A DNA stretch of 62,697 nt, filler included, from Globobulimina sp. (lineage: Eukaryota), in the NCBI GenBank assembly GCA_003354225.1. It is 36 parts of 36 records of this genome, joined end to end, with 100 filler letters (N's around TTAATTAATTAA, not from the genome) between each part and the next. Parts side by side here need not be neighbours in the genome. Positions count along the whole stretch, not along the records: positions 1 to 1,646 come from PIVH01013674.1; 35 more parts are not named here. The stretch is one strand, 5' to 3'. This document shows, in pieces, positions 1 to 62,697 of the stretch. The translations under genes and the position numbers were made by a program. Each line of letters opens with the position of its first letter. Positions within the stretch are counted from its first letter, which is position 1. Below the pieces are notes generated by a model. It was not told the DNA's origin, searched no databases, and worked only from the letters and a program-made list of their open reading frames with translations.

Positions 1-748
1 TATAAATGGCGAGAGCGGTTTATATGTACAAAATAATAATAATAACAATCCCATTATAAACGCAGGAATCCATGTAATTGGAAACGACACAATGCCGCTA
101 CTTTTAAATTCGCAATCATAATAATTTGAGTTCACAATCACAAATTTTAGCTTTTCCTCAATTACTTCATCAAAAATCTCATCCATTCCACAAAAGGCAG
201 TTTCATCAGAAAATGCAATCTGAAACACAATTATTAATATTTCAGGGATAAATCCAAAGCATAAACACCATGAAAATACTTTTGTAACGGTTGATTTTTG
301 CAGTTTTCTAGATGTTCCATGCAATGAAACGACACACAATGTTAAACAGCTCCACATTAACGCAGAAACACAAGAAAATAAAAAGCGAACCCCATTATCG
401 TGTGTTTCTGTCAATTTCCGGCATGACACTGCTTTACATGTTGATGATTGTGATAGTGCATAATATTCCTCTTGAAATGGTTTATGACCTTCGACATTAA
501 TTGTCATATGTTGCCAGCCTGCGCTCTAATTATAAAAAACATGTTTTTCATATAAGGTATACACATATAATAAACTTAACAACAACAACAGTTCGATTTG
601 CTCCTCCTGGTGTGCTACCTATAAAATTATCATACCGCATAGGCTCATTATCCGTTACAACAACTAAATCACCAGAGATTTCATAAAAGTCATTCAATAC
701 AGCACAAATCATGCAAAACGGAAACAGCAATAGTAACGATATCATCAT
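1..748 (-). CDS. Spliced secreted or membrane-anchored hypothetical protein (about 4 exons, 3' end at window edge)
   Basis: Signal peptide MMISLLLLFPFCMICA. Three GT..AG introns join open exons in frame (NRTVVV|SAGWQH..HDNG|KTAK..IFM|IAFSDE). Hydrophobic C-terminus. Confidence 0.6.
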
Positions 749-987
749 TAATCTAAATACAATCACTGTCATTGCGGCGGTTCGAGTGTCGCAATCACAA
801 TATCTCATTGCACAATGAACGTTGCACATGGTGCTTTTCAAAGGGGTTTTGCTGAAACGATGAAAAATTTGAACGTTGCTATCCTTGCACTCATCAAAGT
901 TCTCTCAAAACAGAAACACAAACACTTTCTTCTACACTTCCCGTTGAAATGATTCTAGTATTTTACCAAAAGGCAGTAATTTCGAGG

Positions 988-1090
988 CTAGGAACGTGTT
1001 TCCAAAAGGGGGCGCGTCTTTGGCGCGAAGCGCCGCGCACCCCGAGGCGGTGGGGATTTGGGCGTTTGGGAGGCGGTGGGGATCGCAATC
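988..1090 (-). mobile_element. GC-rich hairpin followed by CTAG, possible Helitron-type 3' end
   Basis: Minus strand reads GGGGTGCGC-GGCGCTTCGCGCC-AAAGAC-GCGCCCCC, then CTAG about 16 nt later. Direct repeat GAGGCGGTGGGGAT occurs twice. Confidence 0.4.
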
Positions 1091-1096
1091 CATATT

Positions 1097-1160
1097 GTGA
1101 TGATTGCTCAATGAGAGCATCTAATTAAATAAGATTTGGGTCCAAATCCCAATCACCACA
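1097..1160 (+). ncRNA. Minimal tRNA-like element / SINE head, copy 1
   Basis: GTGATGA TT GCTC-AATGA-GAGC, 17-nt anticodon region, TTGGG-TCCAAAT-CCCAA TCACCAC A, then T8. Homologous to 40577-40639. Confidence 0.75.
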
Positions 1161-1277
1161 TTTTTTTTGATTATCCCATGAGTTATTACATTTTTGTTCG
1201 TTTTATATAATGTTTTTTGTTTGTTTTGTTTGTTTTGCGTTTTTCGTTTCTATGTAAAGTGGCATATTATAATTAGA

Positions 1278-1399
1278 AGATAATATCCATTATAAATAAC
1301 ATAATAAAATATCGATTTAGCCAAAATTGCAATGGATTTGTTACCGTAGATTCCATTTTAAAGATCTAATGAGATTTCTATTTATAATGGATATTATCT
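1278..1399. repeat. Perfect 21-bp inverted repeat with 80-bp spacer
   Basis: AGATAATATCCATTATAAATA at 1278-1298 and its reverse complement at 1379-1399. Confidence 0.9.
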
Positions 1400-1457
1400 G
1401 TCATAATTTTAGCAAAAAAAATATAAACAAACCTGTATTAATGCGCCATACGCCAAT

Positions 1458-1526
1458 ATCTCACGCCAGGATTTGAACCTGGATTCCCTGCATAAAACAG
1501 TGCTCTACCAATTGAGCTACGTGAGA
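1458..1526 (-). tRNA. tRNA-like gene with short anticodon arm (possible anticodon UUA)
   Basis: TCTCACG TA GCTC AATTGGTA GAGC A CTG TTTTATG CAG GGAAT CCAGG TTCAAAT CCTGG CGTGAGA T. Acceptor, D and T stems pair perfectly and boxes A/B are canonical. Confidence 0.8.
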
Positions 1527-1646
1527 TTTATGCACCAGCAAATCACAGACAACAAAATGAATATGTTTTGTTGGTATATGGATATAAAAGCTAATGCTGA
1601 GGTGTTCGATAAGATCAGTACAAAACAAAAAAAACCTTTTCGAACA

Positions 1647-1746
1647 NNNNNNNNNNNNNNNNNNNNNNNNNNNNNNNNNNNNNNNNNNNNTTAATTAATT
1701 AANNNNNNNNNNNNNNNNNNNNNNNNNNNNNNNNNNNNNNNNNNNN
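1647..1746. other. Artificial contig linker (first of 35, recurring about every 1745 bp)
   Basis: 100 bp of Ns with a central TTAATTAATTAA giving stops in all six frames. Contig lengths fall steadily from 1646 to 1643 bp. Confidence 0.99.
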
Positions 1747-1951
1747 AAAACACCCCCTGTTTGCGGATATGTTTGAAGTGTGCATGCTATGTTTGTAATA
1801 TGCATGGTGGTGTTTGGTCATGTTTGCATAGTGCATACATATGCACACATATGTAAACATATGATTTACGACCTTAAAAGCTTTTGACATGATGAAAGTA
1901 ACTACTTTAAACATGACTAAAAGTTTTGACTAAAAGTTAAGTTTAAACATG

Positions 1952-2173
1952 TCAAGGACGAGGCACATGGTTTGACATCGCAGCAATTACACAGCATATT
2001 TTGGCCCAAATACCAGCATTGCAACTATTAAAATTCCGCCGGAATGCAAATTCATCTAAATGCATTTGCAAATCATTTGGAGATATCCCCTTCATATCTC
2101 TCAACTCTCTCCGAATCAAAGCCCATAAACCCTCAATTGTATTGGTATGGTTTCCTGTCAAGGTTGTTGCCAT
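1952..2173 (-). mobile_element. Merlin/IS1595 (ISXO2-like) transposase C-terminal fragment
   Basis: Motifs TGNHTNTIEGLW and HLDEFAFRRN. Confidence 0.85.
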
Positions 2174-2277
2174 TGGCTCTGGAGATTTATAAGGTTGTTG
2201 AAGTGAAGTAGTGACTTCGCAGCCAAAACATTCATGAGCCGCAGACTGATACTACGCAGACAAGGAATACAAAGATC

Positions 2278-2415
2278 ATGTTTACATATGTGTGCATATG
2301 TTTGCATATGTTTGCCTATGTTTGGTGGTGTTTGCCTATGTTTGGTGGTGTTTGCCTATGTTTGGTATATGCATGCTGTGTTTGGTGGTGTTTGCCTATG
2401 TTTGGTGGTGTTTGC
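2278..2415 (+). repeat. 20-bp tandem repeat (TTTGGTGGTGTTTGCCTATG) plus an inverted-repeat arm
   Basis: About 5 degenerate units. 2278-2300 is the exact reverse complement of 1838-1860. Confidence 0.85.
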
Positions 2416-2447
2416 AAAACTCAATGGAACACAAATACAGTCACTCA

Positions 2448-2921
2448 CTACAAACGGAACAAATGCATGTTTTTATGTGACAAACAACCTGCAGTATATA
2501 TATATATATATATATGTGTACATACCCCGGTCGCACAATCGATATCATTCCATTCTCCACTTGTACTTATTTCAACACAATCTTCTCCCAATAATGCATC
2601 ATTTGGTTCATCGGGAGCCCATGGAAGGGTGAAATATGTTGTACCATAAACAAAGTCTGTGCCATCAGTCCAAACCCATGTGTCTTCTACCACAGAATCT
2701 TCTGCACCAATCCATGATGTAGCTCCTCCCGTTGTGGCTAATGCTTCTAATCGTTGTGAATTATCATGGATTGATGCTAAATGGGTGTCATAATAAAAGA
2801 GACATGTGGCCTCCCAATCTGAATGTGACAATTGATATGTCGAGCCATGATACATATAGTTTTGTGAATGCGTAATAATGCATAGCGTAAAAACGTGTAA
2901 TAACTGCAAAACGAAGGACAT
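2448..2921 (-). CDS. Secreted C-type lectin domain protein
   Basis: Signal peptide; LASIH, WIG, WVWTDG, EPN, EDCV and WNDIDC motifs. Probable short intron from about 2524, so the 3' end is approximate. Confidence 0.88.
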   Translation of the reverse strand: MSFVLQLLHVFTLCIITHSQNYMYHGSTYQLSHSDWEATCLFYYDTHLASIHDNSQRLEALATTGGATSWIGAEDSVVEDTWVWTDGTDFVYGTTYFTLPWAPDEPNDALLGEDCVEISTSGEWNDIDCATGVCTHIYIYIYTAGCLSHKNMHLFRL

Positions 2922-2994
2922 GGCGGCACGAATTTGACTTTCTGAATGTTGTTGAAAAAACTTTCGACTGCCTGCTACATCAACAGTTTGCTAG

Positions 2995-3392
2995 ATGTCA
3001 ACAGATTGCTCAGTTTTGGCAGAAATGGCCACTGAAGGGAATTTTGCAAATTATAAAAATGTGAATAACCAAACATTGGACACAATCTGGTTAAATGAAG
3101 ACTTCACAGCACTTTTTAATAAACGATATTGGGCATCCTCTGAATTCTTAATAGCATTTATGGTTTACATGATTTGTTCATTTATACTCATCCCAGTGAT
3201 ATTTTTTTATTTATATCCCAAATATGATACGCACAAAAGATTAACTTTTTATTTACAGAGATCGAGGGAAAACACTATTCCTTCATTACGAGTACATATA
3301 AGAAAATTGTTTCATATTCATACCATGCAACCTGATAATATCATAGATATTATATTGGATTTCGGAGACTTTCAGTTATTACATAAAGACAT
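2995..3392 (+). CDS. Hypothetical membrane protein (partial)
   Basis: ATG-initiated ORF with one TM segment, open to the contig end. Confidence 0.55.
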
Positions 3393-3492
3393 NNNNNNNN
3401 NNNNNNNNNNNNNNNNNNNNNNNNNNNNNNNNNNNNTTAATTAATTAANNNNNNNNNNNNNNNNNNNNNNNNNNNNNNNNNNNNNNNNNNNN

Positions 3493-4049
3493 GGCCTGCA
3501 TTCATCGCTGTTGATCATAGAAATATGAACTCCGCCTTTTTTCAAATGTTTAGAAGTTGTAGAAATCATAGTTTCTAAATGGTTAATATTTGGTGCATTG
3601 TTATATAGCCACATTGCTAGCACAATATCAAACGGCTCTATTTGTAATTGTAGTGAATTAATATCAGAAGCATCCGATACGGAATATTCTATTTCACCAT
3701 TATTGCTATAGTCAGATTTAGCGGCATCAATTTGTGATTGTGATATGTCAAAACCAATAATTTGAGCGTCGATGTTATTTGCTTTGCATTCATTCAGTAT
3801 TTGCACTGTAAAATCTCCAGTACCACATCCTAAGTCTAAAATTCGTAGTGCTTTATTATTAGTGTTGCTGTATTTGGCTTGTTGTGGAATAGTATATTTA
3901 TTCAAAGCTATCGCGGATTTAATTTGAAGCATCATATTATATCGATATGCTGAGAAAGCCCATTTCAATGTAGTAGCCGTGATCGTGTTGTATTTGTTCG
4001 TATTTTTATAATCATATTTAATTCCTGCACCACCTTTCGATTTAAACAT
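3493..4049 (-). CDS. Class I SAM-dependent methyltransferase (3' partial)
   Basis: ILDLGCGTG motif I, GFDIS, FDIV, LKKGG. Confidence 0.9.
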
Positions 4050-4200
4050 TGCTACAACGGAATGGAGAAGCTTTTTGAGTGAGTGTTGGTTGCTATTGAC
4101 ATACATAATAATAGAAATAAATTCTCGATTTCTGATAAAAAAACTGTGGTGTGGATGCATCTGATATGGTCACTTCTCATGACACACAAATATATGATGC

Positions 4201-4860
4201 ATGGATGTTACTAATAATATCATATAATATTTGAATGCAGCTCTTAGATCGCCAGGTTTGGCGCAGAAAGGTTGGTACAAAAAATATCCATCAAAGCATC
4301 AAGTATTAAAACAACAATTTAAAGCTGAAATGGAAGAGAATTCGAAGCAAAAAATAAATGAAAAATACATTACTTATGAAGATAACTTTGAATTTCCTCA
4401 ACATTTAACACGTCCGGTTCGCTCTTATTTTTCTGAGGAATTAAAAGGTCACATCCTGAGAATGGATAATTTTTGTTTTTGTTTGAATAATGCTGTTTGC
4501 ATCGATACACAGACTGTGAGTTGCCTCGATTACAGCATTTATTATATTGTGTTAACGTTTGCAGCCATCGCCACCATTGTTGCCGGCTCCTTTTTTCTCT
4601 TTGCAACACGGCTTTTGATTATGGAGTATTATAAGATGACAAAGCATTTAACATCCACGGAATATAGAAATTATTTGCAGTTAGAAGCAGTGTGCAATTT
4701 TTATGCAATAAAGTTTGTAGAAACACATGAGTTTAGCGAATGATTGGCAATAATATGTGGTGCTGGTTATATAATACCAATTGCTCCGCATTTAATCAAT
4801 AAAGATAAAATTGATGCACTTTATGCGGAGATTGAAGCAAAAGAAAGGGAGAGAATGTGA
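4201..4860 (+). pseudogene. Membrane-protein ORF with two in-frame stops
   Basis: One frame runs from ATG 4201 to TGA 4860, interrupted by TAA 4225-4227 and TGA 4741-4743. Confidence 0.5.
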
Positions 4861-5253
4861 CTAAATATTCAGTAGCATTAATATTGTAGTTATCTTGCAT
4901 GCAATTCCATGTTTTTTGAGAATTGTGTCAGCTGCTTTGACAGTCACAGATGTCTGAAAAATACAAAACAAATAACTGATTAAAAATTACTCACAAGTTA
5001 CAAATAAGCAACTATAAATAACACGAATGCAATTATTCAAATAAGTCTTTTTTTTCTTGTTAACAATTATCAAATGGAGGCCAATCAAAATCATCTCTAC
5101 GCCCCGGATGTCCAGTACCATCGGATCTATAAATTACTNNNNNNNNNNNNNNNNNNNNNNNNNNNNNNNNNNNNNNNNNNNNTTAATTAATTAANNNNNN
5201 NNNNNNNNNNNNNNNNNNNNNNNNNNNNNNNNNNNNNNTTTCCAACTCACATC

Positions 5254-6360
5254 ATGTCAACAAGAACAACAAAAAGGAAACAACCCAAGGCAAAAAAAGA
5301 TAGCATCTTTGACAAAAAGAGAGCATATAACCGAGATGCAGATTCATGGGATTTCGACGCACAACAAATGACACGGCAAGATTCCAACAGAAAACTAACC
5401 ATCGGCGATAAAGTCGAAAATGCCATACATAATGTTGGCGAAATAACAGAGGAGAAAGTCAGTGTAATCACCAGTAAAAACAATAAGAACGAGAACATCA
5501 AAAATCTGTCCAAGATGAAAGCCGGTGATGCCGTCGCCATTGTCGACACATTAATTCCTGCAAAATTCATTCGTTGGATATTGCGATTTGTGGTTGGTTT
5601 GTATGGCTTCATTGGCTTTATCTGTGTCGCCTTATTGGTCGTTTATTGCGCAGATTACTTCATCGCCACTTTTTATCGCAGCTACAGCAAACACGATTAT
5701 ATATTCCTGTGGATCATCATTGTATTATGCACAAAGGGTGCCATTATAGGCTTATATGGCACCTTCAAATATGGCGCAGTCGACGAACAAATGGATATAT
5801 TGAGAGACCAAAATGAGAGCTTACGGCACAGAATCAAGAATGTGACCGATGATAGCGATAAATTGCAAGAATCCATTGATGCATTTCAGTTGCAAGTGGA
5901 TGGTATTATGGACAATGAATCTGACCTAAGAGCACAGGTTAAGGCGTTCCAGAAGTTGGAGAATGCGTTGAAAGCAGAATCTAAATCGCAGAATGCAGAA
6001 ATTGTAAAGTTTTTAAATGAGGTTCGCGACTTATTTGGAGAGTTTAAATTGTTGCAGATCCAGGTGGAGAAAACTAATTTGCTGAATTTATTTTATGAGT
6101 TAGAGTTTCGCGACGATGATGTCGAAGGTTTAAATGAAACCGAATATGATATGTTCCTGAGTCGGTTGGATAAGTCCACGGCGGCGAAGTTTAAGAAAAC
6201 TTTTGCGGACATGGATGAAAATGGAGATGGTACTATTGATTTGAATGAATTTCAGTCTGCGATAAATCTTATTTATAAGAGGATAGAGGTTGGCAATAAA
6301 TATTCCAAAGGTAAAGGAAAGAAAAGGCAAAAAGGAAAATGGAATAAGTTTTTGAAATAA
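5254..6360 (+). CDS. Transmembrane, coiled-coil, EF-hand protein
   Basis: 368-aa ORF with two TM segments, a heptad region and the canonical EF loop DENGDGTIDLNE. Confidence 0.88.
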   Translation: MSTRTTKRKQPKAKKDSIFDKKRAYNRDADSWDFDAQQMTRQDSNRKLTIGDKVENAIHNVGEITEEKVSVITSKNNKNENIKNLSKMKAGDAVAIVDTLIPAKFIRWILRFVVGLYGFIGFICVALLVVYCADYFIATFYRSYSKHDYIFLWIIIVLCTKGAIIGLYGTFKYGAVDEQMDILRDQNESLRHRIKNVTDDSDKLQESIDAFQLQVDGIMDNESDLRAQVKAFQKLENALKAESKSQNAEIVKFLNEVRDLFGEFKLLQIQVEKTNLLNLFYELEFRDDDVEGLNETEYDMFLSRLDKSTAAKFKKTFADMDENGDGTIDLNEFQSAINLIYKRIEVGNKYSKGKGKKRQKGKWNKFLK

Positions 6361-6534
6361 ACTGCAGTCGACGTACCTGAGTTTTTGCACCAAAACAAGC
6401 TGGATTGAGACGAACAAATCTATTTTCAATCAACAGTCTCACCAGTTTTATTTGTGCAAATATTATAATATTATCTAGCCAAGCTGTCGTAAATGTTTTT
6501 TAAATAGTTTTTAGTTGTTGTATAAGAACAAAAC

Positions 6535-6884
6535 ATGGCTAGCAAACTTTTACCACTGGAATTAATTGACAAATGTATTGGATCGAGATTATGGATAATA
6601 ATGAAAGGGGATAAGGAGTTAGTTGGCATTTTACGCGGTTTTGATGATTATGTGAATATGGTGTTAGAGGATGTGACTGAATATGAAATAACACCAAATG
6701 GCAAAAAAATATCCAAATTAGATTCAATATTATTAAATGGTAAAAATGTGTGTTTATTAGTTCCGGGAGGAGCACCACAAGAAAATGATGATATAGTCGA
6801 AAATACGGATAATGCAAATCAGGATAATGGATGTGATGAAAACAAAGAGGAACGTAAACAAAATGATGATGATGATGACGACGA
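6535..6884 (+). CDS. LSM5: U6 snRNA-associated Sm-like protein LSm5 (3' partial)
   Basis: [41 protein letters not shown]. Confidence 0.96.
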
Positions 6885-7035
6885 NNNNNNNNNNNNNNNN
6901 NNNNNNNNNNNNNNNNNNNNNNNNNNNNTTAATTAATTAANNNNNNNNNNNNNNNNNNNNNNNNNNNNNNNNNNNNNNNNNNNNCTGTTTGTATCTGTTT
7001 GGTGGAGCCGTGATTCACGACTTTGCTTTTGCAAA

Positions 7036-8400
7036 ATGGACGTGGACGCTCTCCGCCCTACGCATAGGTTGGAAGTTGCAGCAGAGCAAGACGAAAAATG
7101 GTGGGATGTACTGGAATTAATTGAGTTTGGCGTAGATTTCGAACCTGAACAAACATTAACAGCCATATATACCATAAAGAAAGCCAACAAAAAAGATGTT
7201 GATGTCTGTAAAAAAATAGCCAACCAATGTTTGGATACAATGAATGAGAAACAGATACGTTGGGATGAAGTGTTTGTTCGGTGTTGCTATCATGGAAAGG
7301 TGGCAATGGCGGAGTTTTTGTTGATTAATTCCAGCAATGATAAAAAGGCATTGTCTGCTCCAAACAACAAAGTTAAAATTGATGACGATGGAGTTGAGGT
7401 GCAACAGATGGGAATGGAAATGGAAGTCGAAGAATATGCAGATAAACAGTATGATTTTGAATTAAATGTAAATTTATCTGACAATAATCAACAAAATGCG
7501 TTGTTTTACGCGCTTGCATATGGACTTATTCATAAAGAAACTACTGCGAAAATAGTGCAACTTTTGCTGGATATGGATGTAAATGTGAATCAAAAGGATA
7601 TAAATGGCAGAACTGCCTTTTCCTATGCGGCTGAAAATGGTTATCTTGAAATTGTAAAATTATTACTTATGAATGGCGCCGATGTCAACATCACTGACGA
7701 TGTGAATGGACATTCTGCACTGTTTTTTGCCGTATTTAATAAACAGAAATCTATCGTACAATATTTAGTTGAGAATGAAAACGTAAATGTTTCCCAGACC
7801 GATGCCGAGGGAGTGACTGTGTTCGAGTATGCTGCGGATAGACTGGATAATGAAATGGTGGATATATTGATAGAGGGATTATATGAATTTATAATAATTT
7901 TAGATTGCATATTTTTTTTTCAACGTGTAAATATGGTTGGTGTTTCATCGCAGATCTTAAAGTATGTCATTTTGTTGTACATATTAATGAAATAATGCTT
8001 GTGTGTGATTTGTAAATAAGAACAAGAAAAGATATCAAATATCTTGATGCGAATCTACGTGATCATAAAGAAGAATTTATGCGATTAGTCCGCGATGAAA
8101 ATGAAGTATGGATTGCCACCGCTGCAGAGATTGCAAGTTTTGTGTTTGGCGAAGATGCGAATAGATTTAAGAAATTGCCGCATGTATTCATCGAGGAGCT
8201 ACAAGAGGAAGTTGACAATTCCGAGGAAATGGAAATTGAAAATAATAATCAAAGTGCTTTTAATTATCGATATGATGAGACAAAGAATAAAAGCTTACAT
8301 TTAGAATGGTTAAAAGATGATATTGCTAAACATGAATGGATGGATGACTTTGGTGAAAAACCGGTATTACAAACTGTTAAATATATATTATATTTGGTTC
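7036..8400 (+). CDS. Ankyrin-repeat protein (spliced, end approximate)
   Basis: GRTAFSYAAENGYLEIVKLLL, GHSALFFAV and further ankyrin repeats. A downstream exon lies at about 8020-8395. Confidence 0.88.
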
Positions 8401-9811
8401 GGTGGGTTCCAATATTTGTGATTGCTATGTGTTTTACTGTCAGTGTTGATGTTGCTATGTTGGTGATAAACAATATGAGTGATTGTAATAAAATATATGT
8501 GTCTATTTCGGTGGGTGCTATTGATATAAATGAGTTTATATTTGTTGGGTGTATTATTCATATTATTGTGTGCTTTATGTTTGAATATGTTGCAGTAAAT
8601 GGCGGTTTACTTACTGTTATGAATCATTTANNNNNNNNNNNNNNNNNNNNNNNNNNNNNNNNNNNNNNNNNNNNTTAATTAATTAANNNNNNNNNNNNNN
8701 NNNNNNNNNNNNNNNNNNNNNNNNNNNNNNACAGTATATGCCTCTTGATAGCTCGGTAATATTCAGAAATTAAACCATTTCGGGTCGCTGATTTTTCCTC
8801 TGATTGCACCCTTTCTTATTTTCTCAAGTTAACCCACTTTTTACACCTCTTTCTACTATTATTATATTGTGATTTTAACGCTCAATTGACGTCAAATCGG
8901 CCGTCTTCTATAAATTTGTCCCATAGAAAATTTATGAGCCAACTATTTGGGCCGATTATTCAATTGGCGATCAATAAGGAGAGAGAACGGACGTTTTCTG
9001 TCGTCGAAATAATTGTTAGTGATGGATTGCTTCATATTAGCGCCTTTTTGGGAAAATTAGCTCCCTTTACGTTTGTATAAGATGGTCGATTTGTCTTCAT
9101 CCTTTATTCATTCTCTTCTTGGCATGAATATACCTATACAATGCATAAATGCTACATGTTACACTTACAGCTATACTATGCATTATCTAGCTAATTACAT
9201 TACGTTTCATTTGTTAAGTTGGACTTTGTTATCCCTGTTGGCTTAATTGTGTGTTCAATTTTAATTATTTTCTTTCAGCCCAACTCTTCTATAACCTCTG
9301 ATCCTCATTCTCCTCCTGTTGATGATTTTTGCTATCCAATTGTCTCCTCTGCTGTGCTTCAGTCTCCTGGTGGACCAATTCCACCCGCCAGTCAGCAATA
9401 CAATAATAATCAATTTGTATCGCAGGAACCGTCCGTGTCACTGTCATCGCCACAATATCAAGCCAGTAAATCATCCGAAGTACAATCACCTAGAGCACTC
9501 ATTTCTCCAAGACAAACAGTAGACGCGGCGAGGTCCAATAATTGCCAAAGAGAAGGGGATATGGATGAACAAGTTGAACTGGAAGTTAGTACAAAATTAA
9601 TGCCGTATTCTGTACACTTCACTATTTTCTTTACATATACCTGTGTCTTACTATTAGATGTTCGCTTTTTAGTGGGGAAAATAAATAAAAAGCTTTTCTA
9701 GTTTTTCTTGTTGCATACTTTTCATGGGGCATTGTTGCGTCATTGGATTTGTCCACATGAAAAGTGGCAAAAAGTATTCATTCTTCAAACTAAAATGCGA
9801 ATGTTCTATTA

Positions 9812-10280
9812 CAGGGTTCGTGCCAATCAGGGGAAACTCAGGGGATTTAAATTGCATCAGGGGATTCGGTGTCTACTCAGGGGATTTTGGCTCGAATAAC
9901 GGAAAATTTTGCTTCTAAAAGGCATTTTGCTCAAAAATGCTGGCCTTTGGCCAGATTCCCCTCCACTGTAGTAAATTTGGCATCTAGAACACCAAACCTC
10001 ACAAAATTTCTGGCCCTCGGCCATAATTGCACTCTAAAAGTCAATTTTATTATCAAAACTGCCATTTGGATTTTGGCATTGCTCAGGGGGAACTCAGGGG
10101 GCCCCTGGCAAGCCTGCGCGCGGTCGGGCGCTCCTCGCCCGCCGGAACTTGGACGGCCGCGTCGCGGCCAAAGCAATTTGCCCTACTAGAAAAACATTTT
10201 TTTTTCACTATATTTGGTCAGGGAATTTTGATTTTGGTCAGGGAAAATGGGATTGCCTGACCAGACCAGTACGAACCCTG
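9812..10280. mobile_element. MITE-like non-autonomous DNA transposon
   Basis: Termini CAGGGTTCGT / ACGAACCCTG, many internal TCAGGG motifs, GC-rich core, no convincing ORF, no clean TSD. Confidence 0.8.
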
Positions 10281-10476
10281 TTGTTATTAAATAATGGCTG
10301 CAAACATACACGGGTGAGGGGGTAATGGGGGTTTATCACCCCCCTCCGTATCAAAATGCAAACCCCCGATCCGCAANNNNNNNNNNNNNNNNNNNNNNNN
10401 NNNNNNNNNNNNNNNNNNNNTTAATTAATTAANNNNNNNNNNNNNNNNNNNNNNNNNNNNNNNNNNNNNNNNNNNN

Positions 10477-10915
10477 TGGAGTATATTTGTTGTGGAATAT
10501 GCAATGTGTTAAGGTTTGGTATACAATTACCTGGGTTTGTAGGTTGATGACAGATATCTTGGCATGAATCGACTGTGCATGCAATGGAACGAATGGTTGT
10601 TGTTGTTGGACAATGCACTGTTATGTTATTACACGCGTCGGAATTATCATTCTCACAATTTCGAATGGTTAATAATGATGACTTGGTTGCATCGATTATC
10701 ATAGAAGTGCATGATTCTTCTTTTGCAATATTACAACTTATAACGCATTTTTTATCTGGTGGACAAATAATAAGTATGTCAAAGCATGATTGGTCTGTAT
10801 TACAATCAACAAAACAATCTTCTGATGATTTACATATAATATCATCACCAGTTGCGTTGTAACTGTAAATTTCAGCATTACAATGCTGTAATATGACTAT
10901 CAGTAGTAAGAGCAT
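10477..10915 (-). CDS. Secreted cysteine-rich protein (partial)
   Basis: Signal peptide MLLLLIVILQHCNA and regularly spaced cysteines. Confidence 0.75.
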
Positions 10916-10984
10916 GATCAGATTTAATTTAGACCGGAAAAATGAAATTGTGGTTGTAAAGTTTTTTCCACACCTCACTCAACA

Positions 10985-12121
10985 ATGGCGTTGACATTAC
11001 AACTTTTAGTAATTATTATTATCTACATACAATGCGAAAGTCAATCACCACAAACAATTGAATGCATTGGAATAGACGCATGCAAGAAACAAACTATCCA
11101 ATGCGATCCATATAAACCGTGTTCCCTACTATGCCATGGCAAAGCCGCATGCTCTGAGGTTATATTCATAGGAACTACCTCCACTGATGTCACTATGCTT
11201 TGTTCGCCAGGTATCTATACACATACATCATCCATTTGTTGATTGACTAAATACCAATGTACAGAGGATTCATGCAAGAAAGCAACGGTGGCATGTGGCA
11301 CTGGCAAGTGTGCCATTGATTGTATTGCCGAAGTGGGCAAAACAGTGTGTACTGAGCTCGACGTCATCATAAACCAAGCCATAAGTTTCCAATGCACCAA
11401 TTCATGCCCTATAGATATCCAACGACTCACATTCACTGTCTCTCCAACTCCATCACCAACACAGTTAACGTTTTTGTATAGAATTCCAAAGTACAAAGGC
11501 AACGTTTTTGTTGACGCATAATTATAAAACAAATATTTTTTCTATAGCAATCCATCCATAACTCCGACAAAAAAGCCATCCATTTCTACAACATCACCCA
11601 CACGCAATCCAACAAAATCCCCCACATATAATCCAACACCAAGTCCATCCAAATATGCCTCTTTGACGCCGACAGCTTTTCCTACTGAGTATCCAACCGA
11701 AATAGCTACAATTTCACCCACATATATACCCACCACATATCCTACACAAAATCCAAGCAATCGGCCTACAAATATACCAATGACAATACATCCAATTATA
11801 TATCCTACACAGATACCAACACCAATACCTACAGCATACCCAACCATTACACCTACAAATAATCCAAGCAGCACTCCATCCGTCCATCCAACACCGTATG
11901 TTGCAATGTATTCCATTCATACATATATATTATCTACAAATTATATCCAGAAATCCGACTGGAGATCCTATGGCCGAACCGACACCAAACCCAACACCAA
12001 ATCCGACCAAACTGCCAACAATAACCGCCCCGACATGGTTGTCGACAGATTTTCCAAGCTCTAATCCAGTCTCTGTGTCACCTACAACATCGCCGTTAGA
12101 TGACCCAAGCATAGCACCTAC
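10985..12121 (+). CDS. Secreted Cys-rich protein with mucin-like PTxxPT stalk (spliced, partial)
   Basis: Signal peptide, Cys-rich exons, P/T repeats. Introns near 11211-11265, 11466-11546 and 11896-11950. Confidence 0.8.
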
Positions 12122-12221
12122 NNNNNNNNNNNNNNNNNNNNNNNNNNNNNNNNNNNNNNNNNNNNTTAATTAATTAANNNNNNNNNNNNNNNNNNNNNNN
12201 NNNNNNNNNNNNNNNNNNNNN

Positions 12222-12884
12222 GGCTTCATGCCAAATGCCGGTAAAACAACCATAAAAACTGATACCGGTAATAATTATAATCATTATAACACATTGAATA
12301 CAAATAATAATCAGCCTCAACATAAACCCAATCAATCCACTCAATCCACTCAATCCACTCAATCACATTCGACAAATAGTTCAAATTCATCCGTAAAATA
12401 TAAAATTGTTCCAAAAAGTAAAAAAAGCGATAAATCCTTTTCTAAATATTCAGCAAAGCCGTTGCCAATGCCATCTGTTACCAAATCAAAACCATTGCCA
12501 TTACCATCCATTAATAATAATAATATTTATAATAAAAATAAGAATGGCGATGATAAATATGGAGCTAAATTACATCAAAATATGCGAAGAAATAGCAATG
12601 AAAATATCCCATCATATAATTATAACAATGCAATTGGCCAAAACCCACCAAACAAATCAAACGAATCAAATGAATCAAATGGAAGATCGATAGAGTCATT
12701 ATTTTCTAATGAATATGAGAACCTTTTAAACGCGAATTTTGAAATTCCATCAAATGGCACAAAATCTCAATATCAAGAAATCCGGATTGAAATAAATAAT
12801 TTGTATGATATGGACGTGGGCGCACTCGAAGCTTTTTATGTTGAACAGTTAAAAATGTTGGACGAAATGTTAGCTCAAATGTAA
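12222..12884 (+). CDS. Asn/Ser-rich low-complexity protein C-terminus
   Basis: Frame open from the contig start to TAA 12884. Confidence 0.7.
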   Translation, partial: GFMPNAGKTTIKTDTGNNYNHYNTLNTNNNQPQHKPNQSTQSTQSTQSHSTNSSNSSVKYKIVPKSKKSDKSFSKYSAKPLPMPSVTKSKPLPLPSINNNNIYNKNKNGDDKYGAKLHQNMRRNSNENIPSYNYNNAIGQNPPNKSNESNESNGRSIESLFSNEYENLLNANFEIPSNGTKSQYQEIRIEINNLYDMDVGALEAFYVEQLKMLDEMLAQM

Positions 12885-13157
12885 TAATTTTAATTGGACG
12901 AACCCACTCTGTATCACTCTGTATGCAATATGCAATGCATATGATTGTTAATATAAAATATCTATACTACTAAAAAGAAAAAGTTTTTAAGTGGTCAGAG
13001 TAAAAAGATTTTTAAGCAGGGAAGTTCACTAATCTTGTGTTTCTATTCTTCAATTGTTTAGAAACTAGCTATAGTCATCGAAACTGTTAGAAACGAAGAA
13101 ACGAAGAAAATATTGTCCAAAAATATACACGCATAGAACACCGCAATTATTTTTGAT

Positions 13158-13866
13158 CTAATTTCTGATTTCTAGTTCAATATTTTTCTCATCAATATTT
13201 GTTTTGTCTTTCTCTGCTTTTTTTTGTATTACACAATAAACCATATTTTCAAAGCAGGTTTTACAAACATTATCCACTCCAATACACAATTTCATGTACA
13301 GCCAATGCGAAAAATGAAAACCCAAAGCAAAGGCAATTATATTTACAGCGATACTTAATTGGTGAAAAAATAAATAAATAAATTGGTATCGAAAATAACC
13401 TAATTCCAAATCAAAGAATGGAACGCACCAAAACATCATATTTATAAATATAGAAATTGTAGTTAATACACTATACTTTGTCATTGATGATAATATGTCT
13501 TTATTTGCTTTCATAGATCTAATTCGCGGCCGTTGCGGTGACTGACTGCTGGTGGATCGGCTGTTGATTATTGCATTTATTGGCGATGGCGAATCTGATT
13601 TGGACAGTTCAGAGGAAGGATGAATGCAACTTTTTGTAGAATCTCGCATGACCTTAAATAGTTTAATTATGTAAAGCGATGATATCCAGAAATATGTTAA
13701 TATGATGGCCAATGTTCCAATATAATAAAAAATACGATGGGGAAACTCAAAAACTTTCGCTACTAAAAATAACACGGCATCACTTACACCAAATATGATA
13801 AAAAAATAAAAAGAGTTTTTGATACATTTAGTCAACGCATACTGTGTATGGTCAAATATAGCACAT
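13158..13866 (-). CDS. Multi-pass (GPCR-like) membrane protein C-terminal half
   Basis: Four TM segments, a Ser-rich loop and a Cys-containing tail. Confidence 0.7.
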
Positions 13867-13966
13867 NNNNNNNNNNNNNNNNNNNNNNNNNNNNNNNNNN
13901 NNNNNNNNNNTTAATTAATTAANNNNNNNNNNNNNNNNNNNNNNNNNNNNNNNNNNNNNNNNNNNN

Positions 13967-15611
13967 GATTAAAAAATCTTTTAACGGTTTAAATAATTTT
14001 GATACATATTTTGAGATTTTTTTATTAAAAATATTCTCATTTTCATCCTCATTCGCATCAGTTTGAAAGCTTATATTTGCCTGCCATGAATCAGCTAATT
14101 CGTCCACTTGATATAAGACCAATTTACATTCATTTAAAATGGTGTTAATAATTATTTTATTCAATAAATTATCTCTTAACTCTTCCAACTTAGCACTTAA
14201 CGGATTTATTGCTTTATTTATCAACAATTTTATATCATTTTTAATCTTAATATTTGTGCATGGGATAAAATACGTAAATTGATATTTAATTAATGGCAAT
14301 AATTCATATTTTATCCAGTTACAAAAATGAAATAAATCAGAATGTAATAAAATTAATAATGTGGAATGTAACACAATGGATTCATTTTCAATCTGTTTAT
14401 GTAAAAAATTATATAAAAACGATAAGATTTGGGTGGTTAATGTCAAAAAAGAAGCGGATAAATCAGATATAAAAATATTGGAAGAATCCCAGCATTTTAA
14501 ACAATTTATAATTGAGACTTGAAATATGGGCAAATTATAATTATATTCAAAGTGTTTATAATCTAATACTTTGTTATTTATTTTATTAGTTTTATTATTA
14601 TTTAATGCTTGTTTCGCACTCTTTAATCTCGAAATATATCCATCCATTTCGTTTTCATTTACATTTTCTGGTTTGTTATCATTGTCATTTCTCATTTTGT
14701 GATAGTAATTTAAATATATTTTAAAATGGTAATTTATGTTTGAATATTTATGTGTGGCCATATCCATAACACTCGAAGTAATGAATGGCATTCTAAATAA
14801 ATAATACTGCGATAAATTACATTTTTTCCGTAATTTCACACTCGATTCGTCAAAATATAAATACCTATCTGCCTCAATATTTTTTTTATTAACTTTCATT
14901 TTTTCGTTTAAATAATATAATTTTTGTATTTTTCTAAAAAAAATCATTATCGCACTGTAATTTATATGGAACAAATCTGGCAATCCTCGACTTATAAATA
15001 ATTCGTTATAATCTTCATTTAATAGTATATCCACTAAAGAATACCAGATTGAATTTGCAATAAAATCATTATTATATTCCATTATTTCCACACAAAATAA
15101 TATTGATAATTTATCGCATAATAAATCGTATAATTTATTAAAATGCAAATAAATAATCTCTCTTCTTTTCTCTATGTTATTTTTATTATTCATAAATATT
15201 GTGATTGGTAAACATTTGAATATTGCGGGTTTTATATATGTTTCTCTTACGATCTCTTCTGGTTTCACTATGCTTAAATAATTATAACAGCGTAAATTAC
15301 TCCGCAACGATAACAACGATCCATTCTCAATGGATGATAAAAATACATCTTTTAACTGCACATAAAATCTATTACGCAATGATAAAAACTCCGTTTTCTT
15401 AAAAACAAAAAGTACGACATTTATGTGGTGGATTTATCCTTGCACAGAAAATCAGAAATATATAATTTTTGCAGACCTGATTGACAATTAACAAATGTTG
15501 ATTTAATTGATTATCTGCAAAAATTGCACTCAATTTGCATAATAAAATTGCAATGCATTCTAAACGAGAGGATTTGTGTAATAATCGATACTGTTTACGT
15601 TCGATTGATTC
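13967..15611 (-). CDS. COG2: Conserved oligomeric Golgi complex subunit 2 (partial; intron 15398-15476)
   Basis: Family-like motifs LECIA, LRCY, DFIANSIW, GLPDLFHINY, NLSQYYLFR, KCWDSSNIF..FLTLTTQIL. Confidence 0.75.
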
Positions 15612-16029
15612 NNNNNNNNNNNNNNNNNNNNNNNNNNNNNNNNNNNNNNNNNNNNTTAATTAATTAANNNNNNNNNNNNNNNNNNNNNNNNNNNNNNNNN
15701 NNNNNNNNNNNGTATCAAGTTATTAAAATATTAAATCAAAAAAATATTAAAATTTAAAACAATCATCATGTGTTGATGTTAACGTAGCATCTAAGTGAAT
15801 GTTAAGGACTGAGTGTCCAGAATTGTTGAATTCCTTTTTTTTTAACTTTAATTTGTTTTTTATTTTTCTTTTTTATTACGTATATTTATTACCTTTGTGG
15901 TCTTTGTGGACTTTTTCTTTTTTTGTGTTGTGTACACACCATTGCTAAACGTTGTGTTTTTTACACATGTTTATGTTAAATTAATCTAAATCTAAATCTA
16001 AAGCAGTTAATGCTTGGAACTATTGTCCA

Positions 16030-16837
16030 ATGTGTGCCAATGTTTTAAAACAACCAAATAACGGCAAAGACAACAATGGAATGGCAAAGATTACCAATCC
16101 ATACGACAACAACAATGGTAACAACAATGGTAACAACAATGGAATGGCAAAGATTCACAATCCATACGACAGCAACAATGGTAACAACAATGCGATGGCA
16201 AAGATTCAGAACCCATACAATAATGCTTCGATCGCAGTTGGTCCTCCATTAATTCCTCAAATATTAATAAAGAAATGTGTAGCATGCCAAGGAAAAGGTA
16301 TTATGGGTTTTTCAGTGTGCAAGGTATAGTTCTTTCTGTTTTCCGATCACATTCGATCTGTACAAATACGCATACTATTTTTGTCAGGGATGTAAAGGAG
16401 TCGGTTCGGTGATTGTTGAAAACGAATTAAATTGTCAAAAATGTGCAGGGAAGGGATCAACCGGATTTTCGATCTGTGCACAATGTCAAGGAACAGGTTA
16501 TAGGAATATCATTGAAAAACCTGTGTTTGCACCAAATTGTTGTGTTAAAGTAGATTGTAAATATTGTGAAGGTGAAGGTAAGGTTGGAATGATTGGTTTT
16601 CGTGCATGCAGCGTGTGTAAAGGATCCGGTGATGTGTTAGTTATGCATCAAAAGATTGAATGTGCATACTGTGATAATAAAGGTAAGGTTGGCTTTGGAG
16701 CATGTGGTGTATGTAAAGGGTTTGGTTGGGCATTTACTTGTTCTTTAATTATTATCATCTTGCTAAAAAATTCTAACACTGTGACTCAAGGTTTTTTTCC
16801 TCATAATTTAATCAGAAAGTGTGTCCTCTCAGTATGA
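16030..16837 (+). CDS. Protein with eight CxxCxGxG (DnaJ-type zinc finger) repeats; intron 16324-16387
   Basis: CVACQGKG, CKGCKGVG (across the splice), CQKCAGKG, CAQCQGTG, CKYCEGEG, CSVCKGSG, CAYCDNKG, CGVCKGFG. Start uncertain. Confidence 0.85.
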
Positions 16838-16875
16838 TAAAAGCCAATCATATGCATGATAGAAACGAGCAAACA

Positions 16876-17356
16876 TCAAAATTCAACAGAAAGTTTGTCG
16901 TCCCTCCGTAGATATGGTTGGAAGTTATCATTTTTGGTTTGATCATATTGCAACCACTGCTCACAAGGCAACCAAACCCATCCTCTCCATCGGATATAAT
17001 CAATTCTCCGTTCTTCTTTATGTGTCACTCCTCGCCATGTTAATACCCCATAAGCAATAGCTTTTTTTGGTGGAATTGCAATCACTTTATCTTCCCATTC
17101 ATGTTTTACATCAACATCATGCAAATCGTTTATATCACATTCATACCGATCCGGTATAACTTTTGTTACGGTCCAATAAGTTGGTTCAGGATATTTTGTC
17201 CATTCTCTCATCATCATTTTGCATGTTTTATTTGCATCCTTATTGTTTATAATGTATTGTAAATGTGGCATAGTTATCCAATCTATAAAATTCCTACCAT
17301 GCAAACGCCGGTTTCTTAGCACCCGGTTCTCCCGCAATTCCTTCTCTTCTTCGGTA
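16876..17356 (-). CDS. MRPS34: Mitochondrial ribosomal protein mS34 (5' partial)
   Basis: EPTYWTVTKVIPD..AYGVLTWRG..ERRI..W matches the MRP-S34 pattern. Confidence 0.8.
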
Positions 17357-17456
17357 NNNNNNNNNNNNNNNNNNNNNNNNNNNNNNNNNNNNNNNNNNNN
17401 TTAATTAATTAANNNNNNNNNNNNNNNNNNNNNNNNNNNNNNNNNNNNNNNNNNNN

Positions 17457-18264
17457 AAAGAAAAAAGATTTATGCTGGAATGGATTTATTGATATATTTA
17501 TCGGAATTAAAAACTGTCCATTATTTCTATGGAAGCTAATGTTGACTCAATTTTTTGCATTTGCTGCATTCCTTCCTCTTTGGATATATGTTACACATTT
17601 TTATGGTGAAAATATAATGAAAGGGCAGGTCACAGCAAATATTAATAGTAAACAGTTTAAATTGTATCAACAAGGTGTTAAGTATGGCAATTTAGCATTT
17701 TGCCTGCATAATATTGTGGTGATGATATGTTCATATTTAATTGGAAAATATTTTATAGATATAAAAAATAAGAAAGTAATCAAAATATTTTGGATAGTAT
17801 CATACGGTGTATATGGAATATTTGGATGTATTGCTCCATGGATTAATAATTTAATATTGTTTATAACATTGCATTCATTTTGTGGGATTTCAATGGCATC
17901 CATGCATATATTTCCATGGTCATTTGCTTCAAAATATGCAATTGATTATGATCCACAAAATGCGGGATTATTATTAACTATATTAAATATATCAGTTTGT
18001 ATACCACAGATATTTGTTGCGTTAATTGGTGGTCTTATTATACAGCATTTTAATAATAATGTATCATCGATATTATTTTTTGGTGGAATTCTTGGATTTG
18101 TTGCTGCCATTTCTGTATGTTTTGTAGATATTGAATATAAAGGAACAAAATTAAAATATAATTACAGTACATTACAACAAATGGACCATAGCATTAATAT
18201 TATTGAAATGGAAGAACATCATTGCACAGATGACAAGCACTATGTGTCCGAGACAAATAAATAA
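17457..18264 (+). CDS. SLC45/SUT-type sugar:H+ symporter (MFS), C-terminal half
   Basis: YVTHFYGENIMKG, YQQGVKYG, GLLLTILNISVCIPQIFVALIGG. Confidence 0.85.
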
Positions 18265-18437
18265 TTTTGAAATCAAACAGATTTTGATTCTTCATGGCTT
18301 TGATGACCTGTGTTTTTATATTCAGCCAATTTGATATTAAAGTTTTTTTTGAAGTGAGTTAGTCATCAATATCATCATCTTATTCATCACTTCAGTTGTG
18401 GTACAATACTACTATTATTAGTTTTGGTTTACGATCG

Positions 18438-19101
18438 ATGTCACAGTGGGCCTGTCAACAATGTACCTTATTAAATGATTCTACTTTACAACAATGCGAA
18501 ATATGTGATTACAAAAGATCTTCTGAAGCAATTCACACTCATTGCACTGTTAAGTGACAATTGTATTAAAATATATATACTGTTTACAAAATATTAAAAT
18601 TATTAAAGGAGAGTGACTTGCAATATGCCAAAAGACTGCAACACGAATATAACAAAGACACAAACACTGAAAATAAAAGTACAGATTGCGGAACAAATTC
18701 ATTGCAATTAAATGAAACTCCGACACCACAAAAATCAGCTATTAATCTATCAAAAATGCATAATAACCATAACCATAATAATTCCAATTCAAATTCTGCA
18801 GTTTCACCAAATTCAAACAGCAGTATTTCGTCGCCAATCAAAGAAATACGGAGAAATCCCAGAAAACGAAAAAGAGCACAACTAGCGGCATATAGTGATG
18901 ATGAGGATAATGAGGATTTGAAAATGAATCCGATAAAATTTAAAATTGTGGAACAAGAGGTTGAATACAAAGAATATTATCTCAATGACATAATACACAA
19001 AATAGGCTGCGATTTTCTTCCTCGTTGGGATGCAAACTTTGTAAACCCCGTCGCTTCCAATAAAATAAATGTAACCATATCACCAGATTCGCGAGTAATC
19101 G
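18438..19101 (+). CDS. RanBP2/NZF zinc-finger protein (spliced, partial)
   Basis: MSQWACQQCTLLNDSTLQQCEIC, not shown in the ORF track, followed by the MIU-like DLQYAKRLQHE. Confidence 0.8.
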
Positions 19102-19201
19102 NNNNNNNNNNNNNNNNNNNNNNNNNNNNNNNNNNNNNNNNNNNNTTAATTAATTAANNNNNNNNNNNNNNNNNNNNNNNNNNNNNNNNNNNNNNNNNNN
19201 N

Positions 19202-19755
19202 CCCTAGAGGAATCTAACGAAGTGATTCAATCTAGGGTTTATAAGAGATTTCTCAATTCTAAATTAATTTTTTGAAACTCACAACCACGAAGTTCGGTGT
19301 TTTATTTAGTCACGTACTACTACTACTACTACTACTACTAGTACTAGTACTACATCAATTATGCTTTGAGTGTGTCACTAAAAAGTTTTTCACTTAAAAA
19401 TTTTTTGACCCCCCCCATATTTTCCCGAGAATTTTCCTCCCCGAGAATTTTCCTGAGAATTTCGAATTTCCACCAGTCAGACTTTCCGCGAACAAAGTGT
19501 AGTAAAATTTATCATATTTTCATTTTCATGGATTATTCTCATTTTCGACATTATTGTCATGAGATATGAGATTCTCCAAAATATTATCATTTTCAATGGA
19601 TTAGTGTCATTTTCATGGATTACTGTCATTTTCATCGATTATTCTCATTTTTCATGGATTATTGTCATTTTGATGGATTATTCTCATTTTGATATAAAAC
19701 ATTTCCAAAAAGAAAAAAATTCCTCTAGGGTTTTAGGGGCTTGTCCCCTCCTAGG
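19202..19755 (+). mobile_element. Helentron-associated (HINE/DINE-1-like) non-autonomous element
   Basis: 12-bp subterminal IR, nearby partial IR, (TAC)n, central tandem repeats, 3' stem-loop, T-run. Confidence 0.72.
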
Positions 19756-19848
19756 TTTTTGATTGTGATATATTTCATCATTGTGTATATCGAAAAAAGA
19801 TGCAGCACCGCTCCGAGGATGCTGCACTTTTATTCGATAATACACAAA

Positions 19849-20283
19849 ATGAAAATATCAACAATCCAAAAAAAATATCAGACAACAAATGAAAACTATC
19901 AGAATACAATCATACATAAAAACATGCATATCCCTTATAATAATCACGAGTGTGTCACTGGCAATAATCATTTATGTGTTAGTCAAATACCGAAGCTATC
20001 GAGCGATTATATGAGGAATATCAGTGAGAGCTGCCAAGCCTTGATTGACGGTTTTGAGGAGTCCAAAGGGGTGCAACAATTGAGTGAAATGCTAATGCTG
20101 CCCTTGCCCTTGCCCTCCTCCAATAATCACTCCAACAATCAGGGCTTTGTGATTCGCTATAATTTGAGTTTAGTCAATGGTATCATCGTTTATTTGGCGT
20201 CAATGCAGTCCTTTCCTGCGCAAAAGAAGGAATGTTTGGATTTAATCTATTTTTTGGCATTGGAATTGGGAGTTAATTCATAA
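19849..20283 (+). CDS. Hypothetical protein
   Basis: Open frame only; start uncertain. Confidence 0.3.
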   Translation: MKISTIQKKYQTTNENYQNTIIHKNMHIPYNNHECVTGNNHLCVSQIPKLSSDYMRNISESCQALIDGFEESKGVQQLSEMLMLPLPLPSSNNHSNNQGFVIRYNLSLVNGIIVYLASMQSFPAQKKECLDLIYFLALELGVNS

Positions 20284-20363
20284 TTCTTAGAGTGGATTTG
20301 TTTGTTTCTTTCTAGAATTTGTTGTTGGAACTGGTCTGTGGTCATTTTGAATATGTCTTACAT

Positions 20364-20504
20364 ACCAATGATATAAATGGAACCATTGTAGAAACCAATT
20401 GCTTGGGAGTGATCTGCCCTGTTGAATGCTCCATTTTCTGCCTTCCATTGCGCTGCATAAGTAATGCTGATTAATACTGAGACTAAAAAGGAGATTTGTG
20501 CCAT
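20364..20504 (-). CDS. First exon of a secreted Kelch-like protein
   Basis: Signal peptide MAQISFLVSVLISITYA, then HSQAIGFYNGSIYIIG, followed by a GTATGT donor. Confidence 0.55.
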
Positions 20505-21115
20505 GGTTTGACTGAAGAGGACTGAGGAAAAAACTTTGGACATTTCGTACAATTTCTCCCTGGACTGTCGAAAATCCCAAATCATTTGTGTTTTAGATCA
20601 TGGATCCTTTAAAGTTGCAGTTTATTTTGCAACTGTGCACAAAAAGTGACAATATATCAATGCAAGGTTGTCATTCAGTTGTATGGGACAACTTTGTGTG
20701 GCTCACAATCTGTGCCCGTAGATACTGATGAATCACTCAAACACCAAATTCTGAATGAATTTGTTGTTTTGCAACATATAAGACTGTCTCTTTCGTCATA
20801 AAACATTAAAAAACTTCAAAACTTCAAGTCATCTTTTACCTGCCAANNNNNNNNNNNNNNNNNNNNNNNNNNNNNNNNNNNNNNNNNNNNTTAATTAATT
20901 AANNNNNNNNNNNNNNNNNNNNNNNNNNNNNNNNNNNNNNNNNNNNACTTTTTGTGAGTGACTCTTATCGTTCCCCAAACCACCTTTTTCGGCGAGGGAG
21001 ACAAAGCTCCCCTCCCCTATGATGACATGGTCCAAGACTGAAGTGCACTCAATTGTTTTTGAAATGAATTTGGAACCTTCAATTAATACTAAACTAGTCA
21101 TCTATACATAAACAG

Positions 21116-22379
21116 ATGGGTATCTTTTTCAATAAACCTCTGCTGGAACGACAGCTAACAGACGAACTGCGACGTGACAAAAAAATTGATAAACTGAAAA
21201 GGAAGGTACTGATATTAGGTCCAACACACTCAGGTAACTTATACATAAATATAAATTATTGCATTCTCCACTCCTTATTATTTCAAAAAAGGGAAATCAA
21301 CAATATTCAATCAATTAAAGTACATTCACGGAAATGGATTTACTGCCAACGAATATATTGAAGCAAAACATTCGATATGTTCTTATGTTATAGAATCAAT
21401 GCAACATATTATTGAATGTGTTGAAGAATACGAGAAATTCAAACAGTTTCCCTTCACTAAATTTAGTATAAACACCGAAGGAAAATTATCTGCGGAATTT
21501 ATAAAATCATTATCGGTGCAACAGGCGAATCTGAGTGAATTAATAATTTATCATATTGAGATTTTATGGAAACAGAAATCAATTAAAAAAGTTGTGGCCA
21601 ATGCGAGTAAATATTATCTGGACGATTCATGTCAATACTTTTTCAAATCCGAAAATATGACAAGATTTAAGTCACAAAATTATGTCCCTTCTGATCAAGA
21701 TATAATTCAATTGCGAATAAAGTGCAATGGATTCAATGAAACAAACATTCAAATGGGCTTTGAGAATTTTACTGTGTATGACCTCAATTATAAGCCAGAT
21801 ACTTGTAATATGCGTAAAATAATGGGCTGTTTTGTTGGTGTTACAGCGATTATATTCGTTGCATCACTCAGCTGCTTTGATGAGCAAATATTTGAAGATG
21901 AAAAAAGTTATCAACAAAAATTGAAATGGAAGCAATCGCTGACTTATGTTGAAGGGTTTGTGGGTGATGATATATTGGGTGTTATTTTATCCTTTGTTGG
22001 GTATCCACGCAATGCAATGCACGATGCATTGGATGTATTTGAGGAATTATGTGATAATGATTGGTTTAGAACAATTCCAATCATATTAATGTTGAACAAA
22101 TCTGATCTATTTTCGCAGAAAATGGAGAAGATTCAAGCCAGTAACGACAGAATCGATGGATTCAATGTTTGTTTCCCAGAATTTAAAGAAACATGTGATT
22201 ACATAAAATGTAGTAACTACATTAGTCAACAATTTAGGAAAAGGAATAAAAGGAAAGTTTATAGAAAAATATTCCAACATTTGGTCAATGGAACGGAAAC
22301 AAGCATTATGAGAAAAATACTGAGAGACGTGCAGGAGATTGTAATTTCTACAGCTTTGGATCATGCTGGAATATTCTGA
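21116..22379 (+). CDS. Divergent heterotrimeric G-protein alpha subunit; intron 21234-21291
   Basis: VLILGPTHSG|KSTIFNQLKYIH, YVPSDQDI, VTAIIFVASLS, WFRTIPIILMLNKSDLF. Confidence 0.93.
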
Positions 22380-22413
22380 ATATTTTTACATATTGTTTTT
22401 GTAGTGGATTCAC

Positions 22414-22467
22414 TGAATGTACGTTTTGGTGTTGTCAGTGAATGTACGTTTTGGTGTTGTCAGTGAA
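22414..22467 (+). repeat. 25-bp tandem duplication
   Basis: TGAATGTACGTTTTGGTGTTGTCAG twice. Confidence 0.9.
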
Positions 22468-23367
22468 ACTGTTCTTAAAATTAGCCATCTCTAGAAACAA
22501 ACACCTCAACACAAGAATATATATTAAACGTTTTTTGTTTTATGTTTTAATTTCAATTCTCTTTTATTTTTATGAGCCAATATACTGATATNNNNNNNNN
22601 NNNNNNNNNNNNNNNNNNNNNNNNNNNNNNNNNNNTTAATTAATTAANNNNNNNNNNNNNNNNNNNNNNNNNNNNNNNNNNNNNNNNNNNNATGACGACG
22701 ACGACGATGATATCAATCAACAGCCAAACAATCAAGAGCCAAATACTGAGCAACAACAACAGGTTATGGAAGATGTTTAATTCGATATATTAAAAGGAAA
22801 AAGAAGAGGACATTTTTTTTCTTTTTTTCTTTTTTTTTTTTTTTTTATCATTATTAATACCCATATGATATTTTTTTTTGTTTTTTTTTTGTTTTTTTAT
22901 TATAACTACACACATTCATTTTGTATTGATATGAGTCTGCCAACTTAATTAATTTATTTTTGTTTTGCTTTTCTTTTCTTTTAATTTTGTATCATTTTGT
23001 TTCATTTCGTTTCGTTTCAATTTTGTATTTGTGGTTTGTATTCAACCGAACTGGAATAGCATTTTAATATATTATATGAATGATGTCTCATTTTATAATA
23101 AATCAAATGTTAATTGCCTTTGCTATGCACTTAAAACAATTGAACGACATATTCCAAAAGATCACTTTTTAGACAGAAACTTTTTATACAGAAATGTTCT
23201 GTGTGTGTTATAACTGACTTTTTAGGTTCACAAATGTTAACCACCTAACAACTAGCTAGCAAATGTTAAACTGAATCTATAAAAATGCTACAAAAAAATG
23301 GTTAAATAACTGGTTGTCAATTATACTTACTCTTGAAAGGTTTTCACAGATATGAGATAGTACTGAG

Positions 23368-23531
23368 CCTACACAAGTTAATTAGTCACTGTGTGACTAT
23401 TTAGTGATTATTTGCGACTATTTTAGTGACAAAAACGAAAATGAGCAACTATTTAGTAACTATTTCAATACAAAAACGGAAAATGGTAACTATTTAGGCA
23501 ACTATTTATGCGATTATTTAACTTGTGTAGG
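23368..23531. mobile_element. 164-bp MITE with 22-bp TIRs overlapping a gene 3' end
   Basis: CCTACACAAGTTAATTAGTCAC versus the reverse complement of the right end CCTACACAAGTTAAATAATCGC (19/22). Internal RACTATTT repeats. Confidence 0.8.
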
Positions 23532-36544: not shown

Positions 36545-37012
36545 NNNNNNNNNNNNNNNNNNNNNNNNNNNNNNNNNNNNNNNNNNNNTTAATTAATTAA
36601 NNNNNNNNNNNNNNNNNNNNNNNNNNNNNNNNNNNNNNNNNNNNCGAACAAACCGTTCGAAATCCATATCAATAGTTGATATGTATCCTCTCTCTATATA
36701 TAGCTCTGGAGAGATTATTTAAGTCTTAATTTAATGATTTCTTGCAAAGCAAACAACTCAAAGGTCAAGAAAGTTAGATCAACAGTGCATAAATAATCTA
36801 AATACTGGTAATGGATGTGCGGTTTTATAATGTTTATAACCATTACATAAAAATTTCAAAGCAATTGATTTATAAATTGTATTTCTTGATTTTCTTCATT
36901 ACCTGCATGTTCTGCACAGGATATTTATGTTTCTGAAAAATAACCATAAAGTGCGCGCGTGTTAAAAACTCAACGTTAGTATTCTCATGAGAGTGTCCAT
37001 AATATAATGTTT

Positions 37013-37172
37013 AGATGTCCTATGCTAATATCCAAGCAATGCGAAATCCTAAAAACTGCATCCGAAAGATTCAGTTGTCATTGCAGCTATGTTGTTAATG
37101 TCAATGACAACTGAATGCTCCGGATGCTGTTTTTAGAATTTCGCATTGATTAGATATTGGCATAATACATCT
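37013..37172. repeat. Long imperfect inverted repeat 1 (71-bp arms, 18-nt loop)
   Basis: 37013-37083 versus 37102-37172: 61/71 complementary, no indels. Confidence 0.92.
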
Positions 37173-37507
37173 TAAGGATATTGATACGCCAAAAAATTCG
37201 TTTTTTCCATTTATGTGTCCATGAATATTTAATGTTTTTGATTCCAAATCTTGTCCTAATTTATTGCTAATGCTTGAAATATTGAATATTCAAGTAATGT
37301 TTTCTTACTGTTTTTATCTGTAAAAACAATGGAGTCTGGATTGGCAGAAGGATGGGATATGGAATGTATGGGATGCAGTTATGTTGTTAATGTTCAATAT
37401 TTCAAGCATTAGCAATAAATTAGGACAAGATTTAGTATCAAAAACATTAAATATTATGGACACAATTATGGAAAAAAACGAAATTTTTGGCGTATCAATA
37501 TCATTAA
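37172..37507. repeat. Long imperfect inverted repeat 2 (about 119-bp arms)
   Basis: 37172-37290 versus 37389-37507 are nearly fully complementary. Confidence 0.92.
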
Positions 37508-37597
37508 ATCTGACTCAAAATCAAAACGAAAAAAGAAAAAAGCACAAAAACAAAAAGCAAAGCATCTAACAAAAATAGGTCTGAACAGTAATTAAGA

Positions 37598-38288
37598 TTA
37601 CAACCTGGCAATACATAAGGTATCTTCTTTCTGATCAAATGAATTTGTTGTGATATTTAATGATATTTTAAATTGTGTTTGATTTAATTGATTTAACTCT
37701 TTATTCATCAAAATATATTCATTATATATCCAACTACAACCATTCCATTCATGTACTGCTTTTATTTGTATACTTTTCAATGAGTTATGTTTAAACAAAA
37801 TATCTCCCCAAAATAAACTAAAAAATGATGATAATAAAAATGGAAATGTTACATAACCACTACTACCAGTTGTATAAAATAAGATTGTTTCTAAGTTTGT
37901 AAACAATGATAATATGACTGGTTTAAATATATTATTATTTGATACTTTATTTTCACCCCTTTCCAATGGATACATCAATAAACCTAATATTTCTGAGGGA
38001 AAATCCTTATTTAATAAATGCATATTTATAATAATATTTTTTTTATTTTGTGTAAATATTTGCCATGTTTTATAAATATATTCATCATATTCAATATCTA
38101 ACATTTTATTCAATGAATAACAACATAAATGTTCCAAGAAATCAATATCTTTCTTATTCACTCTTTTTATTAAATTATTCCCACTCATATCACTTCCATT
38201 TATCATAGACTCAAAGCAAAAGAGTGGTTTAAAAAATACACTGAAATTCTTCTTTGTGACAACATTAATAATGGTTTCCACTCTGATT
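37598..38288 (-). CDS. Hypothetical protein C-terminus
   Basis: Open frame of more than 227 aa in very AT-rich DNA. Confidence 0.7.
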
Positions 38289-38388
38289 NNNNNNNNNNNN
38301 NNNNNNNNNNNNNNNNNNNNNNNNNNNNNNNNTTAATTAATTAANNNNNNNNNNNNNNNNNNNNNNNNNNNNNNNNNNNNNNNNNNNN

Positions 38389-39524
38389 TTCTGTCTTCGA
38401 TCCAAACTCAACAAATTCCTTTGTTTCTGTGGAATATTTTTAATATTTCTGCATGCAATCAACGTCATAATATCGCCAATCTCTTGCAACAATTTCCGAT
38501 TATTATATTTTTTCTTTGTTTTTGGCAATAAATGTTTCAAATTGTATTTAAACGCTTCGTTGATTTTATTGCATATAATCAATTCAATCAAATGTTGTTT
38601 ATGTAGTTCTAATAAGACATCATCACTCACACAACCACCCACATTATAATTATTGCATAATATCAAATCTATGGCTAACAGCATATTCCCACTATTTATA
38701 CTCGCCACAATATCTGAGCGAATTTTAGTGATTTTGCTTTCACCGCTCATCAACGAATCACTTTCAGTTTGCGTTTCGGTCTGCGATTCCTTACCAAACT
38801 CCATCGCAATATCATAGTCCCCCTCACATAATAAATAATCCATAATCAATTTATTGGTGTCTTGAGGCTCAATCTCTACACTTTCCATTCTGCGCTCGTA
38901 CTCTCTCCAATTTATGCGCCACGTTGCTTTATTTTTGACGCGAAATTGATCAAAATCCATGGCAGAGACCTTCATATTTTTACCTTTATGTTCAGCATCG
39001 GGTTCGTTGTCATTTGCATTTGCGGGCTGTTGCGGCTGTGCTTGCTGCGCTAATCTGTTATGTCTGTGATGTCTATGCCTATGATGACCGTGAGCGTGGC
39101 TGTGATGTTGAGAGTGTGTATGTTGTTGTTGTTGAGCTGCGGCGGCTAATAATTGTTGATGTGCATGTTGTGCCTGTTGCTGATGTTGCTGTGCTTGCTG
39201 TTGTTGATGGGCATGTTGCGCAGCAATTAATTGTTGATGTTGTTGTATTAATAATTGTAAGTGTTGGGGTATGGCAGTTAATGATGATATATTTGCAGGA
39301 GGAGAGGTTGAAGAGGAGGTTGACGACGATGCTGTGGACGATGTTGTCGATGATGGAGATTGTTGACGTACTAATTGTTGTAAGCGGTTATATTGATTGC
39401 TTACATCTGTGACAGATCCAAATGGATGGTTCCTATTTCTATTCATTGTTACTGGGTCACGAAATGATATGTTATTTGCTACCCGTCGAGGGTGTCGATT
39501 TCGACGTGGATTTCTTTGATACAT
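38389..39524 (-). CDS. GID8: LisH/CTLH protein, GID8/TWA1-like, with Q/H-rich N-terminus (3' partial)
   Basis: NKLIMDYLLCEG..AMEFGKES (LisH), RSDIVASINSG..AI (CTLH), LHKQHLIELI. Confidence 0.8.
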
Positions 39525-39715
39525 TAGTTAAAAACGCAGCGCAAGCATTGATTCAACTCTTCAGTTAGAGGTTTTTGAGTAAGTAAGCTAGTTTTATATC
39601 ACTAGTAATTTTTAGGCACATATCCTTGCACAAACTGTAGCAACAAACTGAATAAAATAAAATTAATATTTATATATTGCTTAGTCCAAAATGTCAAATA
39701 TGTATATTATTTATA

Positions 39716-40032
39716 TTACTTATATATTTTCTCCAATTTTCCAAGTTTCTTGAACCTATCCTCAATAACCTGCGACAATTCTGGTTTGCCAATACATTGC
39801 AAATCATATTTGGCTCTTACAATGGGTTTATTAGCTTTTATAATCCGCGACAAATCAATCGGTGTTCCCGAGATCACCGCATCACAGTCTGTGGCATTTA
39901 TGGTCGCTTCCAAATCACGAATCTGTTCGTCACCATAACCCATTGCCGGTAGTAACGGTCCGATATCCGGATATTGCTCAAACGTCTCCTTTAACGTTCC
40001 CACCAAAAACGGGCGTGGGTCAATAATGCGCA
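39716..40032 (-). CDS. COG2403 family (cDPG synthetase / arginine synthetase ArcE-like) C-terminus
   Basis: IIDPRPFLVG..ETFEQYP.IG.LLPAMGY..EQIRDLEATIN...CDAVISGTPIDL.R..NKP.VR..Y.L. Confidence 0.85.
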
Positions 40033-40132
40033 NNNNNNNNNNNNNNNNNNNNNNNNNNNNNNNNNNNNNNNNNNNNTTAATTAATTAANNNNNNNNNNNN
40101 NNNNNNNNNNNNNNNNNNNNNNNNNNNNNNNN

Positions 40133-40215
40133 GTAGGTGGAGGATGTGTAGGTGGAGGATGTGTAGGTGGAGGATGTGTAGGTGGAGGATGTGTAGGTGG
40201 AGGATGTGTAGGTGA
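40133..40215 (+). repeat. 15-bp tandem repeat GTAGGTGGAGGATGT x5
   Basis: Directly visible at the contig start. Confidence 0.95.
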
Positions 40216-40576
40216 AGGCGGTGGGGGAGGTTATAAAGGATGAGGAAGAGGCTATGGCGGCATAGATTTATGACGCAAAAATTATTGTGATGATCACATC
40301 CATCCTTTTTGCTATTTTTTTTATAACATTTCTGAGAAAATGATGAATTTAAAGCTGATAAAGAACAGATAAAGGTCGTTATTTTCACTTTAAACTGCTC
40401 TAAAACAAGTGAAATGTGGTGACAGCAAACATATATGCGTTTATATTGTCCGTACGAATAGAATTTTGAAATGAATCAATATTGCTCTTCAAAATGCAAT
40501 TTTGAAAATATTAAATCTTGAAAATATAGGTTCTCCATTTCTCAGGAATATTATAAAAAAAAAATCAATGTGGATC

Positions 40577-40639
40577 GATGTGATAGCTCATTGAGAGCAT
40601 CTTATTAAAGAAGATTTGGGTTCAAATCCCATCATCACA
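40577..40639 (+). ncRNA. Minimal tRNA-like element / SINE head, copy 2
   Basis: TAGCTCATTGAGAGC ATCTT-ATTAAAG-AAGAT TTGGGTTCAAATCCCA TCATCACA, then a T-run. Confidence 0.75.
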
Positions 40640-40943
40640 TTTTTCTATTTATTTTTTTGTAATTTATTCTCTGCTTTTTGAGTCTCAAATTTCTGTTTTT
40701 TGTTTCTATTTTATATGGCATGTTTTTCGTTTCTATTTTATTAAATAAAACACTTCCATGTCTGCTATAAAAAACAAATAAAGTTACTTTTATGGCGTTT
40801 TTTGGACATAAAATAAGATTGTTTCCAGCTTGTACCATCAATTCTGGACGTGTACCAACTGCATTCAGGTTCTGAAACAAAAGTGATCGAAGACATGAAT
40901 TTGCAATAAACAGTCTTTTTCAAAAAAAAGGTACACTGTGTGA

Positions 40944-41555
40944 ATGGATGCAAAACATGGTGTCCCTTCTTTAGTTTTGATATGCGTCTTTTGGTTGTTA
41001 TCAATATTACTTTTATCATTCTTTATTACAGCAGGTTCGAGTAAAAGTTGTCATTGTAATTACTATTCAGGAGATTTTGAAAATATAAATGATGCTGGAA
41101 CCTGTAAACATTGTGAAAGCTGTACCAATGGAAATTGTAAATGTTTATCTTCTGGAGAGTGTTCAACCACTTTTACAATTGTAGGCATAGTGGTTGTAAT
41201 AATAATAATCGCCATATTTGCTGGTTATTGTAGACGGAGAAGGAGAAGATTCAGAATGCGACAATTTAATCAGCCAGCTGTTATTGTACAACCTGCGACT
41301 TATATTGCACCAACAACACAGTCCAAACAAGCGGTTGTTATGAATTCACAAAATGTTCAATACGTCAATGATAGACCTGTTATTTACGTACAACCGCAAT
41401 ATATTGCACATGCTAATCCTGTAAGTACGCAATTGCAACATGTACAACAGGCGCAACCGGCAGTATATCCCACTCTCAATCATCAAAATGTGACAACAAG
41501 TGATGCTCCGCCTAGCTATGACACTGTAGCTCCGTCGGCACCTCAACAAAATTAA
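40944..41555 (+). CDS. Shisa-like single-pass protein
   Basis: Signal/TM segment, small Cys-rich ectodomain, TM plus RRRR, P/Q-rich tail with PPSY. Confidence 0.8.
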   Translation: MDAKHGVPSLVLICVFWLLSILLLSFFITAGSSKSCHCNYYSGDFENINDAGTCKHCESCTNGNCKCLSSGECSTTFTIVGIVVVIIIIAIFAGYCRRRRRRFRMRQFNQPAVIVQPATYIAPTTQSKQAVVMNSQNVQYVNDRPVIYVQPQYIAHANPVSTQLQHVQQAQPAVYPTLNHQNVTTSDAPPSYDTVAPSAPQQN

Positions 41556-42258
41556 AAAACCAAATATCGTGTTTCTACTTTTATATTGTTAATAAATTAT
41601 TTGCCATTCTTCAATTTTTTCATTCATTTTTCTATTCAGTACGTGGTGTCAACCACCACTTAATTCCCGTTCTCTTTTTCAATTTTTTCCATTTTTTATT
41701 TTCTTTTCCCTGTTTTATTTGTAGTGGTTATCACCACAAAATTCTTTCTTTTTCTATTCAAAATTTCATCCGTTTGNNNNNNNNNNNNNNNNNNNNNNNN
41801 NNNNNNNNNNNNNNNNNNNNTTAATTAATTAANNNNNNNNNNNNNNNNNNNNNNNNNNNNNNNNNNNNNNNNNNNNGAGTCCACAAAGGACAGAAAAGTG
41901 AAACCATTGTATGAAGGTAACTGAATGAATAAACATTGAGCTTTCTTGAGAATATATGCTTATATACAAAAATCAAAGAAGACAACACAGATCAATGGAA
42001 ATATAAACACAAGAAAAAATAATTTGAGCGTACACGTAGATCAAATCGCAAAGCAAAACTGTATATAATTAATATTTGTTTGTTAGGGGAAGATATAATT
42101 CATATAAATGTATTGCACATACTGTGACATACAGAACAATCAAATTTATGTCAGCCAGCCAATAATGAACACTTATTTTAATACGGGACTATTTTGGATG
42201 GGATGAATGTATAAATTAACAGGCTCTGTTTGAGATCATTTTATTTAATATTATATAA

Positions 42259-43520
42259 TTATTTGGCGAATGATATCGATATCACCGCAATGAATAAAGT
42301 TCCTAAGGCTGCACGCAACATCACCGTAAACTTAGCGTCAATTGACATTCCCAACACTTGTATTGTATCACTTCCATTTTGAACATCTTGTATCATTTGA
42401 TTCGCCACAGATTGTTGAATGTCATTTTCATATTTTCTTAATTCTAATTCCCCATTGTTCTTTATTGAAAAAACATTATCTCCCGCATATTTTCTCAACG
42501 CCATTGATTCTCTACGTATCATCTTAATATGTGATAACTGGCTCGAATGATAATTTGTTGCATTGGATACTAATAAAAATGTCATTGCTATGACGTAAAT
42601 TAAATAAATTGTCATGGAAACAATCTCTATATCTAATAAATTCTGAATAGTTAAAATACTATTCACCAAATACCCCCCTAAAGTAAGCGAACATAATGTT
42701 ACAATACCAACAAGTAAACCTAATGCTGATGTATACATTTTGACAATACTGTTTGCATAAAAATTTCTTAATTGCCACCATCCAATTAAATCATCAGTAG
42801 TTTCTGCATTTATTGGCGCTGCTAATTCATCCATAATAATTGCTGGGAATTTATAATGTAAATAAATTGTATTCAAACCATAAATGAGCAATGTAGCAAA
42901 AACAGCATCATATACCAAATACGCAGTTATTACTATAGCTGTTACGGTGTCATTATCACGCCAGGTATGCCAGTCCAATATTCCTCCTCCAACGTAATGC
43001 ACAAGAAAAACAATCACGAATATACAAAACAATTCGACTCTGCGATCATAGGTTTTACAAAATTTGCGATCCCATTTATCAGTAAATTTTTTACTTTCCT
43101 TCCAATCTTTTAATCGTTGTTCAATTTGATATTCAATATTTTTGGCATTTTTGTATTTTTTGAATATTGATTTTTTCTGTTCTTCAATTTCTATAATTAA
43201 TATATATAGATACTCAAGAAAGTGATTACGTGATCAATAGATTTGAAATGGTACGTAATGACTTCATCAAATATATAAAAAAGAACATGTAAACTCACCT
43301 TTCTCACATTTTACAGTTTTGTGTAAAATAAGAAATCCAAAATGCATTATCACTGGCAATAGTGCTGTGACAACCGAAGTTCTCAGCCAATATGCAAAAG
43401 TAGCAAAACTGTTACGAACAACCTCCAAAACTGACGAGCACATAATACATACTAATAATAATAATCCAGCATAAGGTCTTAGTTCAAAATCAAATAAATT
43501 GATTTCAGTATCATTTTGAT
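42259..43520 (-). CDS. Multi-pass membrane protein, gustatory-receptor-like/7TMIC candidate (5' partial; intron 43191-43298)
   Basis: Six or more TM segments; C-terminal IQVLGMSIDAKF followed by a last helix. Confidence 0.7.
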
Positions 43521-43620
43521 NNNNNNNNNNNNNNNNNNNNNNNNNNNNNNNNNNNNNNNNNNNNTTAATTAATTAANNNNNNNNNNNNNNNNNNNNNNNN
43601 NNNNNNNNNNNNNNNNNNNN

Positions 43621-44284
43621 TCCTTTTTGTTTGGTTTCAGATACATTTTGCCGCAATAAAGTGGCCATCAATGCGGTTAATGATTGTAAGTCTTTGCGTT
43701 TTTGATGCGTTTTTATTGCAGAATCAAATTCATTTTGTAATTTCAATGCAAATGCCCGATCTGACCATATCATATTGGTATTATATTTATGATCTTCCTC
43801 ATCTTGTAATTGGTTTGCTAAATTAAAATCATTTATTGATTGTTGTTCAGTACGTTTTTTCCCATTTTTTAAAGTACCACATATTTCACAATATTGTAAA
43901 CCATAATGATTTAACATTGTACATAGAGTACACTTCCATTGACCTACTTGTGGTTGCGTAGATTTATCAATATTTGATTTGTTTTCACATTCATCATCAT
44001 TTAAGAATGAATTTGTTGATATTTCTTTATGTAATGATTGCTGTTTTTCATAATAATCTAGCATACTCGTATAGTTATGTGGTAATGATGGCTGTTGTGT
44101 GACAGTGACACTGCTGTATAATCAAAAGGAATTATAATTATAAAACACGTACTTGTTGTGATGATTGATTTGATTTAGATTTGATTTTATGGACTGATGA
44201 ACGTGGTGTATCACACATGTCACATTGTAAGTTGGTATTTTGATTGGTAAACTCACATAAAATGCAACACCAGTCAGAAGACAT
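43621..44284 (-). CDS. Double RanBP2/NZF zinc-finger protein with MIU-like motifs (spliced, partial)
   Basis: WCCILCEFTN..CDMC, WKCTLCTMLN..CEIC, DFNLANQLQDEE, DRAFALKLQNE. Confidence 0.8.
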
Positions 44285-44435
44285 TATTGTTTAGACAGTT
44301 TTGTAGAAAAACTTGATATAGTTCACGAACATGGCATATTTTCCTTTGGATCGCGCGTCATGTTAGGAATAATTATTCAAAACGAGTGATCTCAATGATC
44401 AGAATAAAAGTACAATGCATTAAATTAGCACTGCT

Positions 44436-45264
44436 TTAAATATTATACCATAGAATCACCACATTGCTCAAACATAGGCAGATAACAAACATATTATTAT
44501 GTAAATTACAGCCATCATTCATTTCATTTTCGACTATTCCATCATTTGTAATTCTGTTTTGTTTTTGTAACAATTTTAAAGTTTTGAGATGAACATCAGA
44601 CATCTTACTCAATTCCAATAAGATATTATCACTCACATTCTTCATATACTTGCATTGATTCCCATCATTATTAATCTTTCCATCCATATAATCTTTATTC
44701 AATGTATCATTTCCTTTCGTATATTTACTGTCAATTAAAGAATATGGAAAAGAACACTGTGCAAACTGCGAGACACAGTTACTTTGAATATTTAGATCTG
44801 CCGCAAACCGAACAATGTTATTCTCATTCATCCAAACATCAACAATACAGGTTCTCGGAATTGTGTTTGGAACCACACCGCCATTCTGCAGAACTTTTAA
44901 TTGCTGAATCTGAGCATTATTCAAATATGCACCAGAATGCACATTATTAATCAGTATGTTTACTCCATTCTGGATGCGAATATTATTCTTTTCGTAGAAA
45001 CGCATTGCAAATACATCGCCGCGCGCCGAGAGCAAATCATTAATAAAAATGTTTGTGTTTGCTGTGATATGGCCGGTGGACGCAATAAATGTGATGGCCT
45101 GGACTTGGTTGCCAGTGTAACCAATCTGTGCCGGATATTGCTGATTGCGATGACCGCCATTCTTTGCAGAGAAATATTGTCCGCATTTGTTCATCTCTCC
45201 AAAGCCGCCAATGTTGTGCACATTTTCTATATTTATAAATCCGTCAAAAGTTATATTGAGCACA
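44436..45264 (-). CDS. Hypothetical Asn-rich protein C-terminus
   Basis: 275-aa open frame with a hydrophobic end. Confidence 0.7.
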
Positions 45265-45364
45265 NNNNNNNNNNNNNNNNNNNNNNNNNNNNNNNNNNNN
45301 NNNNNNNNTTAATTAATTAANNNNNNNNNNNNNNNNNNNNNNNNNNNNNNNNNNNNNNNNNNNN

Positions 45365-45810
45365 AATTAGAAAATGAGATTCCACCGCGTTTAATTAATC
45401 AAACATTGGAATTGGATAAAGCTTTGAGTTTAGAGAATGTGGCGAATGTATCAGATTTATCATGCAAAGCGAATCCAAACCGTACATTCGATCCAAATGA
45501 CTCAATTTTGGAGTTAAATCCGTACGGCGAGTTCGACAATGATTGGGAGGAAGAAACGTTGATATTCGATCAAAATTTGATAATTAGTCACGAAAAAGAC
45601 ATAAATTTAGATACGTGTTTGGAGTTTAATGCAGCATCAAAAGCAGAGGAAATCTTGGAATTATTGGAAGACAAAGAGCAAGATTTAAAGATACACGATT
45701 TTAAACCACGAAGAGAGTCATTCGAATGTAGGTGGAAGAAGTGGGAAAGAGAAGAATTATTAAAACTAAAACCAGGCGAAAAGTACGAGCCATTCGTTTC
45801 AATGTTATAG
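45365..45810 (+). CDS. Hypothetical acidic protein C-terminus
   Basis: Open frame to TAG, followed by a T-rich UTR. Confidence 0.6.
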
Positions 45811-46297
45811 TTTAGTATACGTTGCGTTATTATCGTGGTGTGGAGTGTGGCGACGTTTTTTAGTTATTTTTATCATTGTTAATTAGTTTATTTTTATATA
45901 ATTCGTATTGGTTTGACCTGGTTTGTTGTGGATTCATCCACTTTGTTTACTTTTTTGTCAACCAATTTAGAATTTGTTTTGTTTATTATTTAAATTGAAT
46001 CATTATTTGTATTTGATTCATTTATATTGAGTTATTTTTTCACGTGTTTTGTTTTATTTTTGCCTTTGTTTGTTTGACTTTTGGTGTTTTCTAAAGTTTG
46101 AGTGTTTGTAGTTTTTTTGTGATTGAACTTTTTAACAGTCTTCAATTTTAACACTTTGATAATGGCTACTTTACGTTAGCCGAAAGCTCAGTGATATTAA
46201 CAACAGATTCAACTAATTCACACTATAATCTACACACAGTTTATTATATTAATTAAAGTTAATTATATAATTCATATTATTAATTATTTAGATAAGT

Positions 46298-47008
46298 TTG
46301 AGCGGAAAACAGCAAAACAAGATACAATTCATTTTTAAAGGTAATAGATTTAAAGAAGGTGAGGTTGTTGTTTGTGAGTATGAAACATTGGGAGAGTATG
46401 GCTATTGGCCATGTGTTGTGAAAAGAAATAAAATATTGATGGGAAGATGTTTATTTTATTGGATGGGAAGATGCAAAGTATGTTACAATTATTCGCAAAT
46501 TTGAGAAATCGTTTTTTTTGTTGTTGTGTGCAATTATATTACAGTCATGTGACTCAACGAGCAAAATTGAGCAAATGGAATCCAAATATTGTGCAAAATA
46601 TGACTTTTTCCAACGAATGGACGGCAAAATTCAATGAAGCTGCTGAAATGGCAAATGAATTATACGTAAATGTTTAGTATTTCAGTATTTGTTTGATTAT
46701 TTTCATAAGAACGGTTTTTTAAAAATAGCAAATCGTTTTTTTTTTTGGTTTGTAATAATGTAATTAATAAATGCGAAGAATCAAGACAAAGACCAAGACA
46801 ATGACCAAGATATGGATGAAAAGGATGGAAGTGGCACATCCAAACATGAATTGGATGAAGATGATGATACACCAATGTATTTTGCGCAAACCAATGGTAC
46901 AAATACAAATAATTCAAATAGTAAACGGAGTGGAAATGAAAATGGAGATATGTTTTTAAATGCATTTAAAGACTGGTTGGAGAATGAGGTAAATTTACCG
47001 CAATATCT
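46298..47008 (+). CDS. PWWP-like plus SAM-like domain protein (spliced, possibly frameshifted)
   Basis: FKEGEVV..YGYWPCVV, KFNEAAEMA, FKDWLENEVNLPQY. Confidence 0.5.
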
Positions 47009-47108
47009 NNNNNNNNNNNNNNNNNNNNNNNNNNNNNNNNNNNNNNNNNNNNTTAATTAATTAANNNNNNNNNNNNNNNNNNNNNNNNNNNNNNNNNNNN
47101 NNNNNNNN

Positions 47109-47591
47109 AACATTAACATTAATATTGAAGATCGCAAAATTACAAAACAAAATATTGATGGCTATACCACCACATATTCAAACAATTGGATTGATTCAAC
47201 AATACCTTATATTTTTAGATGGGAATTTAAAATAAATAAAAAAAGCGGTGCCGGCGGAATGGTGATAGGAATCACATCCATTGATACGGAGAGCGATGCA
47301 CATTTTTGTAACAACAAAGAGTCAATAAATTATTGCTATTATCATCAAGGATCCATACAATCAAAACGTGTGAATAAACGGTACGGTAAAACATATGGAA
47401 ATGGTGATGTGGTTACAATGGAATTAAATTTAGTGACAAGACAATTAAGTTACTACCAAAATGGTAAACATTTAGGAATAGCATATGAAAATATAGAACA
47501 AGGAGATGGTGTTAGTTATAAATTAGCCATTTCTTTATACCAAAAACATGATAACATTTCTTGGTTGTCATTTGAATCACTTTCACCCTGA
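47109..47591 (+). CDS. SPRY/B30.2 domain protein C-terminus
   Basis: WEFKI..MVIGI, YGNGDVVTMELNL..LSYYQNGKHLGIAY. Confidence 0.88.
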   Translation, partial: NININIEDRKITKQNIDGYTTTYSNNWIDSTIPYIFRWEFKINKKSGAGGMVIGITSIDTESDAHFCNNKESINYCYYHQGSIQSKRVNKRYGKTYGNGDVVTMELNLVTRQLSYYQNGKHLGIAYENIEQGDGVSYKLAISLYQKHDNISWLSFESLSP

Positions 47592-47615
47592 GTTTAATAA
47601 AAAAAAAGTTAGATA

Positions 47616-48752
47616 ATGCCGTCGCAAAATGAAAAGCGTCGTTCGTCTGCATTACAACCAACAGATAAATCGTATTTGCTTGGTCATGGCGTATCGCATA
47701 AACAGTCTTTTAAAGTATGGAATCGAGTGTATGACATTATTACAATGTGTATTACCATCATAGATCTGTTGACAGATATTTTATTAATATCACAATTTTA
47801 TTATTCCTCAAACGCAATGACATTTTTTTGGTTTTCCTTATCATTTCTATTATTAACCCACATTATTTATGTAATACTAATATTGGTCAAAGTTGGTTCA
47901 GAATTAAGCACCGTCCAACAGATCCTTTGCTTTCTCTGTTTATTGCCCGTATCGCCATTTCTGCCGTACATTATTTATTCAGCGTCATGGCCGGATTCAT
48001 GGATCGCAATAAATATCATTGACCGATTTGGCTTGGAACGGATTAGTTGGGATCATTCATATCGATTACCTGCGTGGAAAAGGTTTGTGTCAGAAAAATT
48101 AGTAACAAATATTGCATTCATTATAGAATCTGTTTGTGAATCATTTCCATTATCAATCATTCAAATCATTGCCATCGTTTCTTTTCAAGAATACAAGAAT
48201 CCAATTTATTTATCTTCGATTGCCTTTAGTTTGTTATCAATTGTATGGAAATCAGTATTGGTCGCTTCTGGCGCTTCCATATCATCCTCGGTTTACAAAT
48301 GGTTATGTTTTGTCACTGATTTTTATTCCACACTGTTTGTCATGATATCCTGGGCATTTCTATCAACACAAATACACAACAATGATTTCTTTGGACTCTT
48401 AAATATCTCTCAAGGACTCTCATTATTGGCTTATATCTATATTTATAAGGTATTATTTTTAGTATCGCCGTTAATTATATTTGTGGTCATCTTGTTGATA
48501 TTTGAACTGTCCATCGATTCAATTCATGATTTTCTATGTTGGCAATCAAGATCTTTTGTATTATTAATTGTGTGTTATGTACCTTTTGTAATTATAGTGG
48601 TAATCATCGTAGTTTTGTTATCTCTGATATTGGCATTGTTGGCTGCTGAATTTATGATGTTATCATGGAGCGCATGGTTCGTTGAAATGTTTTTCAATCA
48701 GAGATATAAATGGGCGGATAAACCAATGTTTTGGCATATTATTGTCAAGAAT
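47616..48752 (+). CDS. XK-related-like multi-pass membrane protein (3' partial)
   Basis: DLLTDILLI..FY and ESVCESFP..IIQ motifs; many TM segments. Confidence 0.75.
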
Positions 48753-48852
48753 NNNNNNNNNNNNNNNNNNNNNNNNNNNNNNNNNNNNNNNNNNNNTTAA
48801 TTAATTAANNNNNNNNNNNNNNNNNNNNNNNNNNNNNNNNNNNNNNNNNNNN

Positions 48853-49601
48853 AAAATACCGATTATTCCAAAGTATTCAACATTTTTAAAATGTGCCAAT
48901 AATCTCCAAAATTTATCTTTATTAAATCTGTTGGCAACTGTCCCAAAGTAATGGAAAGATAAAATTTTAATATTGTTAATGTTAATACAATTCTGATTCA
49001 TAAATGGTTCAATATCGATATTCTTCATTTCATTTCCATGCAAAAGTAATTGTTCTAATTGATTCAAAATAAACTGTCCATTTTGTGTTTGCGGTAATGA
49101 TAATTCATTAAATTTACTTAGATTTATTTTGAGTGTCTTTAATGATTTAAATTGATACAAATTAACTGATGAATAATTTTTAACATTTAGTAAATTTAAT
49201 TCAGTCAACATATTCGGGGCATTGCATCCAATGAAAATTGATCTGTTGGTGGTGGCAAATCGAAAATAATTTTTATCAGTCAAAAATGAGGCAGTTTGCC
49301 CAATTAATGCTCGTGGAAGTTTATCCAATGAAATGTCTGTTGATGGTATTGGTTTAGGTTTTTCTTCCCTGGATTGCATAATTTGAGACAAAATGGAATT
49401 AATCTTAGTCAAATGATGATGATTCGGATTTGTAACTGATGGCTGATGAATAAAATAATTAAACAATGCTGTTGATATTAAATCAAACTGATTCATATCA
49501 TAATTATCATATATTTTACCCATTGATGTTAGAAATTCTTGTTTTGACAATTGTTTTATGAGTGATTTAAATATTACTGCTTTAGCAAGTAACGTGGCCA
49601 T
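48853..49601 (-). CDS. F-box-like/LRR protein (3' partial)
   Basis: LDKLPRALIGQTASFL followed by LxxLxL repeats. Confidence 0.7.
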
Positions 49602-50596
49602 GATTAGAGATTTTATTGTTGCTGTTTGTTTTCTGTTACACAAAGTATGGCTATTTACAGATTTAAAACACTAAGAAATCTTCAAAACTTTAAAGAATCA
49701 ATTTACAATCAATTACAGATCTATCTAAATACAAATTATTTTCATAATTTCATTGAACTCGCAAATAAAATAACCATCAGATAACTTAAAAATAATAATA
49801 AAACAATGACGCTAAAATTTTATTGTCATTTCTTGATTTTAATAATAGACACAAACCAACAAAACATTGTCAAATGGAGATGTATAGAAAAACAATAAAA
49901 AAAAGAAATGAGTTTTGACGAAATTGATATACAAAATAATGCTAATTTTGTTCTATATCTATATATTAATAATGGTTATTCCAATAATAAACTTATACGA
50001 AAAAAAAAGGGACAAAACAAAATACACGATTGAGACTTAGGAGTTGCACAAGAATAAGAATATAAAAATCACCACATACGCAAAAAAATGGAAAAAAAAG
50101 CTTGAAAATTAATGAATTGTTCACACAAAAAAATAAATTGATATTCAAGGATTCATTGCAAATTTATTCAAAAAATGAGAAAAAAAAAACAAAACTGAAA
50201 CAATATAAGAAATATAAATCGAAAAATAATTATTTCATTGCAAAATAAACACTGACCAAAAGCAAAAAAAAAATTCAAGTGTAAATAATAAAAATAAAAA
50301 AAGAAACGTCTGAAAAAAAGCGCAAACAAAAAAAATTGACCAAAATCAGAATCAGTTACAATTTAAAAACAAAACAGTACAAACTACAAAAAAAAGTGAA
50401 TCAAACAGGCGGATGGTTGTTGTTATCGATATTATCATTCTTATCATCAATGTTTGGGTCCAATGGGAATGGCGCATTATTATTGTTATTGTTGTTNNNN
50501 NNNNNNNNNNNNNNNNNNNNNNNNNNNNNNNNNNNNNNNNTTAATTAATTAANNNNNNNNNNNNNNNNNNNNNNNNNNNNNNNNNNNNNNNNNNNN

Positions 50597-51645
50597 GATG
50601 TTGAACTCATATTTTCGACAGATCAACAATGGTGTCATCAAGTCAAGCTGATATTATCCGACTCATATTGTCGACAGCTGGACAACGTTGTTTAACTCAT
50701 ATTGTTGACAGGTAGACAATGATGTCAAACTCATATTGTCAACAGCTCGACAACAATGATGTCAAACTCGTTGACAACAATGTTGACAGGTCAACAATGT
50801 TGTTGAACTCATATTGTCAACAGGTCAACAATGATGTCCAACTCGTTGACAACAATTTTGGTTGACTCATATTGTCGACAGGTCAACAATGATATCAAGT
50901 CAAGCAATATTTGACAATGTTGAAAGGTCGACAACAATGTCAAACTGATATTGTTGACAGGTCGAAAACGATGTCGAACTCATATTGACAATGTCGACAG
51001 GTCGACAATGACTATGTTGACAGTTCGACAACTATCTCAAACTCATATGGTAGAGACAATGTTGACAGGTTGACAACGATGTAGAACTGGTAATGACATC
51101 GATGTTGACTCCTATTGTCGACAGGTCGACAACGATGTTGAACTCATATTGTCGACAGGTTGACAATGCTGTCAAACTCATATTGTCAACAGCTCAACAG
51201 CAATGTTGGAAGGTCGACAACATTGTTGAACTCATATCGAAAGGTTGACAACAATGATGTTGAACTCATATTGTCGACAGATCAACAATGGTGTCAAGTC
51301 AAGCTGATATTATCCGACTCATATTGTCGACAGCTGGACAACGATGTTTAACTCATATTGTTGACAGGTTGACAATGATGTCAAACTCATATTGTCAACA
51401 GCTCGACAACAATGATGTCAAACTCGTTGACAACAATGTTGACAGGTCAACAATGTCGTTGAACTCATATTGTGAACAGGTCAACAATGATGTCAAACTC
51501 ATATTGTCAACAGCTCAACAACAATGATGTCAAACTCGTTGACAACAATGTTGACAGGTTGACTCATATTGTCGACAGGTCAACAATGATATCAAGTCAA
51601 GCATTAGTTGACAATGTTGAAAGGTCGACAACAATGTCAAACTAC
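50597..51645. repeat. Complex satellite: about 34-bp unit with about 660-bp higher-order period
   Basis: Variants of TTGTCGACAGGTCGACAACGATGTTGAACTCATA. The block starting at 50597 recurs at about 51256. Confidence 0.93.
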
Positions 51646-52642
51646 ATTATAGTCAAGTTGAAATAGATGTTGACAATATAGACTAGACTACATCGTAGAC
51701 ATGTAGACTAAAGTATTGTACATCAATGTTGACATAATACTGTAGTATACTAGCATGTCACAATGTTAATGTGCAGGTTCACTGGATTTATGTTGAAACA
51801 TTAGTCAAATAGCAGAATAGCATGTAGCCTACATGGATGGAGGAGGATGGGCACCATAAATATAACTTTGTAAATTACTTTGATTGAGTATTTAAATTTT
51901 GCCACTCAACAAGAATTTAAGGAGGAGGATGGGCACCATCATCTAATTTTAAATTGACAGATTTACTGTTTATTTTAGATGCCTCAAGTTTTGCTGCTCC
52001 ACCTACTGTGATATATTGTAATATCAATACCAAATAGGACAGTAATCTGATGAAATACTGTAATAATATATAGTACTGTAATCCATGCAATGCTGTAATA
52101 CCATATAGTACCGATTTTATCTCATAATTCTGTAATCTTAGCATGTTACTGTTATGATGTTATAATGTAATTCTATGTCATAAATATTGTTAAAATAAAT
52201 TTTTAGACTTTTTATTTAAATTAAACGAAAATTGACGCANNNNNNNNNNNNNNNNNNNNNNNNNNNNNNNNNNNNNNNNNNNNTTAATTAATTAANNNNN
52301 NNNNNNNNNNNNNNNNNNNNNNNNNNNNNNNNNNNNNNNTCACCAATAAACTGCATCCAATTACATTTAATTGTGATGGATGATGGATGGAATGTGCCTC
52401 TACAATGAAAACACAATCGATTCGACCATCTGGGGGATTTTGCCAAAGAGTTATTGCCATGGTCAGCATACTTAGTTACAAAGTGAAGAACTCAAATGTT
52501 AGTAAAAATAGAAAATTTAAATGTTGATTGGGGGGATGAACTAAAAGCAAAAACCCTATTGTTGCCTGAAACAAACATGCATTTTTCAAACAAAAAATGC
52601 GAGATGATTCAAAACGTTGCTCTCTTCTCTGTTTCCCAAACC

Positions 52643-53748
52643 ATGTCAGATGACATTCGGAAACATAGCTCACGAAGCCACAGTCCTTCAAACCACAGAC
52701 ACAGGTTGATTTTCCACCATCCACTCCCCTCATTCCTTCAACCATAACCAACTTATCTCTGTTTGTTAATTGAACCTCCAGCAAATCATCAAAAAGACAG
52801 ACTCACAAACACCACTCACGTCGACACAAAAAATCATCAAAACGCTCTCGATCACTCTCTCATTCATCTTCCAATTCTCGCTCCCGTTCCCGGGATTGTT
52901 CCAAACATAAAAAACACAAAAAATCCAAAAAACACAGCAGATCTCGACATCGCTCCCCTTCCTCATCATATTCATACGATACCGCATCATCAGATAACTC
53001 CGACTCTTCCATCAGTTCCTCATCAGAGTCACATCACAAAAAACATAGGAAAAAATCCAGCAAAAAGAAACACCGCAAACATAAACATTCCAAGAAAAAA
53101 AAGCGCCACAAACACAAACATAAGCATTCCAAACACAAAAAACTCAAAAAAAAACACAAAAAATGCAATAAATCGCGTGACAAAACGTTATTGGAAGGCA
53201 ACCTCGCTATTTATAGACCGTCTGAATATCGCGAGGGAGAGCACGGCTTCATAACACCCAATGATTTGATCAATAAAATGCCAGAATTGACCTGTTGGCT
53301 GGCGGATATTCACGGCGTTGCCATTGACAATTTGGTGAAACGCGATGAACGGAAATGGTTTGCCAAATTCTGCGATGATTGGAACACTTCGACCATGGCA
53401 GATGATAAATATTATGACATTGATAAATGGAATAAGGCGAATGGCGGCGGTGACAATGAAGCAGCGGATCGGAACTATGGAATGAGTGACGAGCAGGCAC
53501 TGCATTTGGAGAAGAGAGCGGCGCGGCAAACTGAACAGGATCGGAGATATGCGGCGAGAGTGCAAGAGATGAAAAAACATTTAATTGAGCTCAAGTCGCA
53601 TAATAAAAAAGAGTTTGAGAGTTTGACGGATCAACATATTCCAAGGAAGGAGACCTTTGAATCTCTGGCTGCAAAGAGGAAGGCGAAAAAAGTGGAGGAT
53701 CGGGTTAAGCGATTTGGTAAATACAATACTAATGTCAGTTGGGATTGA
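52643..53748 (+). CDS. R/S/H/K-rich nuclear-type protein with a conserved C-terminal domain; intron 52705-52781
   Basis: Low-complexity N-terminus; PELTCWL..FAKFCDDWNTSTM..KYYDIDKW. Confidence 0.75.
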
Positions 53749-54229
53749 TCTCATATTCATTGTATTTCGTTTCTAATTTAAATTTAATTGTTTATTTTGT
53801 GTAAAGAACTTCTTTATAATAATAGCACAGAATAAGAATAAAATGACTGTGAGTGTGCGGTCAGTGCTTATCGATATGTTTGTTGTTGTTGCGTTTTGCT
53901 CAACATTTTCTTTCTTGTGTATTATGCAGTTTATTGAGTAATTCTTAATGATCATTCTAAAAGATTTTCTATAATATGATTANNNNNNNNNNNNNNNNNN
54001 NNNNNNNNNNNNNNNNNNNNNNNNNNTTAATTAATTAANNNNNNNNNNNNNNNNNNNNNNNNNNNNNNNNNNNNNNNNNNNNAGCGAGAAGATTCGCCAG
54101 CATCTCGGCAAATAGCACACGAGGTAGCCTGACACACGAGACCTGCCCAGATGTGTCCGAATATTGGGCGACTTCTCGGCCGCGCCTCTAGCTCTGTTTG
54201 GGCATTGGATTCTTGGAGCAACAATTGGT

Positions 54230-55725
54230 TATGGCGGAATGGCAGCATCAGCGCATTACCTGGCGACAGAAGCAGGCATTAGAGTCCTGAAACAAGTATG
54301 CATTCATATCACATACATATATTTCCATGCAATTTAATTAATTTTAAGTGTGGGAGCGCAGCTGACGCAGCAGTTGCTATGCAAGCCGTACTAACAGTTG
54401 TTCAACCGCATAAATCTGGTATTGGAGGAGGTAAATTTATAATGTACTACAACCATTCCAATAAACAGATATATTCTCTTGATGCAAGAGAGGAAGCACC
54501 CGATCAATTCCATGGCAAAATCTTTTGTAAAAACCCAGATTGTTTCCTAAACTCATCCTGCGAATGTGATGGAACTATGACTTTTGCAGAGCGAAGAGTT
54601 GGTGGATTATCAGTTGGTGTTCCAGGCACAATTCATGGCTTATCCCCATTACAAAAGTATTTCGGCAGTGGCGCTGTTGCCTGGACAGATTTATTCACCG
54701 ATGCAATAAATGTGGCAAGGAATGGATTTCCAATGTACCACGAACTATATATTGATATCAATGACTCTGCAGATGTATTATCACGATTTGAAGAGAGCAA
54801 ACGAATATTTCTCAATAATAATAACCAACCAAAAGTAAATATAAATGAAACATGGTTCAATCCAGATCTTGCAGACACACTCGAAGCCACTAGCATTAGT
54901 CCGCAGACTGCCATTCGATTGTGGTATGAAGGCGAGATCGCAGAGGCTATCATTCAGACCGCACAAAACACACAAAATGAAGTGGAGTATAATGGAAATA
55001 TTACGTATAGAAAGGGTTTACTTACAATGGAGGACATGAATGGTTATAGGGCAATATTTCGAGAGCCATCACAATCATATTATGGTAATAGTGAGCAGCC
55101 AACCTATAAAATGTATGGAATGAATTATCCCTCCTCAGGCTCGCCATCCATACAATATTTAATGAATTTGATGCATTCGTTAATCAATGATGAGACCAAT
55201 CCGGATTCCAACACTTTCAGCAACAATGATAATGAGATGTTGTACAGCGGAACAAATGCACATTATATGATGAGTGGGAATAACATAGTTTTTGCAGATC
55301 GCAACCAGTATATGGCTGATATGGATTTTGTTGATATTCCAGTGGATGGATTATTAAATTATTCATATATTAACAGTCGATATAAACAATACTTATTACC
55401 GCAACTTAATGCGAATAACACTCTGCCAATTCCTTATGGAATACCTCCCGGAACACAAACAAATACATCGCAAAGTAATTTTGGCAGCATACCTGAGTAT
55501 GGTACCTCTCATTATTTTGTTGTAGATCAATGGAATAATATGGCTTGTGTTACTACTACAATAGAAGGTAATTTTGGTTCGGGAATTGTTGTTCCAAATT
55601 ATGGCTTTTTATTAAACAATGAATTGACTGATTTTGATGTTTTAGGTGAGACTTCCAATCGAGAGACAGTAGCAAATGGACCTGCCGGAGGCAAAACATT
55701 AAGAAAAACTGCTTTGAATTTCTTT
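54230..55725 (+). CDS. ggt: Gamma-glutamyltranspeptidase (partial; intron 54296-54348)
   Basis: AADAAVA, SGIGGG, DAREEAP, GVPGT, GTSH (catalytic Thr), TTTIEGNFGSG, GFLLNNELTDF. Confidence 0.95.
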
Positions 55726-55825
55726 NNNNNNNNNNNNNNNNNNNNNNNNNNNNNNNNNNNNNNNNNNNNTTAATTAATTAANNNNNNNNNNNNNNNNNNN
55801 NNNNNNNNNNNNNNNNNNNNNNNNN

Positions 55826-56255
55826 TATTGGTTCAATCTCATGTGTGGCATGTTGTTGTTTTTCTTGTATGATGAAAAAACACAGAAAAAAAAAACAAAA
55901 TCAAATTGCTGATGTGCATCAAAGAAATTTAATTGAGAATGATGAAGAATTAAATGAAGAAGGAATTGATAATTATCATCCATTGGAAGAGGAAGAAGAA
56001 ATCGACATAATTCCAGGACAAAATGAAATGATAGAAATTGATCGAAAGGTGGTTGATCAGATTGTGAGTCAATACATTGATATTGATATTGATATTGATG
56101 ATAATGAGAGTGATGATGAAGATATACCGGCCGCGGCATATTGTGACGAACAAGAATTAGAAGTAAGTATCAGTGAAATTAGTGAACTAAGTGAAGGAAA
56201 AGAGGGTATTGTAGAGCCAGTTGAGGAACAACAAAACGCAGAGAATGATGATTAA
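55826..56255 (+). CDS. Acidic cytoplasmic tail of a membrane protein
   Basis: End of a TM segment with a Cys cluster, basic patch, D/E-rich tail. Confidence 0.65.
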
Positions 56256-56442
56256 ATAATATATAAAGTGCAAGGAAATTATGAGCCATTTTTTTAATTT
56301 ATTTTTTCTTTCATGTGATAATTGTGATTATCGATTATGTTTTTTATTGTTTGTATTATTGAAGGAAAACATTATCCGCTGTTTTTCGTGGATGACTAAG
56401 CTCACTTTTTTTCTTGAAAGAATTGAAATGCAACGTACAAAA

Positions 56443-57393
56443 TCAAACAGTTGTAATAATGATAGGGAAATAAGAACCATTCCTAGGTTTATAAAATGGC
56501 ATATCCACTATGACCTCCATCAATGACATTATAAAATCACAATGTCCAGAATATATTACGATATTACACTCTTTCTCCCATACAAAATCCATCATTTTTG
56601 CCGATCGTTTCCATAATAATTCCCTCCGTTCATCTGCTTTATTATTCCATTTTACATCTTTGTTTGTATCAAATCCTTCATATTTGAAATCATACTGCTT
56701 CCATTCTTTCTGTATTACATCAAAATCACTGCGTGAATCACAAGCGTGGTGGTTTATTCTCTCGCGAATATATTCCAATACATATACTGGACATTTATAT
56801 TTATGAATTTCCGATTGTTTCTCTTCATTATCAGACTCACTGTTTTCCAGCTCAACAAATGGTAAAAATGCATATGTGGCTGTTTCCAATGCTCTGTTTA
56901 ACGGTGATGCCACAATTAAATCCAAATGTGATTGTAAGCAATGTAACCGAGGCAGTAATTGCTTTGCTTGAGTTATACCCAGCTTTGTTAAATGTGGATC
57001 TTTCCATTTTAAATTTGTTGATTGATTTTTAAGCCATTCCTCCGGACCAAATAACTCCCATTTTGCCCAATTATGCATTCCTTCTCCATGGCGTACTAAC
57101 ACTAACAATTTATATATGTGGCCATTTTTAGCGTCATGTTTGTTAATCAATGACAGATATTTTGATAAAATATCCTCCATTTTTGGTGACTTTTCTCTGT
57201 CACTGATGTCATATGGATTGATTACTTTGTATTTTTGCAATTTTTTCAATAATGTTCTATCTACATTTTTATCGATCTCTTTCCATTTGAATTTTGAAGC
57301 AACACTGCTTTGTGCATTTCCTTTACGGTTACCCTGATTGTTATTATTTTGTATCATGTCAATCAATTCATCCAACGCAACTAAGGAAGACAT
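56443..57393 (-). CDS. Histidine phosphatase / phosphoglycerate mutase-like protein
   Basis: LVRHGEGMHN, DPHLTKLG, ASPLNRALET, GH. Confidence 0.92.
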   Translation of the reverse strand: MSSLVALDELIDMIQNNNNQGNRKGNAQSSVASKFKWKEIDKNVDRTLLKKLQKYKVINPYDISDREKSPKMEDILSKYLSLINKHDAKNGHIYKLLVLVRHGEGMHNWAKWELFGPEEWLKNQSTNLKWKDPHLTKLGITQAKQLLPRLHCLQSHLDLIVASPLNRALETATYAFLPFVELENSESDNEEKQSEIHKYKCPVYVLEYIRERINHHACDSRSDFDVIQKEWKQYDFKYEGFDTNKDVKWNNKADERRELLWKRSAKMMDFVWEKECNIVIYSGHCDFIMSLMEVIVDMPFYKPRNGSYFPIIITTV

Positions 57394-59931
57394 GGCTACT
57401 TAATAAAAAAGTAGGAAAAGTTTTTTTTTTTACGCATTTCCTTAAACCATTTTCTATTAAGTATAAATNNNNNNNNNNNNNNNNNNNNNNNNNNNNNNNN
57501 NNNNNNNNNNNNTTAATTAATTAANNNNNNNNNNNNNNNNNNNNNNNNNNNNNNNNNNNNNNNNNNNNACACATACAAAGATATGAGACAATTACCAATT
57601 TTCAAACCTCTGACTGGCTACCAAACCTAGAGACAGCCTTTTCCACTTAGATTCTTCTGCACTTCCTGACCTTATAATAATAATAATCATCGATTTGTGT
57701 CGATGTAACAAAGTCTAAGTGGAAAAATGATCAAAATAAACACTCGTTACAATAAAGAACAGCTATAAATGTTGATGTTAGGGAGTCATTCCATTATTTT
57801 CATTTCTTTAAAAGCTGTTCAAAATGAAGTAGGATAAATGTTTAAATTTAAAAAAGTTATTAATTTTTTTTGATTGTCGGGATCCAACCTCCCATGGCTT
57901 ATAAGATCTGCTGTCTGAGTGGCTGCAAGATATAGAAACAGAATTTTCTACTTATACTATATTATGCAAGAGGCAAATAAAATAACGATGTAAAATATAA
58001 ATGATGTAAAGCGGAGAGCCACGCAAAGGGTTCTCATAAGAATTCGACTTTTTAACACAGCGGTATTCAGTAATTAATGTAACATGTTTGGTTCAAAAAA
58101 TAGACCCTAATCTTCAGCAGGCTGTAATTCATGACTAGCCGTACCTGACATAGTTTTTATGTCCCAATATGATTCTGCAATAACATTTGAGTGTGAAGTG
58201 AGAAAATCGGCGTTTTTGTATTCAAAAATGATTTTTTGTCATTTTCGGCCTATTTTTGGGTTAATTATGGGAGATCCGCCATTGTTATAGACTCGTACTT
58301 ATGGCTAGATATATTCTTTATGCCATATACCATTCGTGCAAAGCCATATTACCAGCTTGTAACGCTTTCGGTTGCTCAAATCGCATGCTCAGTATGACAA
58401 CAAACAATATTGCGCAGATTAGTGTTTGAAGTACTAAAACAATCAAAACTGTCTACTTTTCTTACAATTTGATTAAAAGTAATCAATTCGAACCAAAAAC
58501 AAGCTGCAATGCGTATAGAATCAAACAATTTTCCTTTCTGAAGCGTATTTTGGGCAATATTCGGGAAAAACCTGAAAATCGCATATACTTAAAACGCACT
58601 TTCTCAAAACGCCACAGTCTGATTTTCTTCATTTTTGCTTTGGTTAATGCTATCATATAGTGATATAAGATACAAAAAATTGGCTCCGGCTATTCATAAA
58701 TGGCCGAGTAATGAAGCAAAATGTAAAAAAATCTAAAACTCAATTTCCGATATTTTTTTTGTTTTCGACCCTGAATCATGGATAAAAATAATTCATTTTT
58801 AAACATTTAATACACTAACTGAAAGTCTGTGTAAAGGGCTGTCCAATGGTGGTACGTTTAATTCCCTAGCTAGCAAACGTGCTGAGTTACAACCATTCAA
58901 ATTCGATGTGGTATGTTTCGGAGAAATTGCCGAAGTTCCCAACTTTGAGGCTGCCGTGCTCAGAACAGGGAGAGCGCCGGAATCTCAAACTTGACGTGTG
59001 ATCTTACATTTACTTATACTATAGAAACGTGAAATAAAAAGTGGGGGTCAAAATTTTTCTGTCCGGAAAATCTTTGAATTTCAAAATAACGACTGTTAAT
59101 GAATCTAACTTTCGAACGAATGCTTCGATCGCGATGAAACTTGGTATGCTTAGGTAATGGGCCATGACCAATAACTACACAACATATCATTTCATCTCAA
59201 CGCTTAGCATGNNNNNNNNNNNNNNNNNNNNNNNNNNNNNNNNNNNNNNNNNNNNTTAATTAATTAANNNNNNNNNNNNNNNNNNNNNNNNNNNNNNNNN
59301 NNNNNNNNNNNGATAATATTCAAATCAGCGGTTTAGGTCCGAGCCAAGCATCGCAATTAATATCGTTATTGAATCAATTGCAAAGAAATAATCAGCAGCA
59401 ACCGCAAAATGTGTCATCTATGCAGCAATTGAATAACTTCGTGGCATCGCAAGGCATCGCTGGTAATGATAATTATGACTATCAGGTAACGGTTGAAGAT
59501 AGGAAGAAAGTCTTGAAATGGATAATGCCGAAAGCTTCGAGACGTTTGATCACAGAGTCAATCTCCGAGAATGTCGATGTATTATACGACATTGTTAAAA
59601 GAAACCCAAATTGCAGCAAGTATGTAATAATTTGTGTAATATGTTGCAAATCTGTGTGTACGTTGGATGGCACTCTTTGTGGCGAGTCAGAGTGTATTCA
59701 TACCTTTGAATATCTGTTTGATGTTTGTTATTCCTCACTAACTTTTACTGGTTGCGAGTTTGAGGAAAGTGAGGATGTTGAGACATTCATCTATTTTGAA
59801 TCCATTGTTGTGGATAGCATTATAAATATGGTCGGACTTACCCTGCATTTGTGTTGTTGTGGGTGCAGCAATAAATAAATGTGAAATGGAAGTCGAGTGA
59901 TTCTGTGTGCTACTCCTAAATAAATTGATTA

Positions 59932-60954
59932 TTGATCAATATTATCAAAATTAATATGTATTTACAAAATAAATATAAAAATAAAGTACAAGCATATAAT
60001 ACAAAGAAAATGGAGACTGATGGCATCTTAATAGCGAAAAAAGTTGAAATTGACATCTCAGTGAATCAATTAATGCATTTTTTGTTGGATGGATATGGTT
60101 CGATATTCTCTTTGATAAAAATAATGTGGATTTCTTATTGGAAATTGCATTTGGTATTCGGTACCACGTTAAAAAAGGCAATGACAGCATTCTTGATGAA
60201 TAAATCGAATTTTTTGATCGTATGGAGAACTGTGACGGAGAGAGTGATTGATATTTTATGGTCGAATTCTGCAGCAAATCCAAATCAAGGTCGCATGATA
60301 TCGTATTGCATGAATAATTTGCGTGTAATGAGAGATTTTGTGAAACTTAATATTGTTCCAATGATTAATGATCGAAGTATTGCTGTACCCGATTTTTGGC
60401 AGATTACTGCCATTGCTTTCTCTGTCTGCAAATATCGCGAATATAATAAACAAAAACGTATTCAATGGAATACCGCGGAGTTTATGCATGATTGGAATCA
60501 AATGCGTAAATCGCGGGAAAAATCAGTGTTGGTAATTCAGGATCTTTCGACTGAATGCATACAGGCACTTAATTTTGGTGGTAATTGTGTGCAGCAACAA
60601 CCTGAGCAAAAACAGAATGATTTGAAGCAGCATAATAATGAGAAGAGAAAGGTAGATTGCTTTGTATGTGGCGGAAATCACTGGAAAAAGGATTGTCCGA
60701 TACATTTAAAGAGAGAATTGAAGGAATTGAGGTATAAACAGAGGAACAACAAACCGTTTGAGAGAAGAAGAGATAATGAGACATTTAGACCGTATAAAAG
60801 GAGGAAGCCAAATAATTCGGAGTATGCTGCGCGTCGAAGATTTGATGTTAATAAAAATAAGAAATATGACTATGGAAATGGTCGGAGGTCGGATAGGCGT
60901 AATAACCGTGGCTATGAGCGTCGAGATAGAGGCCATGAGCGACGTAATCGTGGC
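59932..60954 (+). mobile_element. Gag-like ORF with CCHC zinc knuckle (partial)
   Basis: CFVCGGNHWKKDC followed by an R/G-rich tail. No pol on the contig. Confidence 0.5.
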
Positions 60955-61054
60955 NNNNNNNNNNNNNNNNNNNNNNNNNNNNNNNNNNNNNNNNNNNNTT
61001 AATTAATTAANNNNNNNNNNNNNNNNNNNNNNNNNNNNNNNNNNNNNNNNNNNN

Positions 61055-61363
61055 TATGGATCGTGTCAAGATTTTATTGCACAATTTAAGGTCAGAGCTG
61101 GTAGCCATTTTGGAAGTGGGTGGGTTTGGGCCTCAGTTAATAAACAATTAAAAGTCGTTATTACTGATGGCCATGATGCGGGTAATCCATTGCGGGATGG
61201 TTTAATTCCAATTTTATGTCTTGATGTGTGGGAACACGCATATTATGTGGACCAAAGAAACAACAGAGGCCAATATATCAATAATTTTATTGGATTGATT
61301 AGTTGGGAAACAGTGGAACAAAGATATATTAATGCTATTAAACAATTAAAATCAAATTTATAA
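61055..61363 (+). CDS. sod: Fe/Mn superoxide dismutase C-terminal domain (missed by the ORF track)
   Basis: HFGSGWVW, DAGNP, LCLDVWEHAYY. Ends in KSNL. Confidence 0.96.
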   Translation, partial: YGSCQDFIAQFKVRAGSHFGSGWVWASVNKQLKVVITDGHDAGNPLRDGLIPILCLDVWEHAYYVDQRNNRGQYINNFIGLISWETVEQRYINAIKQLKSNL

Positions 61364-61459
61364 TGACACATCTATGATTTCCGAATATATAATATTTTTG
61401 ACACAAAATCTATTTGGTTGAATAATTAAATTAAATCACTGTTTCTGTCAAAACAATAG

Positions 61460-62697
61460 CTACTTTTTGGGATTTTTCGCTGAGACATTCTTTTTTTTGA
61501 TTTCTTTAACAACAATATTTTTAAACTTTTGTGCTTGCGAAATCATGTGGTTTGATAAAGTTGTTAATAATTTATTCGATTCAAATGTGTTTGCATTAAA
61601 TGGAAATATTTGGTTAAATCCACCAACATTATTCCGAAATAAATCACTTTTATTTACTGATGGTTCAATACTTTCAAATGACTTGTTTTCATCTTCTTGG
61701 TTATTGTTTAAATCCATATTATCAAATTGCATTAATAGTATATCATCGCTTGATTTTGTGGAAGATTTCGAGTGTTTCCTATATTTATTATTTGGTTTTT
61801 TGGACCCAAATTGATTTTGAATGCAATCAATCAAATTGTTTAACATTGGATATTTAACTAATTTATCAACATTGGAATTTATGGCAATCGCAGGAGAACC
61901 ATTCACTTCTAACAACCAACAATTATACTTCTCATCAACCAATATATCAAAACCAAATAATTCAAAACAATTTGAACATTGTTGTACGTCCATTATTATG
62001 GGCAACACTGTTAAAATAATAATATCATGGATTTTATTCCATATTTTATTCCGAATGTCAATTCTTTTGATTTCAGCTTCTTTATCATTCTCATTCATTT
62101 GATGCATCATCTTTATATTTTGATCATTATCCATTTCGTTTTGTAAATATGTAAACAATTTATTTATTGTCCACTTACATCCTTCGCCAATTACAAACTT
62201 ATTTTTATTAAATGTATCTGATGTTTTGTTAATGGAAGAGTTTGTTAAATGGGAATATACATTGTCTAAATCACTTAAGTCGTATTGTTGTGTACTAAAT
62301 CGACATAAACCTTCATTGTAACAATATATACGTAATGGGCGGACTGATGTAATTAAAACATATATTCGTAAATCAAATTTATATCCACCAATAAGCAATG
62401 GATTTGATATATATTTCTGTACAATCATAGGTTGGTCATAATTAAATTCCGATACATCTGTAAATAATGAGATGTTCTCTCCTCTGCGACCACAAACCGG
62501 TTTTGCTATCCATACAGATTTATTTCCAATGTTATCTTGATTTGATTTGCTTGATTGTGAAGAAAGTGTTTTTGCTTTTTTCTTATTTTTGTTGGCTTTC
62601 TTCCAATTTGCTGTGATTAAATTTCTTTGTTTTATTAATTTATTTTTATGAGTCATGGCTACAAATTCGGAATATTGTAACGGAAATTGATATGATT
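61460..62697 (-). CDS. Tubulin-tyrosine ligase-like polyglutamylase (5' partial)
   Basis: WIAKP, VQKYISNPLLIGGYKFDLRIY, HLTNSSINK, CFELFGFDILVD, LLEVNGSP. Confidence 0.95.
   Translation of the reverse strand, partial: SYQFPLQYSEFVAMTHKNKLIKQRNLITANWKKANKNKKKAKTLSSQSSKSNQDNIGNKSVWIAKPVCGRRGENISLFTDVSEFNYDQPMIVQKYISNPLLIGGYKFDLRIYVLITSVRPLRIYCYNEGLCRFSTQQYDLSDLDNVYSHLTNSSINKTSDTFNKNKFVIGEGCKWTINKLFTYLQNEMDNDQNIKMMHQMNENDKEAEIKRIDIRNKIWNKIHDIIILTVLPIIMDVQQCSNCFELFGFDILVDEKYNCWLLEVNGSPAIAINSNVDKLVKYPMLNNLIDCIQNQFGSKKPNNKYRKHSKSSTKSSDDILLMQFDNMDLNNNQEDENKSFESIEPSVNKSDLFRNNVGGFNQIFPFNANTFESNKLLTTLSNHMISQAQKFKNIVVKEIKKKNVSAKNPKK

Follow-up and report, generated by a model that had tools for sequence, protein, structure and literature searches.

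The locus examined here raises the question of what a short, tRNA-like unit is, given that it stands in closely similar copies on different contigs of the foraminiferan Globobulimina sp., and by what means it spreads. The window, that is, the whole 62,697-nucleotide stretch of DNA that was analysed, consists of 36 short contigs of ~1.65 kb each with N spacers between them, taken from an assembly (G000) of 70.2 Mb over 48,370 contigs. For a phosphatase in the window the best named relative is Reticulomyxa filosa (77% identity, E 3e-47), which points to a foraminifer as the probable source. An earlier note had described a recurrent minimal tRNA-like element in this sequence, at 1101-1160 and 40581-40639, and the comparison holds: the two copies, on contigs G000:C13674 (copy 1) and C13697 (copy 2), differ at 7 of 60 aligned columns (6 substitutions and 1 gap), align across 159 columns in a self-BLAST (E 1.7e-16) and have a 15-nt downstream motif in common. 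The GCTC/GAGC D stem, T arm and oligo-T run that had been reported are likewise present in the sequence, as is the 17-nt spacing between the D and T stems, which is found in both copies and holds in 78 of 89 cores.

The true extent of copy 1 is 1097-1160, followed directly by eight T residues, and copy 2 is broken by a 288-bp insert that the earlier note overlooked (Table 1). Copy 1 folds with a 7-bp acceptor stem (one mismatch), a 4-bp D stem, a 5-nt D loop, a 17-nt middle, a 5-bp T stem, a T loop with the TCC variant and a discriminator A, and it scores 88.6 bits against the family model, in which copy 1 is itself included; a cloverleaf-like fold was also obtained for copy 2. Neither copy is called by ARAGORN. 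Copy 2 scores 27.6 bits, below the Rfam tRNA gathering score of 29, and copy 1 is absent from the 12 Rfam matches at E values up to 10. The inverted repeat of the insert is 83% identical over 47 bp, and an independent paralog on G000:C39320 (87% identical, with different flanks) rules out the interruption as a tRNA intron. A MITE-like insert of this kind also lies at L232:322-583, the apparent 2-bp duplications being AT in the window and AA in L232. Both window copies are damaged and probably inert.

Table 1. Features surrounding the two copies of the 64-nt unit, in positions of the window.
Feature	Position	Strand	Basis or remark
Upstream terminal module, carrier A	956..1007	+	96% match to L096 terminal module; begins TAGTATTTT
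G+C-rich remnant of internal hairpin/minisatellite region, with A/T-rich leader	1008..1096	+	Sequence
tRNA-like core, copy 1, 64 nt	1097..1160	+	Sequence, fold, family model
Oligo-T run, Pol III terminator-like	1161..1168	+	Sequence
T-rich body of carrier A, including 15-nt motif 1239-1253	1169..1253	+	Truncated; usual downstream end absent
Part of second repeat, tail to tail with first	1254..1646	-	Holds another degenerate tRNA-like unit, 1457-1527
G-rich minisatellite and leader, carrier of copy 2	40133..40286	+	Similar arrays upstream of L004, L012, L266
Orphaned initial 8 bases, core copy 2	40287..40294	+	Alignment of copies
MITE-like insert, 288 bp, CAC...GTG ends	40295..40582	.	~47-bp imperfect inverted repeats; 2-bp AT repeat flanking
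Rest of core copy 2, D arm to acceptor 3' strand	40583..40639	+	T stem one base short
Oligo-T 40640-40644, body, motif 40722-40736, sharp carrier A downstream end	40640..40812	+	Ends TAAA at 40812

A BLAST search of G000, the copy count that had been proposed beforehand, returned many copies rather than two: 178 candidates, with all 40 of those scored matching at E 2e-19 or better. Exact-pattern searches gave 62 matches with a narrow pattern and 132 with a wider one, and the reversed control gave 0 for both; all these counts are lower bounds. A two-copy segmental duplication, the outcome that the note had named as fatal to its reading, is ruled out by these at least 132 dispersed matches with their diverse flanks. 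The high copy number that had been claimed is thus real, but its basis, two hits in 59 kb, overstates the assembled density, since 132 matches in 70.2 Mb amount to ~1.9 per Mb. A viral origin is ruled out by the absence of pattern matches (0) among viral contigs. Outside G000, three matches were found in one metagenome record set, with flanking repeats as in G000, and six in the prokaryote collection, where every one lies on a contig of 0.6-1.6 kb from a single MAG and is flanked by the repeats that carry the core in G000 (here called carriers); a bacterial origin is rejected, the six contigs being read as mis-binned eukaryotic DNA. These contigs (L275-L280), from a Gammaproteobacteria MAG, hold a eukaryotic repeat plus carriers, which suggests that host DNA has entered that bin. 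Within G000, tRNA genes with encoded CCA ends (L030-L033, L037 and L049) suggest bacterial contigs in the assembly. A context with a broken acceptor stem and no recognised carrier (L102, L122, L271 and L277) is shared by G000, the MAG and run X2 of another study. Depth over the core shows a peak in contig set X1, which we do not take as a copy number, and nothing in X3.

The nature of the core was assessed from 90 distinct full-length cores from fetched loci, a few of which are possibly metagenome-derived. The box A- and box B-like motifs described for the unit are borne out, with an A-box-like start in 23 of 36 by a strict motif and an intact B-box core in 58 of 90 (a TCC variant, shared by copy 1, occurs in 24 of 90), and a run of at least four T directly follows 79 of the 90. 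An encoded CCA is found in none of them. The description of the unit as having no variable loop and the anticodon UAA represents one parse only: among 78 cores the nominal anticodon is TAA in 46, TGA in 14, TCA in 9, GAA in 5, CAA in 2, TTA in 1 and AAA in 1, so that UAA is the commonest triplet yet is not conserved. The context of position 33 and the length of the anticodon arm vary as well. The arm lacks a conserved 5-bp stem and 7-nt loop and is poorly paired; of all the helices its putative 4-bp stem has the poorest support (88.9% paired and no double change), and RNAalifold leaves it out and shifts the T arm. Ahead of the T stem stands AAGAT, which is similar to the variable region (AGATT) that tRNA-Arg(CCT) and tRNA-Trp have in this assembly; what has shrunk may therefore be the anticodon arm, not the variable loop.

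Since the anticodon is variable and CCA is not encoded, the 64-nt unit cannot, as judged from its sequence, be a decoding tRNA. The related proposals of a functional minimal tRNA (Leu-UAA) and of a mitochondrial tRNA transferred to the nucleus draw on the cloverleaf-like fold of copy 2 and its Rfam score, but are largely refuted, and almost certainly wrong, in view of the seven nominal anticodons, the variable position 33 context and arm length, the failure of ARAGORN to find either copy and the presence of ordinary tRNA genes in G000 (57 matches among 63 scored candidates). An organellar match, which the earlier note had raised against itself, is most improbable, as the flanks are nuclear repeats; in addition, the accessible portions of the relevant papers describe retarian mitogenomes without tRNA genes (PMC10127745) or with a single trnK (PMC13421374).

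The fold, as distinct from the anticodon, covaries among the copies. D-stem pair 13-22 is C-G in 67, U-A in 31, U-G in 1 and C-A in 1 of 100 listed matches, counted by hand at positions that were both unconstrained in the search pattern; the U-A state arose at least twice, most of its count tracing back to a single inherited change. Three acceptor pairs also show double changes, and 0 of 500 shuffles reach the observed values in a control that ignores relatedness. By parsimony, 36 BLAST-found copies (the 40 hits minus the truncated L017 and L104 and the insertion-bearing L019 and L125) have changed 18 times at their 40 stem positions and 30 times at the 24 unpaired ones (p 4e-4). The covariation of the D stem implies that source copies keep the fold. 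Individual copies do not share this integrity: of the 16 kinds of stem change among 31 distinct BLAST-found copies, 12 disrupt pairing, and one acceptor arm is absent in 15 of 76 copies. To judge from the aligned copies, single copies decay and source lineages keep the fold.

These data bear on the possibility that the copies are true Pol III genes of the host, encoding a ~64-nt non-decoding tRNA mimic (cut by RNase P and Z, with CCA added), whose capture by transposons is passive. A precedent of this size exists in mascRNA and menRNA, ~60-nt tRNA-like RNAs cut by RNase P and RNase Z that are single-locus parts of vertebrate long RNAs; the likeness extends to the acceptor/D/T architecture and the reduced anticodon arm and implies no sequence relation, and Rfam gives no mascRNA or menRNA match for the unit. 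The complete gene anatomy (A box, B box, terminator, discriminator A), the compensatory changes in the acceptor and D stems and the copies without a recognised carrier, of which the L102/L122-type context recurs in run X2 and a further record, would all suit a host gene. No canonical master gene was found, however, and most copies lie inside repeats; the preponderance of stem changes that break pairing, the destruction of copy 2 by an insertion and the truncation of several other copies likewise argue against this explanation, which we consider quite improbable.

The surroundings of the core are far less uniform than the core itself. Across 7 representatives of six flank groups, core identity is 83-95%, versus 36-61% for the 150-nt flanks (shuffled baseline 48%); conservation begins at an 8-nt A/T leader directly upstream of the core. 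Assignment of 117 cores places 41 in carrier A, to which the window copies belong, and 38 in other groups, with 13 having too little flank and 25 unassigned. Core pairs in inverted, facing orientation, ~300 bases apart, occur at L088:143-520 and L089:790-1127.

In carrier A, homology extends on both sides of the core, reaching up to ~700 bases upstream. The downstream end is sharp, reads TAAA and lies ~170-300 bases from the core start, and 46 distinct ends of this type were collected, each with unrelated DNA beyond it, as is also the case for copy 2. On the upstream side, G+C-rich hairpin units stand in arrays; beyond these come, in turn, the downstream end repeated in inverted orientation, a long palindrome and a terminus that starts TAGTATTTT. 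Fourteen distinct upstream ends were found, one being the terminal module in the window, which corresponds to the left arm of the long terminal palindrome, the remainder having been deleted in the carrier of copy 1; the final 40 bases of the adjoining remnant and leader are common to L002 and related to L011 and L096. Inverted repeats of 14 bp, one terminal and one inner, are present in 3 of 3 complete copies, with subfamily variants matched on both sides, and are accompanied by a palindrome beyond the inner repeat and by central tandem repeats. Copies also stand in head-to-tail tandem (L007 and L131). A 245-bp deletion form, L191, combines the two termini with the core's 3' tip in one short insertion; it lies in a reading frame, and the repeated peptide of that frame suggests that no target was duplicated. 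A search for the empty site of L191 recovered only L191 itself, and two empty-site-like paralogs are consistent with an absent target duplication while still compatible with one of 2-3 bp.

This anatomy bears most directly on the earlier suggestion of a SINE or small-RNA family, of which the multi-copy, tRNA-derived nature and conserved fold are upheld and the free-standing status is not. Specifically, the unit might be the common head of a superfamily of LINE-copied retroposons with different bodies, some of them later captured by DNA transposons. The available text on tRNA-derived SINEs (SINE2) describes a layout of head, body and LINE-related tail (PMC8010984, PMC10886601), and the present unit resembles them in being a tRNA-related, non-decoding A/B-box unit with many dispersed copies and different bodies behind a common head. 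Each group moreover has its own body and fixed downstream end, conservation starts at the A/T leader, many copies are truncated upstream, groups X, Y and W often start just 10-15 bases before the core, and in group Z the oligo-T is absent, so that Pol III could read on. Against a SINE, the T run behind 79 of 90 cores should stop Pol III ahead of the body. Upstream DNA is co-amplified, with homology 150-700 bases upstream of the core in carriers A, B, C and Y, in which the tRNA-related region is thus not the 5' end of the mobile unit. Carrier A has neither tail nor target duplication: an A run occurs at 1 of 50 ends, and the target duplications expected of a SINE, sought at a length of at least nine bases, do not exceed chance (2 of 38 ends versus 1.4 expected). 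Finally, an inverted partner of carrier A's downstream end lies upstream, and the end of group Z is an inverted-repeat end, with ANT in 20/20 and a true AAT duplication in L064. We regard the SINE superfamily as unlikely, if less so than a host gene.

Carrier A is, in its organisation, built most like a non-autonomous Helitron2/Helentron; it would work like an HLE2 element without being filed as a member. HINE/DINE-1 elements are described as non-autonomous Helentrons (HLE2) in those parts of the literature that were accessible (PMC4067079, PMC7492417, PMC11417382, PMC5148889), the HINE description being found in the first two and the HLE2 definition, with DUF6570 named as an HLE2 marker, in the third. 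The points of agreement comprise the 14-bp inverted repeats, one terminal and one inset from the other end with a palindrome beyond, the central tandem repeats, the tandem copies, the lack of target duplication and the HLE2-type proteins in the genome. In contrast, the palindrome is much longer, the T-T insertion rule does not hold at the palindrome end (an outcome that depends on boundary placement), and no autonomous partner was found. The base beside the palindrome end is C in 4, A in 5, T in 4 and G in 1 of 14 cases, and the other side always abuts A/T. G000 encodes RepHel proteins (23 matches among 29 scored); their contigs end inside genes, and comparison of the 23 RepHel loci with the other loci gave no shared terminal match. 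Long open RepHel frames occur at L193:232-3087, L194:334-3135 and L195:2-3124, in which the domains are SUMO-like in one, DUF6570 plus zinc fingers in one and a PIF1 helicase in one. The palindrome end of carrier A also resembles ANT-flanked inverted-repeat ends, and its class is therefore unsettled. A tRNA-like unit is a further difference, none being described for HINE/DINE-1 in the accessible text ('tRNA' is absent from that of PMC7492417), and, according to the portion of PMC3879986 at hand, neither DTC84 nor pearl was found to have complete Pol III boxes.

The same core occurs in other carriers of a different build. Group B is a ~1.3-kb element with 45-bp inverted CAC...GTG ends (the ends were observed on different contigs), and groups C, W, X and Y each combine the core with their own bodies. 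In group Z the core lies upstream of the inverted-repeat end, after which ANT follows; examples with the core upstream of an ANT-type end are L251, L261 and L127. In L064 both ends are present with AAT on both sides, so that carrier Z has terminal inverted repeats and a short target duplication, and the ANT target duplication is one that we take to denote PHIS/Pangu. Group X has a 7-base motif on both sides, and a Replitron was considered for it; in the part of PMC10288648 that was available, Replitrons are given short direct end repeats.

A frame at 24493-25044 (-) in the window encodes a DDE_Tnp_4 (Harbinger-type) domain (E 4.6e-15) and is a candidate for the class of mobiliser of ANT-type elements. 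Another, at 59929-60945 (+), has a CCHC zinc-knuckle-like motif, presumably gag-like, and no Pfam match at E 0.001. Self-BLAST of the window also shows long imperfect palindromes and a ~1-kb tandem repeat at 37010-37507 and 50597-51673.

The window holds a second tRNA-like family. The unit at 1457-1527 (-) is called 'tRNA-Stop (TTA)' by ARAGORN and scores 53.9 bits with the Rfam tRNA model; it belongs to a degenerate family of many copies (all 40 candidates scored match) in which the anticodon arm is shortened, and it sits in an ANT-type inverted-repeat element. An altered genetic code was rejected as its explanation, as long open frames fit the standard code and the unit is itself a variable repeat. 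The element in L064 likewise carries this second family, and two independent tRNA mimics thus ride in inverted-repeat elements. Degenerate units of a third type, with a different T stem, were seen at L036:1693-1763 (-) and L025:598-682, one of them directly behind a core of the first family.

The presence of one core in several carriers could also be neutral: a tRNA fragment captured once would have been spread in recent times by nesting and gene conversion, unselected, with the double changes arising from DNA hairpin repair. The carriers are indeed nested, tandem and chimeric, the independent double changes are few (4 pairs), and template switching can correct stems in palindromic DNA. The core is nonetheless far better kept than the flanks within one carrier (divergence among 26 carrier-A copies of 6.8% versus 25.7% in the last 100 bases), a U-G intermediate is found in a lineage that reaches U-A (L007 versus L238 and L246), and changes cluster in loops. 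Neutral cargo therefore appears very improbable.

We favour, with moderate confidence, the interpretation that the unit is a tRNA-derived, putative Pol III module that is carried and maintained by DNA transposons. The 64-nt unit would descend from a tRNA and have shrunk, losing the decoding anticodon arm while retaining both Pol III boxes (A and B), the terminator and the acceptor, D and T stems. It may first have been picked up from a tRNA gene or a SINE head and then swapped between carriers via nesting and recombination, spreading as an internal module of non-autonomous DNA transposons, of which carrier A would be moved in trans by rolling-circle proteins and others have terminal inverted repeats. 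TFIIIC is recruited by A and B boxes, a run of T terminates transcription by Pol III, and open chromatin is maintained by tRNA genes. On this view, selection would act in source elements to preserve a unit that is transcribed by Pol III and folds like a tRNA, the likeliest reason being that an element occupied by TFIIIC/Pol III stays open and can be mobilised. A promoter needs boxes and not stems, and since the stems covary, opening of chromatin should not be the whole explanation; the covariation hints at a processed RNA. Several observations sit less well with a transposon-borne module: no autonomous element with the carrier ends was found among the 23 RepHel loci compared, carrier A departs from the T-T rule, the starts of groups X, Y and W are SINE-like, 25 of 117 cores are unassigned, and the B box is altered (TCC) in 24 of 90.

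Compared with known systems, what is new here is the carrier ends around a familiar kind of tRNA-derived repeat. The arrangement departs from SINE2 in the terminator-like T run directly behind the unit, the co-amplified upstream DNA, the DNA-transposon-like ends and, in carrier A, the missing tail and target duplication. The TRIMp3 elements, as presented in the accessible part of PMC10886601, include Helenus, whose LTRs hold a tRNA-like sequence, and Cassandra and Ajax, with 5S-like ones; captured small-RNA sequences are there proposed as promoters in mobile elements, and DNA transposons are unmentioned in that part. Carriers and TRIMp3 share a non-autonomous nature and an internal, small-RNA-derived Pol III module, the origin of which was proposed, for TRIMp3, to be SINE insertion. 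TRIMp3 elements are LTR retroelements that need an RNA template, whereas the carriers here are DNA-transposon-like and without LTRs, and their stems covary; no LTR pair of the TRIMp3 type was found, complete carrier-A copies having one core between inverted rather than direct repeats. The literature searched, with Repbase, Dfam, supplements and most subscription journals outside its scope, yielded neither a description of a covarying tRNA mimic carried in DNA transposons nor a paper on foraminiferan SINEs or tRNA modules in such transposons.

Repeats derived from tRNAs are ordinary; less so is one that is better conserved than any other part of its elements, which seem to move as DNA and should therefore do without an RNA template. 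A bolder and rather doubtful extension is that, in foraminifera, several unrelated superfamilies of non-autonomous DNA transposons have each taken up a putative transcribed, tRNA-folded Pol III mini-gene and are under selection to retain it. The tRNA mimic (and a second, independent one) would then act as a transferable permit to move or to evade silencing, and might yield a processed 64-nt RNA. At a practical level, the unit and its sister family are a likely source of false tRNA calls in foraminiferan assemblies, including a 'stop-suppressor' tRNA. If source elements do need the module, small-RNA-derived promoters would extend from SINEs and LTR miniatures to DNA transposons, and a connection between Pol III occupancy and the survival of transposons could be put to the test in a lineage whose repeats are scarcely annotated.

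Follow-up and report, generated by a model that had tools for sequence, protein, structure and literature searches.

A tRNA-shaped module with a shortened anticodon arm in Globobulimina sp., probably one copy of a dispersed, non-decoding tRNA-derived repeat

The window analysed here, i.e. the whole stretch of 62,697 bases, is composed of 36 contigs of 1,643-1,646 bp each, sorted by length and separated by 35 artificial linkers, found by script, of the form N44-TTAATTAATTAA-N44 (e.g. 1647-1746, 3393-3492 and 5139-5238), which place artificial TAA stops in all frames. The tRNA-like module described below is physically linked to positions 1..1646 only, and the neighbouring 'genes' on the other contigs are unlinked to it. 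The window contigs are eukaryotic. The host is AT-rich, GC content being ~23-38% in 2-kb windows across the stretch, and nine of the ten ORFs scanned have a Pfam match, eight of which are named here: G-alpha, tubulin-tyrosine-ligase, GH47, gamma-glutamyltranspeptidase, ankyrin, CTLH, EF-hand and histidine-phosphatase. A search with the G-alpha protein retrieved seven relatives, of which the best is only 64% identical and five come from EukProt alone; the host is therefore a poorly sampled eukaryote. On the contig that carries the module, a gene coding for a membrane-like protein without Pfam match is encoded on the minus strand (1-830). It is interrupted by a 55-nt intron with GT..AG ends (526-580, minus strand), for which spliced contigs are present in three sequencing runs; some spliced contigs skip 526-584 instead of 526-580, with four other letters between. 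The G-alpha gene, on contig 13, also has a 55-nt gap between two exons according to tblastn (window ~21236-21290), and short introns of ~55 nt may be typical of the host organism.

At the other end of this contig, the following elements are present:

1458..1526, minus strand: tRNA-shaped module of 69 nt (ARAGORN, Rfam RF00005 and lowest-energy fold)
1488..1500, minus strand: shortened anticodon arm, CTG-TTTTATG-CAG (sequence, Rfam alignment and fold)

ARAGORN predicted a single tRNA in the whole window, at 1457-1527 on the minus strand, under the label 'tRNA-Stop, anticodon tta', and the Rfam family RF00005 matched 1458-1526 on the same strand over model positions 1-71 with 53.9 bits (gathering score, 29; E = 8.4e-09 for the whole window). 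The module includes: (i) an acceptor stem, TCTCACG/CGTGAGA, paired at 7/7 positions, (ii) a D stem, GCTC/GAGC, paired at 4/4 positions, whose loop, AATTGGTA, contains GG, (iii) a T stem, CCAGG/CCTGG, paired at 5/5 positions and closing a TTCAAAT loop, and (iv) a variable region of 5 nt (GGAAT) and a T (U) as discriminator. The 7-bp acceptor stem, the D arm with GG and the 5-bp T stem with its T-loop are those of a canonical tRNA, and the perfect 7-, 4- and 5-bp acceptor, D and T stems described in the initial annotation were recovered on the minus strand from the sequence itself, ARAGORN, Rfam and RNAfold. Indeed, the RNAfold minimum of the module is a cloverleaf of -24.9 kcal/mol, as compared with a mean of -14.9 for 200 shuffled sequences (z = -3.6), none of which folds as well. 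In textbook numbering, U8, A14, G18-G19, G53-T54-T55-C56, A58 and C61 are present and positions 15/48 are an A-U pair, as in the acceptor-T elbow of a tRNA. The letters found at the usual places of the A box and the B box are kept in the module.

The sole shortfall in the Rfam alignment is the anticodon arm, where five letters stand against nine hidden model positions. Indeed, this arm measures 13 nt versus 17 nt normally, in accordance with the earlier description of an arm 4 nt short. RNAfold closes it as a 4-bp stem, the fourth pair being U.G, with a 5-nt loop, which is the alternative that the initial annotation had given in brackets beside a 3-bp stem. Since the lowest-energy fold has 4 bp and a 5-nt loop, 'UUA' is seen at the anticodon place only if a 7-nt loop is forced, and according to the folding model this anticodon is an artefact of imposing such a loop. 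By comparison, a review describes the anticodon stem as consistently 5 bp and the loop as 7 nt (PMC7609411), and a purine at position 37 is called 'strictly conserved' in the abstract of another paper (PMC7812866). The window arm has neither the 5-bp stem nor the 7-nt loop, the arms of other copies being 13 or 14 nt long, and nominal position 37, for which a U had been pointed out as a caveat, is indeed U in the window and C, still a pyrimidine, in the second copy described below.

The module is one copy of a multi-copy repeat. A scan of metagenomes identified one locus, on a contig from another project that is unrelated to the window contig (hereafter L001). In this copy, ARAGORN again calls anticodon tta and Rfam gives a tRNA with 53.7 bits. 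Positions 550-786 of L001 share 91% identity with 1418-1646 of the window; the tRNA modules are identical at 68 of 69 positions, and neither copy has lost a stem or an elbow letter. In the flanks and in L001, the tRNA family alone was reported by Rfam. Around the module, the shared unit is organised as follows, identities being those between the window and L001, the two full copies read:

1605..1646, minus strand: distal upstream block, 41/42 identical plus one T-run length difference, cut by the contig end
1578..1604, minus strand: variable patch inside the unit, with 17 matches, 10 substitutions and 9 gap columns
1527..1577, minus strand: proximal upstream block, 51/51 identical, forming an 8-bp hairpin in the fold of the whole unit
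1422..1457, minus strand: 3' trailer of 36 nt, 33/36 identical
1414..1421, minus strand: run of eight T on the tRNA strand, the first run of at least four T downstream of the module, where the unit shared by the copies has its 3' edge

The repeat unit is thus at least 229 bp long (1418-1646), with at least 125 nt shared upstream of the tRNA, and runs off the contig end; a loose end in run X1 (see below) continues past the end of the window contig as L001 does. At the other edge, L001 has four T where the window has eight, and the likeness between the two sequences stops at this T-run, none being found beyond. The lowest-energy fold of the whole 232-nt unit still contains the cloverleaf.

Contigs of four public runs (X1, X5, X6 and X8), X1 being the best DNA run, were aligned to window 1..1646. 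In X1, two contigs without any difference cover the exon part (58-984) at a depth of ~5, whereas summed depth, which according to the tool's own warning is no copy number, amounts to 836 and 873 in the bins 1431-1485 and 1486-1540, to 352-505 in the upstream flank (1541-1646) and to 227 in the bin that holds the downstream edge. Other tRNA genes may contribute contigs to the depth over the D and T arms, but they cannot account for that of the flanks. The depth of the flanks, together with the 4-9 variant contigs found in X1 at each variable site, therefore indicates many copies. These copies are dispersed, insofar as the flanks of the window copy and of L001, the two full copies, are unrelated beyond the T-run and summed depth reaches ~840-870 versus ~5. 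A BLAST search of 900-1646 against all 36 contigs of the window found no further copy of the module. Among bacterial and archaeal genomes, 0 contained the D arm with the T arm and 0 contained the T arm with the 3' acceptor strand, and viral contigs scanned for the module gave 0 and 0 matches. The multi-copy nature of the unit with its conserved flanks, as well as its linkage to 1..1646 only, lay beyond the view of the initial annotation.

As regards transcripts, run X6, guessed to be RNA, contains a 169-nt contig with a depth of 3.5 over 1462-1570, and run X8, also guessed to be RNA, is without a contig over 1376-1646; none of the listed runs is on record as RNA. In L001, imperfect tandem copies of a motif of ~18-38 nt (1020-1113) are located ~360 nt upstream of the tRNA-like module, and this contig displays neither terminal inverted repeats nor ORFs convincing enough to assign it to a transposon class. 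The module was also considered as a retroelement primer, and this idea was rejected: the only window site complementary to its 3' end plus CCA is the gene itself, with 3 mismatches.

The short arm is the normal state of the repeat family. The arm is likewise 13 nt long in L001, an independent metagenome contig, where a single loop letter differs (C instead of U at nominal position 37), and the sole length variant listed in the arm among the run contigs aligned to the stretch is an extra A behind 1493. With this arm in L001 and just one length variant among the run contigs, the short arm, which the initial annotation had proposed to verify, is no assembly slip. In X1, a change of A to G at 1497 accounts for 212/764 of the depth (9 contigs) and converts, on the tRNA strand, the U.G pair into C-G, and the extra A behind 1493 accounts for 134/1,007 of the depth (5 contigs) and lengthens the loop by one letter. 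The single contig of run X5, which bears another organism code (organism B), has both the 1497 A>G change and the extra A, its arm thus being 14 nt long, and the single contig of run X6, with a third organism code, has neither. The window, L001 and the 1497 A>G variant all retain U33-U34-U35-A36. Both variable sites listed within the 69-nt module are situated in the anticodon loop, and in the rest of the module no change among the listed variants reaches a tenth of the depth. Variant density is nevertheless similar, with 2 sites over the 69 nt of the module and 5 listed sites over ~165 nt of flanking sequence, so that the case for a special constraint on the cloverleaf, as drawn from variation confined to the loop, is weak.

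Furthermore, a second tRNA-like repeat is located on the same contig at 1092-1168, on the plus strand, 250 nt away, with a relative at ~40581-40736 on the plus strand (contig 24). Besides a weak anticodon region, it comprises an acceptor-like stem and two hairpins, one GCTC/GAGC and the other T-arm-like; the T-arm-like loop reads TCCAAAT at 1092-1168 and TTCAAAT in the contig-24 copy. A T-run follows directly, and then a T-rich body. Summed depth on the contig peaks at this repeat (3,839 in X1 and 385 in X8). It received no ARAGORN or Rfam call, Rfam matches over 900-1320 being at chance level only (E = 1.9-9.6). It looks like a SINE-like family, and the presence of a second tRNA-like repeat with its own T-run, recurring on another contig, suggests that tRNA-derived repeats are a feature of this genome.

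Taken together, these data make it probable that 1458-1526 is one copy of a young, dispersed, multi-copy, tRNA-derived repeat that does not decode, in a host with a standard-looking code. The repeat unit is probably a Pol III unit. Pol III would transcribe it from the internal boxes, and transcription would end at the T-run 36 nt downstream, which would act as a Pol III terminator. RNase P and RNase Z could then trim the transcript to a tRNA-like small RNA. The trimmed arm would be unable to present an anticodon, so that decoding would not occur, and charging would presumably be absent. A recent spread, by retroposition or by DNA duplication, could have left the stems undecayed. As an alternative to suppression, the initial annotation had suggested a non-decoding tRNA-shaped RNA whose stems are undecayed because of 'selection or youth'. 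This suggestion fits; in the comparison of the window with L001 the flanks are as conserved as the tRNA module, and since the tRNA is no better conserved than its flanks, youth is enough to explain the intact stems. Some observations do not sit easily with the reading as a young repeat: the at least 125 nt conserved upstream of the tRNA do not suit a classical SINE, both listed module variants fall in the anticodon loop, so that the remaining cloverleaf could be constrained, and neither a target-site duplication nor a tail was seen in the two full copies read.

Among known systems, the unit resembles tRNA-derived SINEs and amplified tRNA pseudogene families of eukaryotes in being multi-copy and dispersed, in having a tRNA module with A- and B-box letters that would not decode, and in the near identity of its young copies. 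The tRNA head is the 5' end of a SINE, whereas here the unit is conserved for at least 125 nt upstream of the tRNA (51/51 and 41/42 in the two upstream blocks). Moreover, the shared part stops at the T-run 36 nt downstream, with no body, A-rich tail or target-site duplication seen short of the contig end, beyond which the 5' end of the unit lies, and the cloverleaf of the unit, unlike theirs, is fully intact save for the anticodon arm.

The main rival of the repeat reading is a selected tRNA mimic of the mascRNA type. On this hypothesis, which we hold to be unlikely though better placed than the others discussed below, the RNA or the 36-nt trailer would be functional after cleavage by RNase P and RNase Z, and the trimmed arm would serve to avoid translation. 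Several features agree with it: stems and elbow letters are intact in both copies, the listed variants of the module are confined to the anticodon loop, where one of them (U.G to C-G) keeps the 4-bp stem, the T-run bounds the unit, and the cloverleaf persists when the whole unit of 232 nt is folded. A mascRNA family exists in Rfam, which reports RF00005 alone at the module, and no sequence relation to mascRNA or menRNA was seen. These RNAs, whose D region is small and whose anticodon-equivalent stem is longer, are cut by RNase P from the 3' ends of long Pol II transcripts, each from a single locus, and the unit differs from them in its canonical D arm, its shorter stem, its multiple copies and its own T-run. 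The likeness is one of shape only: mascRNA too has tRNA-like acceptor and T arms, which form an elbow without a proper anticodon loop, the anticodon-equivalent loop being compact, and mimics of the mascRNA and menRNA type are not aminoacylated (PMC11693755). With flanks as conserved as the module, youth alone suffices to account for the intact cloverleaf. Paralogs had been proposed as a source of compensatory changes; a second copy, L001, was indeed found, but the two sequences are without stem variation and accordingly show no such change. A high copy number with unrelated flanks is, furthermore, typical of mobile or duplicated DNA and not of a single-function gene. A more novel scenario, which we consider doubtful, is a high-copy family of Pol III units in a little-studied protist lineage, each giving a mimic with a fully tRNA-like elbow, acceptor end and discriminator but with its anticodon arm trimmed to 4 bp and a 5-nt loop, and selected as a decoy, as a primer or as a source of small RNAs from the trailer. 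If such a family existed, its RNA could go through cleavage by RNase P and RNase Z, CCA addition and export and yet avoid decoding, and the second tRNA-like family in the genome would be its sister.

Another origin, which appears improbable, would be a tRNA-Trp gene of organelle or bacterial type, transferred to the nucleus and amplified there after losing part of the anticodon arm. In a phage collection, 18 of the top 25 matches are tRNA-Trp(cca), the other 7 being unannotated; these matches are 79-80% identical over positions 4-65, with 4 additional nt in the phage gene. Likewise, the six matches listed for E. coli are all tRNA-Trp, but they are not significant (E = 6, 41% of the query). The collections searched comprise phages, plasmids and E. 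coli only and have little bearing on a eukaryote's own tRNAs, the likeness is concentrated in the widely shared D and T arms, whereas the discriminator and the top of the acceptor stem differ, and neither of the two arm combinations occurs in the bacterial and archaeal genomes scanned. On sequence likeness, a bacterial-type tRNA-Trp parentage of the module would thus be a weak lead.

A working ochre suppressor, i.e. a tRNA that would read through UAA by means of the anticodon UUA in a 7-nt loop on a 3-bp stem, is very unlikely. In its favour, ARAGORN calls anticodon tta in both copies, and U33-U34-U35-A36 is shared by them and by the 1497 A>G variant. The likeness to natural or laboratory ochre suppressor tRNAs consists in UUA letters at the anticodon place if a 7-nt loop is imposed. 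Unlike in these tRNAs, the stem would be 3 bp, position 37 is a pyrimidine (U or C) and loop length is variable, with an extra letter in some copies. The tRNA-Trp species with a 4-bp anticodon stem, which were reportedly first described in a Nature paper of 2023, keep a 7-nt loop and the CCA anticodon and are found where UGA means Trp. In the module, by contrast, the favoured loop has 5 nt and is without CCA, and the arm is short by 4 nt, not by 2. The two have in common a short anticodon stem in an otherwise normal cloverleaf, as described for tRNA-Trp(CCA) of Blastocrithidia, some ciliates and bacteria; shortened (4-bp) stems are reported to change stop-codon reading in some protists and bacteria, and the 4-bp-stem tRNAs known to do so are tRNA-Trp(CCA) (PMC13092985).

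The genetic code of the host looks standard on indirect evidence, with no sign of stops used as sense codons. The eight Pfam-matched ORFs amount to 3,059 codons without any in-frame stop. The G-alpha gene aligns with a relative over 369 + 40 residues without a stop and without an in-frame TGA that would be read as Trp, and ends at TGA where its 64%-identical relative ends. The earlier remark that genes in this window end normally at TAA is correct for 7 of the 11 ORFs that close in real sequence, but 2 others end at TGA and 2 at TAG, and 7 of the 18 ORFs checked end in a linker. Relaxing the stop sets raised the summed longest frames from 9,908 to 12,295; an alternative genetic code was rejected as the explanation, the gains on the five contigs inspected being either not protein-like or located past the recognisable end of a protein. 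One frame of contig 6 (window 8731-10376) is free of TGA over 548 codons, yet contains TAA and TAG; its translation is not protein-like and we took it as chance or low complexity. In these indirect tests, which cover 59 kb of one genome, no sign of UAA as sense or of read-through was found, and many active copies of a suppressor would presumably harm a standard-code genome. The fold with 4 bp and a 5-nt loop, the variation of this loop among copies, the lack of in-frame stops and the TGA end of G-alpha together leave the suppressor reading put forward in the initial annotation unsupported.

A one-off artefact or a lone pseudogene, i.e. a faulty assembly or one decayed tRNA gene that has lost 4 nt, is equally improbable, for although the locus lies on an unplaced contig of 1,646 bp made up largely of repeats, the short arm is also present in L001 from another project, arms of 13 or 14 nt occur in contigs of runs with three organism codes, depth greatly exceeds that of a single copy and conservation extends to the flanks. 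One contig of run X1 (2,256 nt, depth 9) matches 1456-1531 with 3 other and 7 extra letters and may be a full-length relative; the near-identical full-length tRNA elsewhere that had been named as a refuting case is hinted at by this contig but not demonstrated.

Were the module a suppressor tRNA, it would point to a new route to stop-codon read-through, which the evidence opposes. The practical consequence is rather one of caution: tRNA finders label this repeat 'tRNA-Stop (tta)' and are likely to put the same label on every copy in the genome, and copies mislabelled in this way could be mistaken for evidence that a poorly known eukaryote has suppressor tRNAs or an altered genetic code. The module family and the 1092-1168 family are candidates for new tRNA-derived repeats of an under-sampled lineage and could possibly be used as markers. 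Both also provide a means of examining how far a tRNA can be reduced with its Pol III boxes and processing signals still in place.

The contig that carries the module contains further repeated sequences. A perfect 21-bp inverted repeat (1278-1298 and 1379-1399), possibly a MITE-like hairpin, has 80 nt between its arms and is separated by 15 nt from the T-run at the end of the tRNA unit. Its inner part, 1315-1365, has a 51-nt match in long contigs of X5, X6 and X8 (879-2,178 nt), which then diverge from the window. Finally, 1010-1085 forms a GC-rich island in this AT-rich contig and includes a 14-nt direct repeat, GAGGCGGTGGGGAT, at 1044 and 1070.
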